From the NCBI GenBank assembly GCA_965215265.1, contig OZ244048.1, positions 3,040,001 through 3,104,000 on the forward strand: a stretch of DNA of 64,000 nt, in the 5' to 3' direction. The position numbers were made by a program, and so were the translations under genes. Of the stretch, positions 1 through 64,000 are shown piece after piece; positions within the stretch are counted from its first letter, which is position 1, and every line of letters starts with the position of its first letter. The notes beneath the pieces were generated by a model. It worked only from the letters and a program-made list of their open reading frames with translations. It searched no databases and was not told the DNA's origin. Source of the DNA: Candidatus Poribacteria bacterium. GTDB lineage: Bacteria > Poribacteria > WGA-4E > WGA-3G.

Positions 1-53
1 CAATCTCCGATATTTTGTAGTATACTAATAATAGACGTTCTAAATTTAGCGAA

Positions 54-2630
54 GTGTCTAATGTCCTGAGTGTATTTATGGTTTCATCTTTTTTCTGCAA
101 AACAACTTGCCGGCCTGGAAAGCGTTTCTGGTGTATTCACAAGTCCATATTATATAACAAATCTTTTAGGAACAATAAAGCCAATTTGACAAGCAAGTCC
201 CTATGCCTATCTCCCTATCTGCTTGGTATTGGTATAGCATGCCTTTGTTACTTTATGGCATTTAGTGTGCTGCTTGGCAGCACGTATGCCTCAACCCACC
301 CAAAGGTGCGCACGCACTTACCGTCAAGCTCAGTCGCGATGAGCGACGATGCCTTGGCGACCTTTTTTAATCCAGCCGGATTAGGTACAGGCCGTGCGTT
401 GAATTTATACTACCTGCGAACATACGAGAGTGATTGGGGCGGTGGCGATGATGCGTTTTTCATCGCCCTACCGGGCAGTGGTTTCAGCATGGAATTTGCC
501 ACAGTAGGGCATGACATTGAATTTACGCGCTATAACCTTTCCACCGGTTGGCATCTAGGGAGCGCCGTCTACTGGGGTACTGCCTATAGTTGGATAAATT
601 CTGATGATAAAACCTACGATAGATTCCGTTCTGTGTCTCTCGGTTTGATGTACCGTCGCCGTTACTTTTCCCTAGGGGCAATCGCTCGAAATCTGAATCG
701 CCCGAAATTGCTGGACGAAAAACTTGGGCGGACATACGAACTCGGCATGGCAATTCGCCCTGGCACATGGCGTACGACTCTTTCTGTTGATATGCACAAG
801 ACGCAAGGCTTAAAAGGAGTTGACTTCCAATATGCCCTTGAGTTACGCCCAATTCGCGAATTGATGGTACGCGGTACTTTCAACAGTAACCGGAGTTTTG
901 ATGTCCGTTTCGGTGTCAACATAGGAAATTGGGGTGTCGGTACAGATAATCGCTTTGCTGACAACGGGGACACTCAGGCAGGCGTTGGTTATTTTCAGTT
1001 TTCGAACGCTCCCAAAACCAGGCGCATTCCGCGGAGACGCATGTTTCTCGATCTGTCTATGGGTTCCCTAGACCAAATATTGCGCATCGCAAAAACGGAT
1101 GCAGAAGTTAGCGGTGTTCTGATCCGGATTAATGGAAGTGGTTACGGTATGGGGCGGCTCCAAGAAATGCGGGATGCTATCATAGATTTCAAGGAGTCAG
1201 GGCGTGTGGTTATCTGCTATTTATCCAACTGTTCCACTGGGGATTACATCGTTGCATCAGCGTGTGATCTGATTCTGATGCATCCTTCAGCAGAGCTGAG
1301 GTTCATCGGTTTGCGTGCAGAACGTTCCTTCTACAAAGGTGCCTTGGATATGCTCGGTATCAGAGCTGACCTTGAGCATATCGGGGAATATAAATCGGCT
1401 TCAGAAGCATATACACAGCGTGAGATGTCTGAAGTACATCGAGAAATTCAGAACGTTATCCTTGATGATCTTTATGAGCAATTGGTAACGACTATAGCCA
1501 CAAACCGGGGATTGTCCGTAGAAATCGTCAAAAACCGGGTTGACCGGGGCCCCTACACAGCGAAAGAAGCTTTCGCTGCAAAGCTAGTCGATCGGGTTCT
1601 CTATGAAGATGAATTATTGGATATTGTCACACAACTGACAGATGCTTCCACTGATTTGATAACGCGTGGAGAGTACGCCAACAGTGGGTTCTACGTCCAA
1701 AATTGGCAGGTCCCACGTCCGAAAGTCGCTATTATTGAGGCTGAAGGCTTAATGGTGACAGGTGATAGTTTTGTAGATCCGCTTATTGGCACTCAGGTCA
1801 TGGGTTCGGATACAATTGCCCGGGCTATTCGTCAAGTTCGGGATGATGATGGAATCAAAGCGGTTGTGCTACGGATTGACAGTGGGGGCGGTCTTGTCGT
1901 TGCAGCAGATATCTTATGGCGTGAACTGGTGCAGCTCGTGCAGGTAAAACCGCTGATAGTTTCAATGGCGGATGTGGCTGCATCAGGTGGATATTACATT
2001 GCAGCACCGGCAGATGTAATTGTTGCAGAACCTGGAACGATTACAGGTTCAATTGGCGTTATCGGTGGCAAGTATAGTTTGAAAGGACTTTATGAAAAAC
2101 TCGGAATCAGAAAAGAGATCCTTAAACGGGGCGCGCATGCAGACTTTTATACTGATTACGGTGATTATCCACCGGCAGAACAAGAAATTGTCCAGAGACA
2201 AATCGCAGAAATTTATGACAATTTCATTACAAAAGTGGCGCTCGGAAGAGCAGAATTAACGAAGGATGACGTAGATCGACTTGGACAAGGGCGTATCTGG
2301 ACCGGCAGACAGGCAAAGGCGAATGGACTTGTTGATGAGCTCGGGGGATTAAGTCATGCGCTCGCTATTGCGCAAGAAAAGGCAGGACTGCAGAAAAAGG
2401 TTGTTGAGATTGTACTGCTTCCGAAGCAGACCTGGCTATCCCAATTCCTCAGCAACTATCGGCTCATATTCAATGGAGTAGGAGCGTCGCAAACCGTACG
2501 AGCCGGAGGAATTGGTGGAACAAGAATTTTATCACAATTCCTGACAGAAGGCAGCTCGAAATTACTAAACATTATTAGAAAACATAGGCTTTTTCTCCTG
2601 GTGCCGTATCATGTGGAGGTAGGCGATTAA
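54..2630 (+). CDS. sppA: Signal peptide peptidase SppA (67K type) fused to an N-terminal outer-membrane beta-barrel-like domain; true start probably downstream of 54
   Basis: Two S49 domains with GEYKSA (catalytic Lys), LRIDSGGG, AASGGYYIA (catalytic Ser), GTITGSIGV and GRIWTGRQA; N-terminal DDALATFFNPAGL motif followed by amphipathic strands. Confidence 0.9.
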   Translation: MSNVLSVFMVSSFFCKTTCRPGKRFWCIHKSILYNKSFRNNKANLTSKSLCLSPYLLGIGIACLCYFMAFSVLLGSTYASTHPKVRTHLPSSSVAMSDDALATFFNPAGLGTGRALNLYYLRTYESDWGGGDDAFFIALPGSGFSMEFATVGHDIEFTRYNLSTGWHLGSAVYWGTAYSWINSDDKTYDRFRSVSLGLMYRRRYFSLGAIARNLNRPKLLDEKLGRTYELGMAIRPGTWRTTLSVDMHKTQGLKGVDFQYALELRPIRELMVRGTFNSNRSFDVRFGVNIGNWGVGTDNRFADNGDTQAGVGYFQFSNAPKTRRIPRRRMFLDLSMGSLDQILRIAKTDAEVSGVLIRINGSGYGMGRLQEMRDAIIDFKESGRVVICYLSNCSTGDYIVASACDLILMHPSAELRFIGLRAERSFYKGALDMLGIRADLEHIGEYKSASEAYTQREMSEVHREIQNVILDDLYEQLVTTIATNRGLSVEIVKNRVDRGPYTAKEAFAAKLVDRVLYEDELLDIVTQLTDASTDLITRGEYANSGFYVQNWQVPRPKVAIIEAEGLMVTGDSFVDPLIGTQVMGSDTIARAIRQVRDDDGIKAVVLRIDSGGGLVVAADILWRELVQLVQVKPLIVSMADVAASGGYYIAAPADVIVAEPGTITGSIGVIGGKYSLKGLYEKLGIRKEILKRGAHADFYTDYGDYPPAEQEIVQRQIAEIYDNFITKVALGRAELTKDDVDRLGQGRIWTGRQAKANGLVDELGGLSHALAIAQEKAGLQKKVVEIVLLPKQTWLSQFLSNYRLIFNGVGASQTVRAGGIGGTRILSQFLTEGSSKLLNIIRKHRLFLLVPYHVEVGD

Positions 2631-2710
2631 AGGATACCGGTTCATCCTATCTCTAAGGGAGCAGAGTTGAGGGTTTCCTCACTCTTTGAAAATATAGCAG
2701 AACATCTGCA

Positions 2711-3427
2711 ATGCGTTTAACTAACGACTATTCAAAGCTAAGGCGAAAAATGGTTGAAAACCAGATAGAAAAGCGCGGTGTCCACACTCCGCAGATTCTT
2801 GCTGTTATGCGTAAAGTGCGGCGCCATCTTTTCGTCCAACCAGAGTACGTCAATTTTGCCTATACAGATCGTCCGTTACCTATTGCATCAAATCAGACAA
2901 TTTCGCAGCCGTATATTGTTGCCCTGATGACAGAGTTGCTTGAACTCACGTCCGATTCAAAAGTGCTTGAGATTGGCACAGGCTGTGGGTATCAAACGGC
3001 TGTTTTAGCAGAGCTTGCTGCGGAAGTCTATTCGATTGAAATTTTGGCGGAGCTTGCCAAAAGCGCGAAAACGAGATTAGAGACACTAGCTTATCAAAAT
3101 GTCCATCTGAGAGAGGGTAACGGGTATTATGGCTGGCCAGAAAATGCGCCGTATGACGCTATCCTTGTGACTGCGGCACCAAAGAAGGTGCCGGAACCAC
3201 TTATCCATCAGTTAGGTAAAGGCGGAAGATTAGTTATTCCGGTCGGTGATGATAACCAAAAACTTGTTTTGATTCAGAAAACGGCACCTCATAGTGTCAG
3301 CCTAAAAGAAGGTGATAAACAAACTTCTATATCTGCACTACCCTCTGTAGAAACGACAGAGATTTCTGCGGTTAGTTTCGTACCCATGACAGGTGCCCCC
3401 TCAGAAACTATCTTTCAAAGGAAATGA
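2711..3427 (+). CDS. pcm: Protein-L-isoaspartate(D-aspartate) O-methyltransferase
   Basis: QTISQPYIVA, VLEIGTGCGYQTAVLA, APYDAILVTAA and FVPM motifs. Confidence 0.95.
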   Translation: MRLTNDYSKLRRKMVENQIEKRGVHTPQILAVMRKVRRHLFVQPEYVNFAYTDRPLPIASNQTISQPYIVALMTELLELTSDSKVLEIGTGCGYQTAVLAELAAEVYSIEILAELAKSAKTRLETLAYQNVHLREGNGYYGWPENAPYDAILVTAAPKKVPEPLIHQLGKGGRLVIPVGDDNQKLVLIQKTAPHSVSLKEGDKQTSISALPSVETTEISAVSFVPMTGAPSETIFQRK

Positions 3428-3428
3428 T

Positions 3429-4397
3429 ATGACACAACTGAGATACACACTTTATCTATTCCTACTTGTCTGGCTATTTTTTCCAGTTAGCACGTTCGCA
3501 GCGTTTAACGCTATCGGTATTGGGGCGAGACCCTTAGGACTTGGGGGTGCATTTGTCGCGCTTGCCGACGATAGCAACGCTGCAAGTTACAACCCTGCTG
3601 GGCTGGGTTACATAGATACTATCCACATAGGTGCGACGCACGCACAGCGCTTTAATGGGCTCATTACGTATAACACCGTTGCAGGAATTATGCCGCTCGG
3701 CCGTCTGGGTTCCATCGGCGCGAGTCTTGGGAGATTGGGTGAAGATTCCGAAATTTATCAAGAACAAACGCTGCGGTTCTCTTATGGAAAAGCCTTCCTC
3801 AAGCAATTTTCGATCGGTGCGAACTTGATACGTCTCGCCACCTCCTTTGATGAGACAAACGAATTCGTTTCCGAAAATCACTATTTCAGTCAAACCGCTA
3901 CCTCCGCCTTTTCAACAGATGTTGGTATAATTGCCAAACCTTTTACAGGTTTGAGTATTGGAGTCTCAGTGGAGAACCTACTACCTGCGAACCTGAACAT
4001 CTCTGAGTTAGACACAGATTCGGTGCCGCGAAATATTCGGGCAGGTGTGGCATATCGCTTAGAATCCATCGCTGCAATGAGCACGCAAGGCGAAGCTGTG
4101 AGTAATTTGTTGAAATCTAGCTTAGGTATTCTTGAGTTTGGGTTCCGAAATGGCGAAACCCATATCCGGACAGGTGCTGAGGTTTGGGTAAATAAAGCTA
4201 TCGCGATTCGAGGAGGTTACGTTGTGGCATCTAACAGTGAAGGCAGTATAGAATCTGCCTCGACGCTTGCACTCGGCGGAAGTGCTAAAATCCCGATTGG
4301 CGGCAACACACTTCAGATTGACTACGGATTCCAATTGCTTACCGGCACCTTTCAAGACAATACAACACAAAGGTTTTCAATTAATCTGTTATTCTGA
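3429..4397 (+). CDS. PorV/PorQ-like (UPF0164-type) outer-membrane beta-barrel protein
   Basis: Signal peptide, GARPLGLGGAFVALADD..YNPAGL motif, C-terminal Phe; ATG at 3429. Confidence 0.75.
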   Translation: MTQLRYTLYLFLLVWLFFPVSTFAAFNAIGIGARPLGLGGAFVALADDSNAASYNPAGLGYIDTIHIGATHAQRFNGLITYNTVAGIMPLGRLGSIGASLGRLGEDSEIYQEQTLRFSYGKAFLKQFSIGANLIRLATSFDETNEFVSENHYFSQTATSAFSTDVGIIAKPFTGLSIGVSVENLLPANLNISELDTDSVPRNIRAGVAYRLESIAAMSTQGEAVSNLLKSSLGILEFGFRNGETHIRTGAEVWVNKAIAIRGGYVVASNSEGSIESASTLALGGSAKIPIGGNTLQIDYGFQLLTGTFQDNTTQRFSINLLF

Positions 4398-4492
4398 AAT
4401 TTATCAACAATCTGTGACTGCGACAGAAAAAAGTCTATATGTTGTCCCAATCTATCAGGGGCAGCCCTTACTTATAGGGAAACGAAAACGGT

Positions 4493-5971
4493 ATGAAAAA
4501 GAAAAATTCCTTGTGTATTTCAGATAAGAAGTGGTTCCGGTTATTTTTTTCTAGAAATCGAACTAGTTCAAGGTTCTCGGTGTTCCTCGGTCAGGACATT
4601 TTTGGCTATACCGTTGGAATTCTGGGGAGTTTGTTAATTGCCATGAACAGTTATGGCGCGGTTACGTCTGTGGGCGAGATTAATGTTGATGGAGAGACGC
4701 AAGGGGTTGTTCCTGCAAGTTCAACGGCTCCACTCGTTGTTACACTTGTGGTTGACCGGTCGCTGGCGGAGCCTGGTGAAGAAATTAAGACAATTGAAAT
4801 TGTAATGCCGGTGGGCTTTCTGACACAAGCGTCCTATTTCAAAGGTATCTCGCGAGACCAGAATCGCCTCGTTGCTAAGCCGGAAGTCTCCGGGAATTCA
4901 CTTCGCGTAGAACTCGCAGATCTCATCGTTGATTTTCAGAATTCGATTTATATAATAACTTTTGACTGCCGGACCCCAAACACACCTATGTTAGAGGCCG
5001 CGTTTAGAGTACGCCTGCGAAACTTACAGGACGGTCCGATCGGTGAATTTATTCGTGCTGGACAGGCAGATAGTAAACTCAACAACGATGACTTTACCTT
5101 ACAAGTGATTCCAAACGTTCCCCCGCCGCCTGTTATCGGTTTTACTGCGGAAGCCGACAAGACCGGGGAAAACGATGTGACGCTGATATGGAAAAAATCA
5201 GCGGATCAGGATGTGAATGGGTATCTCATCTATAGAGATAAGGAATCTCCTATCAACGTTGAGAACCGTTCCTCAACGACGTTTCGCGACATCAACGTCC
5301 TCCAAGGAAGCCATACCTATCAGATCAGTGCTTACAAGACACTCTTATTGCAATCAGAGCGTTCTCCAATACAAACAGTTGATGTCTCTCCGGATACTGC
5401 AGCACCGCAGCCTCCGATGACACTTAGCATTGCCACATCAAACGTAGGGGTTGAACTGACTTGGCCAGCAAGTGTCAGTAGGGACACGCAACGCTACCAA
5501 ATTTTCTTTGGTTCATCAGACGTGCCCCTAAGTCCACTCCCGAACGGCGAAATCACTGAGTCCAAAACCGAATATAAATTTATACATACGCGCCAGTTGT
5601 CCGTGGGGAGTTTCGTCTATGCTGTAGAAGCTATTGACGAAGCAGATAACCGCTCTGCGCCGATAAAAGAAATCCTCCGCATACTTGATGAACCGTATCC
5701 AAATCCGTTTACACCCCTCTCTTCAAACGAAGATTTCAACCGTATCGTCTTTCCTGCCCGGGCTCTTGAAGGGATCGAAGGCGAATTCAAGGTCCTTATC
5801 TTTAACATTAATGGCATGCTAGTAAAAACCTTGACGGCCCTCCCTGGCGAGACGGAACTCATCTGGGATGGCAGGGACGAAACCGAAAACATTGTGGAAA
5901 GCGGCGTGTATGTCTATCAACTCCAAGTCGGTGAGAGTTTCAAAACTGGGACTGTCATTGTTGCAAAATAG
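4493..5971 (+). CDS. Exported fibronectin type III repeat protein with FlgD Ig-like / T9SS-type C-terminal domain
   Basis: Two Fn3-like units (VTLIW..GYLIYR..YQISAY; VELTW..YAVEAID); C-terminus PYPNPFTP...IFNING..VKTL..WDGRD...SGVYVYQL. Confidence 0.75.
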   Translation: MKKKNSLCISDKKWFRLFFSRNRTSSRFSVFLGQDIFGYTVGILGSLLIAMNSYGAVTSVGEINVDGETQGVVPASSTAPLVVTLVVDRSLAEPGEEIKTIEIVMPVGFLTQASYFKGISRDQNRLVAKPEVSGNSLRVELADLIVDFQNSIYIITFDCRTPNTPMLEAAFRVRLRNLQDGPIGEFIRAGQADSKLNNDDFTLQVIPNVPPPPVIGFTAEADKTGENDVTLIWKKSADQDVNGYLIYRDKESPINVENRSSTTFRDINVLQGSHTYQISAYKTLLLQSERSPIQTVDVSPDTAAPQPPMTLSIATSNVGVELTWPASVSRDTQRYQIFFGSSDVPLSPLPNGEITESKTEYKFIHTRQLSVGSFVYAVEAIDEADNRSAPIKEILRILDEPYPNPFTPLSSNEDFNRIVFPARALEGIEGEFKVLIFNINGMLVKTLTALPGETELIWDGRDETENIVESGVYVYQLQVGESFKTGTVIVAK

Positions 5972-6160
5972 CCTGAGACACCTCTGACCTCTTTAGGACA
6001 TAGTAAAAAAATTGTTGACTTAATTGTGAGTTCAACACTATACTATAAAGTGGCTATAAATATAACATCCCCATGGGATTCAAAAAAGCATTAATGATAC
6101 CCTAGAAGGGTTGTCACAAAAAGGCGGAGCACCCTCCGCAAAAAAGGAGATTCCATAATA

Positions 6161-7195
6161 ATGAACAGATTCAATGTAAGTCTCACATCAGGTATCACCC
6201 TATTTGTATTTCTCGCATGCCTAACAATTGTTTTACCGGCCTCTGCTGAGTGGGTCATCCTTCAAAAACAAGATCCCGAAATCCGCGATTATATGTCCAT
6301 CGCTTTTACAAGTTCTAACACAGGATGGGCTGTTGGGGTTTCACCTCTTGAGCTCGATAACCCCGGTTTCATTGGCTATACAATGGATGGCGGGAAAACG
6401 TGGAATAAAGCGGAAATTGCTATCAACGCACAGTTGGCAGCAGTCTATTTTTTAGATAAAGAGCACGGGTGGGCAATTGGTGAAAAAGGCGCGATTGCTG
6501 CAACGACTGACGGCAAAAACTGGGAAGTACAAACTAGTAAGGTTGGAAATGGGCTTAAGGGCATTCATTTCGTCAACAAAGACGTTGGCTATGCTGCAGG
6601 CGAAAGCGATACCATCATCGCCACAACAAACGGGGGCCGTTCTTGGAAAGTGCTACAAGGTGGACAGGTTGGGCAGGTTGGAGATGACGACGCAAACATG
6701 TACAATGCTATTCAATTTCTAGACGAATCGACTGGGTGGGTCGCTGGGGTCCGTGTTACGCCTAGTACGCAAGGACAAAGTGCCCTTATCCAGAGAACCG
6801 AGGATGGTGGCAAAAGCTGGGTTACCCAAGAAACAGGAAAAGAGGACATTCTTGAGGATATCTTCTTTCTCGATGCGTACACTGGATGGGCTGTTGGCGA
6901 AAACGGAGTGATTTTACACACAACCAACGGTGGCGAAACGTGGAAAGAGCAGATGAGTGGTACTGAAGAGAAACTTAGGAGTGTCCAGTTTGCGAATGAC
7001 AAGATGGGCATCGCAGTCGGTGGGGACTTGGGAGTCGGTGTCATTCTCCTTACCAATGATGGTGGAGAAACTTGGGAAGCTCAAGACCCGGGAGATCCGA
7101 TGGTTCAAGGATTTCAAATGAACAAAGTTTTTATATTTGAAGGCAAAGATGCCTGGGTAACTGGGGGTAACGGCGTTATCTTACAAATGAAATGA
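6161..7195 (+). CDS. Secreted YCF48/BNR-repeat beta-propeller protein
   Basis: Signal peptide ending PASA; about 7 repeats of GWxxG..I..TxDGGxTW; AAGGAG RBS. Confidence 0.85.
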   Translation: MNRFNVSLTSGITLFVFLACLTIVLPASAEWVILQKQDPEIRDYMSIAFTSSNTGWAVGVSPLELDNPGFIGYTMDGGKTWNKAEIAINAQLAAVYFLDKEHGWAIGEKGAIAATTDGKNWEVQTSKVGNGLKGIHFVNKDVGYAAGESDTIIATTNGGRSWKVLQGGQVGQVGDDDANMYNAIQFLDESTGWVAGVRVTPSTQGQSALIQRTEDGGKSWVTQETGKEDILEDIFFLDAYTGWAVGENGVILHTTNGGETWKEQMSGTEEKLRSVQFANDKMGIAVGGDLGVGVILLTNDGGETWEAQDPGDPMVQGFQMNKVFIFEGKDAWVTGGNGVILQMK

Positions 7196-7312
7196 TGCAC
7201 TCGTGCGAAACAGCCAAAGGCCGGTTCGTTGGTCGGAGGGACACAAAAAGGTGCACGCGAAACTGGCAGCATCGCTAACACGTACAAAAATCTTTTGATA
7301 AGTGGCAAAATG

Positions 7313-7405
7313 GTTCAAGCGAGAGCAGCGCGGCAATAGAATGGTTGCCCTTAACTCAATGTTCAACTGGCCGCTATCGTTCAAGTGAGAGCATGCCGGC
7401 AATAG
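7313..7405 (+). repeat. Two imperfect 27-bp direct repeats (66-bp period) in the aminotransferase leader
   Basis: gttcaagcgagagcagcgcggcaatag (7313-7339) versus gttcaagtgagagcatgccggcaatag (7379-7405). Confidence 0.6.
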
Positions 7406-7464
7406 CGTGTCCCGTCTATGCGGAACCCCCGGTTTCGAATCAGTGATGTAATAGGAGGTAAATT

Positions 7465-8679
7465 TTGGAAACACCTACAGCTGGATTAGGAAAGGAATCT
7501 TCGACAGTTCTGATGCCTCAATTTGCTGCCCGGATGGATCGTTTAGGAACAGAATCAGCATTTGAGGTGCTCGCGAAGGCAAAAGGGTTAGAAGCAGAAG
7601 GTAGAGACATCATTCACCTGGAAATTGGACAGCCTGATTTTCCAACTCCGATGAATATCTGTGAAGCGGCATTCAAGGCGATGAAGGATGGGCACACTGG
7701 ATACGGTCCCTCTGCAGGTTTACCCGAATTTCGCGAAGTGACTGCACATCATATCACAGAAACCCGGGGTGTTTCCATCCATCCGGATGAGGTAACCGTC
7801 ACGCCCGGTGCGAAACCGATCATTTTTTTCACCATTTTGGCTTTAATTGATGAGGGCGATGAAGTTATCTATCCGGAACCCGGTTTTCCGGTTTATGAAT
7901 CGGTTATAGATTTCATCGGTGGAAAAGCGGTGCCCCTTCTGCTTCGCGAAGAAGTCGACTTCCGGTTTCGAATTGATGATTTAGAGTCGGCTATATCGCC
8001 TCGGACGAAGCTGCTGATTCTCAACTCACCGCAGAATCCTACAGGTGGAACACTGACGGAGGGAGACCTGGATGCAATCGCTGAACTTGCTCAGAAACAC
8101 AATTTTTATGTCCTGACGGATGAAGTCTATTCACGTATTCTCTATGAAGGCAATCATTTAAGCGTTTTGAGTCTTCCGGGTATGAAAGAACGGACTATCC
8201 TGATTGAAGGCCACTCCAAAACCTATGCTATGACAGGATGGCGTTTAGGGTACGGAGTTGCGCCTCGGGATATAGCCGACAAAATCACGCAACTCACGAT
8301 TAATTCTAATTCTTGCACAGCAACCTTCACACAAATTGCTGGCATAGAAGCACTCACAGGTCCGCAAGACTCGGTGCAGGAGATGGTGACGGAATTTCGG
8401 AGAAGGCGCGATGGCATTGTAGATGGATTGAACACGATTGAAGGGATCAGCTGTCTTAAACCGCTCGGTTCATTCTACGTATTCCCGAATGTGCAGCCGT
8501 TGCCGGTAGGGTGTGAAACCCTCGCGGATTATCTGTTAGATGAAGCAGGTGTGGCGCTGTTACCGGGTACGTCCTTCGGTAAATATGGCGATGGCTATCT
8601 CAGGCTCTCGTATGCGAATTCGTTAGAAAACATCGATGAAGCGCTGCACCGAATGGCAACTGCCATTGCAAAGTTATAA
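7465..8679 (+). CDS. PLP-dependent aminotransferase class I/II (aspartate aminotransferase-like)
   Basis: NSPQNPTG, DEVY, SKTYAMTGWRLGY (PLP Lys) and LRLSYA; AGGAGG RBS before a TTG start. Confidence 0.92.
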   Translation: METPTAGLGKESSTVLMPQFAARMDRLGTESAFEVLAKAKGLEAEGRDIIHLEIGQPDFPTPMNICEAAFKAMKDGHTGYGPSAGLPEFREVTAHHITETRGVSIHPDEVTVTPGAKPIIFFTILALIDEGDEVIYPEPGFPVYESVIDFIGGKAVPLLLREEVDFRFRIDDLESAISPRTKLLILNSPQNPTGGTLTEGDLDAIAELAQKHNFYVLTDEVYSRILYEGNHLSVLSLPGMKERTILIEGHSKTYAMTGWRLGYGVAPRDIADKITQLTINSNSCTATFTQIAGIEALTGPQDSVQEMVTEFRRRRDGIVDGLNTIEGISCLKPLGSFYVFPNVQPLPVGCETLADYLLDEAGVALLPGTSFGKYGDGYLRLSYANSLENIDEALHRMATAIAKL

Positions 8680-8746
8680 GGTATCTCTGGTTTGATTAGG
8701 GCAGAGGGATTTTCTGCATAGCATTGATGAAAAAAGGAATATTTTT

Positions 8747-9664
8747 ATGCATCGCAAAGCGATGGCGCGAATTCCTGCTAGCACAACCAACCTCGGTCCC
8801 GGTTTTGATGTGCTTGGAATGGCCCTTCAACTTTATAGCACGGTCAGCTTGGAACTGACAGAGACTGCCGGCACTGAAGTCGTCATTAGCGGTGTAGACG
8901 TTGATAAAATTCCGAGCACTCCGGAACACGTTGCAGTTCAGGCGGTTGAGCTCGTTCTCAAGCGTGGGGAGGCGAAAAGTTACTCAGGCTTAAAAGTGTA
9001 TATAGAAAATGGAATCCCTGCGATTCGGGGGTTGGGCGGCAGTGGTACAGCGATTCTAGGCGGTTTGTTAACAGCAAATGGATTGTGTGAGACAGAATTT
9101 ACGCGAGCTGAATTACTCAATTTCGCGACAGAATTGGAGGGGCATCCGGATAACGTTGCGGCTTCTTTGTACGGCGGTCTAGTTGTATCCGCCCAAGAAG
9201 GTGCGAAAGTCTACACGGTTCAAGTGGAGTGCCCGGCTGAACTGTATGTTGTGCTTGCTATTCCGGACTTCCCGCTTCCAACACAAAAAGCGCGGGGTGT
9301 GTTACCAATTTCGGTTGAATTCTCGGATGCTATTTACAATGCCAGCCGTAGTTCATTGTTGGTTGCCTGCCTCGCCTCTGGGAAATTGGATATGCTATCA
9401 ATAGCCATGAAAGACCGGTTGCACCAGCCCTATCGCGCTGCACTGATTCCAGGATTTGATGCGGTGGCTGAAGCGGCATTGGAGTTCGGGGCGCTCAGCG
9501 TTGCGCTGAGCGGTGCAGGACCGACTGTAGCAGCGTATTGTTTCAAGCAGAATTCAGAACAGATAGCAGCACAGATGCAAGCTGCTTTCAGGGACCATCA
9601 GATTCAATGCGATACGATGATTTTGCAGCCAGACAGAAACGGAGCAACCGTCTCTTTTGCATGA
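8747..9664 (+). CDS. thrB: Homoserine kinase
   Basis: PASTTNLGPGFDVLG, P..RGLGGSG, EGHPDNVA, DRLHQPYR and SGAGPT motifs. Confidence 0.95.
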   Translation: MHRKAMARIPASTTNLGPGFDVLGMALQLYSTVSLELTETAGTEVVISGVDVDKIPSTPEHVAVQAVELVLKRGEAKSYSGLKVYIENGIPAIRGLGGSGTAILGGLLTANGLCETEFTRAELLNFATELEGHPDNVAASLYGGLVVSAQEGAKVYTVQVECPAELYVVLAIPDFPLPTQKARGVLPISVEFSDAIYNASRSSLLVACLASGKLDMLSIAMKDRLHQPYRAALIPGFDAVAEAALEFGALSVALSGAGPTVAAYCFKQNSEQIAAQMQAAFRDHQIQCDTMILQPDRNGATVSFA

Positions 9665-9792
9665 TTCTGAGCCTTGCAACCCTATATCACATATTATGAG
9701 TTTGTAGTTCGAATTAACATTGCTACTTATAGACGGGTTGGAAAAACGAGCAGTGTTCCAATAGAATAAGAAAGTAACGGTATAAAGAATCG

Positions 9793-12612
9793 ATGTCAGA
9801 ATTTTACGCGAGTAGCATTTCATCCATATTGAATCAATTTAACACCGATTTGAATCAAGGTTTGAGTATAGAAGCTTCACATAAAGCGAGAGCGCAGCAC
9901 GGGAAAAACGAGTTTGATTCCGATGCAAGCACGTTAGAGGTGGGTGAACTTCTAAAGCGGATGTTCAGTTGGCAAGTGATTGTACTCGCGCTTGCAGTTG
10001 CTGCGTTAATTGTGCCGTTCAGCGTTCAGAATAACGACGTTCCGGTACAATCGATAGGTGTCATTGGTGCGATTCTCCTTCTGCATATAGTTTGGACGTG
10101 CATTACTGAATTCCGAATTCACCGTTGTACAAAGCAGATTCAGGAGCATTTAACCTTCAATATCCAGGTTATTCGGCAAGGTAAACGTGAACAATGCACG
10201 CCTCAGGATATCGTCCCAGGCGACTTGATCTCCTTTAGCACTGGTGACTACATCCCTGCTGATGCCAGAATCGTTTCAGCATCAGAACTCATGATTGATG
10301 AATCGGCTTTATTCGGTACTGACGGGGTGATGCAAAAAACGTCTGACGATATTGAGTCCAATCCTCGAGTAGATACTGAGAAAGCAAGCAGAGATAAAGA
10401 AAAGACTGCGGCGAGACTTCCGCCGGAAAAGCAGACAAACATGGTATTTGGGGGAACGTATGTAGAAGCAGGCAAGGGGGAGGCAATCGTTGTACGGACA
10501 GGGAAACGGACGGAATTTTGGAAAAATCGTAGGAACGTTACTACGTTTACAGCAGTAAGAACTTTCGCTGAAAGTGAAATAAATTCTTTACACGATGTTC
10601 TGAAAGTAACAGGAATAGTTATGGCAGCATTGGCTGTTGCGATTGCATGGTGGTTTGGGTATCAGAGCTCTACTGGGCAACTTCCATCAACGGACTGGCA
10701 AATGCTGCTAAACCTCGGTGTGCTCTTCATTCTTGCCTCAGCACCACAAGATGCAGTAACTCTACTTCGGTTGACGTTCGCCCAACATGCAAAAAAACTC
10801 TTGAAAAAAGGAGTTGCGCTTCGGAATCCACGGCATATTGAAAAATTAAGCCGCATTACGACTTTTTGTGCGAATGAGAATGGCCTCTCTACGACAGGTT
10901 CTCTCTCACTATCTTCTATGTTCGTGGATGAACAGATTGTTGAAAGCAGCAAGTGGAAGGCATGGTTGCGCTCGCTCCAAAATCTATCTGATGAGCAAAA
11001 GAAGAAAGCCGTAAATGAAATGCCCCCCGATTCCGCAATTCCACCAGGTTCAGCAGGATTAGTGTTAGCAGCTGCACTTGCTACATCAGTTCTGCCAGAT
11101 GAAAACAGCAACGGGGCTGATTCCAGCGTGCAGCAGGCAATTAAAAAAGATATACGTAACCTTGGCTACCGACTTCAGGAATTACAAACTGATTTCCCGC
11201 TTATCAATGAATATCCTTGCACACCTAGCTTCGGGTATCAGATGGCGGTTTTTGAAACGGGCACACAGAGTTACCATAATATAATTTTTGGAGACGCGGA
11301 GAAGGTTCTTGACACATGTGCCTTTGCACTCATAGAAGGCGAAATAACTGACCTGCAAGAGGATCAGTATTATCAGTACCGTGATGTTATCAAATACCTT
11401 CGCAGCACAAAAATCCAGGTTTATGGTGTTGCCTCTCAAATTTCAGAGGTTACGTTGACACCTCCGGAGGTAGATGCTTCAACCTTTTTAGGCTTTATCG
11501 CGTTTTCTAGGACCAAGGACGAGGAAACAAAAACTGTTGTGAAGTCAAGTCTCGAAACGGGACTCAAAATTATCCTGATTACAGACAGTAATGAACAACG
11601 TACAGTCGATGTTGCCAAAGAACTCGGACTTATTCATACCCGGAAAGCTGTTGCCTCCGGAGAAGCGCTTGAACCGCTAACGCGTGAACAACTTGACGAG
11701 AGGACCTCTCAGTGTTTAGCCTATTCAAATCCAAGCCGGGAACAGCGGCGAGATATCGTTGTCAGTTTGAAAAGCCACGGCCATTTTGTCGGTTTTTTAG
11801 GGCAGGACGGCACAGATCTGCGCGCAATGTCAGCAGCCGATATTGCTTTTGCGAACGGTAACGACGCATCACACTTGGTGCAAATACATAGCGACGGACT
11901 GATATACAAAAGAGGGTTCCGGGCACTCAGAGATAGTCTGCTTCATGCGAGGGAAGCTTATCGGAACCTCGCTAGCTCAGTAAGGTGGGGTGTTTCCTGT
12001 ACGCTCTCGCTGTTGCTCACTCTGGTTTTTGGTACAATTCTCAGTTATACCTATAAACTGCCTATGCCGTTGACGTTAGTCCAAGTTGCATGGGTACAAT
12101 TTCTCGTCAGCGTACTTCTAGCATTGGGTGCGGGGTGCGAACACATATTTTTGAATGAAAGACAGCACCGGCCGGTGATGTTTTCGCGATCGAGATTTTT
12201 CTCAAAAACAGCGGGGTTAGACATCATTTGCCGGGCTCTGACTATCAGTTTGATAGCACTTATTCCGTTTTTCCTCATGCTATGGCGCTCAGACTTGACG
12301 GATTCAGATATTGCTGTTGCCCGGACATCGGTTTGCACGACGCTTATTTTCACGCAATTGGCATCCTGCTGGCAAGCATTGCGGTATCCTTGGGAATCGC
12401 TTTTTCAAAGGATCTTTGCCAATACAAGGCTGTTTATTGTCTTCTTTGTTGTTATTGGTCTCCATCTCACAGCACTTTATGTTGAACCGATAACTCAATT
12501 TTTGGAGTTGGCACCGCTCGGATGGGAATGGCAATGGACTCTTCTTTTTAGTCTCGGCTTATTCTTGCTGCCTTTAAATTTGGCGATTAATTCGCGGCCT
12601 GAATTTGACTAA
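9793..12612 (+). CDS. P-type (P2-like) cation-transport ATPase homolog with degenerate catalytic motifs
   Basis: VPGDLI..GDYIPADARI, NMVFGGT and P2-like TM topology are present, but DKTGT is NENGL and TGES is FGTD. Confidence 0.8.
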   Translation: MSEFYASSISSILNQFNTDLNQGLSIEASHKARAQHGKNEFDSDASTLEVGELLKRMFSWQVIVLALAVAALIVPFSVQNNDVPVQSIGVIGAILLLHIVWTCITEFRIHRCTKQIQEHLTFNIQVIRQGKREQCTPQDIVPGDLISFSTGDYIPADARIVSASELMIDESALFGTDGVMQKTSDDIESNPRVDTEKASRDKEKTAARLPPEKQTNMVFGGTYVEAGKGEAIVVRTGKRTEFWKNRRNVTTFTAVRTFAESEINSLHDVLKVTGIVMAALAVAIAWWFGYQSSTGQLPSTDWQMLLNLGVLFILASAPQDAVTLLRLTFAQHAKKLLKKGVALRNPRHIEKLSRITTFCANENGLSTTGSLSLSSMFVDEQIVESSKWKAWLRSLQNLSDEQKKKAVNEMPPDSAIPPGSAGLVLAAALATSVLPDENSNGADSSVQQAIKKDIRNLGYRLQELQTDFPLINEYPCTPSFGYQMAVFETGTQSYHNIIFGDAEKVLDTCAFALIEGEITDLQEDQYYQYRDVIKYLRSTKIQVYGVASQISEVTLTPPEVDASTFLGFIAFSRTKDEETKTVVKSSLETGLKIILITDSNEQRTVDVAKELGLIHTRKAVASGEALEPLTREQLDERTSQCLAYSNPSREQRRDIVVSLKSHGHFVGFLGQDGTDLRAMSAADIAFANGNDASHLVQIHSDGLIYKRGFRALRDSLLHAREAYRNLASSVRWGVSCTLSLLLTLVFGTILSYTYKLPMPLTLVQVAWVQFLVSVLLALGAGCEHIFLNERQHRPVMFSRSRFFSKTAGLDIICRALTISLIALIPFFLMLWRSDLTDSDIAVARTSVCTTLIFTQLASCWQALRYPWESLFQRIFANTRLFIVFFVVIGLHLTALYVEPITQFLELAPLGWEWQWTLLFSLGLFLLPLNLAINSRPEFD

Positions 12613-14570
12613 ACCCAAAAACCGTAAGTGGGTATCCCTGCTATTATTCCGATAATTGTCCAAACGCTGCCTACTGTAAATTCACCCAAGATCAGTCCTA
12701 AAAAGAATGGTGCTATTTTTCTATGGCGGACGACACCTCCATATTGAAGAATTAGCCATTTGATGAGCCAACTCATGAAAAGGCAGCTCCACGTTACATT
12801 CATCCCCCAACTGGTGGAAATTGCAAACCCGGCTGGATGAAATGGCCACCACACAAACCGCATCCGAAAAAACATTAACACGGTCGTCAATAGAAAACCG
12901 AGCCCCATAAACCCGCTTTCAGCAATAAGTGTCTCTTCCGGAGCCTGCAGCCATCCCGTAAGTCTGCGATAAGGTTCTATTCCGAAAGCACTGAGAGATG
13001 GCCAATAGGCGCGCACCTCCATCCCCAACCGATAACCCCGGTCTATTAATGCCCAAAATCCGGCGAGTGAACCTAAGATTGTGGCAAGCGTCAAGGCGAA
13101 AATAATCCGGTGCATGGTCATATTGGTCCGTTCCATTATCTTAAACCCCTCCAACTGATGTGGCATCGGATGACTTCGGTATGCGCGATTGATGAACCAA
13201 AACATTGAGAACATGACCAGGTTGCCTCTACCCAAACGCCGGGTGCCAACCGTCCGGGTCAGAATTTCGTCCGGGCCGGAATAGTGCAAATCATGAACCG
13301 GGGTGCCTAACTCCGCACGCATTCGCGTCACGGCAATAGAAATCATATAGTAGATAACAAAAAAAACGAACATCACCCACAACTCGGCACCACCATAATA
13401 ACAGAACAGCACGAGCAGCACCATGACTACGATGAGACTAAGCATCGCAGCGCGATAGGACATCGGTTCTTCTCTTACGGCAGTAGTCCGCGATTCGGTA
13501 TCCAAACCGAAGACGGTTTTTGCAACGTGCAAAAGATGCCGGCGGCTTGCCCATATTGCCAAGACACACAAAGCGAGATAGCCGCCCGAGGCTTGTTCGT
13601 TCATATACGGGAAGCGAGGGAGACTCCGCATCCCAATTGCAGCACCCACAACACGCATCAAACGCCAGTACCAGAAAAAGAACCAACACGAAAAGGATAA
13701 GTCTAGTGGAATAAAGAAACCGAGCCCTATTGCAAATGGATAGAGTGAAAATGGAATTCTACCCATCGCATTCCAGGGGGTGTCTGTAAAAATCTGGAAA
13801 CTTCGGATCCGCGTTCGAAATTCAGGTAAGATCGGATATAGGAAATTCAATCCGTTCCACAAGACGAGCCCGCCGGCGATTCCGAAGCCTATCCACATCA
13901 ACCGGTTCCGGAAAAAATGATTCTGCTCTGTTTCTGTTAACTGAAGGGGCAGTTGAATGATAGGATAACTCAGTTTTTCATGTTCAATCCACTGCTTCCG
14001 GACAATTATATTGATGCAAAGCATACCGAAAATCAACACAGTAATGAAGGCTGTCCACCATAGTACTGCTGGTGCCCATCCTAGCAGAGTCTCTGTCGTA
14101 TAAAGCGGTAAGTCACCTTCATAATAACCTTGTAACAGGCGGCTATCGCTAACCGTTAGCCACTTAGGGAGAAACGGAACAAACAGTTGTTGCCATTCAT
14201 TTTCAGGCGTTGCAAACCGGAATGCATGCCCTAACATCGGGACCAAAATTTCAAGCATGTCATGCCCGGTAATCCCGGAGGCAATAGAGAGCATGAGGTA
14301 AACGATAACCAATTCGCTTTGTGCCAAAGCCAGCCCTGGCATGAAACGCCGCAGTAATTGATTTGCACCGATAACCAGAAATAAACTAAAAATGACATTG
14401 AAAAAGAGGGAAATCGTCACCGGATGCCCTGAGTACCGGATAACCTCCATTTCAATTACCCAATAGCAATTAAGGGGAATCAAGAGAACAGCAATCAGGA
14501 TGGATTTGAGTGTAACCCCGTGTGTCGGGATTCGCGAAGATGTTAACGATGACGGATTGCGAGACTTCAT
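12609..14570 (-). CDS. Multi-pass membrane protein, DUF6785/DUF6784-like putative transporter
   Basis: Many TM helices; RKQW...EKLSYPI, RMRAELG, WWPFHPAG and PFFLGLILGE motifs. Confidence 0.7.
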   Translation of the reverse strand: MKSRNPSSLTSSRIPTHGVTLKSILIAVLLIPLNCYWVIEMEVIRYSGHPVTISLFFNVIFSLFLVIGANQLLRRFMPGLALAQSELVIVYLMLSIASGITGHDMLEILVPMLGHAFRFATPENEWQQLFVPFLPKWLTVSDSRLLQGYYEGDLPLYTTETLLGWAPAVLWWTAFITVLIFGMLCINIIVRKQWIEHEKLSYPIIQLPLQLTETEQNHFFRNRLMWIGFGIAGGLVLWNGLNFLYPILPEFRTRIRSFQIFTDTPWNAMGRIPFSLYPFAIGLGFFIPLDLSFSCWFFFWYWRLMRVVGAAIGMRSLPRFPYMNEQASGGYLALCVLAIWASRRHLLHVAKTVFGLDTESRTTAVREEPMSYRAAMLSLIVVMVLLVLFCYYGGAELWVMFVFFVIYYMISIAVTRMRAELGTPVHDLHYSGPDEILTRTVGTRRLGRGNLVMFSMFWFINRAYRSHPMPHQLEGFKIMERTNMTMHRIIFALTLATILGSLAGFWALIDRGYRLGMEVRAYWPSLSAFGIEPYRRLTGWLQAPEETLIAESGFMGLGFLLTTVLMFFRMRFVWWPFHPAGFAISTSWGMNVTWSCLFMSWLIKWLILQYGGVVRHRKIAPFFLGLILGEFTVGSVWTIIGIIAGIPTYGFWV

Positions 14571-14691
14571 ATTTTTTGTCTGGCTCAGTCTATAAAAGCA
14601 GCCTGGTTTTTGTCAGATGTAAGGCTGTGCAAATCTCAATAGTTAGTCAGAACTTCCTTCTCGCTTTATACAGTTAAAGTAGTATTTCAAA

Positions 14692-14720
14692 AGTTTATCA
14701 TAATCCTCAAGTTTTGTCAA
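14692..14720 (-). promoter_or_regulatory. Sigma70-type promoter for the DUF6785-like gene
   Basis: TTGACA-17 bp-TAAACT on the minus strand. Confidence 0.55.
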
Positions 14721-15023
14721 TACCTGAGTCTGTGTTTTTCCTGCCCGGGTTCACCAACTGCATCCAAAATTGTGAAAAAGAAACAACACTTCCACCTCCA
14801 TATAAAAACAGCAGACATGGAGGGTTAGACATGACGTAGTAAAGTGGCATTCTCCTGCTTGTCGGATATATTGATGCTTTACCGTTTGGCAGGTTTAGTT
14901 AAATACTGTCCATCTCCTACAAAAAACATTTGTTTCATGCTATAATAAACGTTAGCAATGTGGAAGTGCGGTTCAATTTTGATTGTGCTGGCTTTATTTG
15001 CACACGTTGCTCAGGATATTTTC

Positions 15024-15827
15024 ATGACTCCATTGAAATTTCTTAAGAACCGAATTGAAAGACTCTTTTACAAAGTGTACCAAAAACGCCTTGAGGCAGA
15101 GGCGAATACGTGGAACATCCCGCACCATATCGGCGTGATCCTTGATGGGAACCGCCGTTACGCCAAAGCCAGCGGTTTTGATAATGTTGTTAAAGGGCAC
15201 CACGATGGCGCGGATAAACTGGAAGAAGTGCTTCATTGGTGCGATGAACTTGGGGTTAAAATCTTCTCCATTTGGATTTTCTCCTTGGATAACTTCAAAC
15301 GTGCTGACGAGGAAGTAGAGAGCATTCTTGGGCTTATTGAGCGAAGAATGCGGGAACTTGTTAACATTGAAGGACTCCATACAAACCAAATTAAAGTGAG
15401 AGCCATGGGGCAAATAGAGCTCCTACCGCCGAGTCTACAAGAAGCAATCAGGGATGCTGAGATAGCCACCCAACATTATGATAGGTTCATCCTAAATGTC
15501 GCAGTCGCTTATGGCGGACGTGAGGAAATTATTGAAGCGTTCCGGGGGCACCTCAAGGTGGAAACAGGAAAGGGGAAAGATATTAGCCAGATTGCAGAAG
15601 AACTGAGTGTTGATAAAATCGCGCCCTACCTTTACACCTCTAATCTCCCGGATCCTGAGTTAATCATCCGGACCAGTGGGGAGATAAGATTATCAGGCTT
15701 CCTTTTGTGGCAGAGTGTCTATTCAGAATTCTATTTTTGTGAGACGTATTGGCCCTCATTCCGGAAGATAGATTTCCTCAGAGCCCTGCGCGCCTACAGT
15801 CAACGCAAACGCCGGTTCGGAAAATAA
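15024..15827 (+). CDS. uppS: cis-isoprenyl diphosphate synthase (UppS family)
   Basis: HIGVILDGNRR, FS.DNFKR, AYGGREEI and RTSGE.RLSGFLLWQ; start at 15024 or 14958. Confidence 0.9.
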   Translation: MTPLKFLKNRIERLFYKVYQKRLEAEANTWNIPHHIGVILDGNRRYAKASGFDNVVKGHHDGADKLEEVLHWCDELGVKIFSIWIFSLDNFKRADEEVESILGLIERRMRELVNIEGLHTNQIKVRAMGQIELLPPSLQEAIRDAEIATQHYDRFILNVAVAYGGREEIIEAFRGHLKVETGKGKDISQIAEELSVDKIAPYLYTSNLPDPELIIRTSGEIRLSGFLLWQSVYSEFYFCETYWPSFRKIDFLRALRAYSQRKRRFGK

Positions 15828-16089
15828 TTGGTTTTTGCAAAGAGGCTTCTGCAATTCATGCAAAAACCAGGGTACTCCATATCTGTGTTAAATTCTCAGC
15901 AAGACTTATGGAAAGACACTCATTGAATTGAGATTAACGGTTTTTTCACATGCTTTTTGTAGTAGTGCTGATAGTTAGCATTGAAAAGTTCTTACATTCG
16001 TTCATCCGCGTCGCTGGGCAGGTAGGTTCTGTCTTATGGGTGGAACGGGTGTGTACCTTGATACTGTCCTTATAAAAGGAGCAAAGATA

Positions 16090-16857
16090 ATGCGATTTGG
16101 GATTTGTACCGGTTTAGAAAATGCGAATCGGCTTGCAGAAGTCGGTTATGACTACATTGAATTAGGTGTGCAGTCTGCACTCATACCCGAGGCAGACGAG
16201 GCAGAATTTCAGAAGATTCGGCAGCAAGTCGCCGAGGCCCCCTTAAAACCTGAAGCGTACGCTGGGTTTATTCCGGCTACACTGCGCGTGGTCGGAGATA
16301 CGGTCAATTTTGCACGCCTGTCTCGGTTTGTTGAAGTGGCGTGTTTCCGAGCCAAGGAACTTGGTGGTGAGGTGATTGTTTACGGAAGTGCAGGTTCACG
16401 AAACGTTGAAGCCGGTTATTCACACAAACGCGCATTAGCACAGATTGCCGATTTTCTGGATATGGCTGCCGATCACGCTGAGGCGAACGATATTACTATT
16501 GTCATTGAACCAATTTGCCACAAAGAGGGCAACATAATTCGCACCGTCGCAGATGGGCTGGCGATGGCGAAACGCGTCAACCGCAAGGGGATTAAGGCAC
16601 TTGCCGACCTTTACCATGTTTGGCAAGAAAATGAGCCGGTGCAAAACATTGTTGATGCCGCTGAGTGGTTAGCTCATGTGCATATCGCGGAGCCGGTTAA
16701 ACGTTCCTACCCTGGCAATGATGCCTTTGATTTTACCGATTTCTTTAGAGCACTCCAAAAAGCTGGCTATGATGGCCGTGTTTCTTGTGAATGCAAGTTT
16801 AACAATTTCGACACCGATATAGAGAGTGCGTTGCAAACAATGAAAAAGTACGTCTGA
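16090..16857 (+). CDS. Sugar phosphate isomerase/epimerase (AP endonuclease 2 TIM barrel)
   Basis: GYDYIEL, IEP, DLYH, HVHIAE and GYDGRVSCE metal motifs; AAAGGA RBS. Confidence 0.85.
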   Translation: MRFGICTGLENANRLAEVGYDYIELGVQSALIPEADEAEFQKIRQQVAEAPLKPEAYAGFIPATLRVVGDTVNFARLSRFVEVACFRAKELGGEVIVYGSAGSRNVEAGYSHKRALAQIADFLDMAADHAEANDITIVIEPICHKEGNIIRTVADGLAMAKRVNRKGIKALADLYHVWQENEPVQNIVDAAEWLAHVHIAEPVKRSYPGNDAFDFTDFFRALQKAGYDGRVSCECKFNNFDTDIESALQTMKKYV

Positions 16858-16916
16858 TACCCCATTTTTGTATGGTACGCCTATCTTTAAGAACGAACGA
16901 TTAGGCAATTCAGGAG

Positions 16917-17870
16917 GTGGGATTTATCGTTAAGCGTGAACAAGGTAGAGTTATCCGAGCGCGAACCGGATTTTACGACGTTTTGCGGAGAGGCGTTGTC
17001 CTGCGATGTACACTTCGCGGTACTCTTAAGCGGGAGCGCCGGACGGAAAGAGGGCGGAGGCTGTACGCCGACCCGGTTGCAGTAGGGGATGAGGTTATCT
17101 TCACGCAGCTTGATGCAGAGGAAGGTGTGGTCGAAGATATCCTGCCGCGTAGGACGAAATTCTCCCGGCGCTACGCTGGGAAACAGGGCGACATTGAACA
17201 AGTTATCGTGGCAAACGCGCATCAAATCGTTGCTGTAGTTTCAACGCTGATGCCGCCGCTTAATTTCCGAACACTGGACCGGTTCCTTATATTAAGCGAA
17301 GCCGGTGGCATGGATGCCACAATATGTCTGAATAAAACGGATTTAGTGGATGCAGATCAGCGTCAAAAACTCGTGGCAACCTTTACGTATTATGAAAAAC
17401 TCCAGTATAGCGTCATCTGGACAAGTGTGACCACGCCTGAGGGGCTAGAGACGTTTCAGCAGGCCCTGAGAGATAAATTCAGTGTGATTGTTGGCGCGTC
17501 TGGTGTCGGGAAATCTAGTCTACTAAATGCGATTCAACCAAGTTTAGAGCTTCGAACCGGTGAAGTCGGCATTAAAACCCAGAAGGGCCGGCACACGACG
17601 ACACTCGTTGAGTTATTCTCGTTAGACATCGGCGGTGAGGTTGCGGATACGCCCGGCATCCGAGAAGTTGGCTTGTGGGGCATTGACACAGAGAATCTCG
17701 AACACTATTTTCCGGAGATGGTGCCCTACCTCGGTACCTGTAAATATAGCGATTGCGCCCATGTCGCTGAGCCCGATTGTGCTATTCAGGGGGCGGTGGA
17801 AGCAGGGGAAATCCATCCGGAACGCTATCGGAGCTACGTTGTCCTCCGCACGGAGGAGAGTGTTGTCTGA
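16917..17870 (+). CDS. rsgA: Ribosome small subunit-dependent GTPase A
   Basis: NKTD, GASGVGKSS, GRHTTT, DTPG and CKYSDCAH..EPDC zinc site. Confidence 0.95.
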   Translation: MGFIVKREQGRVIRARTGFYDVLRRGVVLRCTLRGTLKRERRTERGRRLYADPVAVGDEVIFTQLDAEEGVVEDILPRRTKFSRRYAGKQGDIEQVIVANAHQIVAVVSTLMPPLNFRTLDRFLILSEAGGMDATICLNKTDLVDADQRQKLVATFTYYEKLQYSVIWTSVTTPEGLETFQQALRDKFSVIVGASGVGKSSLLNAIQPSLELRTGEVGIKTQKGRHTTTLVELFSLDIGGEVADTPGIREVGLWGIDTENLEHYFPEMVPYLGTCKYSDCAHVAEPDCAIQGAVEAGEIHPERYRSYVVLRTEESVV

Positions 17871-17885
17871 ATTGCGGTCCGGCTC

Positions 17886-18767
17886 TTATTCTGAACGATG
17901 TCCTGCATAACCACGTGGGTTTTCAAACGCGTCTACCCAGAGATGACACCATTTTGCATGTGTGCTTAGCACAGTCTCCGGGTATTTTCTACTTCGGACA
18001 ATGAAGTCTGGATGTGCGGTTCTTCCAGTGTGCTGACCGGTCGTCTGGTACCGTAGATCCAACGACCAGCGGCACCGGTCAGAACGATTGGGCATTGAAC
18101 GATGTGGCGTAAAGCGACTCAAGAGGATGACATCACCTAGAGAACATTCTAACATGAGCGGTTCAACATCGGGCATTAGTTCGGGGATAATCATCGTGCC
18201 TCCCTCTTTCTGGTGGCGGAGATATCCTATCTCCTCTGTAATGCCGGGCAACGCCTCAAGACAGCCCATCTCCACTGTGCTGTCACCCAAGGGTAGCCAA
18301 CAAGTTACAATATTTGAACCTTCAGCCTCTGGCATCATGACACCGGCATCTTGGTGCCAAGGCACGCCTCCTGCCCAGCTTGCGTTCCCATCTACAACAG
18401 GCGGTTTCGCCCGCAAATGCTGAATTGGATTGCAGGTAATTTCTGCACCAACGATACCTTCAACAACGTCTAAAAGATTGTCGTTTTTGAGGAATTCAAA
18501 GATTGCTTTGCCGCGGTAGTGCATAATATCTAATCCACTCCCTATCTCGGGACACTGTGCGAGCAGCTTCCCAAACCGCCGGTCAAACGGTTCATCCTCA
18601 TAAAGGTTGCTGAGCTTCCCTTCTTCCTGCAACGCTATTGCCTGCGCGGATATCCAGTCTGAAATTTCATCAATTACAGGCTCCAAGTCAGCATCAGTTA
18701 ATGCATTTTTGACTAACAGCACCCCTTTCGTCCGAAAAATGTCACACTGTTGTTGTGTAAGTTTCAT
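17886..18767 (-). CDS. Phytanoyl-CoA dioxygenase (PhyH) family Fe(II)/2OG oxygenase
   Basis: PWHQD, TCWLPL..GCL and PHRS.PNRSD..RWSLDLRY motifs. Confidence 0.85.
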   Translation of the reverse strand: MKLTQQQCDIFRTKGVLLVKNALTDADLEPVIDEISDWISAQAIALQEEGKLSNLYEDEPFDRRFGKLLAQCPEIGSGLDIMHYRGKAIFEFLKNDNLLDVVEGIVGAEITCNPIQHLRAKPPVVDGNASWAGGVPWHQDAGVMMPEAEGSNIVTCWLPLGDSTVEMGCLEALPGITEEIGYLRHQKEGGTMIIPELMPDVEPLMLECSLGDVILLSRFTPHRSMPNRSDRCRWSLDLRYQTTGQHTGRTAHPDFIVRSRKYPETVLSTHAKWCHLWVDAFENPRGYAGHRSE

Positions 18768-18916
18768 AAAGCGTCTATTCCTTTAAATAGTAAAAAAAAC
18801 GTCAGTTTGCACTAACATAAATGATAGAAATCCTCAGTTTCATAATAGGTTTGATTTATCACATTCCATCTGTCTGCAGAATGCGTGCGTAAAATAAGTT
18901 CGTTACCGCAGCTGAA

Positions 18917-19807
18917 CTAAGGCAGCTGCACAATAGCTATTCCTTGTTCCCCTGCGACGGAATAAAGCAGCCATTTCTGTCCGTTCTCACAATAGATTGC
19001 TGGATCCCGGAGTTCGTGAACCCGTTCTTTGTCAAGTCCGCCCGTTGATGGCAGAATTGGCAGATTGACACCTTCAAAATCGTATTTCGGCGCAAGTACC
19101 TCCATCGGTGGAGATGGCTGCCATTGATTCCAATCTTCTGTCAATTGTACAGTGCTTTTTCGGATACGTTCCGGGCTATCTCCATAAAGGGAGTAATAGA
19201 CAGTAAGCGTGTCGTCCTCAAGATGATTCGCTGTATGCCGCGGGAAACCGGTGTTGTCCTTATCCGATAGGCGCGGAAAGAGCGGTGTGTCACGTTGAAC
19301 GAATGATGTTGTCCATTCCGGTGTTTTTCCGCGGCTCAGCCAACCATGATGTGTTGCATAAGGGTACCCACGCCACCAAAAAACACGAAAATAGGCCCCG
19401 TGTTCCTTCTCTAAAGTCTTTGAAGCTGTATAATGCACACCATCAGTCGAGGTTGCCCAACTGCTCGCCTGTCCGCCGCCATACGTTCCATGGAAATACA
19501 TGAAGAAGCGTCTATTTTCCTCGTCTATGTGGACATCTGGCGAAGCGATGTGGTCCCGCCCGCTGAAGACAGTATTATCACGATGCAATGCACCGGCGCG
19601 ATATACAGTATAGGGACCCTCAATCGTATCGGCGTAAGCCAACCGGATGTAAGCGCCACGGTGGTGGGCAAAATAGAGATAATAGGTACCCAAAGGTTTT
19701 TTTACCCACTCCGGGACACGGATGAGCGAGGGGCCGTTGATATTGGAGAACCCATGTTCCTGCTCCAGTTCAGGCATGTCTGAATGAATAAGCAGTGTCC
19801 GTTTCAT
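18917..19807 (-). CDS. Five-bladed beta-propeller glycosidase-like protein
   Basis: NINGPSLI, YYLYFAHH, HIASPDV and ELRDPAI segments. Confidence 0.6.
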   Translation of the reverse strand: MKRTLLIHSDMPELEQEHGFSNINGPSLIRVPEWVKKPLGTYYLYFAHHRGAYIRLAYADTIEGPYTVYRAGALHRDNTVFSGRDHIASPDVHIDEENRRFFMYFHGTYGGGQASSWATSTDGVHYTASKTLEKEHGAYFRVFWWRGYPYATHHGWLSRGKTPEWTTSFVQRDTPLFPRLSDKDNTGFPRHTANHLEDDTLTVYYSLYGDSPERIRKSTVQLTEDWNQWQPSPPMEVLAPKYDFEGVNLPILPSTGGLDKERVHELRDPAIYCENGQKWLLYSVAGEQGIAIVQLP

Positions 19808-19924
19808 CTTTTACCTCTGTCAACTCAAAAAGGTTTGCTCTCAATTTCTTCTAAGGGAATAAGAATTTCTGCCTTTTTTCTAAAAATTATGATACCATAA
19901 TAGATAAAATTTGACAAGGAGCCC

Positions 19925-20953
19925 GTGATGAAAGGCAAACGGATTATCATGCCAGCGAAACGTTCCGTAACGCTGGAAGATTTTGAATTGGATGAAAAGC
20001 TCAATGCTAACGAAATCTTGCTAGAGACGGATTATAGCTTGATTAGTCCTGGCACCGAAGGTGCCGGATATACCGGGCTTGAAAGCGGGACACGGTTCCC
20101 ACACGGCTCAGGTTACACTGCTATTGGTGAAGTTCTCAAAGTTGGTGAAAAAGTAAAGAAATGTGCAGTCGGTGACCTCGTCTTCTGTTATACTCCGCAT
20201 GCTTCTATTGCAAAAACCAACCGGGTCTTTCTGGCGTTCAAACCGCCGTTAGCGTGTGATGCAAAATTGGTGCCGTTCGTGCGGATGGCAACAGTTGCGA
20301 TGACAGCGCTACGCGTCTCGGCTGCGGAGTTTGGTGATACTGTAGTCATCATCGGCTTAGGATTGGTGGGCAATTCTGCTGCCCAGCTTTTTAGCTTAGC
20401 CGGCATGAAAGTGATCGGCGTTGAGCGCGTGGAAGCTCGCCTAGAAATCGCGCGGAAGTGCGGCATCCAACATCTGATTAATCCTGATGCCGCAGATGTA
20501 TTGGAACGTGTCATCGCGTTGACAGACGGTGAAAAAGCAGAAGTGACCGTTGAGGCAATTGGAAACCCCCGGCTCGTTGAAATGGCATATCAATTGACAC
20601 GTGCCAAGGGTGAAGTTATTCTGCTTGGTTCACCACGTGGAGAATTTATCACAAATGCGACGGCACTTCTAAACTATAGCCATAGTATCGGCTTAGGCGC
20701 GATAACACTTCGGAGCGCGCACGAATGGGTGTATCCGGTCGTGCATACGGCGGAGGCAAAGCATTCACTTGAACGGAATTCGCGCATCGTACATTCCCTG
20801 ATGATAGATGGAAAGTTCAACGTAGCGGAATTGCTAACGCACGTTATTAATCCTGAAGATGCACAAGCCGCCTATGACGGATTAACCGATCGGAAAGATG
20901 AATACTTAGGCGTAGTGATGGATTGGAAAAATTACACTGCCCAACGATTCTGA
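19925..20953 (+). CDS. MDR-family (zinc-binding alcohol dehydrogenase-like) oxidoreductase
   Basis: SLISPGTE, GYTAIGEV and Rossmann GLGLVG. Confidence 0.85.
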   Translation: MMKGKRIIMPAKRSVTLEDFELDEKLNANEILLETDYSLISPGTEGAGYTGLESGTRFPHGSGYTAIGEVLKVGEKVKKCAVGDLVFCYTPHASIAKTNRVFLAFKPPLACDAKLVPFVRMATVAMTALRVSAAEFGDTVVIIGLGLVGNSAAQLFSLAGMKVIGVERVEARLEIARKCGIQHLINPDAADVLERVIALTDGEKAEVTVEAIGNPRLVEMAYQLTRAKGEVILLGSPRGEFITNATALLNYSHSIGLGAITLRSAHEWVYPVVHTAEAKHSLERNSRIVHSLMIDGKFNVAELLTHVINPEDAQAAYDGLTDRKDEYLGVVMDWKNYTAQRF

Positions 20954-22290
20954 AATTCCAACACCATTGCCTCCGGTGCGCCATGTTGTGCCAAGAACTC
21001 CAAGAACGCCTGGTAGAGCCGGCGGGCTTCGGCTGTATCCGACTCAAATCGATTTTTCATTTGCGTCGGATCGGTGGGCAAGTGGAATAACTGTTTTGGG
21101 GCACCCTGATTCTCAAGTAGGAGTGACCACGTTCCATCTGTGATGCTTCCGTGCGGGCTGCCCCCATCGGGGCTCCATCCGCCAACCCACGCCCCATGTG
21201 TAATCGCGTACTCGCGCCCCGTATCGGTATCGCCCATGATTGCCGGGAATAGACTGTTGCCTTCAACCTGTGCGCCGCGTTCCGCGCCAAAAACGTCAAT
21301 TACGGTAGCCGGGATGTCAATGATACTCGCGAGTGCATCCGTGTGCCGGGGCGTTGCCTCCGGATGATAAATGAACAAGGGAATGTGAACAATCTCTTCA
21401 TACATACTCAAATTCTTCGCGAGAAGTCCATGTTCCCCCAAAAGAAAACCGTGGTCAGCCATGAAAATTATCATGGTGTTTGCCATCAATCCCATATAGT
21501 CAATTTTACGAAGGAGCTGCCCGAGCCAATTATCAACAAGTGATGCTTCGGCCCGGTAAAGCGCGTTAAGACGTTGCGTCGTGCGCTCGTCCATTGTATT
21601 GTGCCCGTAGGGCGGATAAATCGGCTCGGGCCCGTCGTAATCGCTTGAATCGAAACGATGTAGGTACCATTCAGGTGCGTCCCACGGCTCATGCGGGTCG
21701 AAGGTGTCTACCATGAGATAGAAGTTTTCGTGTTGGTAATTCCGCTCCAGCCAGTCGCATGCTGTTTGCACGGTTTGCGCCACGAAGGTATCTCCTTCGT
21801 TTTGCCTGAACGCGGTATTTTTTAGGTGATTACCCAGGCCAAGGGGGAGTCTGTTGGGATGCGTTCGAGTGTATTCGCGATACTGCAGTGCTTGATGTGA
21901 TTCATAATCGTATGGTTGTGTCTCCAAACAATCGCCTTCCTGTCCGCGAATCCATTTCCAGCCGGTGAACCCGCGATTGTAAAAGAAACCGTTATTGATG
22001 TGATGCGGTGTATCGGCAATCATCATGCTGACAACGTCAGTCTTTGTCAAAGCATCTGCAATCACCGGTACATTGCGCTTGAGAGGTTCCCACCCCCGGC
22101 GACAGATTCCAACTTGTCCGGTCACCAAATCCCCGCGAATTGGCACAGTTGGGTAACTACAGACGTATGCTTTGTCGAAAACTACGCATTTTTCTGCGAA
22201 GGCATTCAGTGAGGGGCAGTATCCCTTCTCGCCATAAATTGCGAGATTATCCCGCCGAAATGTATCTGAAATAATATGTATAACATTCAT
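20932..22290 (-). CDS. Sulfatase-like alkaline phosphatase superfamily hydrolase with TxPxR motif
   Basis: ISDTFRRD, PTVPIRGDLVTG, DPHEPW, ADHG and HIPL motifs. Confidence 0.85.
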   Translation of the reverse strand: MNVIHIISDTFRRDNLAIYGEKGYCPSLNAFAEKCVVFDKAYVCSYPTVPIRGDLVTGQVGICRRGWEPLKRNVPVIADALTKTDVVSMMIADTPHHINNGFFYNRGFTGWKWIRGQEGDCLETQPYDYESHQALQYREYTRTHPNRLPLGLGNHLKNTAFRQNEGDTFVAQTVQTACDWLERNYQHENFYLMVDTFDPHEPWDAPEWYLHRFDSSDYDGPEPIYPPYGHNTMDERTTQRLNALYRAEASLVDNWLGQLLRKIDYMGLMANTMIIFMADHGFLLGEHGLLAKNLSMYEEIVHIPLFIYHPEATPRHTDALASIIDIPATVIDVFGAERGAQVEGNSLFPAIMGDTDTGREYAITHGAWVGGWSPDGGSPHGSITDGTWSLLLENQGAPKQLFHLPTDPTQMKNRFESDTAEARRLYQAFLEFLAQHGAPEAMVLEFQNRWAV

Positions 22291-22485
22291 GATAACTGTT
22301 CTCCTACTGTCTGGGCGTGAATGTTAGCCCTTGGGTCTCTTTCTATCCGATACGGTTTAGTGGGTATTATACCTCACTTCCACTATTTCTGCTACTGTCT
22401 ATAGACATTTGTTCTCCAATAGCGATAGTTTATACAATTAATTAACGCGAATATAAATGCTGATTATGTCTCTGGTGTAAAATTG

Positions 22486-23901
22486 TCAACAACCGGATGA
22501 ACTCAATCTCCTTTGCTGTGCATGCATTTGCACGACAGCGGGCAATAATCCGTAAATGCCCCAAAACGGAACCCCAATAGCATCGCCGTTCAAGAGATTG
22601 TTGACGGTGAAATGCCCCATTAACGAAAATTCGGCGGCTATGAGCCCAATGACGATGGCCCGATAAAAGCCGGATGCGCCTCCTGAACTACCTTCAATTG
22701 CTTTCAGTGCGCGGAAACCATATCGCAGGAAGGCAAGATTAAGCCATACCCACGTGATAAAACCGACTATCCCTAATTCGGCCAGTACCTGAAGATATTC
22801 GCTGTGCGCGCCAAGCTGGAACTGTGCGGTATACGTACCGACAAGTCCTATATCCTCTTCATAAAGCATAGCGAAAGCCCCGTACCCTTTGCCAAGTATC
22901 GGACTTTCAAGGAACATTGTGACTGCTTGCCCCCACCGGAGGAGCCGTGCCCGGTTTGAGGCATAATTCATATCTACTGTAGACGAAATGCGTTCCACCA
23001 TAACACTATAGACACCCGGTAGATTCAGACACACCAACAAAATAAGAGAGGCGGCTCCAATAAACAGAACCTTTTTATGCGTAACGCCTCTACCGAGTTG
23101 TAGTAGCATCAAACCAACTGCGACAACTACAGATAGCCAGACACCTCGTGAAAAACACATAATGAGCCCGAATCCAAAGCAGAGAAAACAGCCCACCCAC
23201 ATAACCTTGTCATAAGATGTATTATCAAATAACAATCGACTGAGACAGATGAGGAAAAAGATTGCGGTGAAAGAACCGTAAACGGAGTAATTGGTAAACG
23301 GGGCGTGCTGATATGCACTAGTCCACTGCCACTCATCAATGTGATAGATGAGTACAACAACCGTCCATATCACAGCGATAGCTGCAGTGGGAAAGGTAGC
23401 GATAGAGAGCCGCTTCAATGTACGTTGATGCTGGAGCCGATCGTACACCACCAGGCTGAACATCATGTAGGCAGTCGCGCGCGTTGCCCCCTTGAGCGTG
23501 CCAAACAAGTCAGGTGTATTAACTGCAGATAGAAATGTAACGAGGATATGACAACAGAGGGGGGCGAAGAGAGGAAAGGTATTATTCCGCTGCTGCCGGT
23601 TTGCGAAATCTATAATCTTTTTTACGCAATAAACGGCAGCTAGCATTCCCAAAAGCGGTTCCGTCGGAGTCTGAATCTCGAACCCTCCAGAGAAAATGTA
23701 ACGGAAGGAAAAGGGCAAGGCAATTAATAGGACATAAATCGCGAGTTCCATGCCCATAAAGACAAAGGCTCCCGTAGCAACTAACAGGCTTAGGAGCAGC
23801 AGGGGGGTGCCGGAATAACGGCCGATGATACCACCGAATACTAGACAAACGAGAATGAGAAGAATTTGCTTGCCATATTCCAATTTTTGTATCGTATTCA
23901 A
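22486..23901 (-). CDS. O-antigen ligase family (Wzy_C) membrane protein
   Basis: FSRGVWL, R...W..A..MF...PILGKGYG and AHSEYLQVLAELGIVG motifs. Confidence 0.85.
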   Translation of the reverse strand: MNTIQKLEYGKQILLILVCLVFGGIIGRYSGTPLLLLSLLVATGAFVFMGMELAIYVLLIALPFSFRYIFSGGFEIQTPTEPLLGMLAAVYCVKKIIDFANRQQRNNTFPLFAPLCCHILVTFLSAVNTPDLFGTLKGATRATAYMMFSLVVYDRLQHQRTLKRLSIATFPTAAIAVIWTVVVLIYHIDEWQWTSAYQHAPFTNYSVYGSFTAIFFLICLSRLLFDNTSYDKVMWVGCFLCFGFGLIMCFSRGVWLSVVVAVGLMLLQLGRGVTHKKVLFIGAASLILLVCLNLPGVYSVMVERISSTVDMNYASNRARLLRWGQAVTMFLESPILGKGYGAFAMLYEEDIGLVGTYTAQFQLGAHSEYLQVLAELGIVGFITWVWLNLAFLRYGFRALKAIEGSSGGASGFYRAIVIGLIAAEFSLMGHFTVNNLLNGDAIGVPFWGIYGLLPAVVQMHAQQRRLSSSGC

Positions 23902-24102
23902 ATTTGTTTATCTTTTTTTCAAGGATGCAGGTTTACAGAAGATAGATTTGCTTGGGGTTGTAGTATTCCTCTACCTTCGGGCGTGCGTTAAACTGCCACG
24001 GTTTGAGGTTATCACCAAAATAGCGTGTACTTACTGAAGTCTCTACCGAAATCCATGGTCCAGGTTGTCTGCCAAGACCCCCGGTGCACACCATACCGTG
24101 AA

Positions 24103-24843
24103 CTAAAACCGCATTCTGACTCCGAACCCGATAGCTGTTCCATCTAAAACGACAGAAAGAGGCACAGAGCCACTCGTTTCCACAGTTTTGAGGAGGCGTT
24201 TTAGTTCGAAATTAAGGGAGATGGTGTCTGCCCATCTAAATACTTCGGCACCTACAACGACATATCCTGTTGTCCCTGAAGAACTATCATCAAATGAGAT
24301 ACCTTGTTGTTCAATTAAATCGGTTGCACTCCCGCTGAAACTTGCCCCTAAAAAACCGAGCCCCCCTCCCAAATAAAGAGGGAGAAATTCTGACAGAAGC
24401 ACCGGACGGTAGATAAGTTGATACGAGATAGGTATAAGCGTCGTTGTAAGGTTTGCTGAGATTGGTGGTGGAATATCGAGCTGCATCTGCCCATAGCCGA
24501 ATTCTAACCGCGAATCTAATTCAGACGAGTGTTCAATGACAATAGAGAACATGGGCATAAGTACCGCAGGAATTTCCGAGACCCCAACACTCTGGAGAAT
24601 ATCAGTTAAGTCACCTAATTCAGGTCTGTATGAAAAGATAGAGGCTTGGACTGAGTAAGATTGGATGTGCTCATCAAGAAAATCTAATAAGATGGGTTCC
24701 GGCCGGCCTGATTCAGTGGGAACCGCGGCTTCCGCTGCTTCAGTGGAACTGCCGAATAATGAACTAGGAATCAGCAGGAGTAAGAAAAAAAACAGGAATA
24801 TAATTCTTATGAGAGGGTATTGAACTGTGCGCCGTGGTTGCAT
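24103..24843 (-). CDS. Small outer-membrane beta-barrel protein
   Basis: Signal peptide, PLYLGGGLG, C-terminal GVRMRF. Confidence 0.6.
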   Translation of the reverse strand: MQPRRTVQYPLIRIIFLFFFLLLLIPSSLFGSSTEAAEAAVPTESGRPEPILLDFLDEHIQSYSVQASIFSYRPELGDLTDILQSVGVSEIPAVLMPMFSIVIEHSSELDSRLEFGYGQMQLDIPPPISANLTTTLIPISYQLIYRPVLLSEFLPLYLGGGLGFLGASFSGSATDLIEQQGISFDDSSSGTTGYVVVGAEVFRWADTISLNFELKRLLKTVETSGSVPLSVVLDGTAIGFGVRMRF

Positions 24844-25077
24844 ACTGGTTTGTCATTGCGTTAAAGATTGGATGTGGAGCGCGAATGTGGGAGTACTTTT
24901 CTGATTGCGACTCCCACCGCTGCGCTCACAGCTCATACTGCGTTAGATAGAGCTTCCAATCTGTTTGTTTGGACATCCAATTTCTTGTATCGTCCTCAAA
25001 CACGTTTGTCTTGGCATGAATATTTAACTGTTGTCTGGTCAGAGCGATCTTAGCAAGGATTCCAACTCAAGTAACAG

Positions 25078-25953
25078 TTACATGATAGCGCCTTCCGGAA
25101 GCAAAATGACTTCAACACGGCGATTCATGGCTCTGCCGGTGGAAGTATTCTGTGGTGCGACCGGGTCGGTGTGCGCTTTGCCAATTGCCTCAATTCTGTC
25201 AGCATCAATGCCTTTATCTTTGAGATATTTAGCGGCTGAGTTGGCGCGTGCCTGAGAGAGATCCCAATTGCTTCGATACGTCCCGCGTAGTACAGGTGAG
25301 CCGTCTGCGTGTCCGACAACGATGATTTTTGCATCCGCGTTTGCCGTCAACTCTTCAATAATGCCATCAAGCATCTCTTTCGCCTCGCTGGAGAGTCTTG
25401 TGTGTCCACTGGCAAAATTGACGGTAACCAGCATCCTAGGTTTTGCGGCAACTTGCATTTGGACTTCGGAAATTGCCTCTTCAGCTGCCATGAGTTGGGA
25501 ACGGATCATCTTTATCTCATCTTGCAGTGCTTTATCTGCTTTTTCCAATTCCATGTGCTGCTTTTGCAGTTTAGCATCTTCCGCTTTGGTAAACGCCATC
25601 GCCTTTTCGCCCTGCATATCAATGGCCTTGGTCAAGTCTACCCGAAGTTGCGCATCCTGTTCTTTGGCATTTTGCATCGCAGCGGCAATCGAGTCAGCAT
25701 CTCCTTGCTGTGAAGCGGCAATCGCCTCATCTTTTGCTTTGGAGATTGACTCCGTCAGGTCGGCTTTCTGCTGGTCTACTTTGCCATCTAACATCGTAAT
25801 CTTATTCGACATATCAGAGTTGGCTTGCTCCACTGCCGAAACATGCTCATTCTTCCACATTTCAAATTCTTCTTGGTTTAACTTGCCACAGCCACTGACA
25901 ACAAGCACTATGCTAAAAAGAACTATCATTGTGAAAACTGTCGTATTTTTCAT
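25078..25953 (-). CDS. OmpA/MotB-domain lipoprotein with a coiled-coil stalk
   Basis: Lipobox VSGC, heptad-rich middle, GHAD..NWDLSQARA..NRRVEV. Confidence 0.88.
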   Translation of the reverse strand: MKNTTVFTMIVLFSIVLVVSGCGKLNQEEFEMWKNEHVSAVEQANSDMSNKITMLDGKVDQQKADLTESISKAKDEAIAASQQGDADSIAAAMQNAKEQDAQLRVDLTKAIDMQGEKAMAFTKAEDAKLQKQHMELEKADKALQDEIKMIRSQLMAAEEAISEVQMQVAAKPRMLVTVNFASGHTRLSSEAKEMLDGIIEELTANADAKIIVVGHADGSPVLRGTYRSNWDLSQARANSAAKYLKDKGIDADRIEAIGKAHTDPVAPQNTSTGRAMNRRVEVILLPEGAIM

Positions 25954-26233
25954 GGATTTCTCCTATTTAATTCCCCCAATCTAGCGGGGATGAAAACAAT
26001 TTCTATAAATGTGACCAATCGTTGATCTCTGCCGAGCCAAGCGCGGCTCACAAACATATCTTGTAAAGACACCCCCATTATAAACATATCATGCAACTCC
26101 CAAAGTTGAACCAGATGAAAATACGAGGTGCTGATTAGAATGTTTATCGAACCGGTCTTGAGAATTCCGTATGCAAATAGGGCACCTGTGTCACAAAGAT
26201 TAAGTGTACTTTTTATAAACGATTTCGTTATAT

Positions 26234-26263
26234 ATTATACTATCGTTTGTGCAAAAAAGTCAA
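26234..26263 (-). promoter_or_regulatory. Sigma70-type promoter for the OmpA-domain operon
   Basis: TTGACT-18 bp-TATAAT on the minus strand. Confidence 0.55.
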
Positions 26264-26300
26264 ACGTTTTTTTTGTTTTGTGCTTGCAATATAAAGGGAC

Positions 26301-26329
26301 TTGATTTTTCAACACGGATCAGGTAAAAT
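26301..26329 (+). promoter_or_regulatory. Divergent sigma70-type promoter for the M48 peptidase
   Basis: TTGATT-17 bp-TAAAAT. Confidence 0.45.
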
Positions 26330-26426
26330 ATGTCTTATTCACGTTATACGTTATTGGGCAGCGCACAACCATCATAAACAGTCACTCTACTGCACTGAAC
26401 TCTGTTGCTCAATATAGGTTTTTATT

Positions 26427-27776
26427 ATGGGACAGATAAGTATCATTTTAATTGGGGGGCTGCTCTTTCTGCTTTCCTATGAGCCTTTGGAGAAGAGTCT
26501 GGAACTGAGCAGCACAGAGGTGATTCTCTGGACACTTCTACTCACTGCTGCTCCGGGGATGTTAGCGTATATCATAACGGTATATGCAAGCCGGGAGTTG
26601 TCGCCATCCGGAACAGAGAATCTCAACAAACTTTACCGCCTCAGGCGTTTCATGATTGTTTTTGAATGCCTTAGCTTAGCGGCCTACGTGTGTAATTTAT
26701 ATGTGTTAAATTTACCATGGTTCATTGATAAACACCTTGCCTTTCTTCCTATGAAAACGCTGCAGCAGGCTGTGGCAATCCTCCCCCTGCTTACCGGACT
26801 TGTGTTCATACGCCTTGTCTTCTATCAAATGAGTCGGAATCCGCAGGTTCGCTATCGGGAGATTCTTAGTCTCCAGATCAAATTTTTGCTTTTACCCTTG
26901 ATTCCGATGTTTGTTTATTTCATCACACGCGATCTCATCTACCTCCTTCCTGATCGGGCAAAGTTGTTTCTGATGGAGTATCCGTACATTTTGATTGGGA
27001 TACTGCTTTTTCCGGGAATCGCGTTTGCATACCTATTTACGCCTTTACTGATGCAATTTCTCTGGAAAACTATACCGCTCACGGATGATGTGGTGAAACA
27101 AAAACTCGCGCGGTTAGTAAAGCGGAGTGGGGTCAAGTTTCGAGATATTGTTGTCTGGCAAACCGGAGCGCTCTCTATAGCGAACGCCGCCGTTGCAGGA
27201 ACCGTGCCCTGGAACCGCCGAATTTTTTTGACAGACGCACTCTTACGCTATTTCACGGATGAACAGATCGAGACAATTGTCGCACATGAACTCGGGCATA
27301 TCCGCTATAGACATATTCCAACGTACATGCTATTTTCACTTATCTATCTGCTAAGCTACTTACCGTTTTATAGGTTTGTTGAAGCACCCCTCGCTGCTTT
27401 TCTCGGAGACACACCAATCCTCTCAACCTTATCCGCCTTGGCGTTTTTCTCAGTCTATTTTGTGCTACTATTCCGGTATCTCTCAAGACGTTGTGAACAT
27501 CAGGCAGATCTGTATGCAGTGACGTTAACAGAGAACCCGGAGGCATTTAAAACCGCATTGATGAATCTCTCTATGCTAAATTCTCTGCCAAAATCAATTA
27601 AGCGGTTCTTTGAATTATTTAATACGCATCCCTCCGTTGCTCGACGGATTGATTTCGTGAACCAGTTCGAAGAAAAAAGTGAATCGGTGCAACGTTATAA
27701 AACCTATCTGCTTGAAGTTAAAATCTTAATTGTGCTTCTACCTGTCTTCAGTCTCCTCGCGTTTATGCTGATCTAA
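26427..27776 (+). CDS. M48 family membrane zinc metallopeptidase (Ste24/HtpX-like)
   Basis: ANAAVAG, AHELGH, E.QAD and THPS..RI motifs. Confidence 0.9.
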   Translation: MGQISIILIGGLLFLLSYEPLEKSLELSSTEVILWTLLLTAAPGMLAYIITVYASRELSPSGTENLNKLYRLRRFMIVFECLSLAAYVCNLYVLNLPWFIDKHLAFLPMKTLQQAVAILPLLTGLVFIRLVFYQMSRNPQVRYREILSLQIKFLLLPLIPMFVYFITRDLIYLLPDRAKLFLMEYPYILIGILLFPGIAFAYLFTPLLMQFLWKTIPLTDDVVKQKLARLVKRSGVKFRDIVVWQTGALSIANAAVAGTVPWNRRIFLTDALLRYFTDEQIETIVAHELGHIRYRHIPTYMLFSLIYLLSYLPFYRFVEAPLAAFLGDTPILSTLSALAFFSVYFVLLFRYLSRRCEHQADLYAVTLTENPEAFKTALMNLSMLNSLPKSIKRFFELFNTHPSVARRIDFVNQFEEKSESVQRYKTYLLEVKILIVLLPVFSLLAFMLI

Positions 27777-27995
27777 GGATCCTGCAAATAGTATTAGAAT
27801 TCCTAGTGATTGCATAGGTGTTGTCCATCTCAATCTCATCTATCACTAAAGGTGCGAACATTTTCTCTTGACCCGTGTCTAAGAGATAAGGTATACTTTA
27901 TTAAAGCTATATTGGACCTGTGAGGTTCTCTTATAGTATAGATAGTATAGAATTGAAACGAAAAGATTACTTCTAAAATAAAAAGGAGAATTACG

Positions 27996-28571
27996 ATGAA
28001 AACGAAATTTCTCAGCTTATTCGTGCTCATTAGCATTGCTGCTATTTCACAATTGGCGGGTGCGGCGGATACATATAATTTAGATACGGCGCATTCAATG
28101 ATTATTTTCCGTGCGAAACACATGGGTGTCAGTTACAACTACGGTAGATTTAATGAATTTTCAGGCAAAATCACCGTCTATGAAAACGATGCGTCCAAAA
28201 ATACCGTGGAATTCGAAGTGAAAGCGGCGAGTGTTGATACGGGCAACGAAAAACGCGATCAGCACCTCAGAAGTCCTGATTTCCTCAATGCTAAACAATT
28301 TCCTGTTCTTACCTTCAAAAGCACCGATGTGAAAAAAGTAGACGAGGAGACACTGGAAATTATAGGCGACCTTGAACTCCATGGTGTAAAGAAATCGGTG
28401 ACGATTACTGTGGAAATTACTGGAAAAGCTGAAGGAAGACAAGGCGAATCTCTAATCGGTTTTGAAAGCACGTTTACTATCAAGCGCAGTGAATTTGGGA
28501 TGAATTATGGAATGGGTGCTGTGAGTGATGAAATCCGCGTTATCGTGAGTGTTGAAGCAGTCAGAAAATAG
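27996..28571 (+). CDS. YceI family polyisoprenoid-binding periplasmic protein
   Basis: Signal peptide; D.AHS, GRFNEFSG, RDQHLRSPDF and GDL.LHGV.K motifs. Confidence 0.92.
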   Translation: MKTKFLSLFVLISIAAISQLAGAADTYNLDTAHSMIIFRAKHMGVSYNYGRFNEFSGKITVYENDASKNTVEFEVKAASVDTGNEKRDQHLRSPDFLNAKQFPVLTFKSTDVKKVDEETLEIIGDLELHGVKKSVTITVEITGKAEGRQGESLIGFESTFTIKRSEFGMNYGMGAVSDEIRVIVSVEAVRK

Positions 28572-28645
28572 GGTCCGTTGAGAGTTGCGAGGAGCCTTAT
28601 TGAGAGTGGATGTCCGATTCCTGTCCTTATTGAGGAACTGCAAAA

Positions 28646-29509
28646 ATGCTGAATTTTAACACTATTTTTTTTAGCTTGATTTTACCTGCCCTAGTGTGTG
28701 GTGGAATTTTTGCTAGTGCCTCGTTGTCAAGGCAACACAATAGTCGTGGATGGATACCAGCATTGGCAGTGGCAAGTGGATATATCATAGGTTACCTTGG
28801 TTTAGAAGGCAGGGTCCCTTTACCCCCTAAAGAAGGTATCCATTGGCTTTTTTATTTGGCGTTAATCAGTTTCATTGCAGCAGCAGTTCGACTTCTGCCC
28901 AATTGGTGCCGCTGGAGTATTCGTGCAATTATATCTTTTGCTATTCCGCGGCTCCTGTTGGACTCAATATTCAAATATACTTGGGGAATGGCTGAAGAGA
29001 CAATCTGGTGGTTTTGTCTCGCGGCGGCGATTTTCGGGTTCTGGACGATAGTTGAACGGAGTGCTGCCGTTTTACCAGCCGGAGCATCTATGCCGTTTGT
29101 GTTTTTGGGTATAGCGGGCAGCAGTGCGTTAATTTTGGCCCTCTCGGGTAGTCTACGGCAGGCACAACATAACGGGATTGTAGTGGCTATGTTCGCTGCA
29201 ATTTGGATTGTTGCACTCATCCTACCCCGGCTGGTAAACTCAGAAAATGCACACCATGTCCTTCTACCGGATGCATCGGCAGGTATAGCCCTCCTACTGA
29301 GCGGACTCTGGTTAAACGGTTATTTTTTTTCAGAGGTGCCTGGGATAAGCGTTGTCTTATTAGCGGTTTCGCCAATACTTGCATGGGTAAGCGCTGCGCG
29401 TAAATCTACACCTCTCCAAATTGTATTAATCGCATTACCTGTTCTCATTGCGATAGGCATTGCTGTTGCACGTTCAGGTTTCTTCGGTGACAGTGGTGAT
29501 TTTGTCTGA
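28646..29509 (+). CDS. Hypothetical multi-pass membrane protein
   Basis: Long ORF with about 9 hydrophobic segments and a GAGGA RBS. Confidence 0.7.
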   Translation: MLNFNTIFFSLILPALVCGGIFASASLSRQHNSRGWIPALAVASGYIIGYLGLEGRVPLPPKEGIHWLFYLALISFIAAAVRLLPNWCRWSIRAIISFAIPRLLLDSIFKYTWGMAEETIWWFCLAAAIFGFWTIVERSAAVLPAGASMPFVFLGIAGSSALILALSGSLRQAQHNGIVVAMFAAIWIVALILPRLVNSENAHHVLLPDASAGIALLLSGLWLNGYFFSEVPGISVVLLAVSPILAWVSAARKSTPLQIVLIALPVLIAIGIAVARSGFFGDSGDFV

Positions 29510-29723
29510 GTTATGTCTGTTACCGTGAGATTGTTGGTCCCATCCATTTTTTTTACGGATTACCTGAACGTGTGTCTTTTGAATATAGTGAAGACAGTCA
29601 GTATCCCGGGCGTACTTGTCCCAAAACGAAGTTACTGAAAAGATTGCTGCGCTGCACCTATATGAAACAGTTTTAAATTTTAAATTCAATTCATCACCCA
29701 TCAAAATCCGGAGGTAAAATTAG

Positions 29724-32700
29724 ATGAAATCAGGAGACCATGTTATATTTTGTGCGTTCGCACTTCTTCTCGGGGCAATCACCTTTGTAAACGGGTGTGT
29801 GAGGACAGAAACGACGCGAAAAGCCGACTGGGAGACCCACTTTACCGATTTGCAATTTGTAAATTCGAAACAGGGTTGGATTGTCGGACTTGAGGGACTG
29901 ATCGTCCATACGGAAGACGGCGGAAAAACGTGGAAAAAACAAGAAGTTGACACAACCGGGGATTTTAAGGCGCTCTATTTTGTTAATACGCGTTATGGAT
30001 GGGCAGTTGGAGACGAAGGGCTCGTCGCCACAACAGACGATGGGGGTAGACACTGGACGTTGCAAAAAAGTGGCACGCATGCGATGCTCCGCGATGTCTT
30101 TTTTGCAAATTCAAAAGAAGGGTGGATTGTCGGGGAAGATGCCGATGTCATTTACACTAAAAACGGTGGCAAAGAATGGAAACGCTATGAGTACGTCAGC
30201 GAATTCCCACTCAACGGCGTTTGGTTCGTTGATGATTCCAAAGGTTGGGTTGTCGGCACCTATGATAGGATTTTCCATACCAAAAACGGGGGCGAATCGT
30301 GGAACGAACAGAGCAACCGGTTTGAAGGTGAACGCGACCGCATGATTAACGATAATAAAAAAGTCTTCTTCATCAGTGACAATGAAGGCTGGCTTGTTGG
30401 AAGCGACGGATCGATTTTCCATACCACGACAAGCGGTGTCAACTGGGAACGACAAGACAGCCGGATTCCACTCATTAATGGGCATGTGCGGGATACTATT
30501 AACAGCATCCATTTTACAGATGAGAATTACGGTATCGCCGTCGCGGATGTCGGATTTATTACGCGAACCCACGACGGGGGTGAGAATTGGCAATTAATGG
30601 AAAGCGGTACTGAAAATAATTTAACTGCAATCCAATGGACATCCGCCAAAGAGGCATGGGCGGTCGGATGGTATGGAACGATTCTCCACACCGCGGATGC
30701 GGGTGCCACGTGGCAGATGAAGAGCGGGACCACGGCGAACGATCTTCAGAACGTCCAATTTACGGACGCGAACCGTGCTATTGCTGTCGGCAGAAGAGGG
30801 ACTATGGCGATGAGCAACGATGGTGGCCAAACATGGAACGAAGTTGACACAGACATCTGGGACGGAATCTGGAACATCTATTTTGCCTCTGACAAGCATG
30901 GATGGGCAGTCGGTGAACGTGGCCTCATTGTTCATACCAACGACGGTGGACAAAATTGGGAACCTCAACGGGGACCTTCAGCTTTTACGCTTCGGGCTGT
31001 TCACTTTATTAATCCTAAGACAGGCTGGATTGTTGGAGACCTCGGAACCATTCTACATACAATGGATGGTGGCATAACTTGGCTCCCGCAAATTCCAATT
31101 GGGGATTTTCATTCTCTTATGCTGAAAGGTGTCTTTTTCCTTGATGAAAAGAGAGGCTGGGCAATCGGTTGGCCAGGAATTTGCCTCTCAACACATGATG
31201 GTGGTTTGACCTGGAACCAACAGGAGACACCAACCTTCAACGAACTTTACGGCATTTACTTCGCAGATGAAAAAATAGGCTGGATTGTCGGACAGTTTGG
31301 CGAAATTTTATATACGAAAAACGGCGGAAAAAATTGGAGGTTCCAGCGGAGTGGCACGCAAGAAAATCTAAATAAACTCTATTTTGCCGATGCAAATCAT
31401 GGACTGATTGTCGGAGATAACGGCGTGATTCTGACAACCGTTAACGGCGGCACCAAGTGGGAAATCCAAGAGAGCGGTACCGAAAATGACCTTTACGGAT
31501 TAGCCCTATCGCCCGAAGGCGTTGTGGCTGTTGGCAAAGGTGGTATTGCGATGCGGTACTCGGTTGAAGAAATAGAACTACCTGCCAAGTTACCACCTGT
31601 CGCCGAGGTGGAGATAGTAACTGCAGAGAAAGAAACGGTTGTTGAACCGGTTGTCTACCACTGGGATATTATCCGTCAAGCAGCGTGGCGAACTAACTTT
31701 TCAGATATCCATTTCGCGGACGCACAAAACGGGTGGGCAGTCGGCTCAGGTGGTGCAATAGCCCGTACTTCGGACGGTGGGGAGACCTGGCTTCCGCAAC
31801 ACAGCGGCGTAACTGACAATTTGCAGCATGTAGAATTTGATGACGAAAAACATGGTAGAATCCTTGGAGCTGGAGTCTTACTCAAGACGGATAATGGAGG
31901 CGAAACATGGGAAATAGTTGTCCAAACAACGAAACAAAACCTTCCGCGTGTCAGCACAATGCACTTCTTGAATGCTGAAGAGGGGTGGCTTGGTGCCGCG
32001 ATTGGACAAACCTTGCACACAACCGACGGTGGAAAAACATGGAAGCTTCAGAAAACTGGAACGACGATGCAATCTATCACTGCGCTGCACTTTATCAACA
32101 GTCAGGAAGGTTGGGCGGTGACGCCGCAGCGACGAGACGGCGGATTCATTCTCCAGACCGTTGATGGGGGAGATTATTGGAAGATTCAGGCGAAAACCAA
32201 CCAACCCGGCATCGCAGTCCATTTTGTAGACAAAACCCACGGTTGGGTCATCCTCGGCAACGGGAATTCGTTGCTTACTGAGGATGGTGGTGAAACTTGG
32301 AAATTGAGAACGGCTATGAAAGGAGCAGAGGGGTTACGTCGCGTGACATTTAGTTCCCATACGCAGGCCTGGGGCCTTGGTAGGCGTGGTGCTTTTATCA
32401 CTGAAGATCAAGGCATGAATTGGAAAGCAGTACCTGTCACTATTAAAGGGGAGAGAGTTACTAGGACAACACCTGAACCGGAGCTACCTGAAGAGATGGC
32501 TTTAGCGAAAGCAGCAGAAACGGAAGAAAAAGAAGAAGGACCTACGCTGCGATATAACGAATCGCCTGTTGATGCGCTTCAAAATAGACTTCGGGCTCAA
32601 ACCCAACGGCCTGGGCGGTTCGCGCCAGAAGGTGAGCTTCCACCGGATACAGTTGAAGTGCGCCCGGTGCAAGAGCCAAATAGACAGCAGACGGAACCCG

Positions 32701-33755
32701 AACCACCACGAGAATCTCAAGGCAGAAGGCGCAGAAGCCAACGCATCGCCAGCGTTTATTTTTTGGACGCGCAACAGGCATGGGCAGCTGGCAGTGCCGG
32801 AAGTATCTATCGCACTGTGGACGGCGGGAAAACATGGGAGCGGCAACTTGGAGAGCCTGAGCTCAATAACTTCCGAGAGGTGCTCTTCTACGATGAGAAG
32901 AATGGTTGGATTGCCGGAGATAGGGGTGTCCTCTTAGAAACCCAAGATGGTGGTCAGAATTGGAACCCTCTTCCGATCGGAACGCGCCAACGCTTCATCG
33001 GGATTCACTTCGCGAGTATGGAGCCAAAATGGGGATGGACAATGCGCAGTGACGGGACCGTTCTATACACGACAGAAGGGCAAAAGTGGACAGCCGGTGA
33101 TACGCCTGAGCGGCCCCCCTTCATGGAAGGCGATGCGCCCGGCCCCTTTTCTCTTAATGATGTCGACTTTGGTAAGTTTTCTGAAGGATGGGCGGTTGGT
33201 AGATTTGGAGACATCATCCACAACAAAGATGGGGGTCCTACGTGGACACTCCAGCGCACCACTGCCAATGATACACTCACAAGTATTGATATGAAATTCG
33301 CGCCCCTCGGATGGGCAGTCGGACGCGGCGGGGCTGTCCAGCGCACCATCAATGGCGGGGAGTATTGGCGGCTCCACGAAAGCAAGACAAGCTACGAGCT
33401 CAATGCAGTCTCATTTATTGCAAAGCGGAAAGGATGGGCGGCTGGCGAAGCGGGTATCGTCTTAAAAACTACCGATGGCGGTTTTACTTGGATACCTAAG
33501 TCAATAGGTGTTCCCCAAACACTTCATGGCATTCTGGCGCTCTCTGAATCAGAAATCTATGCAGTTGGCGAAGCCGGCATGATTCTCCATTCAGCCGATG
33601 GTGGGGAAACGTGGACGCAAGAACATACCGATATTGATAATGACCTCTACGTTATCACACGGGCCAAAGATGGAAGCGCATTATGGGTTGTTGGGCAGTG
33701 GGGTGTTGTTCTCCGTCGGAAAATAGAGAGGCCGGAACGCGTATCAAGGCGGTAA
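29724..33755 (+). CDS. Large YCF48/BNR-repeat multi-propeller lipoprotein
   Basis: Lipobox-like VNGC; more than 20 GWxVG..TxDGGxTW repeats; Pro/Glu-rich linkers; GGAGG RBS. Confidence 0.88.
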   Translation: MKSGDHVIFCAFALLLGAITFVNGCVRTETTRKADWETHFTDLQFVNSKQGWIVGLEGLIVHTEDGGKTWKKQEVDTTGDFKALYFVNTRYGWAVGDEGLVATTDDGGRHWTLQKSGTHAMLRDVFFANSKEGWIVGEDADVIYTKNGGKEWKRYEYVSEFPLNGVWFVDDSKGWVVGTYDRIFHTKNGGESWNEQSNRFEGERDRMINDNKKVFFISDNEGWLVGSDGSIFHTTTSGVNWERQDSRIPLINGHVRDTINSIHFTDENYGIAVADVGFITRTHDGGENWQLMESGTENNLTAIQWTSAKEAWAVGWYGTILHTADAGATWQMKSGTTANDLQNVQFTDANRAIAVGRRGTMAMSNDGGQTWNEVDTDIWDGIWNIYFASDKHGWAVGERGLIVHTNDGGQNWEPQRGPSAFTLRAVHFINPKTGWIVGDLGTILHTMDGGITWLPQIPIGDFHSLMLKGVFFLDEKRGWAIGWPGICLSTHDGGLTWNQQETPTFNELYGIYFADEKIGWIVGQFGEILYTKNGGKNWRFQRSGTQENLNKLYFADANHGLIVGDNGVILTTVNGGTKWEIQESGTENDLYGLALSPEGVVAVGKGGIAMRYSVEEIELPAKLPPVAEVEIVTAEKETVVEPVVYHWDIIRQAAWRTNFSDIHFADAQNGWAVGSGGAIARTSDGGETWLPQHSGVTDNLQHVEFDDEKHGRILGAGVLLKTDNGGETWEIVVQTTKQNLPRVSTMHFLNAEEGWLGAAIGQTLHTTDGGKTWKLQKTGTTMQSITALHFINSQEGWAVTPQRRDGGFILQTVDGGDYWKIQAKTNQPGIAVHFVDKTHGWVILGNGNSLLTEDGGETWKLRTAMKGAEGLRRVTFSSHTQAWGLGRRGAFITEDQGMNWKAVPVTIKGERVTRTTPEPELPEEMALAKAAETEEKEEGPTLRYNESPVDALQNRLRAQTQRPGRFAPEGELPPDTVEVRPVQEPNRQQTEPEPPRESQGRRRRSQRIASVYFLDAQQAWAAGSAGSIYRTVDGGKTWERQLGEPELNNFREVLFYDEKNGWIAGDRGVLLETQDGGQNWNPLPIGTRQRFIGIHFASMEPKWGWTMRSDGTVLYTTEGQKWTAGDTPERPPFMEGDAPGPFSLNDVDFGKFSEGWAVGRFGDIIHNKDGGPTWTLQRTTANDTLTSIDMKFAPLGWAVGRGGAVQRTINGGEYWRLHESKTSYELNAVSFIAKRKGWAAGEAGIVLKTTDGGFTWIPKSIGVPQTLHGILALSESEIYAVGEAGMILHSADGGETWTQEHTDIDNDLYVITRAKDGSALWVVGQWGVVLRRKIERPERVSRR

Positions 33756-33791
33756 TGTGTATCTCTGGTTAGAATCAGTTGGCACTCTGTG

Positions 33792-33812
33792 TGGCGAGGA
33801 TTCCCCTCGCCA
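33792..33812. terminator. Hairpin downstream of the large YCF48 gene (possible terminator)
   Basis: TGGCGAGG-ATTCC-CCTCGCCA; no clear U-tract. Confidence 0.35.
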
Positions 33813-33967
33813 TGCACACAATTTTGTCCTCGTGACAAATAGATTGTAGGTTAATCTAAAAACTATTTGTCAGAGGTCTTACCAAATCCTACCCAAAAGA
33901 CGGTTTGTGCAAGCAGACTTGCCGTATAGCACAAGAAAACGAAGTAACTCTGCTTCACACATTTTTC

Positions 33968-33996
33968 TTGGCATTTTTCCAAAATTATGATAAAAT
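33968..33996 (+). promoter_or_regulatory. Sigma70-type promoter for the vWA gene
   Basis: TTGGCA-17 bp-TAAAAT with an extended TG. Confidence 0.5.
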
Positions 33997-34026
33997 TCTA
34001 TCAATTTATAACGGAAAATCGAAGAG

Positions 34027-34998
34027 ATGAAATCAAAATCCAGCAAATCTTTACTCATTTCAGTTGCTTTGCACGCGCTCGTTGGGGTTCTCGGGTTCTT
34101 TTTCTGGTTTAGCACGAAACCGACGGGTGAAGTCGCCAGTATCAACGCGTTGTTCATCACTGAAGAAAAACCGAAAGTACGACGTGTGACACCGCCAAAA
34201 CGCACGGAGATCCGACAACAAACCACGCGGAATATGAGCCAGCCGCGTCTGAAAATCCTGACGAGCAATGAACCGGTGAGCAACCGGGGCGTAGTATCTG
34301 CGTCGGAACCGGCACCGTTCCAGCCGTTTGGGACGCTTAACTTAGATGATAGCATGGCCGGGCCGACCTCAACAACTGTGGAATTTGGAGAGGCACCACG
34401 CGTCCAGAGAACTATTGAACGGCCTTTTAAAAAGCAAGAGAAAACAGAAACGCGTGCTAAGAGTAGACTCGTTAAATTTATTGAGGCACAAGAAGGGGCA
34501 CAACGGATTATCTATTGCGTGGATCTGTCTACCAGTATGCAGAATCTTCCAGAGCCAAAATTCATGAAGATTGTTAATCTGATGCGCAACTCACTAACTT
34601 TCCTGGAACCACACGATAGTTTTAACATCGTGGCATTTAGCACAGAGTTGGTTATGTATCAGAAAGATTTTGTCCCGGTGAGAGAGGAGACTGTAACAGC
34701 ATCAGCGGCGTATTTAGCGGACATCCAATCACAGATTCACACGAAAGGTGCAGATCACGATATGTTGACAGCATTGACCGAAATAGCCAAAACGGGTCCG
34801 ACGATAGTGGTACTTTTTAGCGATGGAATTCCGACAACCCTTGAAAAACCCGATTTGATGTTAGTCGGACAACATGCAACAGGCAACGGGCATATCTTCG
34901 CAATGGGTATTGGGATGGCACCCAATTTTCCCGGTGCAGTCATGTTGAAGCAACTTGCTACCGTTAGCACCGGAGACCTCTGGCTCGTTGATAGATAA
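34027..34998 (+). CDS. Membrane-anchored vWA domain protein with a TonB-like N-terminal anchor
   Basis: TM ISVALHALV (TonB-like SxxxH), MIDAS DLSTSM, FNIVAFS and LFSDG. Confidence 0.75.
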   Translation: MKSKSSKSLLISVALHALVGVLGFFFWFSTKPTGEVASINALFITEEKPKVRRVTPPKRTEIRQQTTRNMSQPRLKILTSNEPVSNRGVVSASEPAPFQPFGTLNLDDSMAGPTSTTVEFGEAPRVQRTIERPFKKQEKTETRAKSRLVKFIEAQEGAQRIIYCVDLSTSMQNLPEPKFMKIVNLMRNSLTFLEPHDSFNIVAFSTELVMYQKDFVPVREETVTASAAYLADIQSQIHTKGADHDMLTALTEIAKTGPTIVVLFSDGIPTTLEKPDLMLVGQHATGNGHIFAMGIGMAPNFPGAVMLKQLATVSTGDLWLVDR

Positions 34999-35010
34999 GG
35001 GATCAGGCTC

Positions 35011-36134
35011 ATGCGTCAGTCTATACTTACGCGTGCTAAAGAAATTGCGAACGGGCTCTATCCGCACCAGATTGAAGGCATAGCCTTTCTGCTCAGTCGC
35101 CGGCGTGCCCTTCTCGCTAATTACATGGACTTAGGCAAAACCCGGCAATCGGTTCTGGCGATGGTTGAAGCCGAACGCACGGGTCCGTATCTGGTTATCT
35201 GTCCTGCATCTGTTAAACGGAATTGGGAACGTGAAATTCTGTACGTACTCCTGAAGGTTGACACTGCCATCGTTGGCCCCACAGATGCAACGGAGGAGGC
35301 AGATAAGAATCCAGAGCGGCGACGAGTAGTCGGTAAGTTAGCCACAGCTCGCCGAAAACTTGCGTTCGCGAAGTGTCGCCATACCATAAAATTTGTCAAA
35401 AATGCCATTGAACAAGGCGAAAAAGTTATTCTTTTTTCTACGTTCCTGAATACTATTGAACGTTTTTATAAACACTTCGGTACGCAGGCAGTCGTCGTAT
35501 CCGGAGAAGTACCAACTGGGGAACGGCAAACCCGCGTCGATCAGTTTCAAAACGATGCGAATGTCAGACTCTTCATTGCCAATATGCACGTCGCGGGAGT
35601 CGGCTTAAATCTGACAGCTGGACGACAAGTCGTGTTTAACGATTTGGATTGGGTGCCAGCGAAAGCGAGCTTAATGAGTGCCTTCGTTGAAGGCACTTTG
35701 TTGATGCCTGATGAAAACAGCCCACTACAAGGAGATGTCCTCAGCGAACTCAAACTCTGATGAATGTACTATCTATCCATGCCACCGAAATTGAGCAGAC
35801 ACAACTGCTTGATGTCCTCCGTAAGGTGAGTGATGCCTACCTTGAAGATAACGTGTCACATCTCCGCGAAGCCACGCGTGAACAACTCCGTCCATACTCC
35901 GAAGAAGCTATCCATACCCTTGCCAAAGTCATAGCTGAACCTCAGCGTACCGTATATCATGTTCAGGATTCTTCACAAAAAGAGCAGTTTTATACACTTG
36001 AGGTCGTAGGCGCAGACGTTACGTGCGGCTGTCCGGGTTTCATATACCGCGGTAGCTGCCGACATGTCCGGCCGCTGAAATCCGCTCTCGTTGCTGATAA
36101 ACCGTTGCCAGAAGGGTATCAAAAAATTTGCTAA
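35011..36134 (+). pseudogene. Decayed SNF2-family helicase with a C-terminal SWIM zinc finger, split into ORFs 35011-35760 and 35760-36134
   Basis: LYPHQ.EG, degenerate Walker A ANYMDLGKT, VICPASV..NW.RE, KVILFS and GVGLNLT; no DEAH box or motif VI; CGCPGF....CRH SWIM motif in the second ORF. Confidence 0.7.
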
Positions 36135-36298
36135 GTTAATAGTGGAGTACGGATCCATATTTTCAGCAACTTTCTCACGGTTAAACAGTATATGCAAACT
36201 GCCGCTTATTCCATACAATTTTAAGGTTGTCGCTTTCCAAAAAATGTGGCGTGCAGATCCTGTTCAAGTCAAGGTTTTTTTCGGACAAAAAATTGCTG

Positions 36299-36326
36299 GC
36301 ATATACCGAAGTGTATATGCTATAAT
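36299..36326 (+). promoter_or_regulatory. Extended -10 promoter abutted by an 8-6-8 inverted repeat (candidate operator)
   Basis: GCATATAC-cgaagt-GTATATGC followed directly by TATAAT. Confidence 0.5.
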
Positions 36327-36351
36327 GGCTTAAACCAAAGGAGACAGCAAA

Positions 36352-36960
36352 ATGAAATTGCAATCCGTAAAAGCAAGTTTTTGGCTTGCAAAACTGAGAT
36401 TTCCGCTACTTGTCGAACTTCGCTTGCAAGCACTTTTTGTGATACTGTTAACGGTGATGTTTGCTGGGTGCTATACGAAACTCGGTTACTATGATACTGC
36501 CTACCTCCAGCAAGAGAAATATGAACTGGTAACGGATACAGGGGAAGAAACGGAAAAAGATGCTAATGTCCAAAAACCGGCAGAAGTAGAAGAATCTGAA
36601 GGCTATTATGGACGAAGAAAGCCGCCGTCCCGTATTTCAACTCCTTACATAGGAGATACCTATTGGACAACTTATGTACCTTACTGGTTTGCCTACTATC
36701 CGGTGGTTCCTTATTATTATCCTTATCCGGCCTACGGATACAGTAGATACTACGGTTACTCCGCCTATTATCCGTGGTATTATAATAACTATTATCTTTA
36801 TAGGTGGTACCGGAGAAGCACTTACGTTCCTAACTCGCGACGGACGTATAAAAACAGCAGCATAAGGCGTGAGCATCGACGTTCAAGGAGTGTAACTTCG
36901 CCACGGACGCAATCTGAACGGTTTCAGCATGGAAAAACCAGAAATAAACCATCAAAATAA
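36352..36960 (+). CDS. Tyr-rich / Arg-rich lipoprotein
   Basis: Lipobox FAGC, YY/YP-rich core, basic tail; AAGGAG RBS. Confidence 0.7.
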   Translation: MKLQSVKASFWLAKLRFPLLVELRLQALFVILLTVMFAGCYTKLGYYDTAYLQQEKYELVTDTGEETEKDANVQKPAEVEESEGYYGRRKPPSRISTPYIGDTYWTTYVPYWFAYYPVVPYYYPYPAYGYSRYYGYSAYYPWYYNNYYLYRWYRRSTYVPNSRRTYKNSSIRREHRRSRSVTSPRTQSERFQHGKTRNKPSK

Positions 36961-36977
36961 CAACGGAGGAATAAAAA

Positions 36978-38291
36978 ATGAAACAGACAGTGGACACATC
37001 TTTAAGACGAAACTTGCATATTCCCTATATTGTAATGTATTGGCTTATCGCAACAGCGTTTTTCGTGCCTGCTGTGACAGCCCAAGTGGAAGAGATAGCT
37101 ATCGGCAATACGTTTGGGCTCGGTGCCCGGAGCATGGGCATGGGCGGTGCATCACTTGGACTAGCTGATGATTTCACAGCACTCTATTGGAATCCTGCAG
37201 GCATGGCACAAATCCGAAAATTTGAACTGTTCAGTAGCTTTTCATACAATACGGCGAGTGCGGATACTTACTTCGCTGATTCACAAGTAACAGGAACTAG
37301 TCGGACGCGGACACGCCCAAACGCTTTCGGGTTTGTTTATCCGTTCCAGGTTAGGCAAGGCGGTCTGGCAATTGCCTTTGGCTATAATCGTCCACAAAAC
37401 TTTGATTATCAGACAGATATTCAAGGGATAGATCCAAGTTCAGGAACCGAATTTAGTGGGCTTGATGTTAAGGAAACTAACGTCAACAGCGGTGGAATAG
37501 GTATCTGGAGTTTTGGCATCAGTACGTTCGTTGCCAAGCGAATTCTCATTGGCGGTTCATTAGATTTCTGGCAAGGACAGAGTTTGAATGAATTAGATGC
37601 AACAGCCACTGACATAGTGAACGTGGATGGCGATTTGGCGCGCTTCAGATATGACGACGAAATTGATAGGGAATACTCCGGGCTCGGTGGAAGAGTGGGG
37701 CTTCTCGTACATCTGACAGATGCCATCAGCCTTGGTTTGACACTCGTTTCTCCAATTGAATTGGGCGTTGACGAACTCTGGTATCAGCATACTCAGTTAC
37801 TTTATGATAGTGGTGAAGAGGAGTCAGATTCGCAAAGTGGTTCACAAACATTTGATATTGAGCGTCCGTTTGAAATTGGAACAGGATTTGCTGTCAAACT
37901 GCTAAATAATCAGTTAATCTTGGGAGGTGATATTCAACTTACGGACTGGTCACAAACACGCTACGACCCGGTTCCTGCGGACGACATCTCGAAAGATAAT
38001 TTTACGAAGTCCTATGCCATCACTTTCCAGACGCGGGTTGGGGCAGAATATCGAATTCCACAGATTGATACACACATCCGTCTGGGCTATTTTCGAGATA
38101 CGATTCCATTTACGGAAACCGAGATTGAGAATGAGCGGGATTTTTTGACTGCAGGGATTGGAAAAATTTTCGAGGATGCCCTGAAGTTTGATCTGGCGTA
38201 TATGCACGGCAATTGGCAGCTGCACCGGAACGCACTAACGACTGAACGGATTACACACCGTGTGTTCGTGTCTGCAGCGTACCGCTTTTGA
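36978..38291 (+). CDS. OmpP1/FadL-like outer-membrane transport barrel
   Basis: GARSMGMGGA..ADD.TALYWNPAG motif; C-terminal AYRF. Confidence 0.8.
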   Translation: MKQTVDTSLRRNLHIPYIVMYWLIATAFFVPAVTAQVEEIAIGNTFGLGARSMGMGGASLGLADDFTALYWNPAGMAQIRKFELFSSFSYNTASADTYFADSQVTGTSRTRTRPNAFGFVYPFQVRQGGLAIAFGYNRPQNFDYQTDIQGIDPSSGTEFSGLDVKETNVNSGGIGIWSFGISTFVAKRILIGGSLDFWQGQSLNELDATATDIVNVDGDLARFRYDDEIDREYSGLGGRVGLLVHLTDAISLGLTLVSPIELGVDELWYQHTQLLYDSGEEESDSQSGSQTFDIERPFEIGTGFAVKLLNNQLILGGDIQLTDWSQTRYDPVPADDISKDNFTKSYAITFQTRVGAEYRIPQIDTHIRLGYFRDTIPFTETEIENERDFLTAGIGKIFEDALKFDLAYMHGNWQLHRNALTTERITHRVFVSAAYRF

Positions 38292-38307
38292 TGTCAGTAT
38301 AAGCGAG

Positions 38308-38359
38308 CCAGTTCCTATAAGGACAGCTACTTAATCAATTCTGCCCTTATAAGAACTGG
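38308..38359. terminator. Long imperfect hairpin between the convergent FadL-like gene and rplQ
   Basis: ccagttcctataaggacag ... ctgcccttataagaactgg. Confidence 0.45.
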
Positions 38360-38385
38360 TAATGGAAAATGGAGGACATCGTCGG

Positions 38386-38787
38386 TTAAACGAGTTGGAT
38401 GTATGCCATTTGTGCCCCGTCGCCTTTTCTGAGTTCACCTCGTATAATTCGCGTATAACCGCCATTCCGGTCTTGATAGCGTGGTCCGATTTCATCAAAC
38501 AACTTGTGTATAACAGCGTGCTTATCAATCGCGGCACTTTCTCCTCTCTGCGGCGTGTAGTGTAAGTCGCGTCCGTAGAGAAACTTTGCAGCTTGTCGGC
38601 GGGCATGCGAGTCGCCTTTTTTAGCGAGGGTAATCAATTTTTCAGCAAAACTCCGCAGCTCCTTGCATTTTGGCAAGGTGGTCCGGATCTGTTCATGTTC
38701 AAAGAGTGCTGTTGCTTGATTTCGGAATAGCGCCTTGCGATGACTTGTAGTTCTGCCGAGTTTCCTGCCATGTTTTCTATGTCTCAT
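38386..38787 (-). CDS. rplQ: 50S ribosomal protein L17
   Basis: MRHRK..RKLGRT.SHRKAL and RNGGYTRI; overlaps the rpoA stop. Confidence 0.97.
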
Positions 38788-39805
38788 CTGCTTCTTCTCC
38801 TTTCTCATCTTCAACGGTATTGAGGTATTCCTCTCCGTTGCTGTGTTCATCGTCAAAGTTCATACCGAATTTGAGCCCCATGTTGCTGAGCTGGTTCTTA
38901 ATTTCAATCAGCGAGGTTTTCCCGAAATTCTTGTATGCGAGCATATTTCGCTCGTCCTTCATCACGAGTTCGCGGATGGTTTTGATATTCGCGTTTTTCA
39001 GGCAATTTGAGGCACGTACAGAGAGGTCCAGTTCCGAGACAGGTTTTTCTAGGTGTCTATCTCGCCTCATTTTCACTGGGTCTACCTCTGGTTCTGGTTC
39101 AATGTAGGTTTCATCAAAATCCTCAAACAGTTCAAACTGTTTTATCAAAATCTTAGCGGCCTGGGTTACCGCTTGCTTTGGGGTGATACTTGCATCTGTC
39201 CAAACTTCAAGGTTAAGGCTATCAAAGTTAGTCATATCACCGACGCGAGTTTCTTCAACGGAAAAATTAACTTTTTCGATAGGGGAAAATTTTGCATCCA
39301 CAGGAATCAATCCGATAGGATTCTTCACGGGTCTGTGGTCTTCAGCTAGGGAGTATCCCCTTCCGTTTCGGAGCTGGATTTCCATATCCAATCCGTCGCA
39401 TCTATCAAGTGTAGCGATGTGCTGGTCTGGGTTTATAATTTCAACACGGGCGTTCGGACGGATGTCTGCCGCGGTTAATTCTCCTGAGCCAGCGGCACTC
39501 AGATTTAACTCTACGAGGTCATCTGTATCAATCCGGAACCGGATCTCCTTGAGGTTGAGAATAATCTGTACGACATCCTCTTTGACACCGGGGATTGTGG
39601 AATATTCATGCTGTACCTGGTCAATGCGAATTGCAGTAATTGCGGCCCCTTTAATTGAAGAAAAGAGGATTCGGCGAAACGCGTTACCGAGGGTTGTTCC
39701 AAATCCTCGTTCAAAAGGTTCAGCAGTATACTTTCCATAATTAGTGCGTAAAGTTGACGTATCAGTTATCACTCGCTCGGGTCTCTGTAGCTCGGACCTT
39801 ATCAT
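38777..39805 (-). CDS. rpoA: RNA polymerase alpha subunit
   Basis: [29 protein letters not shown] and LSVRASNCL. Confidence 0.98.
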
Positions 39806-39984
39806 CGATTTCCTCCTATAGGATTAATTGGACTTTTTGTTTATGTAGGCGCGCGTAGGGCGAGCCTGGGCAATGCGCCTTAATGTGCACGTTGAATGCT
39901 GATTTCCGCACCCTTCATTGGGGTTTACGGACACGTTCTGCAAAGACATCAGGACTTCACCCGTGCCCTATATGGACGGCTAAA

Positions 39985-40058
39985 AGTTGCGAGATAGGTA
40001 TTCTTTGTCTCTCCTTTCAGGAGAGACAAAGAATACCTTTTACTCGCAACCCACTGGG
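39985..40058. repeat. REP-like palindromic element, copy 1 (rpsD-rpoA spacer)
   Basis: GTTGCGAG/CTCGCAAC outer stem, perfect 20-bp inner stem, CCACTGGG tail. Confidence 0.85.
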
Positions 40059-40138
40059 TGGATTGTTCATTAGGTGTGGGAATCCTGCAGATACTTCCGC
40101 TGCAATTGGCCAAGCCATATTGGAATATGAAGGGGTGC

Positions 40139-40774
40139 CTACTTGGAGTAAAGTTCAATGATTAGCTGCGTTTCAAGTTCTGTTTCAATCTGCTCTACTA
40201 GGGGTGCTCCCTGTACACGTCCTTCTGCTTTATCTGTATCTATATCAAGCCATTCAGGTGCGCCGCGCTGCCGTGCGTAATCCAGGGCTTCTTGAATGGC
40301 AGCGAGATTACGGCTGCGCTCGCGTGGCGTGATAATGTCGCCGACCTGTACAATATAGGAAGGAATATTAACTCGTTTGCCATTAACCGTGAAGTGATTA
40401 TGCTTCACGAATTGGCGAGCTTGCTTGCGGGATGTTGCAAACCCGAGCCGGTAAACAACATTATCTAATCGGCGTTCAAGCAGGCTAATTAAATTTTGGC
40501 CGGTGATACCGGTTTGGCGAGCAGCTTTGAAGTAATAGTTGCGAAACTGTTTTTCGAAAATACCGTATGTCCGTTTCGCTTTCTGCTTGGCACGCAGCTG
40601 CCTTCTATAATCACCGCGTGCTCCACGACTTGGGGGTTTCTGGCCGTGCTCGCCTGGTGGGTAACTGCGGCGTTCAAAGGAACATTTGGGTCCGTAACAA
40701 CGATTTCCCTTTAGAAAAAGTTTTTCGCCCTCGCGCCGACATAATTTACAGACAGAATCTAGATATCTACTCAT
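40139..40774 (-). CDS. rpsD: 30S ribosomal protein S4 (zinc-binding type)
   Basis: CKLCRREG..C..C, LERRLDNVVYRLGFA and IELYSK. Confidence 0.98.
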   Translation of the reverse strand: MSRYLDSVCKLCRREGEKLFLKGNRCYGPKCSFERRSYPPGEHGQKPPSRGARGDYRRQLRAKQKAKRTYGIFEKQFRNYYFKAARQTGITGQNLISLLERRLDNVVYRLGFATSRKQARQFVKHNHFTVNGKRVNIPSYIVQVGDIITPRERSRNLAAIQEALDYARQRGAPEWLDIDTDKAEGRVQGAPLVEQIETELETQLIIELYSK

Positions 40775-40790
40775 TATTTTGCCTCATTCC

Positions 40791-41162
40791 TCACACGCGT
40801 CGTCTCTTAGGCGGACGACATCCATTGTGTGGGATCGGTGTCACGTCCTTCATTGAAGTAATCGCAAGTCCAGCTTGGGCGAGAGCTCGAATCGAGGACT
40901 CCCGTCCTGAACCCGGTCCTTTGACTCTAACCTCTACGCGTTTCATACCGTGCTCCATTGCCCGACGGGCACATGCCTCTGCAGTCTGTTGTGCAGCAAA
41001 CGGCGTTGACTTCCGGGAGCCCGTGAACGTCATGCCTGCATTTGCCCAGGCAATCGTATTTCCGTTTAAGTCGGTGATAGTTATAATTGTGTTATTGAAG
41101 GTAGCCTGAATATGGGCGATGCCTTCAGGAACGTTTTTCCGTTCTCTTCTTCTTCCGCGCAA
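40791..41162 (-). CDS. rpsK: 30S ribosomal protein S11
   Basis: [17 protein letters not shown] and [12 protein letters not shown]; TTG start. Confidence 0.98.
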
Positions 41163-41278
41163 AACAGTTCTCCTTTTACTTATTTGCGTCTGCGAACGGC
41201 CGGGGCCTGGGTCAGCCGGGTTGGTTCAAGGCGGGTTGAATACGCCTTGAACTAACCCTGGGTAGTTGCTAACCTAAA

Positions 41279-41674
41279 CTAACCGCCCTTGCGTGCCGCC
41301 TCTTTGGCTTTTCTACCGACGGAAATAGTCCGTGCCTTGCCTTTACGAGTTCGAGCGTTAGTATTAGTACGCTGGCCTCGAACAGGTAGCTGCCGGCGAT
41401 GCCGTAGACCTCGATAACTGTTGATATCCATCAGTCGTTTTATGTTCTGGTCTACTTCGCGGCGCAAGTCACCCTCAACCTTATGCTCCTGGGTAATCTT
41501 GTTCCGGAGTTGGTTAATCTCGTTTTCCGCGAGGTTGTCAACCTTTTTCGCTGGATGGATTTCAAGGGAGGTCACGATTTGCTTTGCCGCGTAACGACCT
41601 ATGCCGTAAATGGCGGTGAGCGCAATATCTACGCGTTTATCGCGCGGTAAATCAACACCTGCAATCCTTGCCAT
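41279..41674 (-). CDS. rpsM: 30S ribosomal protein S13
   Basis: [10 protein letters not shown] and [15 protein letters not shown]. Confidence 0.98.
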
Positions 41675-41701
41675 GGTTTTCCTCCTTCAGTTTAAATAGG
41701 A

Positions 41702-41818
41702 TTAACCCTGACGTTGTTTGTGCCTGGGGTTTGATGGACAAATTACGCGGATAATCCGTTTTCGCTTAATGATTTTACATTGGTTACACATTTTTTTTAC
41801 AGACGGTCGAACTTTCAT
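41702..41818 (-). CDS. rpmJ: 50S ribosomal protein L36 (zinc type; absent from the ORF track)
   Basis: Manual translation [38 protein letters not shown]. Confidence 0.97.
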
Positions 41819-41852
41819 GGTTTCCCCTTCAGGCAGGCAATAGCACCTGCAT

Positions 41853-43187
41853 TTAGCGCCGGCGGCCCTTGAGGCGCCGATCTTTTAGGAATCCTTCATA
41901 GTGACGCATTGTTAAGTAAGATTCAATTTGGGACATCGTATCCAACACCACGCCGACAACGATTAGAACCGAGGCACCTTCAACCATATTGCCGATGCCC
42001 AGGCGCGTTGTTATAATGATAGGAATTACGGAAATCGCAGCGAGGAATAACGCCCCAGGAAGCGTAATGCGTGTGAGCGTCGTGTTGATGTAATCTGCAG
42101 TCTGTTTTCCAGGGCGAATGCCGGGGATAAAACCCCCGTATTTCTGCAAGTTCTCTGCCATTTCGATTGGGTTGATTTGCACCGCTGTGTAAAAATAGGT
42201 AAACCCAATAATCAGCAGGGCGTAAACTATAAGATATAACGGTGCCCCAGGATCTATGAGTGCCCTTGCCCCGAGTACCCAACCCCAATCGCTGGGCAGA
42301 AAATTAAGGACAGTTGGCGGAAATTGAATCAACGTCACTGCAAAAATAATTGGAATCATTCCGGCTGCGTTAACGCGCAGCGGGAGGTGGGTCGTTTGCC
42401 CACCGAACACTCTCCGGCCACGAATCTGCCGTCCGTACTGAACCGGAATTTTTCGCACCGAAAGTGTAATGAATACAGTGCCCATAACCGCGATAACAAC
42501 TAACGCTATTAAGATAACAAGGCCTGGGAGTTTGAAACTGCTGCTTTCATTAAACAAATTGGTGAAGACAGTAGCAATGCCGCCCGGTAAACCTGCGATA
42601 ATTCCAACGGTAATAATCAATGAGATACCTTGCCCGATACCGCGCTCCGTTATCTGCTCTCCAAGCCACATCACAAAGGATGTGCCCGCTGTCAGGGTTA
42701 AGACAACAAGGAAATGCCACCAGAGCGTCGGATTCATAACTACCTGGCCCTGTTGGCCGGTAATGGATTCCGGATTCCGCAACACAATGCTGATCGTTAT
42801 ACCTTGAATGATACTCAGGATAACTGTTCCGTAGCGGGTGTACTGCGTAATCTTCTTTCTACCATCGGGCTCCTTGGAGAGTTTCTCTAAGGATGGCACA
42901 ATAACAGCGAGGAGCTGCATAATGATTGAGGCGCTAATATACGGCTGGATGCCCAGTGCGAAAATAGTCATCTGGCTGAATGCCCCGCCGGAGAACAGAT
43001 CTATAAATCCGATAACATTTCCGCCGCGCTCCATCAGCTGCTTAAAAAATGCTTCCAATGCCTGGTCATCAATACCGGGGAGTGTAATATGAGCACCGAG
43101 TCGGTAAATAATCAAGAACAACGCTGTAAAGATAATACGATTCCGCAATTCCGGGATTTTAAAAGCGTTTTGAAATGCCTTAATCAC
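41853..43187 (-). CDS. secY: Preprotein translocase subunit SecY
   Basis: [31 protein letters not shown] and FIPGIRPG. Confidence 0.98.
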
Positions 43188-43634
43188 TTAGATCTCCTCA
43201 ATTGTCCCGCCTTTAGCCTCAATTTTCTCAATCGCTGTTTTTGAGAAACGATGCGCTTGAACTTTCAGTCGTTTCTCAAGTTCCCCATCGCCCAATATCT
43301 TTATCTGCGCATTTTTCCGTTTCACGAGCCCGGCTTGACGGAGCAATTCGGGGCTCACAACAACCTCATCATCAAACAGATTGAGCGTTTGTACATTGAT
43401 AATATCGTACTCAAATCGTTTGTGGGCGATTCTTCTTGGACCTCGTTTAGGGAGCCGTCGTACGAGCGGCATCTGTCCCCCTTCAAACCATGCCGGAATA
43501 GAACCACCTGCGCGAGATTTTTGGCCTTTATGCCCGCGCCCACAAGTACCACCCCAGCCGGAGGCATTTCCCCGACCAACGCGTTTTCTGGCGCGGGTTG
43601 CTCCGGGTGCCGGCTTGAGTTCATTCAATTTCAT
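43188..43634 (-). CDS. rplO: 50S ribosomal protein L15
   Basis: RVGRG..SG.G.T.GRGHKGQKSR and FEGGQMPL.RRLPK. Confidence 0.98.
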   Translation of the reverse strand: MKLNELKPAPGATRARKRVGRGNASGWGGTCGRGHKGQKSRAGGSIPAWFEGGQMPLVRRLPKRGPRRIAHKRFEYDIINVQTLNLFDDEVVVSPELLRQAGLVKRKNAQIKILGDGELEKRLKVQAHRFSKTAIEKIEAKGGTIEEI

Positions 43635-43767
43635 CAGGATTCACCTCCATTCGCATCGCAACAAGCATTACACAAAAACATTATGGCTCCTGACACAATG
43701 TGCTCGCTGCACGGGTGTGTTGTTAGTAACAGAAGGACATCTGTGTTTGTAAGATGACTTCCCGCTA

Positions 43768-44289
43768 TCAAAAACCTAAATCTTTATCGAGTAATTCTTC
43801 AACAGTCTTTCCCCGTAAGCGTGCTACTTCGTTAATATCCTTAAGGCTTTTCAAACCGAGCATTGTAGCTTCAGCAATGTTTTTCACATTTCGAGAGGAA
43901 AGACACTTCGTTAGTGCATCCCGAACCCCTGCAAATTCGAGGATTGCGCGCGTAGCGTGTCCTGCGATGATGCCGGTTCCAGGGCTAGCAGGTTTCATCA
44001 AAACTTTAGCAGATTTGAATTCGCTGATGATTTCGTGCGGGAGTGTCCCTTCAACAAGTGGGACCCGAATCAGATTTTTGCGTGCGTCAGCAAGGCTTTT
44101 GCGGATAGCTCCAGCAACTTCACTCGCGCTGCCAAATCCGATCCCAACGATGCCATCCCGATTCCCTACAACAGAGAGCGTGTTAAAACTGGGGGTCCGT
44201 CGACCTTTTCCAACACGCATCACACGGTTAATCGCAATCGGATGCTCATCAAATTCAAAGTCATCAGGGTTAATCTTATCTTTCAGCAA
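43768..44289 (-). CDS. rpsE: 30S ribosomal protein S5
   Basis: INRV..V.KG.R, PA.PGTGIIAG, and position in the spc operon. Confidence 0.96.
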   Translation of the reverse strand: MLKDKINPDDFEFDEHPIAINRVMRVGKGRRTPSFNTLSVVGNRDGIVGIGFGSASEVAGAIRKSLADARKNLIRVPLVEGTLPHEIISEFKSAKVLMKPASPGTGIIAGHATRAILEFAGVRDALTKCLSSRNVKNIAEATMLGLKSLKDINEVARLRGKTVEELLDKDLGF

Positions 44290-44419
44290 AAAAAGCTCCT
44301 ATACCAGTGACAGAGCCTGGTTTTTTTCTAAAGGCACAGCACGCTTCGGAGTTCTCTATCTTGGCCACCTGCCAATTTGAGAGATAAAACCGAGCAAGCG
44401 TGCTATTCATGCGGGGCGG

Positions 44420-44788
44420 TTAGAACTTAAGGCCTTCCTCTCTTGCGGCTTGAGCGAGAGCTTTTATGCGCCCGTGGTAGAGATGTCCGCCCCGGTCAAA
44501 CACAACTACCTCAATCTGTTTCTGTTTCGCTTTCTGTGCAATCAGGGCTCCGACACTTTGTGCTGCGGCAATATTGCCGCCGTTTGAAAACGTGCCCTTC
44601 AACTCAGGCGATAAAGTGGAGGCTTCAACGAGCGTTTCCCCACGTTCATCATTAATGATTTGCGCATAGATATGTTTGAGGCTCCGAAAAACGGAGAGGC
44701 GAGGCTGTTCGCTGCTACCGCTAATCTTTCGGCGGACCCGTCTCCGGCGCCTTTCTTGACTCCTGCGCTTCTTTTTGATATACACCAA
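44420..44788 (-). CDS. rplR: 50S ribosomal protein L18
   Basis: [14 protein letters not shown] and VFDRGG..YHGRI. Confidence 0.97.
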
Positions 44789-44840
44789 GGGTCTCCTTCT
44801 TACCCGAGCGATTTTTTTAATCGCTCACGACACTGTAGTT

Positions 44841-45407
44841 CTACGTTGAGGTTTTCCCTTCTTTATCTCGGACGCGCTCACCATCGTAACGAATGCCTTT
44901 ACAAGGTTTATAAACATCAGGTTTCCTAATTTGTCTAATAGAGGCGGCAACCTGTCCTACCAGTTGCTTATCAATACCACTTACAATAATAGGCGTGTGC
45001 GCCTGCCCGTCTATCATCTCAGATGATTCAACTGCGAGCGTTATCCCCTCTGGTGGTGAATAAGACACAGAATGGGAGTAGCCAACATCAAGAACAAGGT
45101 CATTCTGTCGATTAATTTCCGCCCGGTAACCTGTACCAACCACTCTGAGTTTTTTTTCAAAGCCATCGGAAACCCCAGTAACCATGTTTTCAATCAGGCT
45201 TCGTGCTAATCCGTGCAAGGCTTTGTATTGTTTCAGTTCACTTGCCCGTTGGACGGTTAGGACGTTTTCCTGCAGTGTCACATCAATTCCATTGGGTAGC
45301 TGCCAATTGAGGCTGCCTTTAGGTCCTTCAACCTGGATGTCGTTATTGTTTAGCGCGACTTTAACTTTTCCGGGAATCGAAATCGGCTTTTGCCCTATGC
45401 GTGACAT
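44841..45407 (-). CDS. rplF: 50S ribosomal protein L6
   Basis: MSRIG..PI, GPKG.L and GIDKQLVGQVAA; ATG at 45407. Confidence 0.97.
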   Translation of the reverse strand: MSRIGQKPISIPGKVKVALNNNDIQVEGPKGSLNWQLPNGIDVTLQENVLTVQRASELKQYKALHGLARSLIENMVTGVSDGFEKKLRVVGTGYRAEINRQNDLVLDVGYSHSVSYSPPEGITLAVESSEMIDGQAHTPIIVSGIDKQLVGQVAASIRQIRKPDVYKPCKGIRYDGERVRDKEGKTST

Positions 45408-45454
45408 GTTAATTCTCCTCATCAAGGAAACACTTCGAAAAAAAACGGAAGATA

Positions 45455-45856
45455 TTACCAGACATAGCACAAGACTTCGCCGCCGACTTTCGCCCTTCGA
45501 CATTGCGATGTGGTTTTTAGTCCTTGTGATGTTGACAAAATTGCCGTACCGAGGTCGCCGTATACTCGTGGCAAATCATCAACTTTGACGTAGACGCGTC
45601 TGCCGGGTTTGCTAATACGTTTGAGGTTCGTTATAACCTTCTCTTTCTTCGTGTTTCCATACTTCAAGTATATTCTTAAAATCCCCTGCTTGCCCTCTTC
45701 AAGCAAGCGATAGTTCCGGACAAAACCCTCTTCAGCCAGGATACGGGCAATCTCCATTTTAATTTTAGAGGCCGGGATTTCAACGCGTTCATGCCCTGCC
45801 ATATTGGCGTTGCGGATACGTGTTAACATATCTGCAATCGGATCGGTCATTGACAT
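45455..45856 (-). CDS. rpsH: 30S ribosomal protein S8
   Basis: [21 protein letters not shown] and GGEVLCYVW. Confidence 0.98.
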
Positions 45857-45948
45857 GAAAGATTCTCCTTATTTCGTTTTTTTATAGGGCTGTTTCTGTT
45901 GCAGGACAGTAATTTTTTTATTGTCCTTTCTTTGTCTGCAATAGAGTC

Positions 45949-46021
45949 CCCAGTGGGTGGCAGGTAAAAGGTAATCCCATCTCTCCTGAAAGGAGAGACA
46001 AAGAATACCTATCCTGCCACT
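45949..46021. repeat. REP-like palindromic element, copy 2 (rpsN-rpsH spacer)
   Basis: cccagtgggtggcaggtaaaaggtaatcccatctctcctgaaaggagagacaaagaatacctatcctgccact. Confidence 0.9.
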
Positions 46022-46045
46022 TTTTTCAGCCACTACACAATCTCT

Positions 46046-46231
46046 CTACCAGCTCGCCTTTCGTACGCCGGGAATCTTTCCGGCGCGTGCGAACAAGCGA
46101 AAACAGATACGACACATTTCAAACTTCCGCAAGTATCCACGGGCTCTTCCGCAATTTTTACAACGGCTGTATTTTCGCGTTCGGAACCGCGGCTCTTTTT
46201 GATTTCTTGCAATCCAGGATTTACTTGCCAA
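46046..46231 (-). CDS. rpsN: 30S ribosomal protein S14 type Z (61 aa)
   Basis: RCKNCGR..CRICFR and IPGVRKASW; TTG start after AAGGAG. Confidence 0.96.
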
Positions 46232-46250
46232 TTGGGATTCTCCTTTTATT

Positions 46251-46793
46251 TTAACGTCGAAATGGCATTCCCAGCAATCGTAACAATTCGCGTGCTTCCT
46301 CGTCAGTTGGAGCGGTTGTAACAACGGTTACATTGAGTCCACGGATGTCATCAACCCTATCGTAATCAATTTCCGGGAAGATTAATTGTTCGGTTAATCC
46401 TAATGAATAGTTTCCTCTACCATCAAAAGCGTCTGGTGAGACACCGCGGAAGTCCCGTATCTGCGGGAGGACGACATTAACAAGTCTGTTGAAAAATTCA
46501 TACATCCGTTGCTGTCTGAGCGTCACCTTACATCCGATTGCCATTCCGGCTCTCACTTTAAAAGCAGAGACGGATTTTTTGGCGTAAGTGATAATCGCAC
46601 GTTGTCCTGCGATGAGGGTTAATTCTTCCACAGCATCCTCTAAGGCTTTAGGGTTCTGAATAGCTTCGCCGACCCCAATATTCAACGTAATCTTATCCAA
46701 CTTCGGAATTTGCGCGACGTTTTTGTAATCAAAGTGCTTTTGAAGTGCAGGAATCACTTCCGTCTGATAAAATACTTTAAATGGGCTCATCAA
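46251..46793 (-). CDS. rplE: 50S ribosomal protein L5
   Basis: [18 protein letters not shown] and FDGRGNY.LG. Confidence 0.98.
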
Positions 46794-46828
46794 TCTTGTA
46801 TCCTATAAGTTGCTACGCACCCAACTTC

Positions 46829-46901
46829 AGTGGCAGGATAGGTATTCTTTGTCTCTCCTTTCAGGAGAGATGGGATTACCTTTTACCTGCCACCCACTGG
46901 G
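46829..46901. repeat. REP-like palindromic element, copy 3 (rplX-rplE spacer); exact reverse complement of copy 2
   Basis: agtggcaggataggtattctttgtctctcctttcaggagagatgggattaccttttacctgccacccactggg. Confidence 0.9.
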
Positions 46902-46939
46902 CGGGGGCCGGGCGTTCAGTGAAGGAACCGCTTCTGTCT

Positions 46940-47176
46940 CTATGAGTCTTCAACACGTTTGAGATTAGAAACATGAATGGTGCCTTCGCGTTCAACAACT
47001 CCGCCCTGCCCCATTTGATTTGGGCGTAGATGGCGTGTAATCATGTGAATCCCTTCTACAATAGCGCGATTTTTTTTCGGGAACACTTCTAAAACCACGC
47101 CCTGTTTACCCCGATCTTGGCCGCTGAGGACCAACACCACATCATCTTTCTTGATATGCAGATTTCTCTTTGCCAC
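46940..47176 (-). CDS. rplX: 50S ribosomal protein L24 (short, 78 aa)
   Basis: KOW motif IKK.D.V.VLSG.DRGK.G and E..IHVSN. Confidence 0.95.
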   Translation of the reverse strand: MAKRNLHIKKDDVVLVLSGQDRGKQGVVLEVFPKKNRAIVEGIHMITRHLRPNQMGQGGVVEREGTIHVSNLKRVEDS

Positions 47177-47186
47177 GATTAACCTC

Positions 47187-47555
47187 CTAAATCACCTCAG
47201 GTGCAAGCGAAACAATGCGTGTGAATGCCTTTTCTCTGAGTTCACGAGCCACAGGTCCGAATATACGGGTGCCGCGGGGTTGATTCTGCGGGTCTATGAG
47301 TACTGCAGCGTTCTGATCGAACTTAATATAAGAACCGTCTGCCCGTCGATATTCTTTGGCAGTGCGTACAACGACAGCCCGGACAACCTCGCCGGCTTTC
47401 ACCTGCGTATTAGGCGCTGCTTCTTTGATGCTTGCTACAATCACGTCACCGACGCGGGCATAGTGCCGGCGCGTACCACCTAATACACTAATGCACATGA
47501 GTTTCCGCGCGCCGGTATTATCTGCGCAGGTTAATCGAGTGTATGATTGAACCAT
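47187..47555 (-). CDS. rplN: 50S ribosomal protein L14
   Basis: [18 protein letters not shown] and SLAPEV. Confidence 0.98.
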
Positions 47556-47676
47556 TTTTTTCTATCCTCGCCAGCAACCCAGAGCCGCCGGACCCCGCCG
47601 TTTCAAATCAAACAAGGGAAATCCGATCAGTTTCATCAGGCGCATTAGAGTGGAAAAGCGAGTCCTTCCTTACCTA

Positions 47677-47952
47677 TTAATCGTTTGCAGGTTGCACTGC
47701 GCTGATAACCGCTTGAACCCGCCACCTTTTCTGACGGCTCAACGGCCGGGTTTCAATCACCTGGACCACGTCGCCGACGTTACAATTATTCTGTTCATCG
47801 TGAGCTAGAATTTTCTTTGTTTTCCGGACCACCTTTTTATAAAGCGGATGTTGATACCGCCGGACAAGTGCCACTGCAACAGTTTTATCCATACTATTGC
47901 TGGTCACAAAGCCTGTCCGGACTTTGCGATGTCCTCGCTTTTGATTGCTCAA
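47677..47952 (-). CDS. rpsQ: 30S ribosomal protein S17
   Basis: MDKTV.V, HPLYKK, AHDE.N and ETRPLS..KRW; start at 47952 (TTG) or 47988. Confidence 0.95.
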   Translation of the reverse strand: MSNQKRGHRKVRTGFVTSNSMDKTVAVALVRRYQHPLYKKVVRKTKKILAHDEQNNCNVGDVVQVIETRPLSRQKRWRVQAVISAVQPAND

Positions 47953-48016
47953 TTTTAGTCTCCCGGCTCTTCCAAGAGCCATTAGCATAGTTTCGATGCT
48001 TAAGCACTCCTATTGG

Positions 48017-48217
48017 CTATTCTGAAGCGTTCTCAGCACGGGCCCGCAAAACAGTTTTCACACGCGCGATATCCTTCCGAATCTTGCCAACGTGTGTTGT
48101 ATCTTCCAATTGCCCTAAGATACTTCGGAACCGTTGGTTAAACAGAGTCTCTTTGAGTTCTGCCAATTCACCCTCCAATTCCTCCGTTGTCTTGCTTCGT
48201 AACTCAGCTGCTTTCAT
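48017..48217 (-). CDS. rpmC: 50S ribosomal protein L29
   Basis: MKA.ELR, LFN.RF and RKDIARVKT. Confidence 0.96.
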   Translation of the reverse strand: MKAAELRSKTTEELEGELAELKETLFNQRFRSILGQLEDTTHVGKIRKDIARVKTVLRARAENASE

Positions 48218-48274
48218 CTCTTATACCTCCTTGCGCGTCGAGAATTCTAGGCCAGATTGCTGCTGTATGTGCAA

Positions 48275-48688
48275 TTACGCATCACGTGCAACGAATTTGG
48301 TTTTAATTGGCAATTTATGGGCGGCCCGTTCCATCGCCCCTTTTGCATCTTCAAGCGAAACCCCGCTTAATTCATACAGAATTCTACCTGGTTTGACGAC
48401 AGCAACCCAGTACTCAGGTGGGCCTTTTTTACCACTACCCATGCGCATTTCAGCAGGTTTCTTGCTGACGGGTTTATGCGGGAAAATTTTAATCCAAACC
48501 TTTCCGCCGCGCCGCACATATCGGGTAATAGCTATTCGCGCGGATTCAATTTGGTTGCTTGTTATCCAGCCAGCTTCCATCGCTTGCAGGCCGTACTCAC
48601 CGAAGTTGATTTTTGAACCCCGAATCGGCTTTCCACGGCGTTTTCCACGGTGCACGTTGCGGTGCATCACACGTTTCGGCATTAACAT
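48275..48688 (-). CDS. rplP: 50S ribosomal protein L16
   Basis: [19 protein letters not shown] and AAHKLP. Confidence 0.98.
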
Positions 48689-48736
48689 ATTGAATCTCCT
48701 ATAAATCTAGCACTCTTCCATATCTGGTCGACACGC

Positions 48737-49549
48737 CTACTCTCTATTTCGAGAATGGCCTCCGCCACGGCGTTGTCGCCTGGGGCCCCTAGCGCGTCGA
48801 GGTCCACGTTGTTGCTGTGGACGTTGATTTTGAGCGCGTTGTCGACCAGACTGCCGGAATCCGGAATCTGCGCGTCGCCCTGGTTGCTGACTGGAAGGAG
48901 CCGAGCCCATTAATTTTTCAGGGACACCAATAATTTCACCTTTGAAAATCCAGGTTTTGACTCCAATTTTGCCGTAGGTTGTATTTGCCTCGGCGAATCC
49001 ATAATCAACGTCTGCTCTGAGTGTATGAAGTGGGACGCGCCCTTCAATACTGGATTCCGTGCGAGCAATCTCATGTCCATCGAGTCGTCCGCTCACCATG
49101 ATTTTCACACCTAATGCGCCTTCTTGGACCGAAGCCGAAATATTCCGGCGCATAACCTGCTTAAAGCGTGCTCGACGTTCCAGCTGCGTTGCTACAGTTT
49201 CAGCAACGAGCTGTGCATCTAACTCTGGTTTTTTTATTTCGGAGACATTAATGCGTACAGGATGCCCGACATATCTTTCTAATTCAGCCTGTAACTTTTC
49301 GGCCTCTGCCCCGCGGCGTCCAATTACAATACCGGGGCGTGCTGTGTGGATATTAATACTGCAACGGTCAGCGACGCGTTCAACTTCAATTCGCGAAACA
49401 CCTGCACGGGCTAACTGTTTTTTGACAAACTCCTGAATCTGAAAGTCTTCATGGAGCCATCGTGCGTAATCCTGCTCACTGTACCACTTTGAATCCCACG
49501 TCTCAATGATTCCTAAGCGCAATCCACGCGGGTGAGTTTTTTGTCCCAT
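48737..49549 (-). CDS. rpsC: 30S ribosomal protein S3 with an Arg/Gln-rich C-terminal tail
   Basis: [19 protein letters not shown] and [11 protein letters not shown]. Confidence 0.98.
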
Positions 49550-49643
49550 GCAACCCTCCTCTTAGACTGTCTCCCTTTCGCGAATTCGGAGGCCATGTAG
49601 TTGAACCGTACACGATGCATGTGTACGTGAAGTTGCTATCACG

Positions 49644-49997
49644 TTACTCATCATCTTCAACACTCTCCTCATCCACAACAACGGTGATATGGCTATGCCG
49701 TTTTAAAATACGGTTCGCCATACCTCGTGCCCGGGGACGTATCCATTTCCGCGTAATCCCTTCATCCACGTGAATCTCTTTTACATATAAATCTGCAATA
49801 TCAATGTTCGGATCTTGGTACTGTGCATTGGCAGCAGCAGACTGAATCAACTTGTAAATCACGGGTGACGCGGCTTTATGAGTAAAACGTAATTGATTTA
49901 ACGCGTCCTCAACATATTCATTTCGGATAAGATCGGCAACTAAACGGGCTTTCCGTGGGGCTACCGATGCATTCCGAATTTTGGCTCTAGCTTCCAT
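49644..49997 (-). CDS. rplV: 50S ribosomal protein L22
   Basis: PRKARLVADLIR, SAAANA, PRARG and SHITVVV; ATG at 49997. Confidence 0.97.
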   Translation of the reverse strand: MEARAKIRNASVAPRKARLVADLIRNEYVEDALNQLRFTHKAASPVIYKLIQSAAANAQYQDPNIDIADLYVKEIHVDEGITRKWIRPRARGMANRILKRHSHITVVVDEESVEDDE

Positions 49998-50175
49998 CAG
50001 GATTCTCCTAATTTTTCGTATTGTGTACCGGACTGGAACACCGTCGCTCGTTAGCTGGCGACTGCACATTCAAACGCCGGATGTTCAAGTTCGCGGAAAC
50101 TTCTGTGTCAAATGTCAACAAGAAGCGCCTAATGATGGAATTAAGGCAAAACTTATCATGATGAGCCATACGAAA

Positions 50176-50445
50176 TTACCTTCTTGAACCTCCTGCATGA
50201 GAACGGAAGGTCCGAGTTGGCGCGAATTCGCCGAGTTTATGCCCTACCATGTTCTCGGTTATGTAGACAGGGAAAAACTTTTTCCCGTTGTAAATCGCCA
50301 AGGTGTGCCCAACCAATTCTGGCGTAACAGTTGAACGTCGGGACCAGGTTCGGATAACCCGTTTAGTACCGGATAGGTCCATAGCGGCTATCTTTTTTGC
50401 GAGTTTTGAATCTAGGTAAGGTCCTTTTTTAATAGAACGCGGCAT
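50176..50445 (-). CDS. rpsS: 30S ribosomal protein S19
   Basis: RS.KKGP, TWSRRST and [13 protein letters not shown]. Confidence 0.98.
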
Positions 50446-50457
50446 TTCGCTTCTCCT

Positions 50458-50530
50458 CCCAGTGGGTGGCAGGTAAAAGGTATTCCCATCTCTCCAGAAA
50501 GGAGAGACAAAGAATACCTATCCTGCCACT
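50458..50530. repeat. REP-like palindromic element, copy 4 (fills the rplB-rpsS spacer)
   Basis: Two substitutions relative to copy 2; overlaps the rplB TAG and abuts the rpsS RBS. Confidence 0.9.
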
Positions 50531-51344
50531 ATTTCCGATTTCCAAAAATATAACGGCTTGACTTCTTCTTTGGATTTCGCGTTTTATACCCTTTTGTGGG
50601 AACACCCCAGGGAGTAACTGGATGTCTTCCGCCGGAACTTTTCCCTTCACCTCCACCGTGTGGGTGGTCAATCGGGTTCATCGCGACACCTCGTACTTTT
50701 GGACGTTTTCCTAACCATCTAGAACGCCCAGCTTTACCAATTACAATTTTCCCGACATTGCCGACCTGTCCGAGAGTTGCCATTGATTGGACTGGGATGA
50801 GCCGAATCTCACCGGAAGGCAGCCGGATCCGCGCGTATTTTCCTTCTCTGTCAACAAGTTGAGCGGCTCCCCCGGCACTGCGTACTAATTGTCCGCCTTT
50901 ACCAGGGCGCATCTCTATATTATGAATTGACGAACCGAGCGGAATCTTTTCAAGCGGCAAAGCATTTCCCGCTTGAATTTCTGCAGATGGGCCTGAATTG
51001 AGCCGGTCACCAACTTGGATGCCGACGGGGGCGAGGATGTACCGTTTTTCGCCATCAACATAGTGGAGCAAGGCAATATGTGCAGAACGATTCGGGTCAT
51101 ATTCAATAGATGCAACTTTAGCTGGAATGCCAAACTTATCTCGTTTGAAATCAATAATCCGGTACCGGCGTTTGTGCCCACCGCCGCGGCGTCTCACCGT
51201 TAATCGCCCTGTCGCGTTACGGCCAGCTTTCTGTTTTTTGCCTTTGACGAGCGATTTCTCAGGCTTGCTTCGGGTAATCTCTTCAAAGGTATACCCGGTC
51301 ATAAACCTACGGCTTGGGGTTACAGGTGAATATGTCTTAGGCAT
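50529..51344 (-). CDS. rplB: 50S ribosomal protein L2
   Basis: [23 protein letters not shown] and [16 protein letters not shown]. Confidence 0.98.
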
Positions 51345-51412
51345 TTTTTCTCCAATGTACTCATCTAATCCGGCGGCAATGCATTACCCGCTACTCAGCA
51401 CTTGAATTCTTA

Positions 51413-51712
51413 TTAAATCGTTTCAAATGCCTGGATGGTTGCCCCTTCTCTTAGCGTAATAATCGCTTTCTTCCAATGTGGGCGCCGTCCGCGTTGGTAC
51501 CGGAGCATCTTTCCTTTCGGTTTTCCTCGAACCTGCATGGTTCGAACGCTGACAATGTCGCCTTTGATGTCAAACAATTCCTCAGCAGCTTGGCGAATCT
51601 GGATTTTCGTTGCATTTTTATTTACAACAAAAGCGTATTTGTTAGATTCGCGGAGGACAGTGCTTTTTTCCGTAATCTGGGGTTGTAATATAATTTGGTA
51701 TATGTCTTTCAT
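51413..51712 (-). CDS. rplW: 50S ribosomal protein L23
   Basis: P.ITEKS, ATK.QI..A and WKKAIITL. Confidence 0.96.
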   Translation of the reverse strand: MKDIYQIILQPQITEKSTVLRESNKYAFVVNKNATKIQIRQAAEELFDIKGDIVSVRTMQVRGKPKGKMLRYQRGRRPHWKKAIITLREGATIQAFETI

Positions 51713-51779
51713 AATACGTCTCTTAACATCGGCTAGGCAAACTTACCAGATAAGGTTCACGAACGAAGCCGTTTATCGT

Positions 51780-52460
51780 TCACTCGGACACTTCGACTGA
51801 AGAATCGTCGAGCGGCTCCGATTCTGAATCCGGATTCGCAAATTTAGTTTGCATCTTATCCACAGCCTTTTCGGTAATTACCAGCGTGTCGTGCCACATA
51901 ACCTGGTAGATGTTAAGCATGTTCCAGGTGCAGCTATTAACTTGTGGGATATTCCGAATAGAGAGGTGGATATTGGAACTATGTTCGTCAAGGACAAAAA
52001 GGACCTTTCCTTGTGCATTTACTGCCTTTAACAAGTTCACCATATCTTTTGTCCGTGGACGTTCAAGTGTGAAATCTTCAATGAGTATACACTGCTGATT
52101 TTGGAACCGGTCTGCAAGGGCCCCATGTAGTCCGAGTCGGCGGACCTGTTTGGGAGTACGTTGTCGATAACTACGAGGTTTCGGCCCGAACGCTACCCCT
52201 CCATGAACTCGGTTCGGGGATTTGGCGTTACCTACACGTGCTCTGCCTGTCCCCTTCTGGCGGTATAGTTTTTTTCCACTGCCTTTGACTTCACTACGGC
52301 TTTTCGTGGAGGCGTTCCCTTGCCGCTGATTAGCAAGGTAGGCAACAACACACTGGTGAATGACAGGCGCGTTTACCTCAGTGTCGGTGAAGGTCTTTGC
52401 TAATTCCTTTTGTCGTAGGACATCTCCTGATGGGCTATAGACATCTAAAGTTGACATCAC
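51780..52460 (-). CDS. rplD: 50S ribosomal protein L4
   Basis: RQG..STK.RSEV.G, RQKGTGRAR.G and FGPKPR.Y. Confidence 0.97.
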   Translation of the reverse strand: MMSTLDVYSPSGDVLRQKELAKTFTDTEVNAPVIHQCVVAYLANQRQGNASTKSRSEVKGSGKKLYRQKGTGRARVGNAKSPNRVHGGVAFGPKPRSYRQRTPKQVRRLGLHGALADRFQNQQCILIEDFTLERPRTKDMVNLLKAVNAQGKVLFVLDEHSSNIHLSIRNIPQVNSCTWNMLNIYQVMWHDTLVITEKAVDKMQTKFANPDSESEPLDDSSVEVSE

Positions 52461-52495
52461 CTATTCTCCTTTATGCATCGTAACACGAATGAATT

Positions 52496-53140
52496 TTAGA
52501 CATCCACTGCGGCTTTAGCTGCCTTCTTGATTAGTAGAAGTCCATTGTTTGGGCCGGGAACCGCGCCTTTCACGACAAGCAAATTCCTTTCGGCATCTGC
52601 TTGAATGATATGTAAATTTTGCACGGTATGCCGTTTAGCCCCGTAACGGCCGGCCATCCGTTTGCCTTTGAAAACTCGTGATGGTGTCGCGCTTGCCCCG
52701 ATAGAACCTGGACGGCGAAGATCTTGTTCGCCCCCATGGCTTTTTCTACCGCCTGCAAATTTCCAACGTCTGACAACCCCAGAGAAGCCACGCCCTTTGG
52801 AGGTACCGGTTACGTCAACGAGCTCACCTTCTGAAAAGAGATTCGCGTCAACGGTGCTGCCAACGGATACGTGGTCAAGGCTGTTCACTCGGAATTCTCG
52901 GAGTACCACCGTTGGGTCGACCTTTGCCTTAGCGAAATGTCCCTGCTTTGGCTGATTCGTGCGACCTTCCTTCGCCGGTCTGAATCCGAGTTGTACTGCT
53001 TGATAGCCATCTTTTTCTTGCGTTTTGAGTTGGACAATCGGACACGGTCCTGCTTCAATAACAGTGACAGGTACGGCTTCTCCTGACTCCTCAAAAACTT
53101 GTGTCATGCCGATTTTTCGTCCAATAAGCCCGTTAACCAT
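52496..53140 (-). CDS. rplC: 50S ribosomal protein L3
   Basis: [26 protein letters not shown] and KGAVPG. Confidence 0.98.
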
Positions 53141-53152
53141 CTTCCATGACTC

Positions 53153-53464
53153 CTATAAAAGAACAATTTTTACATCAACTCCCGCCGGTAGGTCCAAGCG
53201 CATTAGAGCATCAACGGTTTTGGGTGTTGTCTCTAAAATATCCAACAACCGTTTATGGATGCGCATCTCAAATTGTTCACGCGACTTTTTGTCTTTAAAC
53301 GTCGAGCGTTGAACAGTATAAGTATGCTTCTTCGTCGGCAACGGGATGGGTCCGGAGACAGCGGCCCCCGTACGTTTAGCTGTGTCCGCTATCTGTTTTG
53401 ACGAAAAGTCTAGCAACCGGTAGTCAAAGGCTTTGAGTCGAATACGAATTTTTTGATTGTCCAT
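53153..53464 (-). CDS. rpsJ: 30S ribosomal protein S10
   Basis: [17 protein letters not shown] and [12 protein letters not shown]; ATG at 53464. Confidence 0.98.
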
Positions 53465-53526
53465 TCTGTTCCTCTTTGATTGCGATTGTCCCCTTTTGCT
53501 TAAAAGCAAAAGGGGTGAATGGCAAT

Positions 53527-54726
53527 TTATTCGAGAATTTTGGAGACAACACCTGCCCCGATAGTATGTCCGCCTTCCCGGATTGCGAATCGAAGTTGCT
53601 CTTCCATAGCAATCGGTTTGGACAACTCGACCGTAATTTGCGCGTTGTCACCAGGCATAATCATTTCAATGCCTTCAGGCAAATCCATTCTACCGGTCAC
53701 GTCCGTTGTCCGGAAATAGAATTGTGGGCGGTATCCGCTAAAGAAAGGGTTCCAGCGTCCCCCTTCTTCCTTAGTCAGGATGTAAGCTTCGGCTTCAAAC
53801 TTTGTATGTGGCGTAACAGTTCCAGGGATTGACAAGACCTGTCCGCGTTCAACTTCATCTCGGTCTATGCCTCGCAGTAAAGCCCCGATATTATCGCCTG
53901 CTCGTCCTTCATCTAGAAATTTTCGGAACATCTCAACCCCTGTTACAACAGTGGTTTGTGTGTCGCGGAGTCCGACAATTTCGACATCATTTCCGACGTT
54001 AATGATTCCGCGTTCAACGCGTCCGGTGACAACAGTGCCGCGCCCACTGATCGTGAAAATGTCCTCTATCGGCATCAGAAAAGGCTTTTCAGTATCCCGG
54101 ACCGGTTCCGGAATGAATTCATCAACGGCTTCCATTAAATCAAGGATAGGCTTACATTCGTCGCTTCCTGGATCGCCGGCAGATTCCATCGCTTGAAGTG
54201 CAGAACCTGCGATAATAGGGACGTCGTCGCCTGGAAATTCATACTCTGACAGCAATTCCCGTACTTCCAATTCAACGAGTTCAATCAGTTCTTCGTCGTC
54301 TACCATGTCTGCCTTATTGAGGAAGACTACGAGAGACGGCACGTTGACCTGGCGTGCAAGTAGGACGTGCTCACGAGTTTGTGGCATCGGTCCATCTGCA
54401 GCAGAGACAACCAGAATCGCGCCATCCATCTGTGCAGCCCCGGTAATCATGTTTTTGATATAGTCAGCGTGTCCGGGGCAATCGACGTGTGCATAGTGGC
54501 GGTTCTCTGTTTCGTACTCAACGTGTGCTGTGTTAATAGTAATACCACGTTCTTTTTCCTCTGGTGCTTTGTCAATTTCGTCATAGGTCATGACGTAGTT
54601 TTTATTAGCAAGATTCGAAAGTACCATGGTAATTGCGGCGGTGAGAGTCGTCTTCCCATGGTCAACGTGGCCGATAGTTCCAATATTGACGTGTGGCTTA
54701 GTCCTTTCAAACGTTTCCTTAGCCAT
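53527..54726 (-). CDS. tuf: Elongation factor Tu
   Basis: [21 protein letters not shown] and [14 protein letters not shown]. Confidence 0.99.
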
Positions 54727-54805
54727 TTTTGTGCAAACTCCATTGTGCTCTCCTAAAAAACGTTTTTAGAAAAGCGCAGTAAAATTAAGGAATCCTAAAT
54801 AGATT

Positions 54806-56902
54806 CTATTTAGAAATTAAGTCCTCCATCAGACTTGTGGGGACTTCACTATAATGCGAGAACTCCATAGAATAGTGCGCTCTGCCTTGGGTAAGAGAGC
54901 GAAGAGTCTTTACATAGCCGAACATTTCTGAGAGCGGAACATCAACGTGTATAAGTTGGACTCGGGCTTTCGCTTGAAGTTCCGTTTCACGTATCTGCGC
55001 ACGCCGCGCATTGAGGTCTCCGATGACTTTACCGAGATATTGGTCCGGAACAATGACTTCAACGGCCATAATCGGTTCCAAGAGTGCCGGATTTGCCCGT
55101 TTCAGTGCATCTTTAAATGCCATTGAGCCTGCAATCCCGAATGCCATTTCCGAGGAGTCTACAGGATGGTGTGAGCCGTCTACTAGTCGGACTGCTACAT
55201 CAACCACAGGGTATCCGGCTAAAACGCCGACATTCATGGCATTCTCAATACCTTTTCGGACAGCCGGAATGTACTCTTGTGGAATCACTCCGCCCTTCGT
55301 TTGGTCGGTAAATTCAAAGCCGGTGCCTTTTTCAAGGGGTTCAACCTCAATGTAAACATGCCCAAATTGCCCTCTGCCACCGGATTGGCGAACAAAACGG
55401 CCTTCCGCTTTAACAGGCTTCCGGATCGTTTCACGATACGCAACCTCAGGATTGCCCACATTTGCGGATACATTGAATTCGCGTACGAGCCGGTCTACAA
55501 TGATTTCCAAATGTAATTCTCCCATACCTGAGAGCAAAGTCTGTCCTGTGTCAGCATCTTGGTGAACTTTAAACGTCGGATCTTCTTCGGCTAGTTTTGA
55601 GAGAGCGAGGTTCAATTTATCAATATCCGACTGGGTTCGTGGTTCCACTGCTACAGCCATAACAGGTAAAGGAAATTCCATGGTTTCTAAGGTGATATGT
55701 GATTTCGGATCGCAGATAGTATCGCCTGTTGAGAGCTCTTTTAATCCGATTGCAGCGGCGATATCTCCCGCCGTAATGGATGTAACTTCCTCACGTTTGT
55801 TGGCGTGCATCTGCATCAACCGTCCGATTCTTTCATGCTTACCACGCTTACTATTGTAAACGGTATCACCTTTCTTTAGAACCCCTGAATAGACACGAAG
55901 GTAGGTAAGTTTGCCAACGTGTGGATCGGTGGTAATTTTGAAAGCCAATGCACAGAAAGGATCGTTATTGTCTGCTTGTCGTATCTGCTCCGATTCTGTT
56001 TTCGGATCGAAACCGACAATTGGTGGTACATCGGTAGGTGCAGGGAGGTAAGAGACGATTCCATCTAAGAGAGGTTGGACACCTTTGTTCTTTAAAGCAG
56101 TTCCACAGAGAACCGGAACAACCTTGCCACTGAGTGTCGCGGTTCTGATTCCGGCCTTAACTTCTTCTGGAGAGAGTTCGATGCCATCTAGGAATTTAAC
56201 GAGCAGCTCATCATCCACTTCGGCGATCGCCTCAAGCAGCAGTTCACGGTACTCGTTTGCCATATCTTCCATCTCTTTCGGGATATCTGTTTCATGAATG
56301 ACGGCACCGAGGCTTCCTTCATCCCACAACTGTCCTTTCATTGAAATGATATCTACTATACCTTTGAACTGTTCTGCTGAGCCGATTGGGAGCTGAACAG
56401 GAATAGCTGTAGCCCCCAAGCGTTCTTCCATCATTTCAACGGTGCGGAAGAAGTCTGCTCCGGTTCTATCCATTTTATTGACGAATGCGATGCGTGGGAT
56501 GTTATACTTATCTGCTTGCCGCCAGACCGTTTCAGATTGCGGTTCAACCCCGCCAACTGCACAGAATACTGCAACTGCGCCGTCGAGAACGCGAAGAGAA
56601 CGTTCCACTTCGACGGTAAAATCAATATGGCCCGGTGTATCAATGATGTTGATATGGTGTGCTTTCCATTGACAGGTTGTCGCAGCAGCAGTAATAGTAA
56701 TGCCACGTTCCTGTTCTTGCACCATCCAATCCATCGTAGTTGTTCCATCGTCCACTTCACCAATGCGGTAAACACGGCCGGTATAATACAAGATACGTTC
56801 GGTTACAGTGGTTTTCCCGGCATCAATATGTGCCATGATGCCTATATTCCGCATCTTGGGTAAATCTAAACGATGTTGATTTTTGTGGTTCTTATCTGCC
56901 AC
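54806..56902 (-). CDS. fusA: Elongation factor G
   Basis: [28 protein letters not shown] and QSGGRGQFG. Confidence 0.99.
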
Positions 56903-57020
56903 GATTTTTTTTGTCCTTTGAGGCTTGTTAACTTCGCGTGCGTGGTATCAGCCGCGTTAAGTTAAGAATGTACGAAAGTTTGCATCCACCTAATCCGCGG
57001 ACTTGCTGCGGTTATAATCC

Positions 57021-57491
57021 TTACCACCGGTAATGTGCGAAGGCTCTATTGGCTTCTGCCATTCGATGCTGTTCCTGTTTACGGCGGATTGCCCCGCCAT
57101 CGTTTTGTGACGCGTCCATCAATTCACCAGCAAGGCGTTGTGCCATGCGTTTCTCGCCGCGTGCCCGTGCAGATTGAATAATCCAACTAAAAGCGAGCCG
57201 GATTTTGCGTTCGGCCTTGACATCAATAGGAACCTGATAGGTTTGGCTGCCGACGCGCCGCGGGCGAATTTCTAACGCTGGTTTGACATTGTTAATTGCT
57301 TTCTGGAACACAGCGAAACCATCTTCCTGGGTCCGCTCTCCAATTATCTCAAAACTCTCATACAGGATACGCTGCGCAGTGCTCTTCTTCCCATCCAACA
57401 TGAGACTGTTGATAAATTTTGATACAAGCTTACTGTTGTAAGTTGCATCCGGGGTAACATCGCGCTTGGTAACGTTTCCACGTCTCGGCAT
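57021..57491 (-). CDS. rpsG: 30S ribosomal protein S7
   Basis: MPRR, DGKKS.A, TYQVP and MAEANRAFAHYRW; ATG at 57491. Confidence 0.98.
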   Translation of the reverse strand: MPRRGNVTKRDVTPDATYNSKLVSKFINSLMLDGKKSTAQRILYESFEIIGERTQEDGFAVFQKAINNVKPALEIRPRRVGSQTYQVPIDVKAERKIRLAFSWIIQSARARGEKRMAQRLAGELMDASQNDGGAIRRKQEQHRMAEANRAFAHYRW

Positions 57492-57516
57492 CTCTTTTTC
57501 CTCCGCGGAGTGTGCC

Positions 57517-57885
57517 TTATGGCTTTCGTGCTCCGTATTTTGAGCGTCCCTGCCGGCGGTTGTCAACACCTGCCGTATCCAACTTGCCACGAACGATGTG
57601 ATAACGAACGTTAGAAAGATCTTTTACGCGGCCGCCTCGTACTAAAACGACTGAGTGCTCTTGCAAGTTGTGATCTATGCCCGGAATATAACAGGTTGCC
57701 TCATAGCCAGAAGTAAAACGGACCCGGGCGACTTTGCGCAAGGCCGAATTTGGTTTACTCGGCGTTACCGTTTTTACCTGTAAACAGATACCACGACGCT
57801 GTGGGCACTGCTGAAGCACAGGTGACTTTGTCTTCTTCCGGTACTTTTTGCGCGGTTTTTTAATTAACTGGTTAATTGTTGGCAT
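57517..57885 (-). CDS. rpsL: 30S ribosomal protein S12
   Basis: [26 protein letters not shown] and RSKYG; ATG at 57885. Confidence 0.98.
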
Positions 57886-58019
57886 TCTTTCTTTATATAC
57901 GGCCTTCATCCAAGCAGTGCCCGGCGATTGCCCTCCTGACTATAAACACCATACCCGAACCGGGCTTTATAGGTGGCTACTGTTACATCCCTTTCCAATC
58001 CACTCGATCGAAATACAAT

Positions 58020-58039
58020 AAAAAAGCCCCGCGCGGGGC
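58020..58039 (-). terminator. Intrinsic terminator-like hairpin inside the rpsL leader
   Basis: Minus strand GCCCC-GCGC-GGGGC followed by TTTTTT. Confidence 0.55.
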
Positions 58040-58251
58040 AGCGAGTGAATTGCAGAGCGAAAATTAAGTGCTCAACTTGCGCAACTTCAACCCATAATAT
58101 CTGTTAGCAAGATAGACTTGCTAGTTGCGCCCTACAACAAAACATATTAACGCAAAATTTAGAATCAACGTTAGAATGTTTCCAATATAATTGCCCCTTT
58201 TCTGGTCTTAGAGAGACCCAAAAAGAATTGATTAGCGTTGCATAAAATGTA

Positions 58252-58280
58252 ATTATATCATAAAATTTCCAGTTTGTCAA
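58252..58280 (-). promoter_or_regulatory. Consensus sigma70 promoter upstream of the str operon
   Basis: TTGACA-17 bp-TATAAT with an extended TG and an A-rich upstream tract. Confidence 0.8.
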
Positions 58281-58367
58281 ATTTTTTTTGAAAAAACAAC
58301 TTTTTCTTAAATTTAAAGTGCAGATTTTGTCAATTTGACGAATATCTTGCAAATTTTTATGAAAAAA

Positions 58368-59672
58368 TTAACTTCCGTCTTGCAAATTACCGCGAATAAA
58401 TACGTCCCGGACGTTAAAATTTTCATCAAGGATTACAATATCGGCGGCTTTACCGCGGCCAATTGAACCGAGCTGGTCAGCGATGCCTAAATTATGTGCT
58501 GGCGTTAACGTTGCCATTGTTAACGCTTCCTCTAAGGAGTACCCCCACCCCATAACGTTCTCGATTCCATCCATGAGAGTTATATTTGCACCAGCAAGGC
58601 GCTCACTCGTTTTTCCAAGATCCAGCCACATCGCTCCATTTTTTACATATTTCTTCGCTTCTTGCGACGATGATTTTTCCAAACGGTAGGCATCAAATCC
58701 TGAAATATAAGTCGCATCAGCCTGCCATACCTCAGGTGAGACACCAGCGAGTTCGGTACAATCTGTAATTAATCCGACGTTGTGTATCCCTTTTCGACGA
58801 ACCAAAATATCGCCCCAAAAGGGGTGAACATGCTGTTCATCAACGATGAGTTCGGCATGAATACCTTTATGGGCGAAGACAGCTTCTAACGCACCAAGGT
58901 TCCGGTGATGCATACCGCTCATGCCGTTATACGTATGGGTTGCCCGTGTGACCCCGGCATCGATTGCCGCCATGGCTTGTTCGTACGTTGCGTTTGTGTG
59001 TCCCATAGCCACAACGATGTTGTTGTAAGCCTCTGTCCGGTTGGCAGTAAGGTGCTTGATAAATTGGAATCGTGATTGTTCCGTTGCTCCTATATCGTTT
59101 TCCGGTGCAACAGAGATGACTTTTAAGGTTCCATCTGAGGCAGCCCACATAGCGTGGAATTCTTCAAAGTTAGGAGGCGTAATGTACCTCGCATCCTGAG
59201 CGCCGTTCTTAGCAAGACTTCCAAATTTTCCTTCTACATAAGAACCTAAAATACGGGCACCGTCTTCGATTGGAGTGTCTACGACATGCGCTATTGCTTT
59301 CAAGGAAGCGTTGATCTGTTCCATACTCCCTGAGGAAATACCCAAAACCAGTGAAGTAACTCCGTTGGTGACGTGTGCACGAGCAATTTTGTGTATGTCT
59401 TCAACTTTTCCTGTCATCGTATCAACGCCGCCGCCGCCGTGTACGAGAGCATCTATGAGGCCTGGGATGATTGTGCAACCAGCAGCATCAATTATCTTAG
59501 AGGTACTACGAGGCACAGCATCTTCCGTTTTTATTTCCGAGATTTTATCGCCTTCTATAACGATGGTGCCTCGCCCTTGATGTTTCGGTGTATAAATATC
59601 CCCGTTTGTTATTGTAAACGTTTCCATAGTTTGTTTATTACAAATGACCGCGGTTTTCCAATTGTCCAGCAA
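58368..59672 (-). CDS. nagA: N-acetylglucosamine-6-phosphate deacetylase-like amidohydrolase
   Basis: PGLID..VHGGGG, VEG, APE, GHTNAT, THTYNGM, LITD and LAG; start may be 59627. Confidence 0.8.
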   Translation of the reverse strand: MLDNWKTAVICNKQTMETFTITNGDIYTPKHQGRGTIVIEGDKISEIKTEDAVPRSTSKIIDAAGCTIIPGLIDALVHGGGGVDTMTGKVEDIHKIARAHVTNGVTSLVLGISSGSMEQINASLKAIAHVVDTPIEDGARILGSYVEGKFGSLAKNGAQDARYITPPNFEEFHAMWAASDGTLKVISVAPENDIGATEQSRFQFIKHLTANRTEAYNNIVVAMGHTNATYEQAMAAIDAGVTRATHTYNGMSGMHHRNLGALEAVFAHKGIHAELIVDEQHVHPFWGDILVRRKGIHNVGLITDCTELAGVSPEVWQADATYISGFDAYRLEKSSSQEAKKYVKNGAMWLDLGKTSERLAGANITLMDGIENVMGWGYSLEEALTMATLTPAHNLGIADQLGSIGRGKAADIVILDENFNVRDVFIRGNLQDGS

Positions 59673-59675
59673 TGC

Positions 59676-60209
59676 CTACTGTGCCCGTTCCATAAAGATA
59701 AAACTGTAGGAGTACGGATTTTTCTCATCCGCTTCTCGGTCAATGCGCTTGACTTCCCTCCACTCCGTCGTATCAAACGTAGGAAAATAGACATTCCCGT
59801 CAAAGACGTGGTGGATTTGTGTCAGATAGAGTCGGTGAGCATGAGGTAAAAATGTTTTATAAACAGGTGCGCCACCACATATCATAAGTTCTTCGCAATC
59901 TGCTGCAACAGCCAAGACCTCCTCTACCGAGTGAACAACGATGCAACTCTTTCGATGGATCTTGGTGTTAACCTGATACTTCTTGTTACGCGTGAGGATA
60001 ATGTTGAGTCGCTTGCCCAAGGGACGTTTGAGCGTTTCAAAAGTTTTCCGTCCCATGACAACGGGCTTTCCCACTGTCATGTCGCGGAAATGCCTCCGGT
60101 CGGCAGGCATTTCCCAAGGAATGTCTGCCCCGTTACCGATAAGCCGGTTTTTGTCAATTGCCGCAATCATTGAAATCAACATTTTTCGTTCACTCATATT
60201 ACCGAACAT
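59676..60209 (-). CDS. folA: Dihydrofolate reductase
   Basis: IAA...R.IG...IPW.MPAD..HF, MGRKTFE and ICGG..VY; start may be 60197. Confidence 0.95.
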   Translation of the reverse strand: MFGNMSERKMLISMIAAIDKNRLIGNGADIPWEMPADRRHFRDMTVGKPVVMGRKTFETLKRPLGKRLNIILTRNKKYQVNTKIHRKSCIVVHSVEEVLAVAADCEELMICGGAPVYKTFLPHAHRLYLTQIHHVFDGNVYFPTFDTTEWREVKRIDREADEKNPYSYSFIFMERAQ

Positions 60210-60250
60210 GTGGGCTGTTTATTATGCTGAATTACATTTACCTGCGTGAA

Positions 60251-61048
60251 TTAAACAATGAGAGGCGCGCGGATGGTATCATAATGCTCGTAAGCTGTTA
60301 ACTGAATATCTTGCATCTTGAAATCGTCAATTGATTGAACCTTCGGATTCAGTACAAGCCTCGGTAAAGGTAAAGGGTTTCGCTGAAGTTGCATTCTTAC
60401 CTGCTCAAAGTGGGCATGGTAGATGTGTGCATCTCCCAAAGTGAGGATAAACTCATTGGGTTCAAGATTTGTCACTTGTGCCACCATGCACAAAAGCATA
60501 GAATAGGAAGCAATATTGAAGGGCACGCCAAGAAACATATCGCAACTGCGCAGATACATCTGCAGCGACAACTTGCCCTCGGCAACAAAGAATTGAAAAA
60601 ATATGTGACACGGTGGTAAGGACATTTGGTCTAATTCGCCCGGATTCCAAGCAGTCACAACATGCCGTCGGCTGTTAGGGTTGTTCTTGAGTTGTTCAAT
60701 GACCTCGGCAAGCTGATCGAGCGGACCGTTTTTCGTTTGCCATCGTCGCCATTGGACACCATAAATTCTGCCGAGGTCTCCATCTTTTCCCCACGCTTCG
60801 GCGTTCGCATTCCATATCTGTGTGCCAAGTTTCTGAAATTGCTCCACCCTGTCGTAGCCTCGTAGGAATCCTAAGAGCTCAGCTTTTACAGAACGGAACG
60901 CAAGTTTCTTAGTCGTTACTGCTGGAAACCCATCCGCGAGATTGTAGCGCATTTGCATACCAAACAGTGCACGCGTTTGACCGTTCCTCCCATTCCGGTC
61001 AACTCCGGTATCTAATATCTGCAGGAGTCTTTCTAAATATTGCTGCAT
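60251..61048 (-). CDS. thyA: Thymidylate synthase
   Basis: FP.VTTKK, YGVQWR, LPPCH and RSCDMFLGVPFNIASY. Confidence 0.97.
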   Translation of the reverse strand: MQQYLERLLQILDTGVDRNGRNGQTRALFGMQMRYNLADGFPAVTTKKLAFRSVKAELLGFLRGYDRVEQFQKLGTQIWNANAEAWGKDGDLGRIYGVQWRRWQTKNGPLDQLAEVIEQLKNNPNSRRHVVTAWNPGELDQMSLPPCHIFFQFFVAEGKLSLQMYLRSCDMFLGVPFNIASYSMLLCMVAQVTNLEPNEFILTLGDAHIYHAHFEQVRMQLQRNPLPLPRLVLNPKVQSIDDFKMQDIQLTAYEHYDTIRAPLIV

Positions 61049-61050
61049 AT

Positions 61051-61482
61051 CTATAAATCTGTACTGCCGAATCCGCCCCGAGATGGAGCAATCATCTGTT
61101 CAACTTCATTCCAATGTGTCCTATCTACACGGACGAAGACAGCTTGTGCGATCCGTGCGCCTCTTTCAACAGTGACAGTTGCGTCAGTGAAATTGTAAAC
61201 CTGAATTTTTAGTTCGTCATCTTCTCCACAGTAATCGTTATCCACAACCCCTAAGCCTTGTGGCATCAGCAATCCAAATTTTCGTGGTGTGCTGCTGCGC
61301 AGGCAAACCATCAGCATATAGCCAGGGGGTGTTTCAACGATTATATTTGCAGGTATCAGGCAGATGTCTTGTGGCGCAATTTCAGCAGCTTCACGACAGA
61401 GCAGATCTAAACCGACGGCCCCTTCAGTTTCGTATTTGGGCAACGGGAGCGTCTTATCTACGCGTTTGATATTAATTCTCAT
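61051..61482 (-). CDS. dut: dUTP diphosphatase (trimeric)
   Basis: G.DL, RSS, GVVDNDY.G, RIAQ and SRGGFGST; ATG at 61482. Confidence 0.92.
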   Translation of the reverse strand: MRINIKRVDKTLPLPKYETEGAVGLDLLCREAAEIAPQDICLIPANIIVETPPGYMLMVCLRSSTPRKFGLLMPQGLGVVDNDYCGEDDELKIQVYNFTDATVTVERGARIAQAVFVRVDRTHWNEVEQMIAPSRGGFGSTDL

Positions 61483-62366
61483 AACGGAACAACGACTCCC
61501 ATTACCTTGCATTTAATCTGATAGATAGAAGTCGTTGCTGTAATAAAGAGGGTTTTCCAATCATCTCCACCCCATGTGAGATTCGCCGTGCGTTCCGGAA
61601 CAAGAATTACACCCAGATGTGTTCCGTCTGCAGCAAAAACCCAAATTCCTCCGGGGCCGGTTAAGTAGACATTCCCTTCAATATCTACTTTCATACCGTC
61701 TGGTTTCCCGTTGTCGCCCTCTTCCTCTGCAAACACGCGGCCGTTCGTAATTGCCCCATCAGGTTGGACATCAAAAGCCCGGACGTGCATCCGCTCGGTG
61801 TCGTTAATGTAGAGGATGGACTCATCCGGTGAAAAGCAGAGACCGTTGGGCCTGTCGAAATCATCAATCAGGAGCATCAACGTATCCTCATCAGGTGCCA
61901 GGCGATACACCCCTTGAAAATCAAGTTCCTTTTCTGCGGCAACCCCATACGCAGAAGTTAATCCATAGGGCGGATCTGTGAAATAGATACTTCCATCCGA
62001 TTTAACGACAACATCATTTGGGCTATTCAAACGTTTGCCTTGATAGTGCGATGCAATTGTGATTACCTGGCCATCCGCTGTTGTTCGGGATACGCGGCGA
62101 TTAGCGTGTTCACAAGCAATGAGGCATCCGTGCTTATCGTAGGTGAGTCCATTTGACTTTCCTGACGGTGCACGGTATATACTCATGCCTGATGTCGCGT
62201 CCCATCTCTTCATTGCGTTCGCGGGAATATCGCTGAACAGCAAAAAATTCTCGAGAGTATTCCAAAGTGGTCCTTCGGTAAATTGGCATCCGGTTGCCAA
62301 TTGTTCGACAACTGCTCGTGCATCAACTAAGTCTAATAACCTTGAATCGCGTAGATCTAGCGCCAT
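61479..62366 (-). CDS. SMP-30/gluconolactonase family protein
   Basis: TEGPLW, SNGL, NSPND, YFTDPPYG, PNGLCFSPD and PDGM. Confidence 0.92.
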   Translation of the reverse strand: MALDLRDSRLLDLVDARAVVEQLATGCQFTEGPLWNTLENFLLFSDIPANAMKRWDATSGMSIYRAPSGKSNGLTYDKHGCLIACEHANRRVSRTTADGQVITIASHYQGKRLNSPNDVVVKSDGSIYFTDPPYGLTSAYGVAAEKELDFQGVYRLAPDEDTLMLLIDDFDRPNGLCFSPDESILYINDTERMHVRAFDVQPDGAITNGRVFAEEEGDNGKPDGMKVDIEGNVYLTGPGGIWVFAADGTHLGVILVPERTANLTWGGDDWKTLFITATTSIYQIKCKVMGVVVPL

Positions 62367-62630
62367 TATGAAAAATCCTTTCTTTCAGGGCACTGTACTT
62401 TTTTATCCGAATTGTGATTTTCCACGAAATTTATCCTACGATATCTGATTCGCGGGAGGCAATTTCAAAGGAGATATACCATAATTTTGCTCGCAATCCA
62501 GCCGTGTTCACAAATTACATCCCCAGCGTTGCTGAGCCCCCATTTTTTTCTTGACATGTGCTCCCGAATCATGTTATTATAAACAAAAGTTAACTCGTTT
62601 TAGGGATGCCCTACGATCGGAAGGAATTCA

Positions 62631-62704
<74 letters not shown>

Positions 62705-62727
62705 AATTCATTATATTGACATTATAT

Positions 62728-62756
62728 AGTATAACAACTCAAATGTCTTTTGTCAA
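62728..62756 (-). promoter_or_regulatory. Sigma70 promoter for tRNA-Arg
   Basis: TTGACA-17 bp-TATACT with TG. Confidence 0.7.
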
Positions 62757-62806
62757 ATTTTTTTAGACTGTTTGGTTTCAGAAAAACAGTAATGAGGAAT
62801 AAGCAG

Positions 62807-63865
62807 ATGAAACGTAGATTTCAACAATTCTCCATATTAAGTCTCATAGTGCTTTTCTTGTTTAGCCTCGCTCCAGAGGAGGTAGAAAGTCGGCGCGGCG
62901 GTAGAAGTTTCAGCCGCAGTTCCAGCCGGCGGAGTTATAGTGCACCGAGGCGCTCCTACAGTAAGACTCGCTCATCGCGAAGCACCTATACGCGTCCGAG
63001 GACAACGTCTTCGACATCACGGCGTAGTAATTATAGCAGAACCACGCCGAGAAGTACTAGCACCCGAGCGAGCACAGCAGCACGCCAAAAACAGACGGCG
63101 ACGAACCGCGCGAGGAACACAACTGCAACCCAAAGGACTACAAGTGCAACAAGAAGCCAACAGCGGAAATCCACCGCGCAAAACCGAAAACAGGTGCGAC
63201 AGCTCAAAACTGAGAACCGTAGTTTAAAACGGCAGGTCAGAAGAGCAGACAGGCGGACCGCTAGGGCCCGACGCGACGCGCGTGCAACTATTAACGTTGG
63301 CAATTTTGGGATGTATTATCCGGTCACGGCTTATTCAATGTACGGTCTAACTGCCTCTATGGCGTTTAACAACATCTTGTACGGTATATATTTCCACGAT
63401 TACTATAATCACGCGATTCGGCATAGTTACTTGTGGCACTATCACCATCCGAGTTATGACCGGTCACATTGGGATGCTAAAAAACAGGCGGAGTACGAAT
63501 ATTATAAGGAATACTACGAAAGCCAAGGCATTGAACCCAATTCAAACTACGTTGATCCGGGTACCAATCGCGATGAAGATTACGCTGCAAGTTACGTTGA
63601 AGAGAATCCCGATAAATTTTATGGGGAGAACGCTGTCGCTTTCACGGTTGAAGAGCTTCCTGATGAAGAAGCACTGAAACAAGAGCTCCTTGCTTCTGCC
63701 GAGTCATCATCAGTCACTGCCACAGCATCACGTGCGCCCCCAGTCCCGGAGAAAATTGTCATTGAGAATAGGACCTCCGGCGGAACGTGGTTCCTCCTTA
63801 TATTCGGCAGCTTTATCATCGTCGGAGCTATCGTGCTGGTGATGTACAATAAAGGCTATTTCTAA
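62807..63865 (+). CDS. Hypothetical exported protein with an Arg/Ser/Thr-rich low-complexity region, a Tyr/His-rich core and a C-terminal TM anchor
   Basis: Signal peptide MKRRFQQFSILSLIVLFLFSLA, RS-rich segment, C-terminal hydrophobic helix; GAGGA RBS. Confidence 0.75.
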   Translation: MKRRFQQFSILSLIVLFLFSLAPEEVESRRGGRSFSRSSSRRSYSAPRRSYSKTRSSRSTYTRPRTTSSTSRRSNYSRTTPRSTSTRASTAARQKQTATNRARNTTATQRTTSATRSQQRKSTAQNRKQVRQLKTENRSLKRQVRRADRRTARARRDARATINVGNFGMYYPVTAYSMYGLTASMAFNNILYGIYFHDYYNHAIRHSYLWHYHHPSYDRSHWDAKKQAEYEYYKEYYESQGIEPNSNYVDPGTNRDEDYAASYVEENPDKFYGENAVAFTVEELPDEEALKQELLASAESSSVTATASRAPPVPEKIVIENRTSGGTWFLLIFGSFIIVGAIVLVMYNKGYF

Positions 63866-63935
63866 CATAGAAAACACCAGAGGCTGACATCGTTACGCCA
63901 ATTTAAAGTGAAGCCTTAACAATGTAGGTAGGAAG

Positions 63936-64000
63936 ATGGCATTTTTTCGTAGAAAAGATGGGAAATCCCTCTTTGGTAAAGAAAAGACGGCTGATAAGAA
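63936..64000 (+). CDS. 5' fragment of a gene running off the window
   Basis: AGGA RBS then an open frame MAFFRRKDGKSLFGKEKTADK. Confidence 0.45.
   Translation, partial: MAFFRRKDGKSLFGKEKTADK

Follow-up and report, generated by a model that had tools for sequence, protein, structure and literature searches.

In textbook accounts of the decoding centre, Lys43 and the Pro91-Gly92 pair of ribosomal protein S12 are invariant. To our knowledge, changes at these residues are known almost only from drug-selected mutants, often with a cost. At position 88, K88R is a classic streptomycin-resistance allele. Asn is the best substitute for Gly in left-handed turn conformations, and nucleotide 13 of the 16S rRNA has a direct role in streptomycin binding. 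The decoding lysine (K42 in mature E. coli numbering) is bound to streptomycin by two hydrogen bonds and to the A913 phosphate by a salt bridge; K42R keeps this bridge and is non-restrictive, while K42A and K42T lose it and are strongly restrictive (PMC2916820). Streptomycin-exposed Erwinia gave K43N/R/T, K88R/T, P91S/T/L, G92C and G92D, with P91L and G92D being drug-dependent (PMC11471933), and paromomycin selection in Streptomyces coelicolor yielded P91S (PMC6784132). On the rRNA side, C526 and G527 are touched by streptomycin, and mutations of the pseudoknot make M. tuberculosis resistant and Thermus drug-dependent (PMC10525438). Residues 912-915 form the streptomycin-binding 915 region, where mutations lower binding (bioRxiv 10.1101/2021.09.14.460364). 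Nucleotides 13 and 20 are placed in a conserved base triple with 914 in the text of PMC3914948, with a figure legend naming A915-U15-U20, so that the numbering is inconsistent within the source.

A natural precedent is described in archaea. In PMC8570412 the decoding lysine is called nearly invariant, with Arg in thermophilic archaea as the sole exception; the survey covers archaea and eukaryotes, with E. coli as an outgroup. The natural Lys-to-Arg exchange is tied there to higher accuracy, and it is hyperaccurate in E. coli and hypoaccurate in yeast (PMC8570412).

The window analysed here, the whole stretch of 64,000 nucleotides, comes from Candidatus Poribacteria, which we take to be mostly uncultured sponge associates. 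Its S12 is substituted at three of the four streptomycin-resistance positions (K43, P91 and G92), and K88 is unchanged. The features concerned are as follows.

57517..57885, minus strand: rpsL (uS12), 122 amino acids plus stop, protein P0001, sole copy in the genome
57757..57759, minus strand: rpsL codon 43, AGT = Ser, replacing a near-universal Lys (K42 in mature E. coli numbering)
57610..57615, minus strand: rpsL codons 91-92, TCT AAC = Ser-Asn (91 at 57613-57615, 92 at 57610-57612), replacing Pro-Gly
57619..57624, minus strand: rpsL codons 88-89, K88 (AAA) and D89 (GAT, 57619-57621), both kept
57021..57494, minus strand: rpsG (S7), directly downstream of rpsL; PF00177, 205.8 bits
54806..56902, minus strand: fusA (EF-G), next gene of the str operon; 698-aa open reading frame, assigned from sequence and position
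53527..54726, minus strand: tuf (EF-Tu), Pfam match
43768..44289, minus strand: rpsE (S5), PF00333 and PF03719
44197..44211, minus strand: S5 codons 27-31, G-K-G-R-R, second loop Gly replaced by Arg

A profile search identifies the protein as S12 (PF00164, 116.4 bits, cut-off 22.3), and it matches a solved S12 chain with E = 4.7e-59. Residues 1-122 align without a gap to residues 1-122 of solved bacterial S12 chains, which carry K43 and P-G at 91-92; the position numbering of the original prediction is thus correct. Written out, the substituted motifs are TPSKPNSA and [10 protein letters not shown]. The gene stands in the standard order rpsL-rpsG-fusA-tuf (S7 and EF-Tu by Pfam, EF-G by open reading frame and position). 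A second, canonical rpsL copy is ruled out by the single PF00164 match in the 4.83 Mb single-contig genome.

The three residues are confirmed at their codons from the bases of the window and from independent assemblies. Contigs from four runs of four separate studies span the whole 501-base stretch around rpsL. They differ at three sites only, all synonymous Pro codons (28, 42 and 68), and are identical at codons 43, 91 and 92. S43, S91 and N92 are also present in the genome of the sister species G001. The assumption that sequencing error is unlikely therefore holds, the same codons having been found in four studies and in a sister species. It had been reasoned that K43S and G92N each need two base changes. 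This is correct, and the relatives carry the one-step residue N43 (AAC or AAT).

We searched 176 Poribacteria species genomes and read S12 in all 171 with a match. The labels f1 for the family of the window, g1 for its genus, and so on are those of this analysis. Position 92 is N in 169 genomes and G in 2. Position 91 is S in 116, P in 42 and A in 13, and position 43 is N in 77, K in 76, R in 12, T in 4 and S in 2. S43 is found only in genus g1, in both of its genomes and always as AGT. This codon is one transition from AAT and two steps from AAC, the N43 codons of the neighbouring genera. K43 is kept in families f2 and f4 and in all deep lineages. The combination R43, R88, A91 and N92 occurs in 12 genomes, ten of them in genus g5 of f1 and two filed under f3 (G064 and G066). 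S12 identity within the order is 79-98%. The idea of a feature peculiar to one genome thus fails, since N92 is nearly phylum-wide, S91 extends over several families and S43 is a genus-level state. Two further peculiarities of S12 were seen in the phylum. The protein of family f8 (L129, L131-L136) has R88 together with Gly at 94 (V-G-Y, not V-R-Y) in the same loop, and that of genus g3 (L016-L024, L026) has a one-residue insertion, reading TSSADEAT against TSGYEAT in neighbouring genera.

A scan of one genome per species gave 80 S12 loci, 78 from other phyla and two titled Candidatus Poribacteria; the latter two, close to the window's S12, coincide with G013 (f1) and G081 (f3). K43 is found in all 78 genes from other phyla and P-G at 91-92 in 77, the remaining one having G-G. 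These counts bear out that the residues are near-invariant in bacteria. We also scanned metagenomes for DNA encoding K-D-L-x-N-V-R-Y-H and obtained 67 stretches, 38 of them S12 and 29 other open reading frames. The 38 N92 S12 genes are 71-97% identical to the protein of the window, and in an S12 tree all 38 fall on the Poribacteria side of one branch against the 78 outgroups. No N92 S12 outside the Poribacteria side was found among these 38, a result that is weak evidence with a FastTree of 120 columns. N43 is present in five of them, all at 94-97% identity, and K43 in the other 33. A non-Lys residue at 43 is thus confined to close relatives of the window, because only metagenome genes of 94-97% identity have N43.

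The order of events was followed on two trees. The first was built with IQ-TREE from S7 together with residues 1-330 of EF-G (54 genomes, 468 columns, rooted on f10/f11, 37 of 51 inner branches starred), and it is independent of S12 because it rests on these neighbouring genes. The fewest changes on this tree are six at position 43, four at 88, five at 91 and two at 92. N92 is ancestral to the phylum. The G92 residues of G044 and G049 look like reversions because each is nested inside an N92 clade, and two base changes would be required for each. Family f1 forms a single clade (100/99) with N43 almost throughout, and N43 turned to S43 in the genus of the window (100/99). Five K43 genomes of genus g5 form a clade (96/86) nested among N43 lineages, most simply explained as a return to Lys. 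T43 in G086, R43 in G018 and R43 in G064 have separate origins; G064, filed under f3, is placed as sister to f1 (96/90). The second tree, a FastTree of S12 only, is made of 284 sequences (168 from Poribacteria, 78 from outgroups and 38 from metagenomes) and 120 columns after removal of the trait columns, with three Poribacteria rows dropped for X or length. Its counts are higher, with ten changes at 43, eleven at 91 and three at 92. The observation is real, natural and rare, and the substitutions are an inherited lineage trait, not a one-off mutation.

These proteins can be set beside the known rpsL mutants. The laboratory and clinical mutants of E. coli, Salmonella, Mycobacterium, Erwinia and Streptomyces concern the same protein and the same four positions, and share N43, T43, R43, R88 and S91 with Poribacteria. 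However, those mutants are single, recent, raised under drug and often costly or drug-dependent, whereas in Poribacteria several changes are combined, fixed at levels from species to phylum and joined by changes in 16S. Two steps are needed for S43 and for N92, and neither allele is named in the portions of the streptomycin-mutant literature that we compared. The archaeal case (RPS23 K60R) is alike in that the same lysine is naturally replaced, recurring independently, and R43 is found in 12 Poribacteria. In PMC8570412, however, Arg is called the only naturally selected alternative, whereas in Poribacteria a bacterial family has N, S, T and R and mostly not the charge-keeping Arg.

The same pocket is changed on its 16S rRNA side as well. 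The single 16S match of the window's genome lies outside the window, at 2037862-2039412 of the contig. It has A where the Rfam consensus has a C of the 530 loop, which is position 526 by alignment to E. coli K-12 rrsH. This A526 stands opposite G505, and position 915 is G. G527, G530, C912-A914, C1407-C1409 and G1491-A1493 are canonical. Position 526 could be read in the 101 of 176 Poribacteria genomes in which the 530 loop is assembled, and it is U only in 90, A in 4, C only in 5 and both C and U in 2. The A526 holders are the genus of the window, G064 and G172, all with S43 or R43. C526 alone is found in all four genomes of genus g8 and in one fragmented assembly, and both genomes with C and U are fragmented assemblies. 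In a sample of Acidobacteriota, 91 of the 92 genomes with a match have C526 and one has U (two unpublished genomes are included, both C); C526 is also found in seven further diverse genomes. As a separate observation, the fragmented assemblies G131, G142 and G088 hold extra 16S fragments with canonical C526. Three of these fragments have CTCC, as in non-Poribacteria, at the site that is CTAC or CTGC in Poribacteria, and bin contamination is therefore their probable origin.

The 505-526 pair covaries. Among 97 Poribacteria genomes it is A-U in 75, G.U in 17, G.A in 4 and G-C only in 1; genus g8, with G-C, was missed by the pair pattern because of a one-base insertion. We further aligned the 16S of 26 Poribacteria and 10 outgroups to that of E. 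coli K-12. A13 and A18 are present in 26/26 Poribacteria and U917 in all 25 that cover the site, whereas the outgroups have U13 in 10/10 and C18 and G917 in 9/10. C20/G915 replaces U20/A915 in most Poribacteria; G063 and G043 keep U20/A915, and G057 has U20 with G915. When the first 21 of the 26 were considered, 24 of 804 outgroup-invariant columns differed in at least 90% of Poribacteria, and positions 13, 20, 526 and 915 are among them. We consider these four pocket sites among 24 an enrichment, an argument that was framed after seeing the data, and the pocket changes may be part of a general divergence of the 16S. Strict covariation of N92 with position 526 is rejected: genus g8 and G043 pair N92 with canonical C526, so the link between S12 and 16S is loose. 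Of the two G92 genomes, 16S is available for G049, which has C526.

The known 16S resistance alleles of the 530-loop pseudoknot and of 912-915 concern nucleotides 526 and 915 as well. In Poribacteria, unlike in those mutants, the changes are the wild type, the 505-526 pair is partly compensated (A-U in 75/97), and positions 13, 18, 20 and 917 are changed along with it. Poribacteria 16S have been listed with two or more mismatches against the 926R primer set (bioRxiv 10.1101/2020.11.09.375543). Given where the 926R primer binds, these mismatches fit G915 and U917 and are independent support for them. The preprint treats the mismatches as a coverage problem, and its passage on them draws no link to S12, streptomycin or decoding. 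Two other features of the rRNA genes were noticed. In helix 44, immediately beneath the decoding site, the genus of the window carries G1412 and A1487, against C1412 and G1487 in most of the other aligned Poribacteria. Between the 16S and 23S of the window's genome, outside the window, there are four tRNA matches (L112, positions 840-1383), and the usual number in this spacer is one or two.

D89 is the residue that RimO modifies in organisms that have this enzyme, and the original prediction had supposed that this modification may be affected. The remark holds in a stronger form. No RimO (TIGR01125, cut-off 356.95) was found in the window's genome, where the best matches reach 275 and 257 bits and the two radical-SAM relatives are assigned to MiaB (484 bits) and MtaB (437 bits); nor does any match pass the cut-off in the 158 genomes searched in families f1-f4, so that the order of the window is without RimO. 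Matches over the cut-off are found in 14 of the 176 Poribacteria genomes, all in f5 and f7-f11. Absence of RimO is not rare in bacteria, since only 6 of 14 control genomes pass, and its loss may be unrelated to the S12 changes. Resistance of the rsmG-loss type, which had also been proposed for inspection, is ruled out by the presence of rsmG (gidB) in the window's genome (138.7 bits, cut-off 99.5).

The S5 loop reads G-K-G-R-R in the window, against R-K-G-G-R in other Poribacteria families and V-K-G-G-R in Bacillus. The Gly-to-Arg change is present in 10/10 f1 genomes, that of the window included, and G-G is kept in 20/20 of the non-f1 genomes read, with one locus unread. It does not track position 43, because it is present in f1 genomes with K43 and N43 alike. 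We take this loop glycine to be the site of an E. coli error-prone, spectinomycin-resistant mutant. In a strongly conserved stretch of EF-Tu, GGRWNPFF stands in place of the GGRHTPFF of the best solved relative, with His changed to Trp and Thr to Asn.

We read these data as a single working rpsL that takes part in a long-standing remodelling of the S12/16S streptomycin pocket in which protein and rRNA co-evolved, with its residues being lineage traits of different ages; on the evidence of comparative sequence we give this reading a probability of about 0.7. N92 is a state ancestral to the phylum, and the turn tolerance of Asn may explain why G92N was tolerable. S91 is common to several families, N43 dates from the base of f1 or close to it, and S43 is derived from N43 in the genus of the window. 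On this reading the S12 changes belong to a joint remodelling of the contact between S12 and 16S helices 1, 18 and 27. The putative 16S partners are A13, C20/G915, A18-U917 and the 505-526 pair as A-U, G.U or, in the genus of the window, G.A. The site in question is the streptomycin pocket, together with a portion of the latch by which the 30S subunit is closed as it decodes. The original prediction of a natively rewired decoding centre gains from the 16S changes at 13, 20/915, 18/917 and 505/526 and from the f1-wide change of the S5 loop; what does not survive is its confinement to a single genome.

With Ser at 43 the bridging Lys side chain is lost, as judged by sequence only, as it is in error-restrictive S12 alleles. 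In an E. coli context Ser43 should behave like Ala or Thr. The ribosomes of this lineage are most likely insensitive to streptomycin, because the bridging Lys is gone and drug-contact nucleotides are changed. Their decoding set-point would probably be re-balanced by the rRNA and S5 changes and not left strongly restrictive; that these particular changes offset the restrictive effect of S12 is conceivable, though we hold it with less than even confidence. For resistance and fidelity alike, we infer the behaviour of these ribosomes from that of other species.

As to why the pocket was remodelled, we lean towards stepwise compensated change in slow-growing organisms and regard drug selection as a live alternative. 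In the former case, under weak selection on translation speed, mildly harmful S12 and 16S changes would have been fixed and then compensated, which would have opened routes barred to other bacteria, with streptomycin insensitivity as a by-product. We hold this tentatively. It accounts for the paired changes, from C18-G917 to A18-U917 and from G505-C526 through G.U to A505-U526, and for the states at 20/915, which mostly move together except in G057. The 24 normally invariant 16S positions that differ, several of them as apparent pair swaps, the back-changes at 43 and 92 and the lost RimO point the same way. However, S12 is otherwise highly conserved in the phylum (79-98% inside the order), so this gene is not decaying, and the repeated, coupled set of R43, R88 and A91 suggests specific selection.

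That same set, in genus g5 of f1 and in two genomes filed under f3, is among the points in favour of selection by antibiotics. Here streptomycin-like aminoglycosides of the habitat would repeatedly have selected S12 and 16S alleles, and position 43 would toggle with intermittent pressure. This is possible, if rather unlikely in our judgement. N43, T43 and R43 (with S reached via N), K88R and P91S match laboratory streptomycin sites or alleles in PMC11471933 and PMC2916820, positions 526 and 915 of the 16S are drug-contact or resistance sites, and at least six changes occurred at 43, including the apparent return to Lys. Yet the residues seen at 43 are also the viable ones that lie a single step from Lys, and their spectrum may reflect function. 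Should the drug already be blocked by older changes in 16S, it could not have selected the later ones at 43, and K43 is kept in f2, f4 and all deep lineages. The old changes alone do not free position 43, because deep lineages with N92, A13 and G915 keep K43. Position 43 must have been opened by some factor peculiar to f1 and part of f3, since f2, f4 and the deep lineages share the signature and yet have K43.

A third account, which we find unlikely, is that a different set-point of accuracy and speed was selected, with the S5 and rRNA changes as counterweights. The natural archaeal Lys-to-Arg exchange is linked to higher accuracy in PMC8570412, K42A and K42T are restrictive in PMC2916820, and the loop Gly-to-Arg of S5 in f1 falls at the site of the E. 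coli error-prone mutant. The S5 change, however, co-occurs with K43 as well as with N43, and the effects of such alleles differ between species, as with the hyperaccurate E. coli and hypoaccurate yeast ribosomes of PMC8570412. A bolder combination seems comparably improbable to us: a re-engineered decoding latch made of S12, 16S helices 1, 18 and 27, S5 and the loss of RimO, on which the toggling among K, N, S, T and R in the order of the window, the return to K included, would record a long arms race with a streptomycin-like compound of the habitat, as a counterpart in nature to the resistance evolved in laboratories at the most conserved site of the ribosome. An artefact, a contaminating gene or a recent spontaneous mutant of one strain can be set aside with near certainty, given the same codons in contigs of four studies, the same residues in the sister species, states that track phylogeny over 171 genomes and a single-copy gene within a normal operon.

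By titles and the beginnings of abstracts, we found no literature that treats S12, rpsL or streptomycin targets in Poribacteria. With the present data, the few natural replacements of the decoding lysine come to include a bacterial phylum and residues besides Arg, and candidate compensating partners go with them. A phylum has long lived with Asn92, and in one family the lysine is replaced in most species, with matching 16S changes. Such natural, putatively pre-compensated cases could tell which partner changes make restrictive-type S12 alleles tolerable. They predict intrinsic streptomycin insensitivity in a major uncultured group, which would be relevant to attempts at enrichment and culture, and they offer a functional reading of the known 16S primer mismatches of Poribacteria.

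Single natural departures at the same S12 positions were also met elsewhere in bacteria. R88 (RDLPGVRY) is present in all six S12 loci titled as Planctomycetota lineages (L058, L065, L096, L102, L107 and L108) and in 10 of the 78 non-Poribacteria loci overall. Judged from sequence, it may have a bearing on the streptomycin tolerance of planctomycetes. N, S, T or R at position 43 was sought in 401 genomes from the phylum to which a Rhodospirillales genome belongs, with two 20-base patterns, which proved too loose, a reversed control also matching often. They matched 100 places (38 and 62). We read the 40 that code for P-x-K-P-N-S/T-A; the 60 left out, which include the candidate G686, mostly have no Ser at the PNSA serine or repeat a 20-mer that lay outside S12 in the examples read. 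One of the 40 is a genuine S12, that of G501 (L423, C27), which has R43 with canonical P-G and is a rare natural Lys-to-Arg exchange at 43 in a bacterium outside Poribacteria.
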